Source: Leucoraja erinacea (lineage: Eukaryota). Taken from it: a stretch of DNA of 64,000 nt. Below the pieces are notes generated by a model that was not told the DNA's origin, made no database searches, and saw only the letters and a list, made by a program, of their open reading frames with translations. How positions within the stretch are numbered: position 1 is the first letter of the stretch; each line of letters begins with the position of its first letter. The DNA lies in the NCBI RefSeq assembly GCF_028641065.1, contig NC_073382.1, forward strand, positions 59,396,001 to 59,460,000, written 5' to 3'. Positions 1 through 64,000 of the stretch are shown here, piece after piece. The position numbers were made by a program, and so were the translations under genes.

Positions 1-1007
1 TTTTATAACAATATAGCACAACTTTCTTGATGTTTTATTATCTCTCAATAAATTGCACAAATGTTATATACATTAAACAATCTCCCTTAAGATTTGTGTG
101 AATGCCACACATCCCCAAGTTTCCAAACATTTGAATAAAAAAATCTTTAATTGTCTCACTTCATTTCTACCAAGAGCTTAAACAATTCATTTGCTATGTG
201 ACTGTCCACCACCAATTGACCCTTGTCCTCCTCAAATGTATTACTATTCTCATAATGCACTACACCTTTGTCTCCTGGTATGTCTCTATACCCGATTCAA
301 GGTCATAAATATATCCAAATTCCAACATCTGGAGTACACAATACTTTCTTTGAGTTTGATAATATTTCCACTTACTTTGTGGGTATGCAACAGGCAAGGA
401 TCACTCTCACTTTAATCCCATGATCTGAATTTTTGCTGTAAATGTTTTTGTTAAATCACATTAAATACACTCCTCTCAATCCCTCCAATGCAATCAAACA
501 CGATTTATCATTGACAAATCTGTCCGAACTTAATTTGTAATTATATTTTGCCAATTGCCAATTTCTGTCTGCATGGTGCTTCATGGAGAGTAAATATATT
601 CATATAACTATTATATACATAGATATAATGCTATTCATCCGAATATACTCATTGTCTCACTCAATTGTATGATATAATGTCAATCTTGATGCTATAACAT
701 ACAAAGATTGTAAGGCAATAGACAGCTGTAATTTTATGGAGTAGTCAAGATGGGCATGACATGGAAAGTAGAGCAATTGTCCATAAATAGTTAGGAGTGA
801 AGAATGTATTTACAATTTTACTGAAGGAATCCATCCTCTTTCCCCCATCTCTCATCATTTAATTTCTCCCTCTTTTACATAACTTTCTCTGGCCTTCTTC
901 CCTTCGCCTCAATCCTTTTCAATGTTTCCCTTACCATGATATAGCTTATTTTCAAGTCAAGAGTGTTTTATTGTCATATGCCCCACTTAGAACAATGAAA
1001 TTCTTAT

Positions 1008-1087
1008 TCATATATATATACACACACATATATGTGTGTTTGTGTGTGTGTATATATGTATGTATATATGTGTATATATACACACAT
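1008..1087. repeat. (TA)/(TG)/(CA) compound microsatellite
   Basis: Directly visible dinucleotide runs. Confidence 0.8.
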
Positions 1088-1206
1088 CATTCAGAACTTA
1101 TTTGAAGTCACTTAGTTTAACAGCCTGATAGCTGTAGGGAAGATGTTCCTGAACCTGGACATTAGTTTTCAGGCTCCTGTACCTTCTTCGTGATGGCAGT
1201 AGAGAG

Positions 1207-1697
1207 CATGCCGACTGGTTGCATCGTGGCTTGGTACAGCAACCTGAGCGTCCAGGAGCGGAAAAGGCTACAAAAAACTGCCCAGTCCATCATCAGCTCT
1301 GACCTCCCCACCATCGAGGGGATCTATCGCAGGCGCTGCCTCAAAAAGCCTGCCAGCATCATCAAGGACCCACAGCATCCTGGCCACACACTCGTCTCTC
1401 CACTGCCATCAGGTAGAAGGTACAGGAGCCTGAAATCTGGTACATCCAGGTTCATGAACAGCTTCTTCCCCGCAGCCATCAGACTATTAAACACAACTAC
1501 AAACAATGAGCTATAACAGCCTATTGCATGTTATCTGTGTATTTATGTGTGTATACATATATATATATATTCTATGGTATATGGTCACACTGATCTGATC
1601 TGTATTTATGCCTAAAATACTCTGTTGTGCTGCAGCAAGCAAGAATTTCATTGTTCTATCTGGGACACATGACAATAAATTCTCTTGACTTGACTTT
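1207..1697 (+). mobile_element. 3' fragment of Rex1/Babar-like LINE, inverted relative to the surrounding copy
   Basis: ORF 1190-1516 (IIKDPQHPGH..LPSGRRYRS..RFMNSFFP). Ends with caataaa...cttgacttgact. Confidence 0.75.
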
Positions 1698-2845
1698 GCA
1701 ATGGTGAGATGAGTGTGTGGCGAGGATGGTGAGGGTCTCTGATGATGCCGGCTGCCTTTTGAGACAACGACTACAATAAATCCCTTCGATGGTGGGGAGG
1801 TCAGAGCCGGTGATGGACTGGGCAGTGTTTACAACTTTTGCAGTCTTTTCTGCTCCTGGACGTTCAAGTTGCCAAACTAGGCCATGATGCAACAAGTCAA
1901 TATGTTCTCTATTGTACACCTGTAGAAGTTCAAGAGCATCCTCTCTGACATATCGAATCTACGTAATCTTCTTTCAGGAAGTAGGGGCGTTAATGTGCTA
2001 TATTTATAATTGCATCAGTGTGCTGGGTCCAAGAAAGAGATCTTGTGGAAATATACACGCCCAGAAATTTGAAGTTTTGGACTCTCTCCACCAGGATTGT
2101 GGGTCCTCATCCTTCCTCTTCCAAAATCCACAATCAGTTCATTGCTGGCACCATTTGGTCAATTGGTCAATCTTACTTCCATACTCCGACTCATCACCAT
2201 CAGTAATTCGTCCTACAACGGTGGTGTCGATGGCAAACTTGACGATGGAGTTCGCACTATGTCCGGCTACAGTCATGAGTATAGAGTGAGTAGAGCAGGG
2301 GGCTGAGCACGCATCCTTGAGGTGCACCTGTACTAATTGTTAATGAGGAAGAAGTATTTCTGCCAATTCAAACATACTATGGTCTATGGATGAGGAAGTC
2401 AAGGATCCAATTGCTGAGGGGTGCACAGAGACCCACTTCCACGAGCTTGGTAACCAGCTTGGAGGGGATGATGGTATTGAACGCCGAGCTGTAGTCTATA
2501 AACAAAAGCCTGACGTGTTTTTATTGACCAAGTGGTTCAGTGCGGAGTGGAGAGCCAGAGATCGCATCCTCCGTTGACCTGTTGTGACGGTAGGCAAACT
2601 GTAGCGGGTCGACATTCTTGTTGAGGTAGGAGTTGATATCCATCATAACCAACCTCTCAAAGCACTTCATCACCAGACGTTAGTGCTGGTCAATAGTCAT
2701 TGAGGCATGTCACCTTACTCTTCTTGGACACCACTATTATTGATGCCCTCTTAAAGCAGGTGCAAACCTCAGACCTCATTAGTGAGAGATTGAAAATGTC
2801 TGCAAAACCCCCAGCCAGTTGGTCTGCACACGTTTTGAGAACTCA

Positions 2846-3314
2846 ACCGGGGATGTCAGGACTTTCATATGAAGAAAGACTGGATAGACTCGGCTTGTAC
2901 TCGCTAGAATTTAGAAGATTGAGGGGGGATCTTATAGAAACTTACAAAATTCTTAAGGAGTTGGACAGGCTAGATGCAGGAAGATTGTTCCCGATGTTGG
3001 GGAAGTCCAGAACAAGGGATCACAGTTTAAGGATAAGGGGGAAATCTTTTAGGACCAAAATGAGAAAAACATTTTTCACAGAGAGTGGTGAATCTCTGGA
3101 ATTCTCTGCCACAGAAGGTAGTTGAGGCCAATTCATTGGTTATATTTAAGAGGGAGTTAGATGTGGCCCTTGTGGCTAAAGGTATCAGGGGGTATGGAAA
3201 GAAGACAGGTACAGGATACTGAGTTGGATGATCAGCCATGATCATATTGAATGGCGGTGCAGGCTCGAAGGGCCGAATGGCCTACTCCTGCACCTATTTT
3301 CTATGTTTCTATGT
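2846..3314 (+). mobile_element. Young CR1-type LINE 3' fragment
   Basis: [31 protein letters not shown] motif and (TTCTATGT)n tail. Near-identical to the copies at 30.5, 58.7, 59.1 and 61.9 kb. Confidence 0.9.
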
Positions 3315-5005
3315 ATACCATCAGGTCCAGGCGCTTTCCGAGGGTTCACACCCCTGAAGGATCTTCTGACGTCGGCCTCTGTGAATGACTAATACCATCA
3401 GGGCGTATGCGGGCTTGGGAAGGCACATCAGTGTTCTCCGTATCGAAGCGTGTGTAGAATGCTTTGAGCTCGTCAGGGAGTGATGCTGCGTTGCTGCTTG
3501 AGCTGCCACCTGGTTTCGCCTTGCAGGAGGCAATGGCATTCAAACCCTGCCACAGTTGCCGAACATCCACTCCATCCTCTCAGCTTTGAGCGGATGTCCC
3601 TTTTGGCTTTTTTGATGGCCTTGTCAAGGTCCTATCTTGTCCTCTAAGTGTCCCCTGACCAGTATGCCCAGGATTTGGTCCTCAGGAAAATGCAGATCTC
3701 CTGGTTCATCCATCTCCACATTTCCTTATGAAGTCTGCAACAATTGTGACGTATTCATTCAGGTCTGTTGCCGAGTCCTTGAACATTGCCCAGTCTACCG
3801 ACACCAAGCAGTCCTGTAGTTGTTCCTCTGCCTCCCCAGGCTCGCTCTGTGCAGTCCTCACCTCTGTGGGTGTGTTCTTCAGTTGCTGCCTGTATGCAGG
3901 AAGAAGCATTGGCAAGTTTTCCCAAAGTGAGGGTGAGGGATAGAGCGGTAGGCATCCTTGATGGTCCCAGACTGTGGTGGTAAATGTTTCAGGGTACGCT
4001 GTCTGGTGCTTGTTGACCACGGCGTGCAGCTCCTCCAATGTTAGACATACGTCTGCTTGGGGTAAGATGTGGACCGCGGTCAGGATGATGGAGGTGAATT
4101 CTCTCGGGAGGTAGAAGGGACAGCACCTCACCGCCAGATGTTCCAGGTGCGGAGAACAGGAGTTAGACAGAACTGAGCACCACGAAGAGTTGACCATGAG
4201 GCAGACACCCCCACCTCTCCCTTTCCCAGATGCCTGCATATGGTCCATACAATGAATGGAGAAACCTTCAGGCTGTACGGCCGAGTCTGGGGAGCCAGGG
4301 GGTGAGCCATGTCTCTGTGAAACAGGACACAGAGCATTCCCTCAGCTCCCTTTGGTAAAGCAGCCTTGACCTTAAGTCCTCCACTTTATTTTCCAGTAAC
4401 TGTACATTGGCTAGTAGGTTGGTAGGGAGAGGGGGTCGTAGTCCCCATGCGCATCAGTCTGACTTCAGGTCCTGCCCGCCGGCCACGTTTCCGGACACCA
4501 TGGATGCCTCCCCAGTGTTTTCAGGTACAGTACTTACTGTTCCTGTGATCCGCCACCAGGTCAGGGATTCCCACGAGATTGGGATTTCCCTTACAATCAG
4601 CAGTTCCGTTGCTGCCAGTAGATCGCAATAGCGCTAATGTGTTTAAATGCATTAGCAGCTTGTCAGTTGCATCACTGGTTTCTGCTGTTTCTTTTATACA
4701 GGTAAGCTGAGAACTACTATATTTGATGATTTTCTGTTGTGCAGCTGGCAACATGTCGCCGCAGACAGGCGCCATCTTGATTCAACAGCACTTCAGCTTC
4801 AATGACTTCCATCTATCCATGACCTTTCCTGACCTCAATGTTCTAAATTGAGTTCTATCCACATCAAACTTTTCCTTTTCTCTTATGCAATTAAAACACC
4901 AGATGGCACAAAACTGTTGTAATTAAGATATGGCTCTAATACAAAACATGTCGGTGACAAATAAAATGTAGAACAGGGCTGTCGGGCTAGAAATTAAGCT
5001 CACAC

Positions 5006-5089
5006 CTTTGCTGGAATACGTGTTTTTGTAAACTTCGATCTTACGAATTCGGGCCACAAAGATAGAACAGCTTTTGATTCCAACAAATT
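5006..5089 (-). CDS. MRPL30: MRPL30 coding exon 2 (NLLESKAVLSLWPEFVRSKFTKTRIPAK); the gene continues beyond the window start
   Basis: 84-bp exon with a polypyrimidine-CAG acceptor and AAG|GTGTGA donor, phase 0/0. FVRSKFTKTRIPAK matches recalled MRPL30 WIRHKFTRSRIPEK. Head-to-head with MITD1, as in mammals. Confidence 0.85.
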
Positions 5090-6545
5090 CTGAAAAAAAT
5101 AAATTGAAGCATATCTTAAAGTAATTCATCTATTTCATGCAACAAATTGAATTCAATATCCGCTTCCTGTTCAATGGAAAATTCCAACTAAAAATATAGT
5201 TATGGCTGGAACAAGTCACAAAAGCAATTGGTTTACAAGTTGATAAGCACTAACAAAAGACCTTCACTCCTTTATTGTAAATGGATGATGGGTAATAATA
5301 AACAGTATATTTTAACCATTTAAACATTTGAAATATTAGTACACACCCACACCACCCAACTCACTTCAGTAGCCCTGATCTCACATCTCATCCAACCTGG
5401 TGGCTAGCCAGGATTGCAGAAAAATTAGCAATGTATAAGAGGGAAGTGACTTTCAAACTTGGATATGTTTCTCACCCAACACGTACAGCATGGCAATGAC
5501 CAATTATTGATTCTCAAATACCACTCTCATAACTGACCTTTCTCACAATCTGGGGGATACCTTTAGTGCTACTCTGAAATTATGTTGCTGAGCTCCAGCT
5601 GTCCGCTAGCATATGTCACTCTATTATGAGATGTGAAAGGGCCAAACATTGGAATCATTAGTCAGCAACCCCTCTACATAATATAGAACAGAAGAACCGT
5701 AACTAATGAAGTTCAGGTACACCAGTGATTTTCCAGCTCCCTTGGTTCAATAACCTTCCTGGATTATGTGTTTTCCAGAGCTAAGAGGAGTAGAACGGCA
5801 CTGGAAAGATCCACCTAGGCAGCTGAAGGGCCGAGATACAGATGTCCGACCCGGGAATGGATCTGCTAGTTTTGGCTGGGCCGGAGTTCCAGAGCTCCGG
5901 CATGCTGGGAGAAAATTCGACCTGCCGATTGGCTGCAGAAGTCCCGATGAGGTAGATTGGCCGCTTCACGTGGCCTAGACACCACATTTTCAAGGAGACT
6001 TCCAGGGGGGATTTCAAGTGCACTCTTGTAATTTTGTCTGTATTAACAGAGGTGCCAGGGTTCAAATAAAATCAGCATGGACCTGTAGCTGACGAGTGTT
6101 TGGTTACAAGATTAGTCATACAATACAGAAACAGGATTTTGGCCCAATCTGTCCATGCTCTCCATGGTGCACATCTAAGGTTGACCCATTTGTCATTTAA
6201 CATTTGCTATCTATGTAACTGTCCAAATATCTTTTCCATGCACATCCATCTCAACCTTTTTTCTGCTGGTATCTGTGGCAGCTGTTTACCTTTCATTCTA
6301 ACTGGACTGCCTTTATTCTGATTCACAGTGTTCTGTCAAGCTTGCCATGAAGAATCCATCATGAAAACTGTCCTTTAGCACAATTTGTCCATGCTTCACA
6401 AATGCCCAATTATGCTAGTTCCACTTGCCAGTGCTTGAACCCATATCCCTTTAAACATTTCCTAGCCATGTACCCATCCATACCTTTTAAATGTTGTTAT
6501 ACCACCTCAATCATTCTTTTGACATTTGGACTAGATCATGAATAG

Positions 6546-6895
6546 TCAGTATTGTCCACCTATCTGCCAATCTGTCGTAAGTTGCCCAAGCAAAATATGA
6601 GGTGCTGTTCCTCCAATTTATGTTTGACCTCACTCTGACAATGGAGGAGGCCCAGGACAGAAAGGTCAGTATGGGAATGGAAGGGGAACTAAAGGAGATT
6701 GCATAGGCCCAGGAAGACTGAGCAAAGGTGTTCAGCAAAACAATCGCCCAGTCTGCACTTGGTCTCGCCAATATATAGGAGTCCACCCCTATAACAGTAG
6801 ATTCAGTGAATGAGGTTGGAGGAGGTGCAAGCGAACCTCTGCCTCATCTGAATGGACTGTTGGGGTCCTTGGACGGAGTTGGTCTAGGGACAGCT
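6546..6895 (-). mobile_element. Penelope-like (GIY-YIG) element fragment
   Basis: Resembles the YIGETKRRL/FAEHL-bearing copies at 49.4 and 55.2 kb. Confidence 0.65.
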
Positions 6896-6949
6896 GGGGG
6901 AGCTTATAACCTAGAGGTATGTGAAGCTTATAACCTAGAGGCACTTGAA

Positions 6950-8210
6950 GTTGCTTGGGAAACTGAAAAGTCTGAAGGCGGATAAGCCACCTCGACCAGA
7001 TGGAGGTTTCTGAGCTCATGATAAAATAGGCCAAAATCAGCATGGTTTTGTGAAAGGGAGATCTTGCCTGACGAACCTGTTGGAATTATTTGAGGAAGTA
7101 AATTGCAGGAAAGACAAAGTACAGTCAGTGGATGTGGTTTACCTGGATATTCTGAACGCCTTTGATAAAGTGCCACACGCGAGGCTGCTAAAGATGAGAG
7201 CCCATGGTACCAGAGGGAAGATACTAGCATGGATAGCAGGTTGGCTGGATGGCAGAAGACAGATAAAGGGGGCTTTTTCTGGTTGGCTGCCAGTGACTTG
7301 CAGAGTTCCACAGGGTCTGCAACTCTTCACGTTATATATTAAATGATTTGGATGAGGGGATTGAAAGCTTTGTAGCCAAGTTTGCAGATGCTACAAAGTT
7401 AGGTGGTGGCAGGTATTGAAGAGAAAGCAGGGACTCATCAGAAGGACTTGGGCAGGTTTGGAGTGTGGGCAAAGAAGTGGCAGATGGAATACATCATAGC
7501 AAAGTGTGGAGTCGTGCATTTTAGGAATAAAGTCGTAGACTATTTTATAAATGGGAGAGAATTGAGAAATCAGAGGTGTAAAGGGACTTGGGAATACTGG
7601 TGCAGGATTCCCAAAACGTTAATTTGCAAGTCGAATCGGTAGTAAGGAAAGCAAATACTATGCTAGCAGAGAGAACTAGAATATAAAAACAGGGATGCAA
7701 TGCTGAGGCTTTATAAGTGCGTGGTTTTGGGCCGCATACCTGTGAAAGGATGTGCTGGCGTTGGAGGGTGTCTAAAGGTTTACGAGAATTATCCCAGGGA
7801 TGATTGGGTTAACATATGATGAGCATCTGGCAGCAATGGGCCTGTACTCGCTGGAGTTTAGAAGAATGAGGGACCTCATTGAAACTTACCGAATAGTGAA
7901 AGGCCTGGATAGAATGGATGCAGAGAGGATGCAGAAAGGCCATAGCCTCAGACTAAAAGGGCATACCTTTACAAATGAGAGGAGGAATTTATTTAGAGGG
8001 TGGTGAATCTGTGGATTCATTGCAACAGTAGGCAGTGGAGGTGGTCAATCGATATTTTTAAGGCAGAGATTGAGATTCTTGAGTAGGGGTGTCAAGGGTA
8101 ATGGGGAGAAGGCAGGAGAAAGTGATTGAGAGAGAAAGACATCAGCCTTGATTGAAGGGCAGAGTATACTTGGGCCGAAGGGCCTATTTCTGCTCCTATA
8201 ATTTATGAAC
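6950..8210 (+). mobile_element. Old CR1-type LINE RT fragment
   Basis: ORFs contain GRSCLTNLLELFEEV, VDVVYLD..AFDKVPH, KWQMEY and LYSLEFRR, broken by frameshifts. Confidence 0.85.
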
Positions 8211-8703
8211 ATCAATTATCATGCAATCGGGGAGCATGGTGCGGAACCAATAGCTAACATGGAGACAGGCAATGCCAATGTTTTGTACATTGCCTTGAAA
8301 TAAATTTCAACGAAACGGCACAATATTTTGAAATTATCAGGTAGACAGAAAATGCTGGAGTAACTCAGCGGGGCAGACAGCTAATAGAAGCTATTCAAAG
8401 ATTATTTGCAGGAGCCAATTTATCTCCAACAGGAGGAAAAAGCAGGTACCAGGGCCAACCCATGCGGCCAGAGAGTGAATGTCAGGCTGCAGGAATGATG
8501 AGATTTCGCCACTGAACACATTTCACTCGCTCGTCTTGGCTACAAGGTCAGCTATTTTCGTTAATATACACCGTCCCCTTTCAAATACGGAATATAATAC
8601 AACGGCAGGAGAATAATGTCATGGCCCAGAGAACAACCTCCGAGCAGCAAGAAAAGCCCTCAACTTGAAGCGACCTCGAATACATTGTGAGCTCGGCACT
8701 CAC

Positions 8704-8739
8704 CCTCAGTCGGCTCATGTTCCTGCAGAGCGCGGCCAT
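8704..8739 (-). CDS. MRPL30: MRPL30 coding exon 1 (MAALCRNMSRLR)
   Basis: gcgATGG start inside the CpG island and a perfect AGG|GTGAGT donor. Phase 0 joins exon 5006-5089 in frame. Arg-rich, acid-free N-terminus fits a mitochondrial targeting peptide. Confidence 0.8.
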
Positions 8740-8937
8740 CGCCTGAGGCCAATAATCCTCCAGCGAACGCTGATTCAATGGGAAACGCAGCGGCGCGATT
8801 TCGGTTTTTGGACGGCACAATACCGGACGTAGCGCCGGCTCCCCACAACACACGCCGATCACCCCTCTCTGCAGCTGACTAAACCAAACGCAGGCCCGGC
8901 CCGGCCTCCATCACTCAGGCGTTAACGCGCCTAGTGA

Positions 8938-9600
8938 GCCCCTCCCCCACGGCATCGTCACTCAGACATAGACCCCGCCCTCACCACCATAGGCCCCTCC
9001 CCCACGGCATCGTCACTCAGACTTAGACCCCGCCCTCACCACCATAGGCCCCTCCCCCACGGCATCGTCACTCAGACTTAGACCCGCCCTCACCACCATA
9101 GGCCCCTCCCTACACGAATCGTCACTCAGACTTAGACCCCGCCCTCACCACCGTAGGCCCCTCCCCCACGCCATCGTCACTCAGACATAGACCCCGCCCT
9201 CACCACCATAGGCCCCTCCCCTACGGAATCGTCACTCACACAGACCCCGCCCTCACCACCATAGGCCCCTCCCCTACGGAATCGTCACTCAGACTTAGAC
9301 CCCGCCCTCACCACCATAGGCCCCTCCCCTACAGAATCGTCACTCAGACATAGACCCCGCCCTCACCACCATCGCCCTCCCCTACTGATGCGTCACTCCG
9401 ACATAGGCCCCGCCCTCATATACGTCACAGGCATCGGCAAAGATCCTATAGATCTTTGGGCATTGGCCTCGATCCCACTGATTCGTCACTCAGACATAGT
9501 CCCCGACCTCATCATACGTCAGTGAAGCATAGGCCCCTCCCCTACTTATGCGTCACTCCGACATAGGCCCCGCCCTCTTCACACGTCACTGATGCATTGT
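8938..9600. repeat. 55-bp tandem repeat (~8 near-perfect copies plus degenerate ones) with CGTCAC and CCCCGCCC motifs
   Basis: Unit GCCCCTCCCCCACGGCATCGTCACTCAGACWTAGACCCCGCCCTCACCACCATAG; starts at 8938, 8993, 9048. Confidence 0.95.
9438..9458. mobile_element. 21-bp TIR remnant (putative P-type excision footprint)
   Basis: GGCATCGG|CAAAGATCCTATAGATCTTTG|GGCATTGG; 8-bp TSD with 1 mismatch. Confidence 0.7.
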
Positions 9601-9606
9601 CCCGAT

Positions 9607-9623
9607 CTGCTATAGGATATTTG
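9607..9623. mobile_element. 17-bp one-sided TIR remnant (putative P-type excision footprint)
   Basis: GTCCCGAT|CTGCTATAGGATATTTG|GTCCCGAT; perfect 8-bp TSD. Matches the right arm of the 49643 insert at 15/17. Confidence 0.65.
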
Positions 9624-9708
9624 GTCCCGATCCTACTGGTTCGTCACTTGCTGAAGAAGGGTCTCGACCCGAAACCTCGCCTATTTCCTTCGCTCCATAG
9701 ATGCTGCC

Positions 9709-9734
9709 CAGATACTGCTCCACTAGTATCTTTG
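9709..9734. mobile_element. 26-bp TIR remnant (putative P-type excision footprint) inside a SINE-like fragment (~9650-9775)
   Basis: ATGCTGCC|CAGATACTG-CTCCACTAGTATCTTTG|ATGCCGCC. The 17-nt right arm matches the 49481 arm at 16/17. Confidence 0.7.
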
Positions 9735-11509
9735 ATGCCGCCTCACCCGCGGAGTTTCGCCAGCATTTTTGTCGACCGTCACTCAGACGTGGTCCTTGCC
9801 CCATCACACGTCACTCCAGCTTGGCCCCGCCCCGCCCCGCGGTCCCCTCAACCCCAGGCCCGAACCACATCCGCGATTGCTTTCCTTGCAACAGGTGCCG
9901 CTTGTCCCGCTGAGTGGCCCCAGCATTTTCCGTTTTTATTGTGTTTTAAACGTTCTCCTGGTCAAAACATCTCCGCGCACAGGCCCCACCCGGCTCACAG
10001 TCACAGCCGCCCTTGCCCCAGGCAGGTTCAACTCTCAGCAGCGACCGGCGTTTATAAACACTGTCTTCCTGCATTCTGGCCAGAATCGATCCTATTAGTG
10101 ATATATTATTTTAACCCCGCCCCGCTCACTCCCAGCAATTATCCTTGTGCTACGATGCGATTACATTGCTATATTTTACGTGATCCCTGACACAAGCGAC
10201 CACTAAGTGGCACTTTTCTGGCCTTTGGAAGGACAAGATCCTCGGGTATCGGGTGACAGTAAGTATCGGCGCAGGCGAAAGTAACGACGCGGGTGATGAA
10301 TCAGACCGAGAGGAAAGAGATATCACAGGGATTAAATGGAGAAAACTGTTTCCGTGTGGAATCACAGAGTTACCAGTTGCAGAAAGTAATTAGAAACACG
10401 ACTGACCGAATAACTGGGGAGAGGGAAGAACTGCAGAGTAGCCAAAGACATGGATTTTGAGAAGTAATTTCCTTTAAGCTTTTTACATCGCTGTTTCTTC
10501 CTGCATTGATCTGATAACTGGGATTTCTCGCCATCCATAGGAAATCTTGGTGTTACTATTTTACTATTAGTGAGACCGGTCCATTCTCATCTTCATTGTT
10601 TGGTCCTGAAATTTGGTTCAATTTCATCTGTGGGAGTTGAATTTATCGGCTATAGTTTTCTGTTCACTTACACTGTATTCCGATACTTGTACCTAATTTT
10701 GTAAACTTGGTCCAAATCGTCAACATAATATTTATTCCTAACTCTCTAACTCAGCCCTATTATACTCTCGTCTGGAGTTAACTTTGTTGTCAAAAAGTCA
10801 ATATGAATTTATAAAGTGTAGTAATTGTCAAAATAGAAAATTATTTGAAGAGGTAAACATAGCAATTGCCAGGGGCATGTCTGTGGATGGTATTTAAATA
10901 GATTTCAAAATGCCATTTCACAAAGTCTATAATATGAGATGCTAAGCTAAGGTTCACAGTTTTATTCTAAACACCAAAAGAAAATGCAGATTTGAAAAAA
11001 TAAATGTTTTGTACAACAGGCCACATCAAGCTCCCTCTCTATCTCCCATTATATTGCTGATCCCTCCCAAGTTTTCATGGATTCCTCCACTTGCCCATCT
11101 TCACCAGAATCAATCCCCACATCTAACCATCATTGTTTGCCTTATTGTGAAGAGATCCAATCCTGCTCTGTCACCTTTTTGTTGTTCCCCCGCCCTTGCT
11201 TCCCAACCATCATTGTACCTCAGATATTTCCACCCCATGTGCCCTCATGGTGAAGAAATAATATAGCATGATCAAACTTAAAGACATGAAAAGGAAGTTT
11301 ATTTTCATTCAACCTCTTCCAATTAGATAGACACTCTTGATTTTATTAGAACAAGGTTTAGTGGCCAAAATATGTTTCTTAATGTGTCCAATAACATTAA
11401 ACCCATGTTTATGAGGAAACATCTTGAGTTTTATTCTAATATCCAGTTAGCATTTATTGCTGTTTTAAATGTGTTTTATCAACTTCCATTAACTGTAGAT
11501 TCAGCTGCC

Positions 11510-11654
11510 ATGTCTCAGAGTGTGTTGGCAGGAATGGAGAACTCAGCCGTGACTGTGCTGAAGAGGGCGATCGAATTGGACAATGAATCCCGCTTGCCAG
11601 ATGCATTGGTTTGTTATCAGGAAGGCATCCATCTTCTGATGGAAGTTCTGAAAG
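11510..11654 (+). CDS. MITD1: MITD1 coding exon 1 (MIT domain N-terminal half)
   Basis: gccATG; [24 protein letters not shown]...[20 protein letters not shown] acceptor ends at 11498; GT donor at 11655. Confidence 0.93.
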
Positions 11655-13452
11655 GTGATAAGCGTTAAAAGTTCTCTCTGTGATTTACTAGTTTATTCAC
11701 TATTTTATAAATTGAATTCTAGAACCTTCAGAAAATAATTTCATTTCCCCATAGATATTACCTTAAGATATTTTCTTCTGTAATCCTTGGAACCTGTAAC
11801 AATTATCAGTGAAATATCAGAAGGGTCCCAACCTGAAATGTCACCTTTCTATTTTATATTTCTATATTATTTCCTTCCGAGGATGAGTAAAGTTTTATCG
11901 TATGGTAAGTAATATTTTAAGCTATTTGATTGTTTTATTGGGCAAGTGTGCAGTGTTACTGAATCAGAATGGAAGATTGCAGTTTTAGGTTTTGGCCTGT
12001 AATGAATAAGCCTTTACATCAACTACAACAAATAAAAAGACAACAAATGGATAATTGTAGAGACAGAGATCTGCAGATGTTGTTTTACCAAAAAATACAC
12101 ACAAGTGCTGGAGTAACTCAGTGGGTCAGGGAGCATCTCCAGAGAACTTCAATTTTGGGTCGGGACCCTTCTACAGATATTTCATTGATAATTGTTCCAG
12201 TTTCCATGGATTACAGAGGAAAATATCTTCAGGATCTACTTCTGATCATTCACTGTGAAGTGAAACGTGCATATGTAGGACTCTGCTGAAGCACCTGCCC
12301 ACACTTAGTGTGGATTCAAATAGTGTTACAGTGCTGACCATCTCCATAGAAGTAAACTTCAATCACCATTTTACACAGAATCAATGTGTTTAATGCATAT
12401 TTATAGAGTTGTGATGATGTCTCCATGTCTTATATTGAATGTAACTTGCCAACACTTTGAACTCAAGTGAACATAATGTATTTAATGCTGTGTTGTAAAA
12501 GTAAATACGTTTACAATTCCTTAGTTATGAATAAAGTAGAAAGTAAAACAAATAATTATAAAAATTGTGTTTTTCACACGAACTATGTAAACTGAACATG
12601 AGCACTAACTCAGAAGCAGAAGAATAAATTACTTACAGAAAAATAATGCACAGAGCAAGTATGTGGAAACCAGGGACTGCAGATGCTGGTTTACAAAATA
12701 AAACAAAGTGCTTAGCGTGTCAGGCAGCATCTCTGCAGAACATGGATAGGTGATGTTTCGGGTCAGGACTCTTCTTCGTCTGACTTAGTGTGGACACAAG
12801 CAGTGAAATAGTGCTGACCATATCCACAGACGTAAACCTCTATGAAGGTTATATAGAGTTGCGTTCTTTTTGTACACTAATTTGATTGTTCTGTGTATAA
12901 AATCTATATTGGGGACAACTAAAGTATATTAGGCCCGAAAGCCCAAGACGTGAAACCAAATTCGATGGCTAATCTAAATAAAGCAGAAGCACATCAAGCA
13001 CACCATAGGTACACATAAACCCTGTTTTCGGCCCAAAACGTTGCCTATTTCCTTCACCCCATAGAGTATGCTGCACCCGCTGAGTTTCTCCAGCATTTTT
13101 GTGTACCTTCGATTTTCCAGCATCTGCAGTTCCTTCTTAAAAACTAATTAACTGCACCACGTCTTGGGTTGGAAAACAAATACAAAATGCAGTTCAAGCA
13201 GATTGTAACGGTGATCCCAGCATTGGATGGTCTATGTTTAAAGTGAAAGCAGTCTTGTTTATATTGCCAAATTATTTTTCAGCTGTCTGTGATGAAAGAA
13301 ATACCAGAGGGTTTCCAAAATCAACGTAGTGCATCTTAGCACGAGTCATTAAAGTAAAAAATTCACAAAAAAATAGAACCAGGATGCAAAACTATTATAC
13401 GGTCATGTATAACATGATCGGCAGACGAATTAAGGATTTTTTCTTTTAACAG

Positions 13453-13554
13453 CTACAAAGGAAGAAGCTAAAAAAGTCCATTATCGAAAGAAGATAGCAG
13501 ACTACATGGATCGAGCAGAAAAAATTAAAGAACAACTGAATGACCTCAAAGAAA
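13453..13554 (+). CDS. MITD1: MITD1 coding exon 2
   Basis: AG/GT-bounded 102 bp, phase 1/1; TKEEAKKVHYRKKIADYMDRAEKIKEQL (MIT helix 3). Confidence 0.95.
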
Positions 13555-14969
13555 GTAACTATTTTTGCAGTAATATTTTTGTAAGTTCCACATTTGGCAT
13601 ATTTTTTCATGTAAGATCTAATTATTAGAATACATTATTTTTGCTTCAAATTGTAAATGTTCCAAATGCTTCAGAAGTTAGAATAATAATTCAATTGTTT
13701 ACTCTAATACTGCGCCATACAGAAAAGAAAAAAGCTGTATTAATTTCCTGGTCCAGGCTGATTTAACTGATCTCATCTGGGAAGGTACGAAATACAGTTA
13801 CAATGACCCCTGGTGAAGGAAAGAAATAACCTATCAGCCATGTCACTGAGCAGTTAGCTGCATAAAAAATAAACATTATTATCAAGGAGGAGGATAATTG
13901 TCTAAGCTCACAGAAACAATGCTTGGAAACATAGAACATAGAAAAGTACAACACAGGAAAAAGCCATTCGACCCACATTGTATGCGTCAAACATGATGCC
14001 CAGATAAACTGCCTGCACATGATCGACACCCTTCATTCCCTGCACATCCATATACTTATCTTAAAAACCTCCTAAACGCCATATCTGTCTCCATTCCCAC
14101 CTGGTGCATGTTCCAGGCACATAGCACTTAAAGAAAAAAACACACCCGCACATCTCCTTTAAACTTTGTCCTTTCACCCAGAGCCGGATTTACCTATAGG
14201 CTTTATAGGCTGAAGCCCAAGGCCTCAAATTCTAGGGGGCCTCCGGCCAAGGTGTTTTTTCCCCAGAGTAAAAAAAATTCCGAGGAAAAAAAGAAATCGG
14301 AGCGCAATCAGCGTTTCCACTTTGACGGAAAGTACCCGAAATTCTGGTTCCAGCCCGCTGGAAGTTTTGGAGGGGATAAAAGATTGCGACCGTCCGCGAC
14401 TGCGCAGTTGGGGAAAGCCAGTGACGCTGTAGCGACGCAAAATGACGCCGTCTCTCTGCGCAGTGGGCCTGGGCGCGTTCAGATCTCCATTTGCACTCTA
14501 CACAATCACCTCGATGACTCGTGTCTACTCTAGATATGTAGTGGAATATTGAGTTGCGGGAGTGCCCGTTTCGCTGGGCCGGGGGGGCTGCGGTGTCTGC
14601 GGCGCGGAGTCGGAGCCTTGCTGCCTGGGAGCGAGAGAGAGGAGGAAGGAGGGGGGTTGGGGGGACGTGAGGGGAGAGGGGGTTTGGAGAGACAGATGGG
14701 GCGGGAGAGAGAGGGGGAAGGAGAATGGGGAGAAGGAAAGGAGGATTATCTTTAGTGAGATTGCAAAATTAAGGTAGGTTTTAGAGCAATTATATTTTCT
14801 CCTCCGTATGAATAATATCAAACAATTGGAACTGCTTTCTATTCCTTGATAAATATACTGAAAAATATGAATTCCATAGTTTGCGACTTTTTGCATCATA
14901 TTTTAATGTGCACACACTAACACAGTGGAACAGTAACAGGCAATCAAATCAACACACAAAACATTTTCT

Positions 14970-16399
14970 TTTTTTTTTCTTTCTTTTTTTTCTTTTATTA
15001 TTTTTTTGAGCTTTAAAAAAGATAGAAATAAAAGAAGTAAGGAAAGTGAGAAAGAGTAGTGAAGGTGCAGGAAAGTGTTGGGAAAAGAAAGCCCATTAAA
15101 AAAGGAGTTAGAGAAAGTTAAGAAATCGACCCTAGAAAAGAAAGAAAGAGTAACAATCGCTCTATTATTTTAAAAAAACTCCGCAAAAAGGGATATACCA
15201 ACCGTATTTTTCACCCCCCGTTACCAGATCCTGGCACCATTTATTTTTTAAATTATTATTGCACCTTATGCTTGTAATAAGTCCATAAATGCAGATCACG
15301 TCTTTTGAAAGTGGTCTGCTTTGCCTGCTAGGAGGAGTCTCATCTCTTCCAGATGTAATGTTTCGAACATGTTTGAAATCCACATTTTTATTGTTGGTAT
15401 AGGAGCGTTTTTCCAGAATTTGAGTACAGGTGAACAACCTTTTATCCGAAAGCCTTGGGACCAGACACTTCTCGGATTTCGGAATTTTTCGGATGTCGGA
15501 ATGGAAGATTTTTAGCGTAGATTAGATAGGTAGCGCGGGCGGCTTGGAAAGTCTGGAGCGGCTGCCTCCTCCCCGGAGACCGGGGAATCATTGTAAATCA
15601 TTGCTTAAATGTTAGTCAGTTAGTTTGGAGGGCTTTTATGTGGTGAAGGGGGGGGGGGAGGTGAAGGGGGAAACTTTAATTCTTAGTCCCCTACCTGGAC
15701 GGAGAGGCGGGGAGCGGGCAATGCCTTTCCGGGTCGCCGTGCCGTTAGCTGCGGAGCGCTGTGGCCGCCGACTCGCAACATCGTGGGGCTGCGGGCGTCC
15801 GGCCGAGAGCGGCGCCGGTTGGAGCTCAGACCCCGGCGAAATCGGTCCTTGGCCCCGCAGCCCCAGCTCCGCCATGTTGGGAGTCGGCGGCGGCGCAGCG
15901 CTGGGATACCAGCGGGGAGCGGGCAATGCCTTTCCGGGTTGCCGTGCGGTAAGCTTCCAAGCGCTGTGGCCGCGGACTCCCAACATCGCGGAGCTGGGGC
16001 TGCGTGCGCCGGCCGCGGGCGGCACTGGATTTGGAGCGCCGCGGAGCCAGGGATCGAGTATTAAAGTTCTCTGGAGAATTAAAGTTTTCCCCTTCACCCG
16101 CCCCCCCATAAAAGCCCTCCAAACTAACTGACTAACATTTAAGCAATGATTTACAGATGTTTAAGTGTCTCCCCGGTCTCCGGGGAGGAGGCAGCCGCTA
16201 CAGTAGTACAGACCTGGGTTGACCGTGGGTCGTTTCGGGTCAAGTTTGGCGCCAAACGCGAGCATTGGTGTGTAGACGACATCCTGGAAAAAATGTCCAG
16301 GTTTCGGAGCTTTTCGGTTTACAGAATTTCGGATGAAAGGTTGTGCACCTGTATAAGCTTTTTTCCCATTATTAGCCCGTAATTAAGTAAATTCTTTTG
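14970..16399 (-). mobile_element. 5'-truncated L1/Tx1-like LINE 3' end, split by a MITE
   Basis: A-rich tail on the minus strand; C-terminal LIMGKKLILKFWKNAPIPTIKMW read across the MITE; TSD AACATTTTCT at 14960-14969 and 16400-16409. Confidence 0.75.
15427..16351. mobile_element. Tc1/mariner(pogo)-type MITE
   Basis: TIRs CAGGTG(A/C)ACAACCTTT..ATCCG with TA TSD; internal ~130-bp inverted repeat (~15557-15685 vs ~16073-16199). Confidence 0.85.
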
Positions 16400-19125
16400 A
16401 ACATTTTCTAATAAAAGGTTTTATTTACTGCAAAAATGTACAGTATTTTATTTGCAGTGTTTGCATTCTCTATAACATTTTACAAAACATTTTACAGTAC
16501 AGCTTGATTATTAAAACAAGGTCAACTTCAATTCTTGATTTTAAAAAATGTGTACAACAATGACCCCAATCATCCCATTCCATCCACTTGTTACTCTTGA
16601 CTCAACCAAAATTATTTCTGAAATATTGGTCATAAATTTAGTGCAAAAATGCTCCAAAATAAGGCTCAGAATGCACCAGAGAGCATCTAAAATCCTAGAG
16701 CTTCCAGAGCCCGCTTAAGGGCCCTGGATCCCGGCCGCAAGGGACTTTCAGTTTTGCGCTTGTGATATGCACTGCGTGCACTTATTTCACATAAAACTTT
16801 TGTAATCCTGCCTTTATGAAAAGCTTCGTATGGGCCTGGTGTATAATATTTTTGACACAGTTATAGGCCTTTCTTACATATGCAGTCACAACGCACTGTA
16901 ATCTCTAAACACCACTTCAGTAATTTTCCTTGCCCTCCATTTCAGAATAATAGTGTTTTAGGCTGATAACTCGAAACTAGCACTGGCAATAAGTATATAA
17001 ATAAAAAGCGCAGCTTTCCAGCCGCTTATCGTATTGGCCACTCTCGGTTGCACATCAGTGTCAATCTGGTGGACTCTTCCATCTTCCTCTAGTCATGGGG
17101 GTGGGGGATTGGGAAGGGCCTCACAAGTGGAATAGCCTAGGGCCTCTCTTCATCTAAATCCGGCATTGCTTTCACCTTACAGCTATGCTTTCTAGTCTTT
17201 CACCATTTCACCTTGAGAAAAGGGTTCTGACTGTCTACCTTATCAATGCCTCTCATACTTTTATACACTTCTTTCAGGTCTCCGCTCAACCTCCAGCATT
17301 CTAGAGAAAATAATCCAAGTTTGCCAACATCTCCTTGTAGCTAATACCCTCTAATCCCACGAGACAGTTTTCTGGTAAAGCTCTTCTGAACCCTCTCCAA
17401 AGTCTCCACATCCTTCCTGCAATGGGTTACTTACTATTCCTTCTAAACACTTTTTAGTTTGGGGGGGGTGAGAGGGTGATAAAGTGACAGAAACAAACAC
17501 CCGGATAATGTTACAGTATCAGGTGATATAATTATATCAACGTCTCAACACCCTTAATGATGATATATTAGTGATCAATGCAATGTTCGAAATAAATCCT
17601 CCTCACCATAGAAAGTAACATAAATATTTCAATGGAATCTTCTTGGGTTTGTTTCATACAGTTTAAGAATAGTGTTCTTATAGAAGCATAGAGGGACAGG
17701 AGGAGTTTAACTACTAACTACCTTAATAATAAAGCTATTTAAAGCCCACACATTTACATATTTTTCCTCGTGAATGCATCTTTGTTATTTGCCTCAGCTA
17801 CTCCCGTGAAAGCAAGTTCCACATTCACATGAGGTCATCAATTCTATCATATTAATGTTGGCAAAATTTTGATTTATTAACTCTTTCTTTCCAGTTTTCT
17901 GCTTGTAATATATGGACCTAAATACTTATCCTGGTAATTTTTAAATGTGCTGAGCATTACAGCTTTCTCCGGCCTTATAATCAGCAAGTTTCAGATCACG
18001 GTATTTGGGTATAAAAGTTAAAATCCTCCATATCCCTCTAACCCTTTAACCAATTAATTAAATCTCTTTACCAATTTCTTGTTCAACATTCCTGTTATTA
18101 TCTGGCTCTTTCATAATTCAACCAAATCAAATCTCCACAGTTTCTTTTAATCCAAAGAAAGCATCTCTGTACTATGGTTGTCAGAGCATTCCAGTAAAAA
18201 AGGGATAGGTTATGGGTGGGGCTAAAAGCCTTGCTGTTTAACATGAGATCTTTGGTATGGAACAAAGGGCCAAATGTTCCCTCTAACTATACACTATTAA
18301 TCTTGTACGTTGATGAGATTAAGAAAGTGAAAGAGGAATAAGAAAACGTAATACAATATCCACCAGTTACACATCCTAAAGGGTTGTGAACGCTATGGTC
18401 ACAAGACATAGGAAAGCAAGAATGTGTTACCAGAGCAGAGTTGTGGTAAGTTGACCACCCTCCTCTTATCTTGTCTCAGCTAATGAAGGCAAGTATTTCA
18501 GTTGCTACTAATCCACCTTCTATATTTCTTCCTGCTATTGGAATGCTGGAAACATTCCATTTGTCATTCCTCAGCCCACTTGCCAACTGATCTCGCTGTG
18601 ATTCTTGGTAACTATTGTCACTGTCTAAGATGCCATCTATTTTAATGCCTTGTCACCCATTCAGCCACATTTTCTAATATCTATAATATCCTCTATAATG
18701 TCAGTCTTCTGAGCTCCATGGAATAAAGTGCTAGCTTGCCCAACCGTTTCCTCTAGCTCAGGTCTTCGAGTCCTGGCAGCATCCTCATAAATCTTTTCTG
18801 CACTATTCCCAGCTTAATGGCATCTTTCCTATAGCATAACTGACCACAATGCTCTAAGAACAATCACCTAAACCTTCCTATTATTGGAAATGTGTTCTAA
18901 TATGGGGAGAAAATGCAGCTGTTTGTTAAAATTGAATAAAGGTTTCAGAGGGCATTTTTCATGACTAGTTACAGCTGATCATCATGTGGGGTTGCAATTG
19001 CATCCAGTGCAGGAAGTCCTTTTCTAAAGAACATTAATAAATTAATAGCTATTTTTTAATGATAAAGGTTTCTATTATATTTTAATGTAAAATGTTTTTT
19101 TTAATTTTAAAACAAATATGCTAAC

Positions 19126-19398
19126 TGTGGCGTCACCTGATGGTCAGACCACTTACGGTCGAACCCGTGTCAGTGGTTATGAGGGCTGTCATGTGACGTC
19201 ATTGGTTAAGGGGAGTGTCCTAGTACTTAAGCAGATCTCACCTGAAGATCACAAGTCGACAGGTAGCTGAGCTAGAGACAACATCCTTGCTCAGCTGCAG
19301 CAGCAATGAGAATTTGTTAGAGGACCAAATGTATGTATTTCAAACCTATTATGTCTGAATAAAGCAACTGTTTATTCACCACGTTTGGTGCTGCAACA
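19126..19398 (+). mobile_element. Solo LTR (273 bp)
   Basis: TG...CA ends, 4-bp TSD TAAC (19122-19125 and 19399-19402), AATAAA at 19358-19363. Confidence 0.8.
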
Positions 19399-19893
19399 TA
19401 ACTGCCATTTGCGTTCTTGGGATATAAAAATCTTTATCAAGAGAGCTGGACTGAATAAGTAGTTATCTCATGAAATGATGGAAGATTTGTTACCTCAGAT
19501 TTAAAAAAAATCAGTTTTCTTCCTGATAATTAATGAATTCTTAAACATGTACAGTTAATTATAATAAATCAGCATAAATGTTTTATTTTTCTCTGAATAA
19601 GATAAACCAATTCATCTTAAAACTTAAACTGCTATAAAGAATTGAACCTGAAATACACAATTAGAAATTGTTCTGTGCACAAACAATTGCTTAAAGTTAA
19701 TATTATTTTATTTATAATATTATTGCCTTCAAGTGCCATTGTGTTCCTGTGGTTTAATATTTCCTCTTAACAAATGAAGTGATGCAGAATTTTAAAATTC
19801 TAAATTAAAAAAGATGTGCAATAATTATAATCCCAAAGTTCTGACTAAAATATTATGAAGGTGTATATAAACTTACTAATTTCTGCATTTTAG

Positions 19894-20030
19894 AAGGAAA
19901 ATACCACGAACAGATCAAAATTCCAGATGATGCTACGGGGTTTTGTTATGAAAAATTGTTCAAACCATACTTGGATTCATTTGTTACTGAGGTCTGGGTG
20001 GAAGATCCATATATCAGGCATGTTCACCAG
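19894..20030 (+). CDS. MITD1: MITD1 coding exon 3
   Basis: [22 protein letters not shown]...[14 protein letters not shown]; AG/GT boundaries, phase 1/0. Confidence 0.95.
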
Positions 20031-20402
20031 GTGATAATTATTCCACTGCGCTATTGGAATGCTTTGTTGATTGGTTTTGCCTTAATTTGTAAACAAGATC
20101 ACTGATTTTATTTTTATTAATTGACAAACTACTTTCATGACAATGGGTGTTCAGAAAAGTTATTGTTGGTATTACAGTTTTCCCCACATTTACCAGACAT
20201 TAAGATTATATAGGCAAATGTAATTGACAATGTTATCTCAATTACTGTTAAATGAAAGCAATTGAAGTTTCCTATTGTTGAATACCAGTCCCTATTCAAA
20301 TATGTTGAGATAATGAAGTGAATTTGTATACTGTAACACACCAATAATGCAAAACAAATAACAACCTATAAAAACGATACTAATTTTATACCTTTTTTTA
20401 AG

Positions 20403-20486
20403 GTGTACAACTTCTTGAAATTCTGCGAGATGCTTGTAAAAGGACCTTGCAGTGTGAAAACTATCCATCTGCTGACTTCACTTGAT
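20403..20486 (+). CDS. MITD1: MITD1 coding exon 4
   Basis: [28 protein letters not shown]; 84 bp, AG/GT. Confidence 0.95.
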
Positions 20487-21264
20487 GTATGTGATTTACA
20501 GTGAATCATCATATTACTGTTAGAAGGCCAGATTGTTCATTGCAAGGCAGTAACAAATTCAGTATAAGAACTAAAGCTAGAATGCTGCATATACATTATT
20601 AAAAGTGTTAATAATACCAACATGGAGTTGAACAATTCATTTACTGTATATTCAAAGTGCCTCCTGGTTTTTGGAATCAGATGTTCACACTAATAAATTT
20701 TTTGGATATACTTCTATGTTGAAATAGCTAAAGTTATGATGTGCATAATGTGAAATTTCCTAAGGGGTAAAATTTCAGCAGTGAAGAATTGGCAGTGGAC
20801 ATTTAGCTGTGTTTTTTTAGAGATACACAGCTGTCAGTAGACCCAAGAACACATCTTGTCCTTTAACCATACTCTGTAAACTCCCCCAAGTTAAATAGCC
20901 CTTTACCCAGTCATTAAACTACCCGAAAGCCTGGACATCATTCAAAAAGTTTTAAATATAGTTTGCATAATTAATATGACAGTAGGAGCACCTTACCTAT
21001 CTTTGTATGTTTCCTATCGGCCAATTTTATAAGGGATAGAATCTTACAGCAGATTGTTCATGTCTTCAGTTATGGTGTATGAATACCGTAAAAGGAAGAA
21101 AAAATGTCTTAAGGAGATGCCAAAAATTATTGGATAGTTATATTCATATGATTTTAAGTTTGATTTATAGGAAACTTGCACACTGTATTGCTGATGATAT
21201 TTCTACCACATTTATAGTTAGAAAATTTGATACATCTTTTATTTCACCATTCTATTCAATTTAG

Positions 21265-21380
21265 AATGCTGGTAATGTGCAGCAGACCAGCGGCCTAGAG
21301 GAAATAAAACAGTCATTGCAGAGGTACAATATAACGTTGGAGGTGAAATACTCCCCTTCAATACACGATCGAGAAATCAG
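21265..21380 (+). CDS. MITD1: MITD1 coding exon 5
   Basis: [13 protein letters not shown]...[10 protein letters not shown]; AG/GT, phase 0/2. Confidence 0.95.
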
Positions 21381-22873
21381 GTAACTTAGATGTAGAGGTT
21401 TTTTTAAGCTTGAGATATTACTAATTTATCGTTTCTAGTGTTATTTAGCCTTTGTCCGCAGGTTTTGTTCACTGATCTTAGCATTCTTTATTTGTCATTT
21501 GAGACAATGGTGAAAGCATTCTGCATTTGTACCTTCAAAGTGGCTACTAACATCTAGATTTGTGTAAGAGTAATTAAAACGTTGGTCCTGCCTTTTCCTC
21601 TTTTTAACACAAATTTGCATTTATATAGCATTTGACATAAAATGAAAATAAAATTATGCAATATGGTAAAATGGATTGTTCAGTTTAATACTGTCACATG
21701 TACAGAGGGAAAGTGAAAAGCTTTAGTTTGTGTTCTATCCAGTCAAAGACTATACACGATTACAATCGAGCAGTCTACAGCGTGCTCATTGTATTAGATT
21801 AAAAGCTGATGGAATTAGATTTCCAAATGACTTTTACAAAGAAATTAGGTACTATAAAAAAGTGTCATGGGCGTAGTAGAAAAGTGAAATTAACTGGTTT
21901 GCTTAATGATGAAGAGAATTTGATGGACCAAATGTTTTCCTGCAATATTGCACTATTGTAGAGTCCAATATACATTATGTATCTACAAAGACGTAGCTAC
22001 TATGATTCAACCTTTTATCCATTCAGAAACCATAGCTGCCATCTAGAAGGCATGCAAAAAATTAACACCCACTACATCAGCTGACGTTGTATTCCAAAGG
22101 CTGAAACGGGAAAATAGGAGCACTATTTATTCCTTTTAATCGTGTATGGACCACATATCAGATCATTTTAGTAAACAGTAAAATACAAAGAAAGTCAGAC
22201 AGATATAAAAAATATGTAGCAGGTCAGGCATGGATTAAGAAACAATGTTAACATTTCAGATTGATTACGTATGTGCAATACATTATGATGAAAGGTCATA
22301 ACCTGAAGCTTTAATCTTAGTTCATTCTACAACATGCTCACAGTCTTATGCGTTTCATTAGTTTCAGTTTTTACAATTATGTAAATAGACTAAGGTTCTT
22401 CAAACTCTCCAATGGATACAAAACCATTCAGAGTACTGATATGTTCTGACCAATCTGTAACCTTATTTAGTTACCTTAATACATTGATTTTAGCTAATTT
22501 TCTCTACATTAAATAGATTTTTCATTTCTGTGCAAGTAATAACTAGATGTAATCCACATGTTGCTTCCATTCTTCCTAATCCCTTCAAGCTTTTACACTG
22601 AAATGAGAACATACTAAAAGTTAAATGTCCCAAACTATGAATTAGAGAAATGTAAAACTGCTTCAATAGAACGTGAATGGTATATTTACAGATGCTTCTT
22701 GGTTCTATTTTTTGGCGATAAAACCTTTTTTACAACTAATTTTTAACATTCTTGTGCAAATTACTATATTGCTATAATCTTCATGAGAACATTAATTTAT
22801 GTTTTGCATTTCATTTTAGAAAACTGCCTTTTTTAAAATATGTTTGTAATTGTAACATTTTAATTCATGACAG

Positions 22874-22934
22874 ATTCAACAATGGGTGGATAATCAAGAT
22901 TGGAAGAGGATTAGATTACTTTAAAAAAACACAG
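22874..22934 (+). CDS. MITD1: MITD1 coding exon 6
   Basis: [20 protein letters not shown]; AG/GT, phase 2/0. Confidence 0.95.
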
Positions 22935-23348
22935 GTTTGTTTTTTGAAGGATGAGATAATTCTACACCATCAGAGATGAAATTGTGAAAAACGTAACAGG
23001 TGGTTTAGTTACAACAACTTTTGTTTATTGTCCCCTTATAATGTCCCCATTTTCCTGCTGCATCCAGTGCAGCCACAGAAGATTAGCAGCAAGAAAGCAA
23101 AGTTCCTGGAGGAGTAGCTTTGCCTTCTCTGCAGACTTATTTCTGGTTGCTTTTGAGATGATTGGTGTGATTTCATGTCCCATGATAGATTGGAAGAAAA
23201 CTCATTCTCCAGTTGTACCTTGATGTTCATTACTAACAAGACCGTAATGGCAGCAGGTCAGGTAATGGTCAGAAACATGGAGTAAGGGAAATCTGAATAT
23301 AACCTGATCATAAAATGTTTGAATTATCAATATGCACTCTTGAAAGTA

Positions 23349-24708
23349 ATGGGCCTGTCCCACTTAGGTGGCTTTTTAGGCGACTGCAGGAGACTATGCA
23401 GTCACCACATGTTCATGGCTAGTTGCCGGGGAGTCATCTTCATGGTCGCGAGGAGTTCCTGCATTCTGGGAACTAGTCGCGGCCTCATTATGGTCACCGC
23501 GAATATTTCAACATGTTGAATGAAGCCGCCATGGAGAGTAGCGAGAGTTCTCGTGCCGTAGGTGGGCCGCCAAGAGGCCCTAATGGGTTGCCAGGAGGTC
23601 GAAGATTCTCGGAGGTTCTTGTAGGTTGTCACTGGTGCTGACCGGTGAATTTCATTGGCTCATTGGGGGAAAAAAAGGTAAGCAGTAGTTTTCAGAACCA
23701 AGGATAACCGACCGGTAATGTTAAATGTTCGCCGAGTTTCACAACTGTATATCTCTGGCTTATTAAAAGTTGTCTCCATTCCTTCTCCCCCCGCCCCCCT
23801 TTTTAAAGAACTTACCGTACACTGTGCTAGCCGTCTTAATTACAGCGCCAACCTTCCTGTTCATCGCGGTGTGTGTCTGTAACACCTTGGCTTTGCACCG
23901 CCTGCATAACGGGCTGGTGAAGGAAGATGTGTGTGTCTGTGTGTAGTTGCATCGTTCCAGTTGCTTACAATCAGAATCAGATTTTATTCGGCAAGTATGT
24001 TTTGCAACATACGAGGAATTTCACTGCCAGGTCAGTCATACAATTAAAAGCAACACATCAAAAACACATTTAACATGAACATCCACCACAGTGACCCTTA
24101 CACATTCCTCACTGTGATGGAAGGCGAAATAAAGTTTAAGTCTCTTCCTTTTGTTCTTCCTCGGTCGGGGGCCTCGAGCCCTCCATTCGGGCCCTCCGCG
24201 TCGAGGCGTTCAGCTCCCACATCGGGGGGGATGTCAGCTCCCCCGCGCCGGGCGATCAAACCTCGCGTCGGGGCTGGACGAACCTTCTGCGGCGTTGGAG
24301 CTCCCGACTCGGCCTCTACCGAAACTGCGAGCCCTTGATGTAAGTCCGCAGGCCGCGGTGGGAGCGATCCCAGGCAAGGGATCCCAGCCACTCCGATCTT
24401 AAGTTTGCTCCCCGCTGTGGGGCACACGACAGTCCGAGGCGGCTCCCAGCTCCAGCGATGGTAGACCGCAGAGCCTGGAGAAAGTGATCTGAAAATTGAT
24501 CACATCTCCGGGAGGGTAAGAACTTGAAAAAAAGTTACACCGATTTCCCCCCCGCCCACCCACATAAAATAAACCGAAGAACATAAAATAACTTTTAACA
24601 GATGCTAAAAATAACAAAACTGTGAAAAAACGAACAGACTGCTGGCAGGGCTGGCCATCTCCCCGATGCCCCTGGTGATCAACGTTCCAGTTGCTGGGAC
24701 AGGCCCAT
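23349..24708. mobile_element. PIF/Harbinger-like MITE carrying a nested retroelement
   Basis: TIRs ATGGGCCTGTCCCA / TGGGACAGGCCCAT. The superfamily call is from recall of GGGCCTGT-type ends. Confidence 0.7.
23966..24682 (-). mobile_element. Non-autonomous LINE-dependent (SINE-like) element
   Basis: (CTGATT)n tail; 13-bp TSD CGTTCCAGTTGCT at 23953-23965 and 24683-24695. Shares a CATCCACCACAGTGA..CTCACTGTGATGG hairpin with 44754-45585. Confidence 0.8.
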
Positions 24709-25394
24709 CCTAAAATGTTTGAATTATCAATGTGCACTTTTTAAAGTAAGGGTCTCTTGCAGCATTACAAAATATAACTACTTCAGTAGATTGCTCTTTG
24801 CTTTATTCATCTATTAATTATACACATAGAATAAACATTAAACATCTAATTAATCAAAGTCTTTCATCGTATTTTCTTCTGTTGAAAATTGTTCAGCATA
24901 TCCTAAATTGTGCTATGTCTCCCTGGCTTCCAAGTGAGAGGAATATTTTACGCTACAATTACTGCCTTTGTTGATCCAGTTAACTGTTAAAAGTCTGTAT
25001 TACTTTCATGGCTTAATTTATTTAAGTTGGTTTTGAATAGTCTTTACTATTAATGTAACATGGCGGACAGGCGATGTAAATTTGCTTTCTTAAAGTTATA
25101 TTTTGATCACAATTTAAGTCATTGCTGTATGACCTGATTGACTCAGTGCCAATAATATTCCCTTGGGCTGTGAGGTTGTTCTTTTATGGAGGGATGAAGC
25201 TCCCTCTTTCAATCTTATGTAGTAAGCAAACTCTTGAATCGGTGAATTAATATGCAATAAGAAGCTATTTCAGCAAAAATTAAACTGCTGGAACAGTGCG
25301 TGTTAAGTAGTATCTGTGAAGGCAAAGGAATATTCGGTGTTTTGGGTTCAGACCCTGCATCAGGGCAAAATTCAGAGAAAAAAATAGCTAATAT

Positions 25395-27030
25395 GCAGGG
25401 TGAGGGGCCAGAGGGGAATCCCTTCCCATCCAAACCACCCTTTCCCCAGGTACTTTTCCCTGCAACCGTAGGAGATGCAACACCTGTCCCTATACCTCTT
25501 CCCTCAACTCTGTCCAAGGACCCCGAAAGTCCTTTCAGGTGAGGCAGAGGTTCACTTGCACCTCCTCCAGCCTTATCTACTGTATCCACGGTTCCAGGTG
25601 TGGACTCAACGCAAATTAGAGGAACGGCACCTTATATTTCGTTTGGGCAGCTTACAACTCAGCAGTATGAATATTGACTTCTTTAACTTCAAGGAATCCT
25701 TGCTGTCCCTCTCTCTCCATTCCTCCCCCAACCTAGTTTCATTGTTTTCCAGATTAAATTTTACTCATTGTAGGTATGTTACAAAACCTACCTGAATCGT
25801 GGCTGAGCATCTGCCCTACCCCATGTGCGCGATTTTGCCGCTGTTTAGAGGGGGCGGGTTTAAAACGCGATTTTTACTAGGCTGTTGCAATCGAAAATGT
25901 TCAGCCTAGTAAATCATTAACTATAAATCGCTGAAAGACCCCGTCGCAAAAGGTATTATTAGTTTTTATGGCCTTGTATAATAGTTATAGTAGTTTAAAA
26001 ATCACTCTTGTCAACCCGCAACCTCTCGCAGCCCCAGGGTTTTATAAAGCAAACAATTAAAGGTATGTACCTTATTTTTACATTAAATGGGGCTTGTATA
26101 TAACCCTGTATATAAAGTTTTCTATAGCAAATAGTTCATTTTGGGCTCTTTATAATCCGCAGTATTTTTCTGGGCATTTGGGGGCACAAATCCAGCGCAA
26201 TGTGAACGTTCTAAACCAGCGCGTTCACAGGAACCCACTAGAAAGCCGATTTAAATTGACTTTAATTTACAGCAATTGAACACTAAAGTCCTTCCATTTG
26301 GCCTATAAATTGATGTAAATGAGATTTAAAAATCATGTTTTATTGTGAATTATTTGTGAATATTATTTGGACACTTGGGCTATTTAAAAATGTTAATCAT
26401 TTATTATGAAATGGATAGATGTTTAGATCTAGTAATTGAAGCTTGAAATTAGCTACAATTGGGTAACTAACTAATTATATGCTTTAATTTCAGGTCATCC
26501 AAATAAGATTATTTCATATTTGTTTCAGAATGCTTCAATCTATAATAACTGAAATTTTCATTCAGTTCTCTTAATTTTTAAGAAGGTTATGGGCTTTTGA
26601 CTGTCCACGATCACAGCTTTTTTGTTATGTCCATAGAAAATCAATAGGGAACAAGATGCTAATTTCCGAGTATGAAAATGGCCATAACTCTTTTATTACT
26701 TGAGATATGAAAGTGAATTAGGTGTCAAATTAAACTTATTGTTATGCTTTATCTGATGGGATAAATTGATGACTTGATTTTTTAAATCTCAAAATTTTGT
26801 AACATTGCTACTGATTGTATGCTTCGTTGTCACCTCCCCCTCAACTAACAATGATCCATTCTACAATTTCTTGATCATCGTCCCCTTTGATCTCTCGTTT
26901 TCACACCTTACTCTTCCATATCTTTAACTCCCTCGCTCCTGACTGTCTGAAGAAGGGCCTCGACCCAAAATGTCACCCATTCCTTCTCTCCTGTCCCGCT
27001 GAGTTACTCCAGCATTTTGTGTCTATCTTA
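25395..27030 (+). mobile_element. Penelope-like fragment split by a DNA transposon
   Basis: QRKLEERHLIFRLGSL motif; the 3' part resumes after 26817. Confidence 0.7.
25771..26810. mobile_element. Non-autonomous TIR DNA transposon (~1 kb)
   Basis: TIRs TAGGTATGTTACAAAA / TTTTGTAACATTGCTA; imperfect 7-8 bp TSD CTCATTG / CTGATTG. Confidence 0.75.
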
Positions 27031-27207
27031 GGTTACAATTCATACACAACATGAACGTTTATGGATGCAGCTTTCAATATTTCTGTATAAGCTGGCAGTC
27101 ATACACATGAAAAATTCAACCGAGAGGTCAAAATATAAATTAGGAAGTCCAAACTATATCAGTAGTGTACTGTAAAATATGTGTTTCACTTTTTTTTAAT
27201 GACATAA

Positions 27208-27339
<132 letters not shown>

Positions 27340-27409
27340 CTTGGAGCAATGACGATTCAGATTATTTTATTACTATTATGTTATGTCACTGATAATTTAG
27401 ATATTTTGT

Positions 27410-27469
27410 AATAAAGTTACTATTACTTGAATGCTTGGCACACTGAACTTGAGTGTTATCAAAAATAAA
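27410..27469 (+). terminator. MITD1 polyadenylation signals
   Basis: AATAAA at 27410-27415 and 27464-27469, followed by T-rich sequence. Confidence 0.65.
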
Positions 27470-29227
27470 CTGAAAATACTAAACCTAACAATTCAGCAGG
27501 GTTTTTTAAAAATGTTTAATATTTTGGTATACAATTGTTTTTTTGTTACAGCCCCATGTTAACTTCAGTGTATGACTTCTATATACACAGTGCAGGACCA
27601 GTAAGGTAGAGAACAATACATTTTAATAAGGGGTACTGGGTTACAACAATGCTGGAAATTAACTACATGCTGTTCCTCATCCGAAGCATGAATTTCATTT
27701 GATATACATTCCCATGTCAGCTTCACACCACTTGCACCATACAAAAATATTAAATACATATTCAATTAGTTTACTTCATACATGCTGTGACTTAAAAGTA
27801 ATAATAATGCCCACAATTTATATTCTGTCAGGTCTTCAAAAGGTTCATAAGTGGCCTGTATTCTCTTTACCACCCAAGATTGCTGTATTGTCAGTTTAAT
27901 TTTCCATGTATCGATTTCTAATAACAACAGTAAACATATCTACATAAACTTCATTTTTCTGTATGGGAAAAAAATGAACGTGGACACTTACGATTTTGAA
28001 AAATCAGATTGGTATGAGAGTCATTACCAATAGCTTTTAAAACAATTTTAACGAGAGTACTGGTTCATACCTCAATGTAGACTTGTAAATTCAAAGGTAA
28101 ATTGTTTAAACCAGGCTAAGAAAATACATTTGTGATTTTCCAAGTGGCCTTTGAGTTAAAGCTTCTATATACAAAATCCTATTTTTATTTTTATCAATCA
28201 TTTGTCCAGAGAAAAATAACATACAAATGCTGAGACAAAAACCTACCATTTAAAAAAAAAAGTAGTAAGAAGTCAGGATGTCACACATATTTTAAGCAGT
28301 CCTTGAAAAATTAAGTTTAATTCAAAAGTGCCAATACTTTAGCAATGTTTATGCAATTCCTACTATAACCAAAAGCTCTGCAATAGCAGCTCATCAATAC
28401 TTAAAGTTAGCAGAGGCATAGCCACAACAAAAAGTTTTTAATCCATATTACTGAAGCTAGAGTATAGATATTTAACAGAATATGCAAAAGCCATCATGAT
28501 CAAACAGTCGGAAACAAATGCAGGAAAGCTACCAGAAAAGACCAGCCTCTTCAAAGCTCTGCAATGATCAGCCCAGAGAGCAATTCATAGCATGCTATTT
28601 TAATCACTATTAACTACATGTTCATTCTCACTGGGAATATTACACAAGTATAATGAGGCCCAACAAATCAGTTAGATTATCACTTTAATGCTTAAAGCAA
28701 ATTGCACCTCTGTATTGCAATTTTTCTATACAAAGTGTATACAGTACCATATAAAGTCTATACAGTACTGCATCATGGGTATTAAGAAATATACTAATTT
28801 GTTCAGAATAAATTGTGAAAATTACTGTGTACAAACCTTGGGATTTATGAAACTCTTCAACCGAAGCATGATGCTTAATATTTATGTATTTCTTTTAAAA
28901 TTAAAACAATAAGTGTATTATTAGAAGTTTTATTTTCAAGGCTATACATTTCTTTTGAAACGTGTTGAACAATATAAAAAATGCATTGTGAAATTATACA
29001 ATACTATAATAATTGTAAATGCTGGGGCAAAAATAAAGCATTGGAATTTGCTAATATCATAAAATAAACTTATTACAGATTATATCATTAAGCTCTTATT
29101 CAAAGACAAGTTTAGTAAATGCAGCAACCTTGAACTTAAAGTGCCATATACCTTAGGAGAAAAATAATAAGGCTTTTACTGTTATACAGCAGTAAAATTT
29201 AATTGTTAATATTTTATGAGATGTTTT

Positions 29228-30010
29228 CTATTTATAACGGACTAGACGTAAGACCTTATAATTCATGAAGTCAGAGGAATCTGGCTGTAGTGAATCTACA
29301 TGAAATCCATCACTCATTGCTGTTTTAAGCACTTCTTCTACAAACAACTGAAAATTGTTAACTTGCTCATTTGCAGGCACAGTCCAAAGTCTTTTTAAGT
29401 TTTGTTGTGTGTATTCATCTTCAGGCAATACTGCTACATGCCCAACCCACTGCAATGTCAAATGGTGTGGATCCTTCTTCTCATAACCAATTGGAAAAAG
29501 TCTACCATTAACAAAGTAACAAAACTTGGAGCTCAAATGCTTCAAAAAATCAGCTGATGTGCAAAATATGTTGGCATCAAAGACATCTGTGCTGCACGAG
29601 GTTAGGTTGTACATTTGTGGAGCTGGCTTTACAGTGAAGTACACAGTTTGCAGTCTCTGGTCCAGAGTAATGTTGAGCATTGCATTCCTTTCCGCCTTAG
29701 CATTTTCAGACTCTCTCTCCTGCAAGGCTGCGATTAAAGGCTGGATCTGGTAAAAATCCGCTTCTCTCTTCAACAGCCTAACTTCTTGAAAATCATCTGG
29801 GAGGTCGAGGTTTGATGTGCGCAAAAAATTTAGAATATATCGAAATATTTTCCCATCTCGATCTATGAAGTAATTTCCACGCTGATCACTGGTTGAAGGC
29901 ATTTTCCCACTAAACATTACTCCCAGCATTGAGTCTGGGTAACGTGTTAAAGTTGCCAGAGAACTGGTGTACAATTTCCCTCCTACATTTATTGTTATGG
30001 GATCAGACAT
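29228..30010 (-). CDS. KCTD21: BTB/POZ domain-containing protein KCTD21, single coding exon
   Basis: MSDPITINVGGKLYTSSLATLTRYPDSMLG...FIDRDGKIFRYILNFLRTS (T1-BTB). Acceptor CAG at 30045-30047. Divergent from USP35, as in mammals. Confidence 0.93.
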   Translation of the reverse strand: MSDPITINVGGKLYTSSLATLTRYPDSMLGVMFSGKMPSTSDQRGNYFIDRDGKIFRYILNFLRTSNLDLPDDFQEVRLLKREADFYQIQPLIAALQERESENAKAERNAMLNITLDQRLQTVYFTVKPAPQMYNLTSCSTDVFDANIFCTSADFLKHLSSKFCYFVNGRLFPIGYEKKDPHHLTLQWVGHVAVLPEDEYTQQNLKRLWTVPANEQVNNFQLFVEEVLKTAMSDGFHVDSLQPDSSDFMNYKVLRLVRYK

Positions 30011-30454
30011 ATTGAATGGATATTGTGTTGTTAATTCCTATAATCTGTTTCATAAAAAGGGAGATAAAGAGAAAAAGATTTTATGAAACAGTGCTTAATG
30101 CAAAGGTCATAAACATTCTGTACTAAACAGTCGTACTGCTTCTACCCTATGTACAAAAGATTTATTATGTGAATGAGTTGCAACTATGTATTCTTCACTA
30201 CATAGGCAAGCACATATTGCATTTTTGTGATTCTATTTCGTGTTCCAACATCCCTGGGGGAAAAAAAGGGATTGGCTTTGTTACAGACAAATTGTGATGT
30301 GGCTAATACTGAAAAGTGGAAAGCGAGATGGTGTCAATATTGGTAAAGGAGGGAATATATATTGGAGACAAGGTTGATATAACTAAGAAAATACACAGTA
30401 AGTATGGTTGGAATACGTTTTTTTTTAAACATAAATTACATGTTGTCTACTGCA

Positions 30455-31043
30455 GAAGTACAGGGTCTTGGTGAGACCACACCTGGAGTATTGCGTACAG
30501 TTTTGGTCTCCAAATCTGAGGAAGGGCATTATTGCCATAGAGGGAGTGCAGAGATGGTTCACCAGACTGATTCCTGGGATGTCAGGACTGTCTTATGAAG
30601 AAAGACTGGATAGACTTGGTTTATACTCTCTAGAATTTAGAAGATTGAGAGGGGATCTTATAGAAACTTACAAAATTCTTAAGGGGTTGGACAGGCTAGA
30701 TGCAGGAAGATTGTTCCCGATGTTAGGGAAGTCCAGGACAAGGGGTCACAGCTTAAGGATAAAGGGGAAATCCTTTAAAACCGAGATGAGAAGAACTTTT
30801 TTCACGCAGAGAGTGGTGAATCTCTGGAACTCTCTGCCACAGAGGGTAGTTGAGGCCAGTTCATTGGCTATATTTAAGAGGGAGTTAGATGTGGCCCTTG
30901 TGGCTAAGGGGATCAGGGGGTATGGAGAGAAGGCAGGTACGGGATACTGAGTTGGATGATCAGCCATGATCATATTGAATGGCGGTGCAGGCTCGAAGGG
31001 CCGAATGGCCTACTCCTGCACCTAATTTCTATGTTTCTATGTT
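30455..31043 (+). mobile_element. Young CR1-type LINE 3' fragment
   Basis: ORF 30468-30950 ([13 protein letters not shown]...) and TTCTATGT tail. Confidence 0.9.
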
Positions 31044-33660
31044 ATTTTATATCAGATTGTGGGAAGGAAATAAGAGGCAATCTGTGAACAGATTACATAC
31101 ACAGAAATAACATTAATACAGAGACACAAGTGACTGCAGATTCTGGCATTTGAGCAAAAAAAATAATGCTGTAAGAACTAAGAGGGTCAAGCAGCTTCTG
31201 TGGAGGCAAAGGGATGGTCAATGTTTTAGGTCTCCACCCGAGGCGATCAAAATTATTACTGTTTTAATTATTTGTCTGACGTTTGGTCCAGAATTTAAAA
31301 GGAGAAAAGGGAACGGAATTACAAGAGTAACAAGGGATCCTTCTTTAAAGTTAGGAGATAGTATGGTTGGGTCTCATTTTGATTTTTTGTTTTTTAAAGT
31401 TGAATAAATGTGGAAGGAGCATCTTACAACTTGGTCACAACTTGATTAAAGTCAAAACAAACTAGTTCACAACATTTTAAAAATAGTTATGATAAATGAG
31501 ATATAGTGAAAAGACAAATTGTCAATTTGTGTTGGAAGGAACTGCAGATGCTGGTTTAATCCTACGATATACATAAAATGCAGGAGTAACTCAGTGGGAC
31601 AAGCAGCATCTCTGGAGAGAAGGAACGATCGTCTATGTGTTGTCCAGCAATTGCAAGATGATTTCAAAATCAGATGAAAGGTAAAAAATTATTTTATTTC
31701 ACTGAAAAGCACACACATTTTCAGATGTCCTCAGTAGGTGAAACTGAAGATGGCCCAAGGCAAACAACATCATGAAATCAGCACATACAGTATACCCGCT
31801 CTTATAGGAAATAAATAGACTGATTCGATTTTCTTTTGCTTTAGCAGATTATAGAATTTCTCAGCATCATGAAAGTTAGATAGAAGCAAAAGTATCAATG
31901 GGTAAAATGTCAGGAGCACAAGGTCACAGATCAAGGAATAAAAGCTATGGATTTATAACAGAAGACAGCAGAAACATTTTTATATGAGAATTCAGACAAC
32001 AGAACTTACTTTCAGAATTAATAGTTAAAGTAGAAAATATGACAGCATCTAAGTGGACATTTTATTGGAACAAATTAATGGAAAATAAAAGCAGTTTTCC
32101 ATGAAAAACATTGTGAACATTAACCATTGTGGCTTAACGCAACAGCCTTACTTCTACAAAAGGACTGGATTAGAGTTAAAATCCAGGCTGACACTACACT
32201 GCCACTTTGAAAAAGTGTTCCACTATCAGAGATTTAATCTTTCAATTAAAGCATGAAATCAAACCCCCTATATTTCATGTAAAGGGAATGCAAGAAATAT
32301 AAAGGTAGTATTTGGAACAAGAAGTGGTTTTCTATAATCATCTTCAACATTGGTCATTTTCACATTCCTACAATGCAATAGAGATGAGACTTGAAAGAGC
32401 GCTGAATGTAAAGCACTTTTAGACAGACAGTGAAATGTGAAAGATGCAATGAAAATATTTTTTTCCCCAATAAATATCTGTAGAAAGCTACAGAAATCTA
32501 ATTAAAATGTGAATAAGACCATAGACTAATAATTGTTGACCTGAAATGTATTCATTAACTAAATTACTGAACAATTTAAATATTTTTATTTGATCAGAAA
32601 AAAAAATCAGCACGATCATGCAAGCATTACTAATTAATATTTTGAGAAGATTAGAGAGATGGAATATAACACTGATAGGCTAGGAAATAAAATAGTAAAT
32701 ATTGTGAATGCTATTTAGACAAAGTTAGACGATGTTCGAAAATGTCTCTCACATTCATATGATGTACTTTAATGCACAAAGCATTTGATGTACTTTATTC
32801 TCCTCACTAGGAACATGACGGTCAGGCTACAAGGAGATAATGGGCACATACTTGAATTGGCAAGAGGTACTTTTGCTATCTGTGATGGTACTCCATTTAT
32901 ATGATGGAACAAAAAGACATCTAAAAGAGTTTATCATTGATTAAAAAAAAAAAAGCACTGTAGATGGAAGCATGGCATTACCACAATGTCAAACAAAATT
33001 TTATATTGAACCTTTAAGATATTAACAAAGATGGCAGTCAAAACAGCTGCTATTACAGGGCATGTAATTAAAAAAAAGTGAAGGGAGGTAATTTTGGAGT
33101 TTATTGCCTTGATAACTGAAGGTGTGGCAGTCAACAAATTATGACAACGATCAAGGTGCGAGAATTGGAGAGATGCAGATTTCACAGAAGATTAGAGAGA
33201 TGGTATATAACACTGATAGACTGGAAAATAAAATTGTAAAAATGCCAAATTCCTTATCCATTATTTAATGCAAGTCACGACCATGGGAACAGGATTTGCT
33301 GCTAGAAAGTACACAGGCTGCATGCAGGGGTTTGGACAACAAATATTTCAGAAAGTTCAAGTTTGGTTAACTAGGGGATTATTACTCAATTTAGGAGGAC
33401 AAAGGAGAGCACTCACTGAAGAAAATACTGGAAAAACTTAGCAAGCTAGGAAAGGGGGACAATTAACATTTCAGGTCTGTGTTCCATCACTGTTCATGGT
33501 TTCTCTTTCTAGAAATGCTGCCTCACTTGCTGAGTTTTGGCAGCAGTTTTTGGTTTTTATCTCAAATTTCCAGAATCTCTGCAATCCCCCCTCCCCATCT
33601 TCACTAATGAGCATTTTCTAAATAGGGAATAACTGGAAGAAAGAGGCGAAATTTCAGATA

Positions 33661-34990
33661 CAGGTGCACAACCTTTTATCCGAAAGCCTTGGGACCAGAC
33701 ACTTTTCGTAATTCAGAATTTTTCGGTTTTCGGAATGGAAGATTTTTAGCGTAGATTTTAACGGCTGGCTCAGTGGTAGAGTGCTCGGCTCGTATCCGTA
33801 AGGTCGCGAGTTTGCGCCTCGATCCCGGCAGTTACTCGATCGCGAGTTTGAGTCTTCAATGTAGGTTTTTCTTGCAGAATAGGAGAGAATAGGGAGGGTT
33901 AGGCTGGGATCATTCTCTGCGAGATGATCTTAGTGCGGGAGACAAGTGTAGGAGAGGTGTACTGACTGTGGGCAGAACTTTGGATGTGATTGCCCACCAT
34001 TCTCAAAAGCCGCTGTGTCTCCCTGTCCCTCCAACTCCAGAGGAATCCGCTCCCCGATGGGCCGCAACGGCGACAAGTGGCAGTTTGCCCACAGCCCGAG
34101 CTGCGCCCCCTCATCCGCAACCCGGGTTCCTCTGGAGTTGGAGCGGGGCTGGGCTAGAGTTGCTGCTGGCTGTGAGTCTCTGGGATCTCCGTGCTTGCAG
34201 TCGGTGTCCCGTTGGTCCTGACGTCTCTGGTCACCCCCCCTGGAATGGAGCTGAGACTGGGAACTTTACCGCCCTTGCCCCCTCCCTCTGCAACTGCAAA
34301 CAACCCCACAGTTCCCAGTCTCAGCTCCTGTACAGGGGGGTGGACGGAGACGTCACAGCCCGAGCCATCAGCTTCTGTCCCTACGGGGACAGCGGAGAGC
34401 GTGTTCCTCTGGAATTGGAACGTGGCTGGGCTGCTGCTGGCTGTGGGTCTCTGGGATCTCCGTGCTTGCAGTGGGCCTGGGGGTTGGTGTCCCGTTGGTC
34501 CTGACGTCTCCGGTGACTGGCACTAGCTCCGACGTGAAGACAGTGCAAAGCCCCCGCGCCGGTGCAATGCGCGGGGAGCTGGAGAGGGGAGGGAAGGGGT
34601 CACACACATGGCCGGGAAGCAGAGGGGTGTAGGTGGGGTGAAACTTAAGGGAGCGACAATTTGCTGCTGCCTGCTGAGTTAAAAAAGTTCCCACGCAAGA
34701 CTCACGATACACTGTGTATCGTGAGTCTACCGTGGGAACTTTTTAACCTCAGCGGGCAGGCAGCAGCAGATTGTCAATTATTAACCCTCCCGCGCAATAT
34801 ACCCTCACCTTTTCTTTTATGAATGGGGATTTAGTTCCCCTTTCTTCGAGGACCGACCGGAGGTTCCGCTGTCACCTCTGCGGGCCGCCCTCGGTGAACG
34901 TTTTCAAGGACCTTTCTTCAAGGACTGAAAAAATGTTGCTATTCGGAGGTTTTCGTTATTTGGATCTTCGGATAAAAGGTTGTGCACCTG
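33661..34990. mobile_element. Tc1/mariner(pogo)-type MITE, same termini as 15427-16351 but a different interior
   Basis: TIRs CAGGTGCACAACCTTTTATCCG with TA TSD; internal direct repeats and a hairpin at ~34662-34769. Confidence 0.85.
33763..33830 (+). other. Degenerate tRNA-like segment inside the MITE
   Basis: A-box-like TGGCTCAGTGGTAG, anticodon-arm-like CTCGG-CTCGTAT-CCGTA, degenerate T-arm. Confidence 0.55.
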
Positions 34991-35687
34991 TACTTGCACT
35001 TGGATCTTTATAAAGTCATTACCAGACACCCACCCCCCAAAAAAATAGAAAGATTAATATTAGCATTGAACTCTATCTAAAGAACTAAAATGCAATGGGG
35101 TAGAGGCTATTCTGGAACCAGGCACATGCCTGCTCTGACTAAAATTATGAAATTACAATTATTAAATATGAATAGTAAAGGCATGGGAGAATTATGCCTA
35201 TCTAAGAGATCGATGTCTTAGGTAGGCATAATTTTCCGTGCCTTTCAATCGCAGCACTTGCAACACGTGAAGGTCTGTGCAGCCCACGTGCCGTCAGCGC
35301 TGCTTCAAGCCGTCAATTTAAAGCGGGGATGAAGGCAGCTGAAATTCTGCCTTTGCAGTACTGGGCTTGCGCAGCAGCCTTCTGCGCATGCGCACCGCAA
35401 GTTTCTTGGCGGGTTTTTTAAATATGGATTGTCATTATTTTAAGAGTATCTTAGGAAACAAAGAGAGAAGAATGGAGTTTGTGTACCAATAACGTGGTAA
35501 GTACATTTCTTGGTGCTTTATGTTTTTAAATACCGTATTTCCCGGGGTCGGTGGGGAGAGCTCCTTTCACAGTGTTTGGGGAGTCTGGCCCGGGGTAAAG
35601 TTGCGGGGAGGGCAGGAGCGTTGTGAAGGAGGGGGTCGGGGCACGGAGCCACCGCATTGTGGCCGCGGAGTGAATTAGCTCGGGTAG

Positions 35688-36166
35688 CTGCCGCAGTGCT
35701 CTGGGCATGGACAGCAGAACTGGCCGCCACTTCCGAGGAAGGAAGTAGCTCAGGTGACTGCGAGTGGCTGCCGGGACCCGGCAGCAGAACCGGCTGCCAC
35801 TTCAGCCCCTTCTGCTGGTCCCCGCTCACCTCTGGCAGTGCTCTCTGTCTGAACATCTCTCTCCTGCCGCTCGCCGGTCGGCTTCCCGCAAATCCTTAAA
35901 TTCCGACAGCCCGCTCAAGGGACCAATTGAGGTTACTCGGCTGTGGGAATTTAAGGATTTGCGTGAAGCGGCTGACATGAGTGAAACAGGTGAGAGGTGT
36001 TCAGACGGAGAGCACTGCAAGAGGTGAGCGGCCCCGGCAGAAGGCGCTGAAGTGGCAGCCGGTTCTGCTGTCGTTCCCGGCGGTCGCTCTCAGTCACCCG
36101 AGCTGCTCCCTTCCCCGTATGTGGCGGCCAGTTCTGCTGTCCGTGCCCGGAGTGCTGTGGCAGCGG
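35688..36166. repeat. ~480-bp imperfect GC-rich palindrome
   Basis: ~35688-35911 is the reverse complement of ~35939-36166, with a short spacer. Confidence 0.85.
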
Positions 36167-36799
36167 TGAGTGAGTCTGACATGATCTCCGACCCCCTCCT
36201 TCTCTACACTCCTGCCTTCCCCGCATCTTTAACCCCTGGCACAGACTCTCCACACGCTGTGAAAGGAACTCTCCCTCCAATTGGACCCTTGAATTAGTAT
36301 TGTCATTCAATAAGATGACAACTGATTCAACATCCCGGTGTGCTCCCGTTTTCCCACCATCTCTCCACCTGCCTTCATCCTCCATCCCCCACCCATTCAA
36401 TAATTTAAAAATGAAGGAGATTTAGAAGCCTTGGGAAAATTGAATTGTTACTTATTTTAATTTTTTACAGAGAGAACAATCTGCGCATGCGCGGTTTAAG
36501 ATTTTTTTTTAAAGCCTACCTTGAGTAATTACTCACGGCACGTGCCTGTCTGCAACATAGCCCTGGTTACACCCAGAATACTCTGATTAGTTCTGAGAAT
36601 CATACGTAAGAAAATATATTAGCCTAGGAGAGAGTATTGGGATGACATTTGGACCCAAACGGATAAATTACAAAACAATAATGTGGTTATATTCTTGGAA
36701 TTAATATTTAATGGAGCTGATTAGTATTATGAACGAGAATAGGATAAATAGTGCGAAACCAAAAGGCTGGGGTCATTGCACAAATCAACCCTTGCAATA

Positions 36800-38550
36800 T
36801 CGAAAGCTGTACGCTTAGCCCCTTGCTCTATTCTTTACATCCATGCTGTGCTGCTAAGCGCACGACTAATCTCAGTAGGTCAAGCAGCATTTCTAAAAAG
36901 GGAATCAACCCGTGCCTAAGAAATGACTGGGATAGACTTCAGTTTGCCTGTCATTACAACTGGTCACTGCAGATACTATCTCACTGGCTCCCCACTCTGC
37001 ACTGGGCTATCTAGAAAGCAAGAACACATATGTCAGTCTGCTGTTCATCGACTACAGCTCGGTATTCCTCTCCAAACTTATGTCATCTCCAAGACCTGCG
37101 GTAGGTACAAAATGCTGGAGTAACTCAGCGGGACAGGCAGCATCTGTAGCGAGAGAAGGATTGGGCGACGCTTCTTCACACTGATGTCGGGGAGGGGGCG
37201 GGACAAAGACCTCCAAGACCTTCCCTCCAAGACTTAAGCCTCTGCACCTCTGCTTGCCACTGAATCCTTGACTTCCTCATCAGCAGATCTTAATCAGTGC
37301 GGATTGGTAACAACACGTCCTCACTGATCATCAACACAGGTGCATATCAAACTGTATGCTTAGCCCCCTGCTCTAATCTTTATATCCATGCTGTGTGGCC
37401 AAGCGCATAGCCAATGCAGCTATAGATTTGACGATGCAGTACTGTTGTTGGACGAAGCATGGATGGTAATGAGTAAGCGTACAGAAGAGTGTAAGAATAC
37501 CTGGTTGAGTGGTGCCAACAATTTCACACTCAACGCCAACAAAACCCAGGGAGAAGAGTCAAGAGTGTTTAATTGTCATATGTACTGACACGGAACAATG
37601 ACATTATTTCTTACTACAGCTTACCAGAACCATTAATGCAATACCCACAGTTAAATATTTACTAGTCAATAATACAGTAAATTAAAGACCATTATACTAG
37701 GTAATGCTCACTGTGCAAAACCAAAGTCCACAGTGCAACCAAAGACACAGTTTATCGAAGGTCATAATTGCTGAGGTAGTGATTATAATTGGTGAGGTTG
37801 CTGCTGTGTAGTGTTCGAAACCCTGATGGTTTATCAGGAATAAGCTGTTCTTGAACCTGGTGGTCACGGTTTTCAGGCCCCTGTACCTTCTTGTCGATGG
37901 TAGTGGCATGGTCAGGGTGCTTTATATCATTGATGATATTGGCTGCCATTTTGAGGCATGCTCCTATGATCCCTTTGATATTGGGAGGTCAGTACCTGTG
38001 ATGGGGTCAAGGAAAGAGCGTTCACGTCGCGGCCCTGTTTTCACCAATCTTTCCACCACCATGTACAAGAAGCCCAAGACACACCATTGTTTGCAGATGC
38101 CAAGAAGTATTTTCAGCTCTGGCTGAACAACTTCTAATCTTGTGTGTGGGCTCGATAAGAAGAGGAAGTACCTGCCATGGACCGGGCAATGTCTGTAGCT
38201 TCCTTCGCTCTTGGACGTTCGAGCAGCCAAATCAGGCTGTGATGTAGCGAGCCAAAATGCACTCTGCCATACACCTGTAGAAGTTCAATAGAGTGTTTAA
38301 TCCTGAAACTTCTCAAATCTTTCAAGGAAGTAGAGGTGTTGACGATCTTTCTATCTGATTGCACCGATATAGTAGTCCTTGGACAGATTTTTAAGAGATA
38401 TGATGCACAGGAACGTGAAGCTGTTGACTCTCTCCACATTCCATTGATGAAGACAGGAAGCATCTATCGGAAGGATTGTCACCCTCCAGGCTCTGCCCAC
38501 TTCCGCTGCTGAAGTTGCACATCCAGGTTCAGGAACAGCTACCAGGTTCT
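36800..38550. mobile_element. Mosaic of degraded Rex1/Babar-like LINE and SINE fragments
   Basis: LSPLLYSL and LPSTRRYRGLKTVTTRFKNS-type ORF remnants on both strands. Confidence 0.6.
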
Positions 38551-38556
38551 TGAACT

Positions 38557-40122
38557 TGTAACAATAGGATTGTTTATTTAAGTACTGTTGTACAGGGGAC
38601 TGTTTTACTGTTGTACGGGGGACTGTTTTAGAGGTGACACTGGGCTCGTGGCCCAGTTGCAGATAAGGGTACAGAGGCAGATGGATGAACTGCACAAAGC
38701 CAATAAAGTTCAAGTAAGCAAAGCTGCTTTAATCGTCCATTATGTATCGTCCAGATAGAGACAGAACATAATGAAACATGGTGGCAGCGGTGGACGTCGA
38801 AAATTGTCTATGAAAGAAAAAAAAAAAGACACTAGAAAAAAAAAAAAACATTAGCTAGCGATGGAAGGACTAAGACCCCCTGGAACTTTGGTTTTGAACT
38901 CCAACAACTTGGCAAAGTCATGGAAAAGTTGGAAGGAGGAGTTCACACTGTACATAGACCTTACCATGCCAGATGCCGTAGAGACCACAAAAGTCAAGCT
39001 ATTCTACTATCTCATCGGAGAAAAAGGCAGGGAACTTTGGGCAACTTTGTCGAGTGCTAGCCCTTCAGCGAGGACCACAGTTAGTTCAATGATCATACAG
39101 TTGGATGAGTACTGCAACCCAAAGGTAAACGAGACTGTGGAAAGGTACCGATTCTTCATGAGGAACCAAGGATTGGATGAAAACGTGGACAGCTATGTAA
39201 CAGACTTGAAAATACTTGCTAGTAGTTGCAACTTTGGGGACATTAGAGATTCTTTGATTAGAGACCGACTTGTGTGTGGTACAAATAGCTCAGCACTGAG
39301 GGAGAGATTACTCAGGGAAGAGAAGCTGACTCTTGAGACATGCCTGCACATTTGTAGAGCTACAGAGCTGTCAAGGGAGAATAGCAGAACACTGCAAGGA
39401 CAGACAGCGGAGGAGGTACATGCACTGAAACAGGCAGAAGAGAGACAAAAAGACAATGAGATACTGTGCAAGTTTTGTGGTAGAACACACGAGAGGAATA
39501 AGAAAAAATGCACAGCTTTTGGGAAAAAGTGTAAGAGGTGTGGGAAGGAAAATCATTTTGCAGTTCAGTGCAGATCAAGACAAGCGAGCAGTTGGAAAAC
39601 TAAGAAAGTGCATGCAGTTACAGAGCAGACTAGTGACAGTGACTCTTATGAGGATGTCAACTGTATAACTGAAGCAAATAGAGAGGATGAAACTGTAAAC
39701 CAGGTTAAAAACAGCCACAGTCAGGGCCAGCAGCTCTTTGCAGGAATGAAGATAGGGGAAAAAACTGATGTTTTGAACTGTTGATTTATTATTGTTTATG
39801 TTGTTAGATCTGTTGTAAATGAGCAGAGCATATGGTACAAGTTTGCTGCACTAGAATACCTAAGGGGAAGAGACTTAACTTGAAAAAAGAAAAAGAAAGA
39901 TGTAACAATAGGATTGTTTATTTAAGTACTGTTGTACGGGGGACTGTTTTACTGTTGTACGGGGGACTGTTTTAGAGGTGACACTGGGCTCGTGGCCCAG
40001 TTGCAGATAAGGGTACAGAGGCAGATGGATGAACTGCACAAAGCCAATAAAGTTCAAGTAAGCAAAGCTGCTTTAATCGTCCATTATGTATCGTCCAGAT
40101 AGAGACAGAACATAATGAAACA
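38557..40122 (+). mobile_element. Gag-only Gypsy (Mag-like) LTR retrotransposon, 1566 bp
   Basis: 222-bp LTRs (38557-38778 and 39901-40122), TG..CA, 1 mismatch seen. 5-bp TSD GAACT. PBS TGGTGGCAGCGGTGG (tRNA-Leu). Polypurine tract ends at 39900. Confidence 0.95.
38861..39784 (+). CDS. Retrotransposon Gag with two zinc knuckles; ends just before where protease would begin
   Basis: Uninterrupted 307 aa; IRDRLVCG, CKFCGRTH..C and CKRCGKENHFAVQC motifs. Confidence 0.85.
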   Translation: MEGLRPPGTLVLNSNNLAKSWKSWKEEFTLYIDLTMPDAVETTKVKLFYYLIGEKGRELWATLSSASPSARTTVSSMIIQLDEYCNPKVNETVERYRFFMRNQGLDENVDSYVTDLKILASSCNFGDIRDSLIRDRLVCGTNSSALRERLLREEKLTLETCLHICRATELSRENSRTLQGQTAEEVHALKQAEERQKDNEILCKFCGRTHERNKKKCTAFGKKCKRCGKENHFAVQCRSRQASSWKTKKVHAVTEQTSDSDSYEDVNCITEANREDETVNQVKNSHSQGQQLFAGMKIGEKTDVLNC

Positions 40123-40418
40123 GAACTGACCTCAACAACCCTTATCCTACTTCAGCAATTGAACACTTTGCATGCAATACCATGGACATGTTTTCTAATT
40201 GTATCTTCACACTACATGACTGTCTTTTTATTGCAGTTTTTTTCTTTTCGCTATGTTGATAATTTGTTTTTTTGTACGTTCTCCGAGTCTGTGTGCCTGC
40301 AAAGCTGCTGCAAGCATGATTTTCATTGACCTGTACCTCACCATACTTGTGCATATAACATGAAATACTCAACTTGACTTGGAATCTAAGTCTAAAAGGA
40401 TAAAATCTAAAGAGGGCC

Positions 40419-42875
40419 AGTAACACAAAGAACCATCAGCCACCAACGCGCCGGGTTCTGGAGAAGTTCCCACGGTCACAACACCGACCATCACTCATCA
40501 CCACTGGTGGCATCAACATCGAGCAAACCTGTGAAGTGGTGGAACTTCTGCAAGCCCAACTGGGACAAGTTCCAACAACTTACCAACGCAGCTGCCTCGG
40601 GCCTTCCTCCCCCAGACAGTACCAACCTGGACTCTTCCTACCAAGCCTACTGCAACATGCTTATCAGTGCAGGCAAGAAAACCATCCCCTGTGGCTACCA
40701 GAGGGATGACATTCCATGTTGGGATGATGAGTGTCAACAGCTATATGACGATCATACTGCTGCTGGCACCAAAGAGGATTCTGAAACCACTGCCACTACA
40801 TTGCTCACACGCTTGGATGTGAAACGACAAAAACGCTGGATTGAGACGGTTGAATCGATCGACTTCACCCATTCGAGCCGTAAAGCGTGGCACACAGTCA
40901 ACCGCCTGACCGGCAGAGCTACATCCAAACCCAGCAAATGCCCAGTGACCGGCAACGCAATCGCATCTCAATTAGTCAAGAATGGTCGATTCACAAACTC
41001 TGACCGTGATTTCTCGCGCGAAGTGAGCAAAGAGGTGGCCGAGTCATGGAAAACTGACAGAGTGGATACGGACCTAACAATGGCTTTCACCTCCGAGGAA
41101 ATGGCCACAGCACTCAATGTTGAAAGCAGGAAATGCCCCCGGATCTGACAGCATACACCCAGAGTTTCTACTACATTCTGGAGATGCTGCTACCAACTGG
41201 ATCCGACAGTACCTGTCAATCTCCATAGAGAAGTGCAAAATCCCAAAGATCTGGCATCGTGCAACAGTCATCGCTCTCCCGAAGCCGAACAAGCCAAAGG
41301 ATGATCCTAAAAGCTACCGGCCCATCTCGCTCCTCTGCATCCCGTACAAGCTCCTTGAGAGGCTGATCCACGGACGTATCAACCCCATCATAGACCCTCA
41401 ACTACCCCACGAGCAGGCTGGTTTCCGCCATGGTCGATCTACTGCGGACCAGGTAACCCTCCTCACCCAAAACATCGAGGATTGCTTTGAGGCAAATGAG
41501 AAGGCAGGAGCTGTTCTTATAAATCTGACAGCTGCCTATGACACCGTGTGGCACCGGGGACTAACTGCAAAGCTACTTCGGCAAAGCTGCCAGACAGGCG
41601 CATGGTACGCCACATCATGGAGCTGATATCAAACCGCAGCTATGTGCTTAAGACCAGTGATGGACAGCAGAGTAGGCTACGTAGACTGAAGAATGGCATC
41701 CCACAGGGATCTGTCTTGGCTCTGCTGCTTTTCAACGTGTACATCCATGATCTCCCAGAGACCATTGCTGGAAAATATGGGTATGCTGACGATCTCGCCA
41801 TCCTGATGAGACACAAAGAGTGGAAGACAGACATGCTCCTTGAGTCAAGACATGGGGACTTTGGCAGTATACTTACGACAGTGGTGTCTAAAGCTGAGCG
41901 AAGGCAAAACAGTGCCAACAGCATTCCATCTAAACAACAAGGAAGCTAAGCGAGAGCTAGTTGTCTTCGTTAACAACAGGAGCTTGGACTTCCAACAAAC
42001 ACCCACATACCTCGGCGTAAAGCTGGACAGGTTGCTTACATTTCGTCAACACCTGGCTGGTCTCCACGACAAGGCCATGGCACGTAGTGGCCTCATCCGA
42101 CGACTGGCAGGAACAAGTTTGGGAGCCAGTCCATCAACTCTTCGCACCTCTGCCTTAGCTCTTGATTTTGCCCCAGCTGAGTACTGTGCACCCGTATGGA
42201 GTAGAGGTAGAAATACTAGCCTGGTATACAGGAGCCTGAACAGCATCTTGCGAACCATCACTGGGTGCCTTCAACCTACTCCAATCAAGCAGCTCCCTAT
42301 ACTTGCAGGCATTCCGCCTGCATGGAACTGAAGGAAAGCAGCAACTCTGGCACTATCTTGTCGTGCCATGGGCCCTGATCACCTCCTCCATCAGGCTATC
42401 AGCAGAGAGCAGAGGCCACCCCGACTGAAATACTGTCACCCCTTTGCTCCACATGGAAAACAACTTCTAGCATCCATCCAGCCAACTGAGACAAAAGCAC
42501 ACTGGATAGCCACTAAGTGGTCACAGGAGCGGAAGGCAATCTCATCTCCATTACACAGCTACATCTCTTCACCAGATAAAAGCTGTCCAGGGTCTGACCT
42601 CCCCAGAGGAGCATGGATGAAGCTCAACAGACCTTGTACTGGAGTTGGGTGGTTCAATGCCAGCATGTGGGGATGGGGACTCCGCCAGAGCCCAGCCTGT
42701 GAATGTGGAACAGAACAACAGACAGCCAACCATGTCATCTCTGGATGCCCGCTCTACCACCCACCAAATGGAGCTCAGGGTCTGGCAGACATTGACGCAG
42801 AGACAACAACCTTGCTGCTCAACACCCGGCTTGAGATCTAACTATTCCTTTGGTTTAGGTTTCATTCGCAAGAAG
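40419..42875 (+). mobile_element. 5'-truncated Ingi/Vingi-like LINE (APE end, RT, C-terminal zinc finger), frameshifted
   Basis: YRPISLL, QAGFR, GIPQGSVLA, YADD and CECG..TANH..CP motifs; short (AAG)n tail; TSD AAGAGGGCC at 40410-40418 and 42876-42884. Confidence 0.8.
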
Positions 42876-44753
42876 AAGAGGGCCTGGTTTTTCAGGAGTG
42901 AAGTTAGAAACAACTTCAATGTACAAAAGGTGATTGAACCGTGTAATTTCAATGGTCAAAGCTGGAATTTAAATCTGAGTTTAGAACTACTTTATCAATA
43001 AAATCTCTGAATGAAAATGAGGGGAACAAACAACTTTACATAGTTTGACCACAGATCAGCTATGATCTAAATGAATGGTGTCAAAATGGACAACTATCCG
43101 ACCACACAGAGGTATGTCATTAATTTCAACATGTCTTTGTAAACAATTTCCTTAATGCAAGTATAATGATCATATTTACCTAGCTTTTTCCCATACCTCT
43201 TCAACCAATTTATTTATACCATGCATAAATAAGTGTAAAGGTGGGGGACTTGTTATTCTCGTTAACAACAAATGGTGCAACCCTGGTCACATCACAGTTA
43301 AGGACATTGTGTGTAGCCCGGACATTGAACTGATGGCTGTGGGTCCACGTCCATATTATAAGCCCAGGGTATTCTCGCACGCAATTGTGGTGGCTGTTTA
43401 TGTTCCTCCATCCGCCAATCCTCTGCGCGTGTGTGACGTTATCCACACAGCCACCACGAGACACCAGACACAATACCCGAGTGCTTTCATCGCTATCTCA
43501 GGGGACTTCAACCACGTGACTTTGAACGCTATCCTACCCACTTTCACTCAATTTGTTGACTGTCCCACCAGGGATATAAAAACACTGGACCTGTGGTATG
43601 CTAATGTAAAGAGGCGTACAGCTCCATATCCCTTCCGCCACTGGGAAGATCCGACCACAACCTGGTTCCCCTCCTACCCAGGTATAAGCCAATGGTCCAG
43701 AGGCTGCCTGTTACTACAAGGTCAGTGGACACAGGGGGCCTATGATGCTCTACAGGGCTGTTTTGAGGACACAGACTAGGACCCCACACTCTGTAGTCCC
43801 CATGGAGAGGACATTGATTGACTCACAGACTGTGTTACCAGCTACATAATGTTCTGTGTGAAAAATACTGAGGAGACTGTCCACTGTTTTCCCAACAACA
43901 AGCCCTGGGTCACTAATGACATAAAAGCCCTTCTCAACCAGAAGAGGGCCTTCAGGAATGGTGACAGGGAGGAGATGAAATGGGTGCAGAAAGACCTAAA
44001 GGCGAGACTAAGACAGGGCAAGGACAACAACAGGAGGAAGCTGGAGCGGAAACTTCAGCAGAACAACATCAGGGATGTGTGGAGCGGAATGAAGAGCATT
44101 ACAGGCTACAACAAGACCAGTGGCCTGGGGAGGGAAAGCAACCAGGACCGGGCCAATGAGCTAAACCTGTTTTTTTAAATAGATTTGATGGTGGGGCCTC
44201 TGCCGACCCTCCCCCCTGCTCCCCGTCAGTCTCTTCCCCTCAATCCTCCTGGTCCACTTTATTTGCCGAGCCTTACCATCAAGGCCGAGCAGGTGAGGAA
44301 GGAGCTGAGCAGACTCCGTCCAGGAAAAGTTACGAGTCCCTAGGGTACTCAAGGCGTGTGCCAGTCAGTTGCGTGGAGTACTACAGCATATTTTCAACCT
44401 GAGCCTGGAGAGGGTTCCTGTGATGTGGAAGACATCCTGCCTGTTTCCTGTACCAAAGAGGACGCTCCCCAGCTCCTCCAATGACTACAGACTGGTGGTG
44501 CTGAATTCACACATCAGGAAGTCCCTGGAGAGGCTGGTGCTCATTCACCTGCAACCCCTGCTTAAATCCTAAATGGGGTCCCCTGCAGTTTGCTTACCAA
44601 GCAAAGATGGGGGTTGAGGACGCCAGCATCCACCTGCTCCATCGTTCCTATGCTCACTTGGATGAGCCGGGAAGCATTGTGAGAGATGTTTTTTACTTCT
44701 CCAGTGTTTTTAACACAATCCGGCCTGAACTGCTAGGGAGCAAACTGACGAAG

Positions 44754-45502
44754 ATTTGATTTGATTTGATTCTATTATTGTCATTCAGACCTTTTGGTCT
44801 GAACGAAATTTCGTTGCCTGCAGTCATACACAATAATAATAAATAACAAAACATACAATAAACACAAATTAACATCCACCACAGTGAGTTCACCAAGCAC
44901 CTCCTCACTGTGATGGAGGCAAAAGTCTTAGTCTTTGTCTCTTCCTTCCTTGTTCTCCCTCTGCGCTGAGGCGATCCAGGCCGAAGATGCCGCCCTCCAG
45001 TCCAGCGGACCTCCGAAGTGATGTTGCCGCTGCCGAAAGCCGGAACGCCGTCTCTGCTCCGAGTCGGCCTGCCACAGCCTCAGCTCCAAGTTGGGCCGCT
45101 GCCGAAAGCTGGAACACCGCCTCAGCGAGTCGGGCCACCGCCGCCTCAGCTCCGAGTCCCGCCGCCTCAGCTCCGAGTCCCGCTGCCTCAGCTCTGAGTC
45201 CCGCCGCCTCAGCTCCTAGTCGGGCCATAGCTGAAAGCGAGTCGGGCCGCCGCTGCCTCAGCCCCGAAGTCGGCCAGCCTCGCGTTGCAAGTCCTGGCAG
45301 GCTCTGCCTCCAGAGCCTCGAGGTGGGTCACAGTTGGAGACCGCCAGCTCTGCCATTAGGCCTCAGCGCAGACGGAGGCAGAGAAGGGGGATACGACAAG
45401 AAGTCACATTCCCCCGAAGGAAGAGACAAAAAAACATGTTTCACCCCCCCCCCCCCCCCCCCATAACACAACCTAATAAACTAAAATTTAACTAAAACAA
45501 GA

Positions 45503-45534
<32 letters not shown>

Positions 45535-45585
45535 AGACGGACTGCAGGCGAGCCGCAGCTGTTCAACAGCGCCGCCACTTCCGGA
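44754..45585 (-). mobile_element. Non-autonomous LINE-dependent element with an internal 21-bp tandem repeat
   Basis: (ATCAA)n tail; GCCGCCTCAGCTCCGAGTCCC repeats at ~45140-45220; related to 23966-24682. Confidence 0.7.
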
Positions 45586-45989
45586 CAACGGGTGGATGCT
45601 CCATTGGTATCCTCGATCACCAACTACCCGACTGGACTACCACAATATGTCACGCAACAGAACTGTGTCTCGGACATGGTGGTGAGCAACACACGAGCCC
45701 CACAGGGGACGGTCCTTTCTCCCTTCCTGTTTACACCTCAGACTTCAGACATAGCTCCACCTCCTGCCACCTGCAGAGGTTTTCAGATGGCTCTGCAATT
45801 GTGGGCTGCATCAGTGAGGGGAGGGAAGCTGAATACAGAGGTGTAGTCAACGAATTTGTTGAGTGGTGTGGGCTGAATCACTGCAGCTCAACACCGACAA
45901 TATCTAAAGAGTTGGTGGTGGAGTTTAGGAGGAGAGGAACACCCCTGTCCCTTGTCGCCATCATTGGTGTGGATGTGCAGTTTACCAGG

Positions 45990-47281
45990 GACTGGTTATG
46001 CAGCATATCAAAAATAGTCTACCTGCCGACCTAGACCCACTGCAGTTCGCCTACAGAGCCAACCGATCCACAGAGGACGCAGTCTCAACAACACTGAACC
46101 TCGTACTGTCACACTTTGATCGGAAAAATACCTATGCCAGGATCCTCTTCATAGACTTCAGCTCTGCTTTTAACACAATCATTCCACAGCAGCTGGTGGA
46201 GAAGTTGAAGCTATTGGCGGTTGATGCTGGCACATGTAACTGGGTCCTGAACTTTCTATCGCAACGGCAGCAGACAGTCAGGGTGGGCAGTAGGACATCA
46301 AAAACCATAGCCATGAGCACTGGCTCGCCCCAAGGCTGTGTCCTAAGCCCCCTGCTGTTTAGTCTGCTTACACACGACTGTACTGCTAGACTCAACATCA
46401 ACTTCATCAACAAGCTCGCTGAAGACACAACAGCGGTGGGTCTCATCAGTGACAATGAGTCGGCGTACAGGATGGAGGTGGAGCTGCTCACAGGATGGTG
46501 CAAATCCCATAACCACATTCTCAACGTGGGAAAAACTAAGGAGATGGTGGTTGACTTCAGGAGGGCAGGAAAACAACTCCATACACCTCTGCATATCGAT
46601 GGAGCTGATGTGGAAAGGGTCAGCAGCGTGACATTTCTAGGACTCCACCTGTCAGATGACCTGACGTCCATGACCAACACCACAGCACTGGCCAAGAGAG
46701 CCCAGCAGCGACTACACCCTCCCCGAAGACTACGGAAAGCAGGTCTCCCCAATACACACCTACGAACTTTTTTATAGGGGGACAGTCGAGAGCACATTAA
46801 CCTACGGCATCACTTTCTGGTTCGGGAGCTGCAAGGCGTACGAACGGCACCAACTAGACAGGATTGTGAAGACCGCCAGCAGGATTATTGGTGCTCCACT
46901 CCCTTTCCTGCTGGACATATACAGGAAGAGATGTATCAGCAGAGCCATCTCCATCATCAAAGACCCCTACCACCCATCGCATCACATATTCTCCATCCTG
47001 CCATCTGGGAAGAGGTACAGGAGCATTAGCTGCAAAACCAGCAGGATGCTCCTCAGCTTCTGAGGAGCCACTGTCGTGCCGCTGCCGATCGGAACGCCTG
47101 TTGATGTTTAGTAGAGAGTAGAGTGTTTAATTTGTTCATGATGATATATGTATTTTTATTTCTATTTATTTTTTACTGCACACTGAATGGACACTGGTTG
47201 AGCAACATTTTTTTGTTTTCTCTGGGTATGTGAGTACTCAGGAAAATGACAATAAAGATATACTTGATATTTGATACTTGA
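45990..47281 (+). mobile_element. 5'-truncated Rex1/Babar-like LINE (RT)
   Basis: ORF 45998-46777 ([28 protein letters not shown]); (GATACTT)-like tail. Confidence 0.85.
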
Positions 47282-48976
47282 AATACCTTGTAGTGTACGT
47301 GGACAGTAAATTGGACTGGTCCAGGAGCTGAGGCCCTGTACAAGAAGGGACAGAGCAGGCTGTACTTTTTGAGAAGGCTCCGCTCCTTCAATGTCTGCAG
47401 TGAGATGCTGCAGATGTTCTAGCCATTGGTGGTAGCCAGTGCCATCTTCTTCATTGTCATGTGCTGCAGCAGCAGGGCGAAGGCTGCGGACGCCAATAGG
47501 AATAACAAACTCATCAGGAACATTTGGCTCTGTCCTGGGGGAGGAGTTGGATTCTTGGGAGGTGCTCTTGGAGGGGAGGATGCTTCTCAAACTGTGGAGC
47601 ATCCTGGACAATACAGCTCACCCCCTCCATGACACACTGGTCAACCTGAGGAGTACCTTCAGCAACAGACTGGTTCCAACAAGATGCAGGACAGAACGCC
47701 GCAGGAGATCCTTCTTGCCTGTGGCTATCAAACTTTGCAACTCCTCACCCTTCTGTCGTTGGGTAGACCGAGACCGAGACTGACCCCCCCCCCCCCCCCC
47801 CACCTTTGCACATCCCCAAAGCCTTACCAGTCGTCACTTTATTTTCATTTCATGTATTTTGTGTTTTAGAAATTTTAGTACATTTTAGAATATTAGGAAA
47901 GCAGCAAAAGATCAGTCTATATTCTCCAAAAAATGCAAGATAAACTCAAATCAATCATATTGCTAGAATCAATTTAACATTTGTTTTGCTTATTTTAAAA
48001 TATCTAAAGTGGCATCATAAAACACAATCTTCATTCTCACAGTTCTCTTCATTTTTAGTAATGAATCATTTGTAAAGTTCCACAAATTATAAATGGGTAG
48101 CACAGCATCTAAAAAAGGAGATAAAACAGCACTGTTGGCAATACTTAACCGGTAAAACATGGTCTAGAGGAGTTGAGATAACTATTACCATAAGACAAAA
48201 AATTTGCACACATCTTTCGTGGCAACTATTATCACATTTAAGGCATTCATACAGGTTTTCAAAAAGGAGACTGATTAATAAGCATTTGTTATTTCACACA
48301 GCTTATTTTACAGTAACTTCAAAAGGTTTATCAAATTCATCGAACAGACACTCCATGAAATAACCGGCAGAAACAAGGAACTGCAGATGTTGGTTTACAA
48401 AAAAAGACACAGAGTGCTGGAGTAACTCAGCGGGCCAGGCAGCATCTCTGGAGAGGATGGAGTACGTCACCTATCCACGATGTCCAGAGATGCTGCCTGA
48501 CCCAGTGAGTAACCCCAGCACTCTGTCTCCTTTCAGTGAAATAGCATGTGAATACCAGGCATAAATTCATATTTCCAAAGTTTTCATTCTGCTGGTCAAA
48601 GCCATTTCTGCATCACAACAGCTAAACATTGGGTAAATAAATAAATGTTAAAACTTAACTTTAACGTAGCACATACTTTCTAAATGACCAAACAGTTATG
48701 ACCCCTTGGTGCGCTGTGAACCTGTTTTCGTATCCGCTACTTTCGACCCGAAAGCATAATTTGCGCTGACAGCGGATTTGTTATGTAAAAGAAAACCTTT
48801 CCGAATAAAACGCAGTAGATGCAGAAAATTACGGCATCACAGAAAAATGCATTTTTTAATGCAACCATATCATGAGTCACTGCTCCCCACAACTACACAA
48901 TCGCCGTACACTGGGGAGATGAGGCGCACCTGCAATCCACACAAACACTGCATTGTGCAGAGTGCACGGCACTCAC

Positions 48977-49150
48977 CTTGCTTCAACCCAACTTGGTGAC
49001 GAGCCCGTGGTGGAAGCTGGTAGCGCTTCGGCGTACGGACTTTGTAGTTTAACACCAGTTCTTTACACCATTTTCCCCATTGTGATCCCAAAATTGAACT
49101 ACAACTCCCAGAATACAAAGCAACACACATGCGCATTGCCATGCGGATGG
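48977..49150 (-). promoter_or_regulatory. Probable KCTD21 non-coding exon 1 and promoter
   Basis: Minus-strand donor AAG|GTGAGT at 48977/48976. ZNF143-type ACTACAACTCCCAGAATAC at 49098-49116. NRF1-like CATGCGCA at ~49128. Local CpG enrichment. Confidence 0.6.
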
Positions 49151-49480
49151 CTGCAACCAACATTTTAAAGCTAGCGCAGTTCTTTCGTTTTCTGTGCAGG
49201 GTGAATTAAAAGTTCAGACGCTTGGGTTGTTGCGTGCCATGAAACAATGCACAAGCCCACCCCCAGAAAAGAAGCACACGAGTAAATTCTTGCAGTTGCT
49301 GGAAATCTGAAACAAAATAGAAAATGTTAGAGTACTCAGCAGAGTAGACAATATCAATTAAGACAAAAACGGAGTTAGGGTTTCAGGTCGACAAAAATGC
49401 TGGAGAAACTCAGCGGGTGATGCAGCATCTATGGAGAGAAGGTAATAGGCGACGTTACGGGCCGAAATCCTTCTTCAGAC

Positions 49481-49514
49481 CAAAGATACTAGAGGAGCTC
49501 CTCTAGTATCTTTG
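49481..49514. mobile_element. 34-bp perfect palindrome (17+17), putative P-type excision footprint
   Basis: CTTCAGAC|CAAAGATACTAGAGGAG-CTCCTCTAGTATCTTTG|CTTCAGAC. Absent from the related copy at 55.7 kb. Confidence 0.85.
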
Positions 49515-49642
49515 CTTCAGACTGATGTGAGGGTAGGGGCGGGAAGAAGAAGGAAAGAGGTGGAGCCAGTGGGCTGAGGGAGAGTTGAGAAGGGGAGGAG
49601 AAAGTAAGGTCTATCTGAAATTGGAGAAGTCAATGTTCATAC

Positions 49643-49669
49643 CAAAGATCTTCTGCTATAAGATCTTTG
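49643..49669. mobile_element. 27-bp TIR remnant (10+17), putative P-type excision footprint
   Basis: GTTCATAC|CAAAGATCTT-CTGCTATAAGATCTTTG|GTTCATAC. Absent from the related copy at 55.6 kb. Confidence 0.85.
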
Positions 49670-49915
49670 GTTCATACTGCTGGGGTGCAAACTGCCCAAG
49701 CGAAATAGGAGCTGCTGCTCCTCCAATTTACGGTGGTCCACACTCTGGCCATGGAGGAGGCCGAGGACAGAAAGGTCGGATTCAGAATGGGAGGGGGAAT
49801 TGAAGTGCTGAGCCACCGGGAGATCAGGTTGGTTATTGCGAACCGAGCTGAGGTGTTCGGCGAAGCGATCGCCAAGCCTATGCTTGGTCTCACAAATGTA
49901 GAGCAGCTGACATCT

Positions 49916-50821
49916 CAAGTCAAGTCAAGTCAAGTTTATTTGTCACGTACACATACGAGATGTGCAGTGAAATGAAAGTGGCAATGCTCGCGGACTTTTG
50001 TGCAAAAGACAAACAACCAAACAAACCATAAACACAATCATAACACATATATTCTTTTACATAATAAATAATGGAAGGAAAAACGTTAAGTAGAGTTAGT
50101 CCCTGGTGAGATAGGCATTTACAGTCCGAATGGCCTCTGGGAAGAAACTCCTTCTCAACCTCCCCGTTCTCACTGTATGGCAACGGAGGCGTTTGCCTGA
50201 CCATAGCAGCTGGAACAGTCCGTTGCAGAGGTGGAAGGGGTCTCTCATGATATTGTTGGCTCTGGAGTTGCACCTCCTGATGTATAGTTCCTGCAGGGGG
50301 GCAAGTGAAGTTCCCATAGTGCGTTCGGCCGAACGCACTACTCTCTGCAGAGCCTTCTTGTCCTTGGCAGAGCAATTCCCAAACCAGATGGTAATGTTCC
50401 CGGACAAGATGCTTTCCACCGCCGCTGCGTAGAAGCACTGGAGGATCCTCAGAGACACTCTGAATATCCTCAATTGCCTGAGGTGGTAATGGCGCTGCCT
50501 TGCCTTACTCACTAGTGCTGAGGCGTGTGATGCCCATGTCATATCCTCGGAGATGTGGACTCCCAGATATTTAAAACAGTTCACCCTATCCACAGGATCC
50601 CCATTTATCCTCAATGGAGTGTACGTCCTCGGATGATGTGCCCTCCTAAAGTCCACGATCAGCTCCTTCGTTTTTTTGATGTTCAAGAGGAGGCTGTTAT
50701 CCTGGCACCAGAGTGCTAGACCAGCCACCTCCTCCCGGTAGGCCTTCTCTTCGTTGTCTGAGATCAGGCCCACCACCATTCATTTCATTTCACTGCACAT
50801 CAGCAAACTTAATTATTGAGT
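49916..50821 (-). mobile_element. 5'-truncated Rex1/Babar-like LINE
   Basis: ORF 50096-50779 (KTKELIVDFRR, FKYLGVHI); (CTTGA)n tail; TSD CATCT. Confidence 0.85.
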
Positions 50822-52719
50822 CATCTAGAGCAGCGGATGCAATAGATGAAGTTGGAGGAGGTGCAGGGGAACCTCTGCCGCACCTGAAAAGACTGCTTGG
50901 TCCTTGAATGGAATCAAGGGGGGAGGTAAAGGGCCCGGTGTTGCATATCTTGCGGTTGCAACAGAAAGTGCCCGGGGAGGGGAAGGGAAGGGAAGAATTG
51001 ACAAGAGATCTTTGGTTGGCAGAGGTTCATGCAGCTCTGCCCATCTCATGCTCCGTCAGCGTTAAAAGCAAACAAAAAAGATCATGTTGGAAAGCTGAAA
51101 TCAAGACACGAAATGCGCAGTGACCAGGTTTCAGGTCAATGGAAGAATTATGAACCATGATTTATGATTGTTTTAATTTTATAAAATGATCAAAAAGAAT
51201 TTGCAATCATAATTTAAGGCCTCATCATATGGTTTTAATATTGACATTCACTGATAAGTTCAGATGTATATCCTGCAATTTCAGTTGAAAAAAATATTTT
51301 TCTTTCATAACCAGATTTTATTGCCATTCAAATGATCTCAAATTTATTTCTATGCGATTTGATTGCAAATTGTTGATATTGAATGAGTTCTGCATGGATG
51401 TGTTGTACATGCATGTAAAGCCACACCTAAATAAGCTCACAATAGTTGGAAATAAGATGATTTTTTTAAATGATCTATTTTATTTAATAAATTACACTTG
51501 GTAGTTAAAATACTGATTTTTCAAAATAAAGTATGTACTAAAATAGAAAAATGCATGCTGTGAACAAAAAAAGAACAATCCTGCATCTTTTCCAAAAATC
51601 TATGAGCATTTCCAGCCTAATTTGCTCACTCTCGACTCACAAATGTCCTTGTGCTGTCAAACAATTTGTCTGACATCTATTTCCAGATGAGTCAAAATAT
51701 TCTCCAGTTATGCATCAGGAAACCCAGCACTGTTGTCTTCAGCATATATTATCTGATACTTTGCCTGTGATTTAATTGCTGCTCCTTAGCACAGCCACTA
51801 CAGAATCCATTCATGGCTGATGTCTTAAACTAAACAAGATTGCATGTAATTTGTGCACTATATTTAACTCTGATGCGGCCTTAGTCTACAACCTTGTACC
51901 TTCTCCATATAAAAACATGACCTTCCGTATGGTGGTCTGGTCAATATAATAGCCTATTTTGGTTAACCTGGAAATCTAAGGTTCAAATGGGCTTCAAACT
52001 GGTGTTATAGGTTAGATACTTCTGTGGATTTGGTCAATTTAAAACCGTCTTTCATATTTTAAATGGTATCAAGTCCAACATTCATCACCTTAATCACTAG
52101 TATTAATTAATTAATTAGTAAACCATTCATTAGGTTTATACTGTACTGATGGGACAGTGTAAATCTTAATTCAGAAAGACACACATCAATAAAAGATGGT
52201 CAGCATATATTTACAAAGGGTAGGTTGTATCTAAGTTAATCAAATTCATAGCGGAACTAACATAGATGATCAGCCAAGGCAGTGATGTTGATGTAATTTA
52301 CATGGATTTCAACAAGGCTTTTGACATGGCCCCACACAGTGGTCAGGTCAAAATAAAAGCCAAGAATGGGGAAATTGGATCCAACATTGACTTGTAGAAA
52401 GTTAATGTAATGGTCAACAAGTGTTTTTGTAACTGGAAGACACTTACCAGTTGAGTTCCATATCATTCATTTGAGGGCATGATAATGAAATTTGAAGATT
52501 ACAGTAAGGAGAAAAAAACTGAAGGATGATATGGAGAGCTTGAAGAGTGGCAAATGGAATACGATACAGGGATGCGAACAATAATATGTGATTGTGTGTG
52601 AGTGTGTGTGACTTGGAGTGAAGCCTTTGGGTCATTGGCATTTCAATACACTTGAGGAATACACTTGGTACAATTTTGATACACTTGGTATCCCTGGATT
52701 TCCAGTTATAGGCACATTA

Positions 52720-53690
52720 TATGCCTTCACACACGACTGTGTTCCTGCATTCGACACCAACACCATCGTCAAGTTTGCAGACGACACAACGGTGATCGGG
52801 CTAATCACCAACGGTGATGAAACAAACTACAGAGCGGAGGTGCAGAACCTGGCGACTGGTGCTCACGTAACAACTTGTCTCTAAACACCTCCAAGACCAA
52901 GGAGCTGATTATTGACTTCAGGAGGACACATAATGAGGAATACACCCCAATCTCCATCTACGGAGAGTGTGGAGAGAGTGTCCAGCTTTAAGTTTCTGGG
53001 CACACACATCTCAGAGGACCTCACATGGTCCACCAACACCGCTGCGCTGGTCAAGAAGGCACACCAACAACTGTTCTTCCTGAGAACACTGAAAAAGACT
53101 GGTCTGCCCCAACAGCTGCTGACAACCTTCTACCGTTGCACCACAGAGAGCATACTAACGTATGGCATCTCTGTGTGGTATCTCAGCTGCACGGAGGCAG
53201 AGAGGAGAGCTCTTCAGCGCGTCGTCCACAGAAGATTATTGGGACACAGCTACCAGCCTATGAGGGCATCTACTACACACGGTGCCTCAGGAAGGCCGTC
53301 AGCATCCACAAAGACTCCTCACACCCTTGTAATCGACTGTTCGAACTCCTACCTTCCGGCAGACGTTACAAGGCCTTCTACGCCCGCACCTCCAGATTCA
53401 GGAACAGCTTCATCCCCAGAGCTATAGCTGCTCTGAACCGGCCCTGCTGAGTGCCCCCCACCACCATGAACTGTCTCCCTCGGATGGTCATGTCGCACAT
53501 CGACCCGGCAGACACATTGTACTTTACACTGTTTTTACTGTTCTTTTTATAAATCATGTTTCTCGGGATATCTAAATCTAAATTTTGTTAGTTGTTTAAG
53601 TTATGACATCGGATGGAAGCTGCATACCAAATCTCGTTGCACATATGTGCAATGACAATAAAAGATATGATATATTAAATATTATATATT
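52720..53690 (+). mobile_element. 5'-truncated Rex1/Babar-like LINE within old CR1 remnants
   Basis: IVKFADDTT, FKFLGTHIS and LPSGRRY motifs. Confidence 0.85.
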
Positions 53691-55224
53691 ATATGTTTCG
53701 TAGAAGATACAGAGTGCTGCAGCAGGTCAGATAGCATTTAGGTGAACAATTTTGGGTCGGGACACTTTTTCAGTCTGATTGTAGAGGGGAGAAAGAAACC
53801 TGGAAGAGAGGAGTGGTTGGACAAAGCCTGGAAAGTACTGTTGTGGTTTAATTAGTCATGGAGTGTAAGCTTTGGCATTTGGTGAATAAAATACACTGGA
53901 GCTGGTGGTAGAGTGAAAAAATCTTTAGGGTTCTAAAAGGACAACATAAACAGAAATGTGGCTATATGTGCATTATTGAAAGTGGCAAAATTGATTGAGA
54001 AGGTGGTTGAAAATATATGTAATGTTAGACTTTATAAATAAAGGCACAGAGTACATGAGCAACCAAGTCGCACTAAAATGTTGGAGTATTGTATCCAGTT
54101 TTGGACACCAAAAACATTTATGAATAGCTTTAGAGAGGATGCAAAACAGATTTTCTAAAATGATTCCTAGGAAAAGGAACTTTAGATGTGTGGGTAGAAT
54201 AGACAATCTGGGTTTTTTTACTCTTGGGACAGAGGAGCTTGCAAATTTGAGAGTAGATAGAGAGAAACTGCTCTCATTGACAGAAAAGTCTGGGGGATAT
54301 AGGATGAAGGTAATTTGTTAAAGAACCAAAAATTGACTGAGAAAAAGTCTTATCTGCAGCAAATAGTTTGGGTTCTGTATTGCAATGTCATGGGGAGTAG
54401 TAGAGGCTGATTCAGTCATTTGCACAAATTCAGGAGCTGCACAAATGTATGAAAGTAAGGAATCTGATTGCTGAGGAAGGCAGGGATAGCTAAGTTATTG
54501 CAATGAAGAAAACAAAATGCTTGGAACAGTCAGTAGGTCAAGCAATATCTGTGAAGCGAAATATGGTAAATGCTTCAGACAAAGGCCCTTTGTCACACCT
54601 GGGGAAAAGAGAAAATAGGTTTGTTTTAAGGAGCAAAGAGCATGGATAGGATAGGATAGGCCCAGACCAGAGTTTCTGTGGGATATACTATTGATGAAGC
54701 CATCTAATTGATAGTTCGTGAGGAGAGTTAGTGAAAAAAATATATATACTAAGCAGTCAAATCTTGGTCAAGGATGCAAGAAATGCTGACCACAGCAGAT
54801 ACTATTGGTAGAGAGAGAGAGCGAAAGCCGCGTTGATATTACGGATGGATAGCAGAGCAGAGAAAGCGAGTTGCTATAAATTGCTGGAATCAAGAATTAA
54901 AGAGCACATTTAGGCAATGGGCCTTGTTAAAGCAGTAAGGGAAGCCAGACCGAAAAGTGAGAACGAGTGTGGAATTGCGAATTAAAGTGACAATAACAGC
55001 AAACTCCTTTCTGTGCGGATGGAACTTAAGTGCCGTGGGAGGACACGTTGCGACCTTCTGTTTCTCTATATACAGATACTTCTGGAACTGTTTCGCTCTC
55101 CAGCTGCGCATTTCGTGTCTTGATTTCAGCTTTCCAACATGATCTTTTTTGTTTGCTTTTAACGCTGACGGAGCATGAGATGGGTAGAGCTGCATGAACC
55201 TCTGACAACCAAAGATCTCTTGTT

Positions 55225-55865
55225 AATTCTTCCCTTCCCTTCCCCTCCCCGGGCACTTTCCGTTGCAACCGCAAGATATGCAACACCTGTCCCATTACCT
55301 CCCCCCTCGAATCCATTCAAGGACCCAAGCAGTCGTTCCAGGTGCGACAGTGGTTCACCTGTATCTCCTCCAACCTCATCTACTGCATCCGCTGCTCTAG
55401 ATGTCAGCTGATCTACATCGGTGAGACTAAGCGGAGGTTGAGCGATCGTTTCGCCGAACACCTCCGCTCGGTCTGCAAGAACCTACCTGACCTCCCGGTG
55501 GCTCAGCACTTCAACTCCCCGTCCCACTCCCCATCCGACCTCTCTGTCCTGGGTCTCCTCCATGGCCAGAGTGAGCAACACCGGAAATTGGAGGAACAGC
55601 ACCTCATATTCCGCTTGGGGAGTCTGCATCCTGCGGGCATGAACATTGAATTCTCCCTTGCTGTCTCCTCCCCTTCCTCAGCCCTCGGGCTGTCTCCTCC
55701 CATCCCTCAGCCTCCGGGCTCCTCCTCCTCCTTTTTTCCTTCCTTCTCCCCGCCACCCCCTATCAGTCTGAAGAAGGGTTTTGGCTCGAAACGTTGCCCA
55801 TTTCCTTTGCTCCATAGATGCTGCTGCACTCGCTGAGTTTCTCCAGCATTTTTGTGTACCTTTGA
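55225..55865 (+). mobile_element. Penelope-like GIY-YIG 3' fragment
   Basis: ORF 55342-55836: NLIYCIRCSRCQLIYIGETKRRLSDRFAEHL. Confidence 0.85.
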
Positions 55866-55884
55866 CTGACAACTACTGGACCAG

Positions 55885-56282
55885 TGGAGCGCGGACACAG
55901 GGGCGGGGGCTCTTGGAGCGCGGGCACGGGGGGGCGGGGTTGCAGGGGCGCGGGCCACGGGGGAGGGGGGCGGGCTTGCAGGGGGCGCGGCCACATGAGA
56001 GGGGGCGGGGCTACGGGGGCGCCATGGGGCACAGGAGCGCGGGCACGGGGGGGCTACGCAGGGGCGCGGCCACAGGCCATGGGGCGAAGAGGGGGGGCGC
56101 GGCCACAGGAGAGGGGGCGGGGTTATAGGGGGCGCGGCCATGGGGGGGGGGGGCTACAGGGGCGCGGGCACATGGGGGGGCGGGGTTGCAGGGGGCGCGG
56201 CCACATGAGAGGGGGCGGGGCTATAGGGGGCGCGGCCATGGGGGCGGGGTTACGGGATGCGCAGCCACGAGGGGGCGGGGCA
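55885..56282. repeat. G-rich degenerate tandem array of GGGGCGGGG / GGCGCGGCCAC units
   Basis: Directly visible ~35-40 bp degenerate repeats. Confidence 0.85.
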
Positions 56283-56560
56283 CGCATCGATTGGTTGCTA
56301 AGACATTCATGGGCGGGGCATGTTCACCAACCCTGTCCTGATTGGCTGGAGCGGGAGCGCGCACGGCGCGGGTTGAACGCAAGGGAACGTTCTGATTTAA
56401 AGCCGCACGCGCGGGGCAACGGCAGCTTTGGACGGTGCGGTTTCAGTGGTGACGGTCACGGACTTGTGGTCGGGTTTCAGGCCGTGGGAGGAACTCGCTG
56501 ACGTTAATGTCTTCCCCTCCTCTGCGACCGCTGGACACCCGTGTGAAGGTGGGTAGGTAG
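56270..56560 (+). promoter_or_regulatory. USP35 CpG-island promoter and probable non-coding exon 1
   Basis: ATTGG (CCAAT) boxes at ~56290 and ~56341, GC boxes, candidate donor AAG|GTGGGT at 56548/56549, acceptor ending at 57278. Confidence 0.65.
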
Positions 56561-57289
56561 GTGGCTTGTGGAGGTGGCCGGAGGGACGGGTGGTCAAAGC
56601 CCACCCGCTGCCCACCGGGGCTCGGCGAGGAGTTGGGGACCGCTGCCTGCCCGGCTGCCTGCCTCTGTTGCTATAGCTGCTATTATCTGCTACTATAGTT
56701 AGTTATCAGCAGTGACTGCTCCCTGGCGCTGCGAAAGCGGCGTTCAATCAAGTGCACAGACATCGCCGGGATTGTCACATGTAACGGACATAATTCTTAC
56801 TTGCTGTAGTTTGACATTGATACTGCAGCATAATAGTATATATTTATCTGCTGTCCTGCCCGTAGAACCAACAGCCATAGAGCCATAGTGATACAGTATG
56901 GAAACGGGCTCTTAGCCCAACTTGCCCACAACGGCCAGCAATGTTCCAGCTGCACTAGTCCCACTGGCCTGCGCTTGGTCCATATCCCTGCGAACCTGTC
57001 CTATCCACGTACCTGTCTGTCTCTTAAATGTTGGCGAAGGAGCCATTTATGTCTAGGCTAGCTACTGTTGGCATATTATATTGTCTGATTCCTATTAAAT
57101 CTTTTTCTCTTCACCTTGGACCAGTTCTTTGGTCCTCTATTCCCCTGCTCTGGGCAAGAGACTCTGTGCATCGATCCGATCTATGCCTCACATGATTTTG
57201 TAATCCTATGGGTGGGATTTTCTTCTAGATTTTATATTGTGAAATTCTAATTCTAATTAATATTGACTTGTTTTTAAGATTGAAAAAAC

Positions 57290-57971
57290 ATGGATAAGAT
57301 TTTAGAAAACATGGACAAGATGTTGTCCCACCATCCAACTTCTATGAAGCATGTAAAACGAATTAAAGAAGCAGCAAAAGAACCTCTCGACCATAAGCAG
57401 TGTATGGCCATGTTTGAGTTGTCTACAAAATTCATTCTGTCGGGTGACACACAGTTCCAAAAGGATGTCGGCAAGGAGGTTCTAGAAGCTTTTGCCCAGA
57501 ACCACACTGCAGATTTTGAGATATTTTTCAATGTAAAATTTATCTTGAAACTGTTGCAAGATGGTTATGGAACACTGAGCAAAAGGAGCAGTGATATTTT
57601 GGAGTACATTCATCTAGGGTTAAAATATATTCAAGGTAATACTTCTGTCGATGAAGCATTTCATGCCCTTCAGATTGAGCTTCTCCGCATAGTGTGTGAG
57701 AAACCTGGATCAAAGCTCTGTGCCTGTGTTTGTAAACTACTTGCTGAATATCCTCAGTGCATTCCTAATGGAAAGTTTCAAGTGGTGTTTTGCCAGCAAC
57801 TTGTTAGATGTATAGGCCAGTTCCAATGCACATCACAAGACGAAGATGAAATTGTGAAATTCCTGGATCAAGTAAACAAAGTAAGCGGATTGTTCCAGCA
57901 AATCTGGTGGACACAAACTACAGCTATAATTCCCACGTTGCGGGAGCTGTTCACTGTTATTTCATCAACTG
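57290..57971 (+). CDS. USP35: Ubiquitin carboxyl-terminal hydrolase 35, first coding exon; the gene continues beyond the window
   Basis: MDKILE...FCQQLVRCIGQFQC...VSGL..IW...LRELFTVISST; donor G|GTAAGG at 57971/57972. Synteny with KCTD21 favours USP35 over USP38. Confidence 0.88.
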
Positions 57972-58653
57972 GTAAGGAAAATGCACATTTTAATTTAAAA
58001 GAAATGATTATTGACTTTGTTTTCCCCTTCATCTCCCCACTCCAGATGCTATAGCCTTCATTGCTTGCAGGCCAATCTGCTTGGCATTGTGGCCTATACT
58101 TCTGCATGCTAAACTTGGAAACATTGAGCTCGGAATAAAAAAATCAGCCACCTTTTATTTCTGTTCCTTCCTCTGGAGAATGTTTTTCTCATCTCAGCAT
58201 CACTACTGATTTGGCTGGGATTGGGTACTGGATGAATCCACAGTTCTCAGTTGTACAATGTACAAACTTAATGTTGAGGCTCTTGCCTCCACAGCAGAGC
58301 AGCACTGTTGAAAGGGATGACAATAGTCATGACAGCTCGTAGCTTAATGCCAGTTTTTAGTGTTATTTACAATGGCAAATAATGTATGCTGCCAAGAGAG
58401 CACCCATGAGATGCATGCGTAAGAGCAACTCGCCACAAATTAGTACCATTTTAAACAAAAAGTAATAATTTCCAACATGGTTGAGTCTACAAAGCAGAAA
58501 TAGCTGTATTTGTTATTGAATGTAAGCTCGTGTCAGATGAACAATTGATTATTCTGGTTTATGGGATATTCAGGGTTTTTTTTAGGATGGTAAACCCTAC
58601 ACTAAAACTAAAAACATTGTATGTAGCAAGAGGTTCTTGTCTTTCTTGACCTA

Positions 58654-59072
58654 TAGAAACATAGAAAATAGGTGCAGGAGTAGGCCATTCGGCCCTTCGA
58701 GCCTGCACCGCCATTCGATATGATCATGGCTGACGTCCAACTCGGTATCCCATCCCTGCCTTCTCTCCATACCCCCTAATCCCTTTAGCCACAAGGGCCA
58801 CATCTAACTCCCTCTTAAATATAGCCAATGAACTGGCCTCAACTACCTTCTGTGGCAGAGAATTCCACAGATTCACCACTCTCTGTGTAAAAAATGATTT
58901 TCTCATCTCGGTCCTAAAAGACTTCCCTCTTATCCTTAAACTGTGACCCCTAGTTCTGGACTTCCCCAACATCGGGAATAATGTTCCTGCATCTAGCCTG
59001 TCCAACCCCTTAAGAATTTTGTACGTTTCTATAAGATCCCCCCTCAATCTTCTGAATTCTAGCGTGTACAAG
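58654..59072 (-). mobile_element. Young CR1-type LINE 3' fragment
   Basis: ORF 58724-59071 and tail. Confidence 0.9.
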
Positions 59073-59103
59073 CCTATCTTTTACTGTGTAATACTGTTCC
59101 ATT

Positions 59104-59700
59104 TAGAAACATAGAAACATAGAAATTAGGTGCAGGAGTAGGCCATTCGGCCCTTCGAGCCTGCACCGCCATTCAATATGATCGTGGCTGATCATCCAAC
59201 TCAGTATCCCGTACCTGCCTTCTCCCCCATACCCCCTGATCCCCTTAGCCACAAGGGCCACATCTAACTCCCTCTTAAATATAGCCAAATGAACTGGCCT
59301 CAACTACCCTCTGTGGCAGAGAGTTCCAGAGATTCACCACTCTGTGTGAAAAAAAAGTTCTTCTATCTCGGTTTTAAAGGATTTCCCCCTTATCCTTAAG
59401 CTGTGACCCCTTGTCCTGGACTTCCCTAACATCGGGAACAATCTTCCTGCATTAGCCTGTCCAACCCCTTAAGAATTTTGTAAGTTTCTATAAGATCCCC
59501 TCTCAATATCCTATATTCTAGAGAGTATAAACCAAATCTATCCAGTCTTTCTTCATAAGACAGTCCTGACATCCCAGGAATCAGTCTGGTGAACCGTCTC
59601 TGCACTCCCTCTATGGCGATAATGTCCTTCCTCAGATTTGGAGACCAAAACTGTACGCAATACTCCAGGTGTGGTCTCACCAAGACCCTGTACAACTGCA
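59104..59700 (-). mobile_element. Young CR1-type LINE 3' fragment
   Basis: ORF 59426-59701 and tail. Confidence 0.9.
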
Positions 59701-61245
59701 ATTTATTTTATTTATTTATTTATTTTTTTGCCTTTCTTGTATTCTCATGCTAAATAGATGCCATTACCTTGCTTTCATCACAAACATAAAATATTATGCA
59801 ATGAATTTTAACTTGTAACCAACTGCAATGTAAGGTGCTTACTACAATGTGATGGTGAAACATGGTGCATAATTTTCTTCTTTCTAACTGAGATTGCAAT
59901 CCCAATCTAAAAACATTAGAGAAAGTGAAGGAATGGTGTCCATTATTGTCAATTGCCTGGCATTACCGAGTGAGGGGGGTAAATATATAGTATTCGGAAA
60001 ACACACTAAACAAGACACACTGAAAAGGAAAGGACATATACATTTTAAACATTGTAAATAAATAAATAACATACTTTAATTTCATTTGCTTTTTACAGAT
60101 GAGCTTGCTGTGTGGTAATCTTAGATATGGTAACTTTTTATTCTGAGTCAATGGAACAATGTCAACAAACTCTGTCCTTTGTTCCTGATATGAAAGGACG
60201 CCTTTATAAAGAGGTCTGTAATAATGAGAGTAGACTGTAATACTAAATTCTGATTACAAAGTGTTAGCATTAATTTTATCTGAATATGATATTGTTTAGA
60301 GGAGGTGAATGTTATCTTGCTGTCAAGAATAGTTCAGGAATAGCTACATCCCCACAGCCATCAGGCTATTGAACCTGGCTCGGACAAAACTCTGAACATT
60401 AATTACCCATTATCTGCTATTTGCGCTTTATCAGTTTATTTTTTCATGTGTTTTGTAGTCAATGCCTACTATGTTCTGTTGTGCTGAAGCAAAGCAAGAA
60501 TTTAATTGTCCTATCAAGGACACATGACAATATACTCACTTGAACTTGAATTACATATTTTCCTATCACAGATATGGCCTGTGCCTTTCCATAAACCAAT
60601 CAATTGATTGTTGCATTGATTGTTACTTCTGTGTTAAGTAAAGAAAGATGGGCATGTTTGTCAAAAATCATCCACTACTATGTGATAGAATCAAGTGACC
60701 TGTGACCTAATTGCTGTGAACATTTTTTTACCTGAAATTTTTTCTCGCAGTCTCAAACACTGAGCATCAATTAATTGAAATATTTACACTGGGTTGGTAA
60801 TGTAGGATGGTAGGAGTTAGTGAAATTACTCAATTTCAATAACTAGTTGAAGATCTTTTTGAGTAGAACCTTGATCGCAAATATGATTTGGTCTGTGACC
60901 TTTGTGGTAATAGGCTGATTATGTTGCCATATGTTATGTGATCCATACATGTGCATCATGCTTTTGCCTACTTGGTGCCCTCTTCAGTGTCAGGAAATCC
61001 CATTTAAATCCGACTGCTTATGTACTGCACCAATCTTGACTTTAATAGCAATCTTCTGACCCTTTCCAGCTACATGTAACATTAAGTTTCTTGTTTCTAA
61101 ACTTGAAGTATCATATTGAGTACACCATTTCCTATACTGGACACTAAAACATGTACCTTTTTACTTTTGGAACCATTGTCCAGATTTTTCACTTCAATGA
61201 CTAGGTCGGTGCAGTAGCCTGGTTTAACAGGCCACAATGTTATGC

Positions 61246-61863
61246 ATGGCCGTCCGAAGGGGGGGGGGGGGGGGGGGGGTGGTGCGTTGGGTGCGACCGC
61301 ACCCCCCTTTTTTCCCCTCCCAAGAAAAAATCGCCCAAAAAACAAAAAAAATACGAAAAAAAAGAAGAAAAAAAATTGGAGAAAAAAAATCAACGTTTCG
61401 TCTTTGGAAAAGGCCAGTTCTCTGTTCTCCCGTCGCCGGGCAAGAGTGGCTGAATCTGAACCCAACGGCTGTAACCCAGACGCTGCTGCGGCGGAGCCCA
61501 CTCCCCTCGCCTCTCCCCAAGCCATCCCCAAGCTCACGCCACCCCCGCTGGGCCCACTCCACACCCGCTGGGCCCACTCCACACCCGCTGGGCCCACTCC
61601 ACACCCGCTGGGCCCACTCCACCCCGCTGGGCCCACTCCACCCTCATCCCCCCCCCCCCCCCGAGGGGGGCCCGGCGCCACCTGTCTTCACCCACCCCTC
61701 GCAAGAAAGAGGGGGGGGGGGAGAGGGGGGGAGGGGGAGAGGGAAAGGGGGATTATCCTTAGTGAGATTGCAAAATTAAGGGAGGTTTTAGAGCTATTAT
61801 ATTTTCTCCTCCATATGAATAATATTAAAAAATATCAAATAATATCAAACAATATCAAACATT
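61246..61863. mobile_element. Truncated DNA-transposon-like element with a 20-bp tandem repeat; shares an internal block with the hAT at 14.7 kb
   Basis: GCTGGGCCCACTCCACACCC about 5 times at 61547-61642; ~61749-61825 matches ~14743-14819. Confidence 0.6.
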
Positions 61864-62371
61864 ATTGCAATAGAGGGAGTGCAGAAACGGTTCACCAGAC
61901 TGATTCCTGGGATGTCAGGACTGTCTTATGAAGAAAGACTGGATAGACTTGGTTTATACTCTTTAGAATTTAGGAGATTGAGAGGGGATCTTATAGAAAC
62001 TTACAAAATTCTTAAGGGGTTGGACAGGCTAGATGCAGGAAGATTGTTCCCGATGTTAGGGAAGTCCAGGACAAGGGGTCACAGCTTAAGGATAAGGGGG
62101 AAATCCTTTAAAACAGAGATGAGAAGAACTTTTTTCACACAGAGAGTGGTGAATCTCTGGAACTCTCTGCCACAGAGGGTAGTGGAGGCCAGTTCATTGG
62201 CTATATTTAAGAGGGAGTTAGATGTGGCCCTTGTGGCTAAGGGGATCAGGGGGTATGGAGAGAAGGCAGGTACGGGATACTGAGTTGGATGATCAACCAT
62301 GATCATATTGAATGGCGGTGCAGGCTCGAAGGGCCGAATGGCCTACTCCTGCACCTAATTTCTATGTTTCT
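61864..62371 (+). mobile_element. Young CR1-type LINE 3' fragment
   Basis: ORF 61879-62283 and tail. Confidence 0.9.
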
Positions 62372-62569
62372 AATTGGAACTGCTTTCTTTTCCTTGATAA
62401 CAATACCTGTACTGGAAAATATGAATTCCATGGTTTGTGACATAAATACACATTTTAATGGGATCATTATATACAGATGTAACATTTCAATTTAGAGATC
62501 GGGGGGAGGGGGCAAATATGCGTCAAGCCGATATCCTAATCGTTAAAGAGTTAAAAGATAGCCTAATCG

Positions 62570-63592
62570 ATAAAGAACTGAGAAGAGGAATCAGAGCTGC
62601 CAAGGAAAGGTGCTCTGAGAAGTTGAGGAACAAGTTCTCAGCTAATGACTCTTCTTCAGTTTGGAAGGGCATGCAAGAAATCCCCAGCTATAAGAGGAAA
62701 GCCCCCCATTCTTTGGACAATCGTCAGCTGACGAACGACCTGAATGAGTTTTATTGCAGGTTTGAAAATCAGAAACGTAACCCTGGTACCCCCTCCCCAA
62801 CAAACACAGCCAGACTTCAGTCTGCAAAGAATGGACCCTGCACCCTCTCCTTCCCATTCACCACTTCACACCTACTTAAGGCAAGACTCCAGTATGAAAA
62901 GAGTGGACCCTTTCCCACCCCACCCAACACTTCACACCAACTCGCAGCCTGACCTCAGTCTGCAAAGACTGGGCCCTTCTACACCCATCCCACTCCAATT
63001 ACTCATTTTTAACCAGTCCCTGCCTGCTTCAAAGTCTCCACTATTGTCCCTGTATCCAAAAAGGCAAGGATTACTGTTCTTAATGACTACAGGCTTGTCG
63101 CACTGACCTCTGTAGTCATGAAGACCGTTGGAAGGCTTATGCTGGCCAAGCTGAAAAATATCACAATCCTTCTGCTGGACCATTTGCATATTGGGCCAAT
63201 AGATCTGTGGATGATGCAGTCAATCTGGGCCTGCACTTCGTCCTCCAGCACCTAGACTGTCAGGGAACCTATGTGAGGATTTTGTTTTATTGATTTTAGC
63301 TCTGCATTCAACACCATTGTGCCAGAACTAGTACACTCCAAATCTTCTGAGTTGACTGTGCCTGAACCCCTCTGTCGGTTGGATCACCAGCTTTCTGACA
63401 GACAGGAAGCAGCATGTGAGGCGGGAAAGCATATCTCGGACCCGCAAACGCTCGGCATAGGAGCACCACAAGATGCGTACTCTCCCCTCTCCTCTACTCT
63501 CGCCACACCAATGACTGCACCTCCACAGACACCTCTGTCAAGCTTCTCAAGTTTGCGGATGACACAACCCTGATTGGACTGATCCAGGATGG
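62570..63592 (+). mobile_element. Degraded Rex1/Babar-like LINE fragment
   Basis: [25 protein letters not shown] and KFADDTT remnants. Confidence 0.75.
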
Positions 63593-63594
63593 GA

Positions 63595-63935
63595 TCTCTG
63601 TACTCTTTTCAGTTTGACATCTTTCCTATAACATGGTGCCCAGAACTGAACACAATATTCTAAATGCGGTCTCACCAAAGTCTTATACAACTGCAACATG
63701 ACCTCCCAACTTCTATACTCAATACTCTGACTGATGAAGGCCAAAGTGCCAAAATACTTTTTGACCACCTGATATACCTGCGACATGATCTTCAAGGAAC
63801 CATGCAACCATCAACCATTCCTCTGCCCACCTGGCTAATTGATCCAGATCCTGCTGCAATCTTTCACAACCATCTTCACTATCTGCAAAACCACTCACTC
63901 CTGTATCATCAGCAAACTTGCTAATCTTGCCCTGT
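63595..63935 (-). mobile_element. CR1-type LINE fragment
   Basis: [19 protein letters not shown]. Confidence 0.75.
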
Positions 63936-64000
63936 TCTGTGACGTTTCACAGAGTGCTGGAGTAACTCGGCGGGCCAGGCTGAGTATAGAAGTTGGAAGG

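What the first reader, a model, noticed from the sequence alone, without database searches (positions are those of the whole stretch)
49473..49677. Micro-inserts with the 17-nt P-element excision signature, suggesting a P/THAP9-type transposon was active in this lineage
Seen: two inserts ~130 bp apart, each between perfect 8-bp direct repeats and absent from the related Penelope copy at 55.6-55.8 kb. One is a perfect 34-bp palindrome (17+17, CAAAGATACTAGAGGAG). The other is 27 bp (10+17, arm CAAAGATCTTATAGCAG). Established: Drosophila P transposase makes 8-bp TSDs and cuts with a 17-nt stagger, leaving up to 17 nt of each TIR at the donor site, so end-joining gives footprints of at most ~34 bp. 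hAT excision via flank hairpins does not leave TIR arms. Inference: these are germline excision scars of at least two related CAAAGAT-ended P-superfamily subfamilies, implying the 17-nt cleavage chemistry is shared with this vertebrate lineage.
Basis: partly seen in the sequence, partly recalled or inferred. Interest (0 to 1): 0.9.

Follow-up and report, generated by a model that had tools for sequence, protein, structure and literature searches.

The report
P-element-type excision scars in a skate
These tiny inserts look like the scars left when a cut-and-paste transposon jumped out, and their 17-letter arms match the unusual cutting pattern so far shown only for the fruit-fly P element.

Summary
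Both inserts are as described: 49481-49514 is 17+17 and 49643-49669 is 10+17, each between perfect 8-bp repeats. Both are absent from the related copy at 55.6-55.8 kb.

Three more of the same family lie at 9438-9458, 9607-9623 and 9709-9734. A sixth sits in a metagenome contig, L037.

Of 12 arms, 6 are exactly 17 nt and 2 are 0. The other 4 are shorter than 17 and none is longer. Two inserts are a single 17-nt arm between intact 8-bp duplications, which a self-mobile mini-element cannot explain.

The layout matches published Drosophila P-element end-joined donor sites (PMC2895639, tables read).

My best reading, at 0.7, is germline excision footprints of a P-superfamily family with a 17-nt staggered cut.

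Not shown:
- No parent element or THAP transposase was linked to these ends.
- No orthologous empty site was obtained, because contigs break in the repeat.

The 34-bp palindrome is multi-copy.

First-stage readers flagged the same phenomenon many times elsewhere in this genome; those notes are unchecked.

The parts
49473..49480 (.). Left copy of the 8-bp target duplication CTTCAGAC of insert 1
   Evidence: single in the paralogous copy
49481..49497 (+). Insert 1, left arm, 17 nt, CAAAGATACTAGAGGAG (subfamily 1)
49498..49514 (-). Insert 1, right arm, 17 nt, exact reverse complement of the left arm; blunt 17+17 join
49515..49522 (.). Right copy of the duplication CTTCAGAC
49635..49642 (.). Left copy of the 8-bp duplication GTTCATAC of insert 2
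49643..49652 (+). Insert 2, left arm trimmed to 10 nt, CAAAGATCTT (subfamily 2)
49653..49669 (-). Insert 2, right arm, full 17 nt, CAAAGATCTTATAGCAG read on the minus strand
49670..49677 (.). Right copy of the duplication GTTCATAC
9430..9466 (.). Insert 3: GGCATCGG, 21 bp CAAAGATCCTATAGATCTTTG (13-14 + 7-8 nt, 1-nt overlap possible), GGCATTGG
9599..9631 (.). Insert 5: GTCCCGAT, one arm only (0+17; CAAATATCCTATAGCAG on the minus strand), GTCCCGAT
9701..9742 (.). Insert 4: ATGCTGCC, 26 bp (irregular 9-nt left stub CAGATACTG plus a full 17-nt arm, CAAAGATACTAGTGGAG on the minus strand), ATGCCGCC. It interrupts the conserved ~90-nt retroelement tail module.
   Evidence: a 34-column gap (26+8) in two other copies of the module (A3)

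Best explanation
These are donor-site scars left when copies of a cut-and-paste DNA transposon family with CAAAGAT... ends were excised from the germline.

Proposed mechanism, by analogy with the Drosophila P element:
1. An element inserts and duplicates 8 bp of target.
2. On excision, the transposase cuts each 3' end exactly at the element boundary and cuts the other strand 17 nt inside the element.
3. Each chromosomal end therefore keeps its copy of the 8-bp duplication plus a 17-nt single-stranded 3' tail made of the element's terminal 17 nt.
4. Host end joining fuses the two tails. They may be untrimmed (17+17, the 34-bp palindrome). One may be trimmed part-way (10+17, about 9+17, about 14+7). 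Or one may be trimmed back to the double-strand junction (0+17).

At least two subfamilies, identical at 13 of 17 arm positions, were active.

What is shown: the layout, the 17-nt cap, the retained duplications, absence from paralogous copies, and tight clustering.

What is inferred: that excision produced them, that the cut is staggered by 17 nt, and that the enzyme is a P/THAP9-type transposase.
For: 1. All six inserts have 8-bp duplications on both sides: 3 perfect and 2 with one mismatch in the window, 1 perfect in L037.

2. Arm lengths are 17/17, 10/17, 13-14/7-8, about 9/17, 0/17 and 0/17. So 6 of 12 arms are exactly 17, 2 are exactly 0, and none exceeds 17. The two peaks fall at the two nick positions that a 17-nt stagger predicts.

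3. The lone 17-nt arms occur twice independently, in different subfamilies and different sources (9607-9623 and L037). In L037, 1 of 40 metagenome loci carrying the 17-mer has the duplication. In the prokaryotic and viral scans, 0 of 34 loci do.

4. The layout is the same as experimentally sequenced Drosophila P{wa} junctions. Those keep both 8-bp copies and at most 17 nt per arm, and include a blunt 17+17 join and strongly one-sided trims (PMC2895639, Tables 1-3 read).

5. A review states the 17-nt stagger, the 8-bp duplication, the preference for promoters and origins, and local hopping of P elements (PMC7776569, passages).

6. The inserts are absent from paralogous copies (A1; A3).

7. The five window inserts form two tight clusters. 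A clustering this tight arose in 7 of 2,000,000 random placements. Three of the five lie in a CpG island at 8.5-10 kb.

8. The ends are CA...TG with a 3'-terminal G, as in the P element and zebrafish Pdre2.

9. Geometry (my inference): a 17-nt stagger on a 34-bp unit would release two unpaired 17-mers, so the 34-bp unit could not itself move by that chemistry.
Against: - No element with these ends, full-length or MITE-sized, is present in the 64 kb.
- No THAP-like motif was found in any frame (the regular expression was recalled, so it is a weak test).
- The sample is small: 6 inserts, 12 arms.
- The 17+17 palindrome alone does not fix 17, because its centre GAGCTC is self-complementary. Longer tails could in principle anneal there. 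The 17-nt figure therefore rests mainly on the two 0+17 cases, and also on the 10+17 case.
- The palindrome centre has summed contig depth 18,812 in run X1 against about 27-32 for the flanking single-copy contigs. Hundreds of copies exist. That also fits a self-mobile unit, or copies that spread inside the retroelement.
- Orthologous empty or filled sites were not obtained. Contigs of all four runs end at 49409 and resume near 51100.
- The two inserts of this finding are not in a CpG island.
- Unchecked first-reader notes elsewhere in the genome mention units of up to 38-40 bp. Those would need filler nucleotides to fit this reading.
Confidence: 0.7

Rival explanations
1. The units are self-mobile micro-transposons. 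A transposase recognises only the terminal 17 bp, and the 34-bp palindrome (and its variants) inserts as a unit, making an 8-bp duplication each time.
For: - The palindrome centre is covered at several hundred times single-copy depth in all four runs.
- The identical 17-nt arm recurs at three window sites and in L037.
- The duplications of the two inserts of this finding are perfect.
- No longer parent lies in the window.
- Some first-reader notes elsewhere read the units this way (unchecked).
Against: - All six inserts have different lengths: 34, 27, 26, 21, 17 and 17 bp.
- Two are a single arm with both duplications intact, which cannot insert as a two-ended element. No repeat is present that would delete exactly one arm afterwards.
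- All truncations are at the inner ends of arms, as expected for trimmed overhangs.
- The shared 17-nt cap would be an unexplained coincidence.
Confidence: 0.1
2. They are excision footprints, but of a transposon that is not in the P superfamily. This would be a hAT-like or still uncharacterised 8-bp-duplicating superfamily whose transposase also cuts far inside its ends.
For: - The 8-bp duplication is shared with hAT elements (stated for Tol2 in PMC3553969) and, from recall, with several other superfamilies.
- CAAAG fits the hAT terminal motif YARNG (recalled, not tested).
- No transposase was linked to these arms here.
Against: - hAT, MULE and Transib form hairpins on the flanking DNA and release clean element ends (PMC5499845).
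- Tol2 footprints are described as precise excision or various indels (PMC3553969; the figures were not visible).
- The 17-nt stagger is described as atypical and distinctive of P (PMC7776569; PMC10983969).
- An earlier follow-up of this scan reports a P-type transposon copy in this genome (not checked here, and its ends are unknown to me).
Confidence: 0.15
3. They are not transposon-related. They would be chance palindromes or replication-slippage products within repetitive DNA.
For: All lie in or near repetitive retroelement sequence.
Against: - 0 of 200 resampled windows had even one such structure.
- The same two 17-nt arms recur at different targets.
- The same arm with a fresh 8-bp duplication occurs in an unrelated contig.
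Confidence: 0.02

Closest known systems
End-joined donor sites of the Drosophila melanogaster P element (P{wa} junctions; 17-nt non-complementary 3' overhangs)
   Same: Both copies of the 8-bp duplication are kept. Each arm holds at most 17 nt of the element's end, read inward from CA.... A blunt 17+17 join is seen, and so are strongly one-sided trims. The spectrum of lengths is heterogeneous (PMC2895639 Tables 1-3; PMC7776569).
   Different: The arm sequence is unrelated (CAAAGAT... against CATGATG...). The scars here are fixed germline features of a cartilaginous-fish-like genome, with five in 64 kb. Few fillers or long microhomology joins appear among the six. The parent element and enzyme were not identified here.
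Zebrafish Pdre2 elements and zfTHAP9 transposase
   Same: A vertebrate P-type system with 8-bp duplications and ends that start with CA (PMC10983969).
   Different: Pdre2 has 13-bp inverted repeats of unrelated sequence. In the parts I read (section 6 and passages), the cleavage stagger of the vertebrate enzyme is not reported and no genomic footprints are described.
hAT elements and their footprints (Tol2, Hermes)
   Same: An 8-bp target duplication. The terminal CAAAG fits the recalled YARNG motif.
   Different: hAT excision hairpins the flanking DNA, so element ends are not left behind (PMC5499845). Tol2 leaves precise sites or indels (PMC3553969).
Miniature inverted-repeat elements (MITEs)
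   Same: Short and non-coding, with inverted ends and flanking duplications.
   Different: They are 17-34 bp long, every copy has a different length, and two copies have one arm only.

Membership tests
P-superfamily excision footprint | Both copies of an 8-bp target duplication retained around the scar | tested here: met
   6 of 6 inserts: 4 perfect and 2 with one mismatch.
P-superfamily excision footprint | At most 17 nt of each element end retained, reflecting a 17-nt staggered cut | tested here: met
   Of 12 arms, 6 are exactly 17, 2 are 0 and 4 are shorter; none is longer. The sample is small. The cap is fixed mainly by the two 0+17 cases and the 10+17 case.
P-superfamily excision footprint | The arms are inverted copies of one terminal sequence, CA... 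at the 5' end and ...G at the 3' end | tested here: met
   compared with P and Pdre2 ends.
P-superfamily excision footprint | Parent elements with these ends encode a THAP plus RNase-H/GTP-binding P-type transposase | not testable with these tools
No eukaryotic genome collection was available to search. Earlier notes of P-type elements in this genome were not checked.
P-superfamily excision footprint | The site is empty or filled in relatives (direct proof of insertion followed by excision) | tested here: inconclusive
   Paralogous copies lack the inserts (A1; A3). At the orthologous locus, contigs of four runs stop at 49409 and resume near 51100, so none bridges the inserts.
P-superfamily excision footprint | Clustering and a preference for promoters or open chromatin | tested here: inconclusive
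   Clustering is strong: a pattern this tight arose in 7 of 2,000,000 random placements. Three of five inserts lie in a CpG island, but the two of this finding do not.
hAT element footprint | Flank-hairpin excision, giving scars made of flank-derived bases without element arms | tested here: not met
   The scars consist of element-end arms. The mechanism is taken from PMC5499845.
hAT element footprint | 8-bp duplication | tested here: met
Self-mobile MITE | Two inverted ends in every copy and a near-uniform unit length | tested here: not met
   2 of 6 copies have a single arm. The six lengths are 17, 17, 21, 26, 27 and 34 bp.

The most novel reading that the evidence does not exclude
The 17-nt staggered cut is a conserved property of P-superfamily transposases well beyond Drosophila.

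A CAAAGAT-ended family underwent very many germline excisions in skates, concentrated in hot spots such as CpG islands and the tails of Penelope-like retroelements. That left a countable fossil record of excision events.

The same family, with an identical 17-nt arm and a fresh 8-bp duplication, also left a scar in contig L037. That contig has a CpG ratio of 1.23, so it is probably not from a vertebrate. This would point to horizontal transfer between distant animals.
Probability: 0.3. Interest if true: 0.8.

Novelty: new member of a known kind. Interest (0 to 1): 0.6.

Why it matters
In the literature I read, the 17-nt stagger is presented as an atypical feature established for the Drosophila enzyme. 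The zebrafish THAP9 preprint, in the parts I read, does not report where the vertebrate enzyme cuts.

Natural scars capped at 17 nt in a vertebrate-type genome would be comparative evidence that this odd geometry is ancestral to the superfamily.

They would also provide:
- a way to count excisions, not just insertions, in a genome;
- a way to see how germline end joining handled long non-complementary 3' tails;
- a map of insertion hot spots.

My searches of the held library found no description of such scars in cartilaginous fish or other vertebrates. The library lacks most subscription journals.

Tried and rejected
1. I looked for a parent element in the window. For every CAAAGAT or ATCTTTG occurrence and every weak arm match, I searched up to 6 kb for the 8-bp flank repeated. 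Only the micro-inserts qualified. The pair at 55210/55865 (CTGACAAC repeated 656 bp apart) belongs to the retroelement copy itself, because its flank is conserved in the other copy at 51014. I rejected it.

2. Weak arm matches at 2400, 13565, 23098, 34994, 36275 and 37961 have no convincing duplications. The 34-bp candidate at 37944-37977 lies inside a retroelement reading frame and has only one arm-like half. I treated it as chance.

3. A THAP motif scan of all six frames found nothing.

4. Read laying on 48000-52000 with one run from each of four coded organisms aimed at orthologous empty sites. The repeat breaks all contigs, so there was no answer. The 41-nt skip at 49637/49679 seen in two runs probably comes from paralogous copies, and I did not use it.

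5. The metagenome, prokaryote-genome and viral scans for the two 17-mers gave 74 loci. 73 are chance matches without duplications and 1 (L037) is real.

6. Rfam found no hammerhead or other family in the conserved retroelement tail (at gathering thresholds; at E up to 10). I dropped my recalled idea that it is a Penelope hammerhead.

7. Alignment A2 of the tandem-like units around 9.3-9.66 kb was too poor to serve as an empty-site control for inserts 3 and 5.

8. I did not test the claim in another note that all five inserts lie at promoters, beyond the CpG-island check.

Full report
**Observation**

The two inserts are exactly as described.
- Insert 1: CTTCAGAC, then the 34-bp perfect palindrome at 49481-49514 (CAAAGATACTAGAGGAG followed by its reverse complement), then CTTCAGAC.
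- Insert 2, 128 bp further on: GTTCATAC, then 27 bp at 49643-49669 (CAAAGATCTT followed by CTGCTATAAGATCTTTG), then GTTCATAC.

A copy of the same retroelement on the other strand at 55585-55866 is about 85% identical in its BLAST segments. It has each target once and no insert.

I scanned for perfect 8-bp repeats enclosing 14-60 bp with at least 7 bp of inverted ends. The scan found these two in the window and none in any of 200 first-order Markov resamples.

The 'Penelope' label rests on a sub-threshold GIY-YIG match (E=3e-4, 21.4 bits against a cut-off of 22.6). Rfam gave no hammerhead in the conserved tail.

**More members in the window**

Pairing all CAAAGAT and ATCTTTG sites, and searching the two arms with mismatches, turned up three further inserts near 9.4-9.75 kb.
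- 9438-9458: 21 bp, CAAAGATCCTATAGATCTTTG, between GGCATCGG and GGCATTGG.
- 9709-9734: 26 bp, an irregular 9-nt stub plus a full 17-nt arm one mismatch from that of insert 1, between ATGCTGCC and ATGCCGCC.
- 9607-9623: a single 17-nt arm two mismatches from that of insert 2, between two perfect copies of GTCCCGAT.

The 26-bp insert interrupts a conserved ~90-nt retroelement tail. Two other copies of that tail show a gap of exactly 34 columns (26+8) at that point.

**A member outside the window**

39 are bare chance matches.

In L037 (Ga0056116_1106434, 1,630 bp) the 17-mer sits between two copies of GCCGCTGG. That is again a lone 17-nt arm.

None of the 34 loci from the prokaryote-genome and viral scans of the two arms has a flanking repeat, so they serve as a negative control.

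L037 shares nothing else with the window. Its CpG observed/expected ratio is 1.23 at 43% G+C, above every 1,630-bp tile of the window (median 0.42, maximum 0.92). It is therefore probably not from a CpG-depleted vertebrate genome. Its source is unknown to me.

**The arm lengths**

Over the six inserts the arms are:
- 17/17
- 10/17
- 13-14/7-8
- about 9/17
- 0/17
- 0/17

Six of 12 arms are exactly 17, two are 0, and none is longer.

The 34-bp palindrome alone would not fix the number. Its centre GAGCTC is self-complementary, so longer tails could anneal there. The two lone arms are bounded by the duplication on both sides, and in the 10+17 insert the left arm's similarity stops at base 10. These cases give 17 independently, in two subfamilies that are identical at 13 of 17 arm positions.

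Truncations are always at the inner ends of the arms. The outer CAAAG ends and both duplications are kept.

**Comparison with what is established**

A review of P transposition states that the 3' cut is at the element end and the 5' cut is 17 bp inside the inverted repeat. It also states that insertion makes 8-bp duplications, that insertions favour promoters and replication origins, and that elements hop locally (PMC7776569, passages).

Tables 1-3 of Chan et al. 2010 list sequenced P{wa} end-joined junctions (PMC2895639, read). Both 8-bp copies are kept, with 0-17 nt of each end. The tables include a blunt 17+17 join, one-sided trims, short microhomologies and fillers. The skate-type inserts have the same layout.

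By contrast, hAT, Transib and MULE enzymes hairpin the flanking DNA (PMC5499845, passages). Tol2 leaves precise sites or indels (PMC3553969, passages; figures not visible).

The zebrafish THAP9 preprint gives Pdre2's 13-bp ends and 8-bp duplication. In the parts I read it does not report the vertebrate enzyme's cut positions (PMC10983969).

**Mechanism**

I therefore read the inserts as end-joined donor sites after excision by an enzyme with a 17-nt stagger. Each flank keeps its duplication and a 17-nt 3' tail. Joining occurs with the tails untrimmed, partly trimmed, or trimmed to the double-strand junction. That explains peaks at both 17 and 0.

One inference is my own. Such a stagger applied to a 34-bp unit would release two unpaired 17-mers, so the palindrome could not move by the chemistry that defines it.

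**Context**

The five window inserts form two clusters: three within 305 bp and two within 190 bp. Clustering this tight occurred in 7 of 2,000,000 random placements.

The first cluster lies in a CpG island at 8.5-10 kb. The two inserts of this finding do not lie in one; the nearest islands are at 44.75-45.5 kb and 55.75-56.75 kb. The second of those islands precedes a USP38-like first coding exon at 57284-58051.

Three of the five inserts are within 30 bp of, or inside, the conserved retroelement tail module. I cannot explain that.

**What the reads showed**

I laid contigs of one run from each of four coded organisms on 48000-52000. The organisms differ from the window at about 0.7-1.5% of unique flanking positions.

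All four share the unique flanks and the start of the retroelement, but every contig ends at 49409 and contigs resume near 51100. The state of the orthologous sites is therefore unknown.

At 49498, the palindrome's centre, summed depth is 18,812 in X1 against 27-32 for the single-copy flanks. A variant lacking 2 nt at the centre is present in 3-4 contigs of every run.

The palindrome is thus present in hundreds of copies, with junction variants. Whether those copies are independent scars, copies inside an amplified retroelement lineage, or mobile units cannot be told from this output.

**Limits**

As a result, neither the link to a P-type transposase nor the genome-wide arm histogram was tested.

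**Earlier notes of this scan**

All earlier notes are unchecked first-stage notes, apart from one follow-up.
- They report the same kind of insert in many other windows of this genome.
- They report several THAP-bearing elements with 8-bp duplications.
- A follow-up calls the genome little skate and reports a dead P-type transposon copy.
- Two notes read the units as micro-transposons and mention sizes up to 38-40 bp.

I found the three inserts at 9.4-9.75 kb before seeing the note that lists them.

**Verdict**

The excision-scar reading with a 17-nt cap is well supported on a small sample. The P-superfamily assignment is probable but inferred.

It is a new member of a known kind of feature, P-type donor-site footprints, in a lineage where I found no published description.

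Noticed in passing
L037 1-1630 (contig Ga0056116_1106434): A eukaryote-like contig from a metagenome, with microsatellites and a CpG observed/expected ratio of 1.23. At 200-216 it carries a lone 17-nt arm identical to that of insert 1, between GCCGCTGG repeats. This may be the same transposon family in a non-vertebrate host. The contig also holds a ~445-bp element at about 841-1285 with inverted ends of about 30 bp.
   Followed up: partly
window 49916-50821: A ~907-bp block is present in the retroelement copy at 49385-51120 but not in the copy at 55104-55861. Its ORF at 50099-50779(-) hits the Pfam family ALKBH8_N, which also follows the reverse-transcriptase domain in the ORF at 45929-46774. 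It has ~20-bp inverted stretches near both ends and a 24-bp perfect palindrome at 50317-50340. Joints that skip 911-917 nt in all four runs show that copies without it exist elsewhere.
   Followed up: partly
window 9651-9777, 49385-49480, 55766-55861 and six more sites: A conserved ~90-nt retroelement tail module (CTGAAGAAGGG...CCAGCATTTTTGT) recurs at 9 places in the window. It has summed contig depth in the millions. Three of the five micro-inserts lie inside it or within 30 bp of it. Rfam finds no family there.
   Followed up: partly
window 29231-30010 (-): An intact single-exon KCTD11/21-like ORF, with BTB_2 and KCTD11_21_C domains (E=1e-69).
   Followed up: no
window 55750-56750 and 57284-58051 (+): A CpG island built of GGGGCGGGG-type repeats lies upstream of an exon encoding a USP38-like N-terminal domain (E=1e-68).
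   Followed up: no
window 48000-52000: Runs labelled as four different organisms all hold this locus. They show about 0.7-1.5% differences in the unique flanks, and all share the retroelement insertion edge at about 49385-49409.
   Followed up: no
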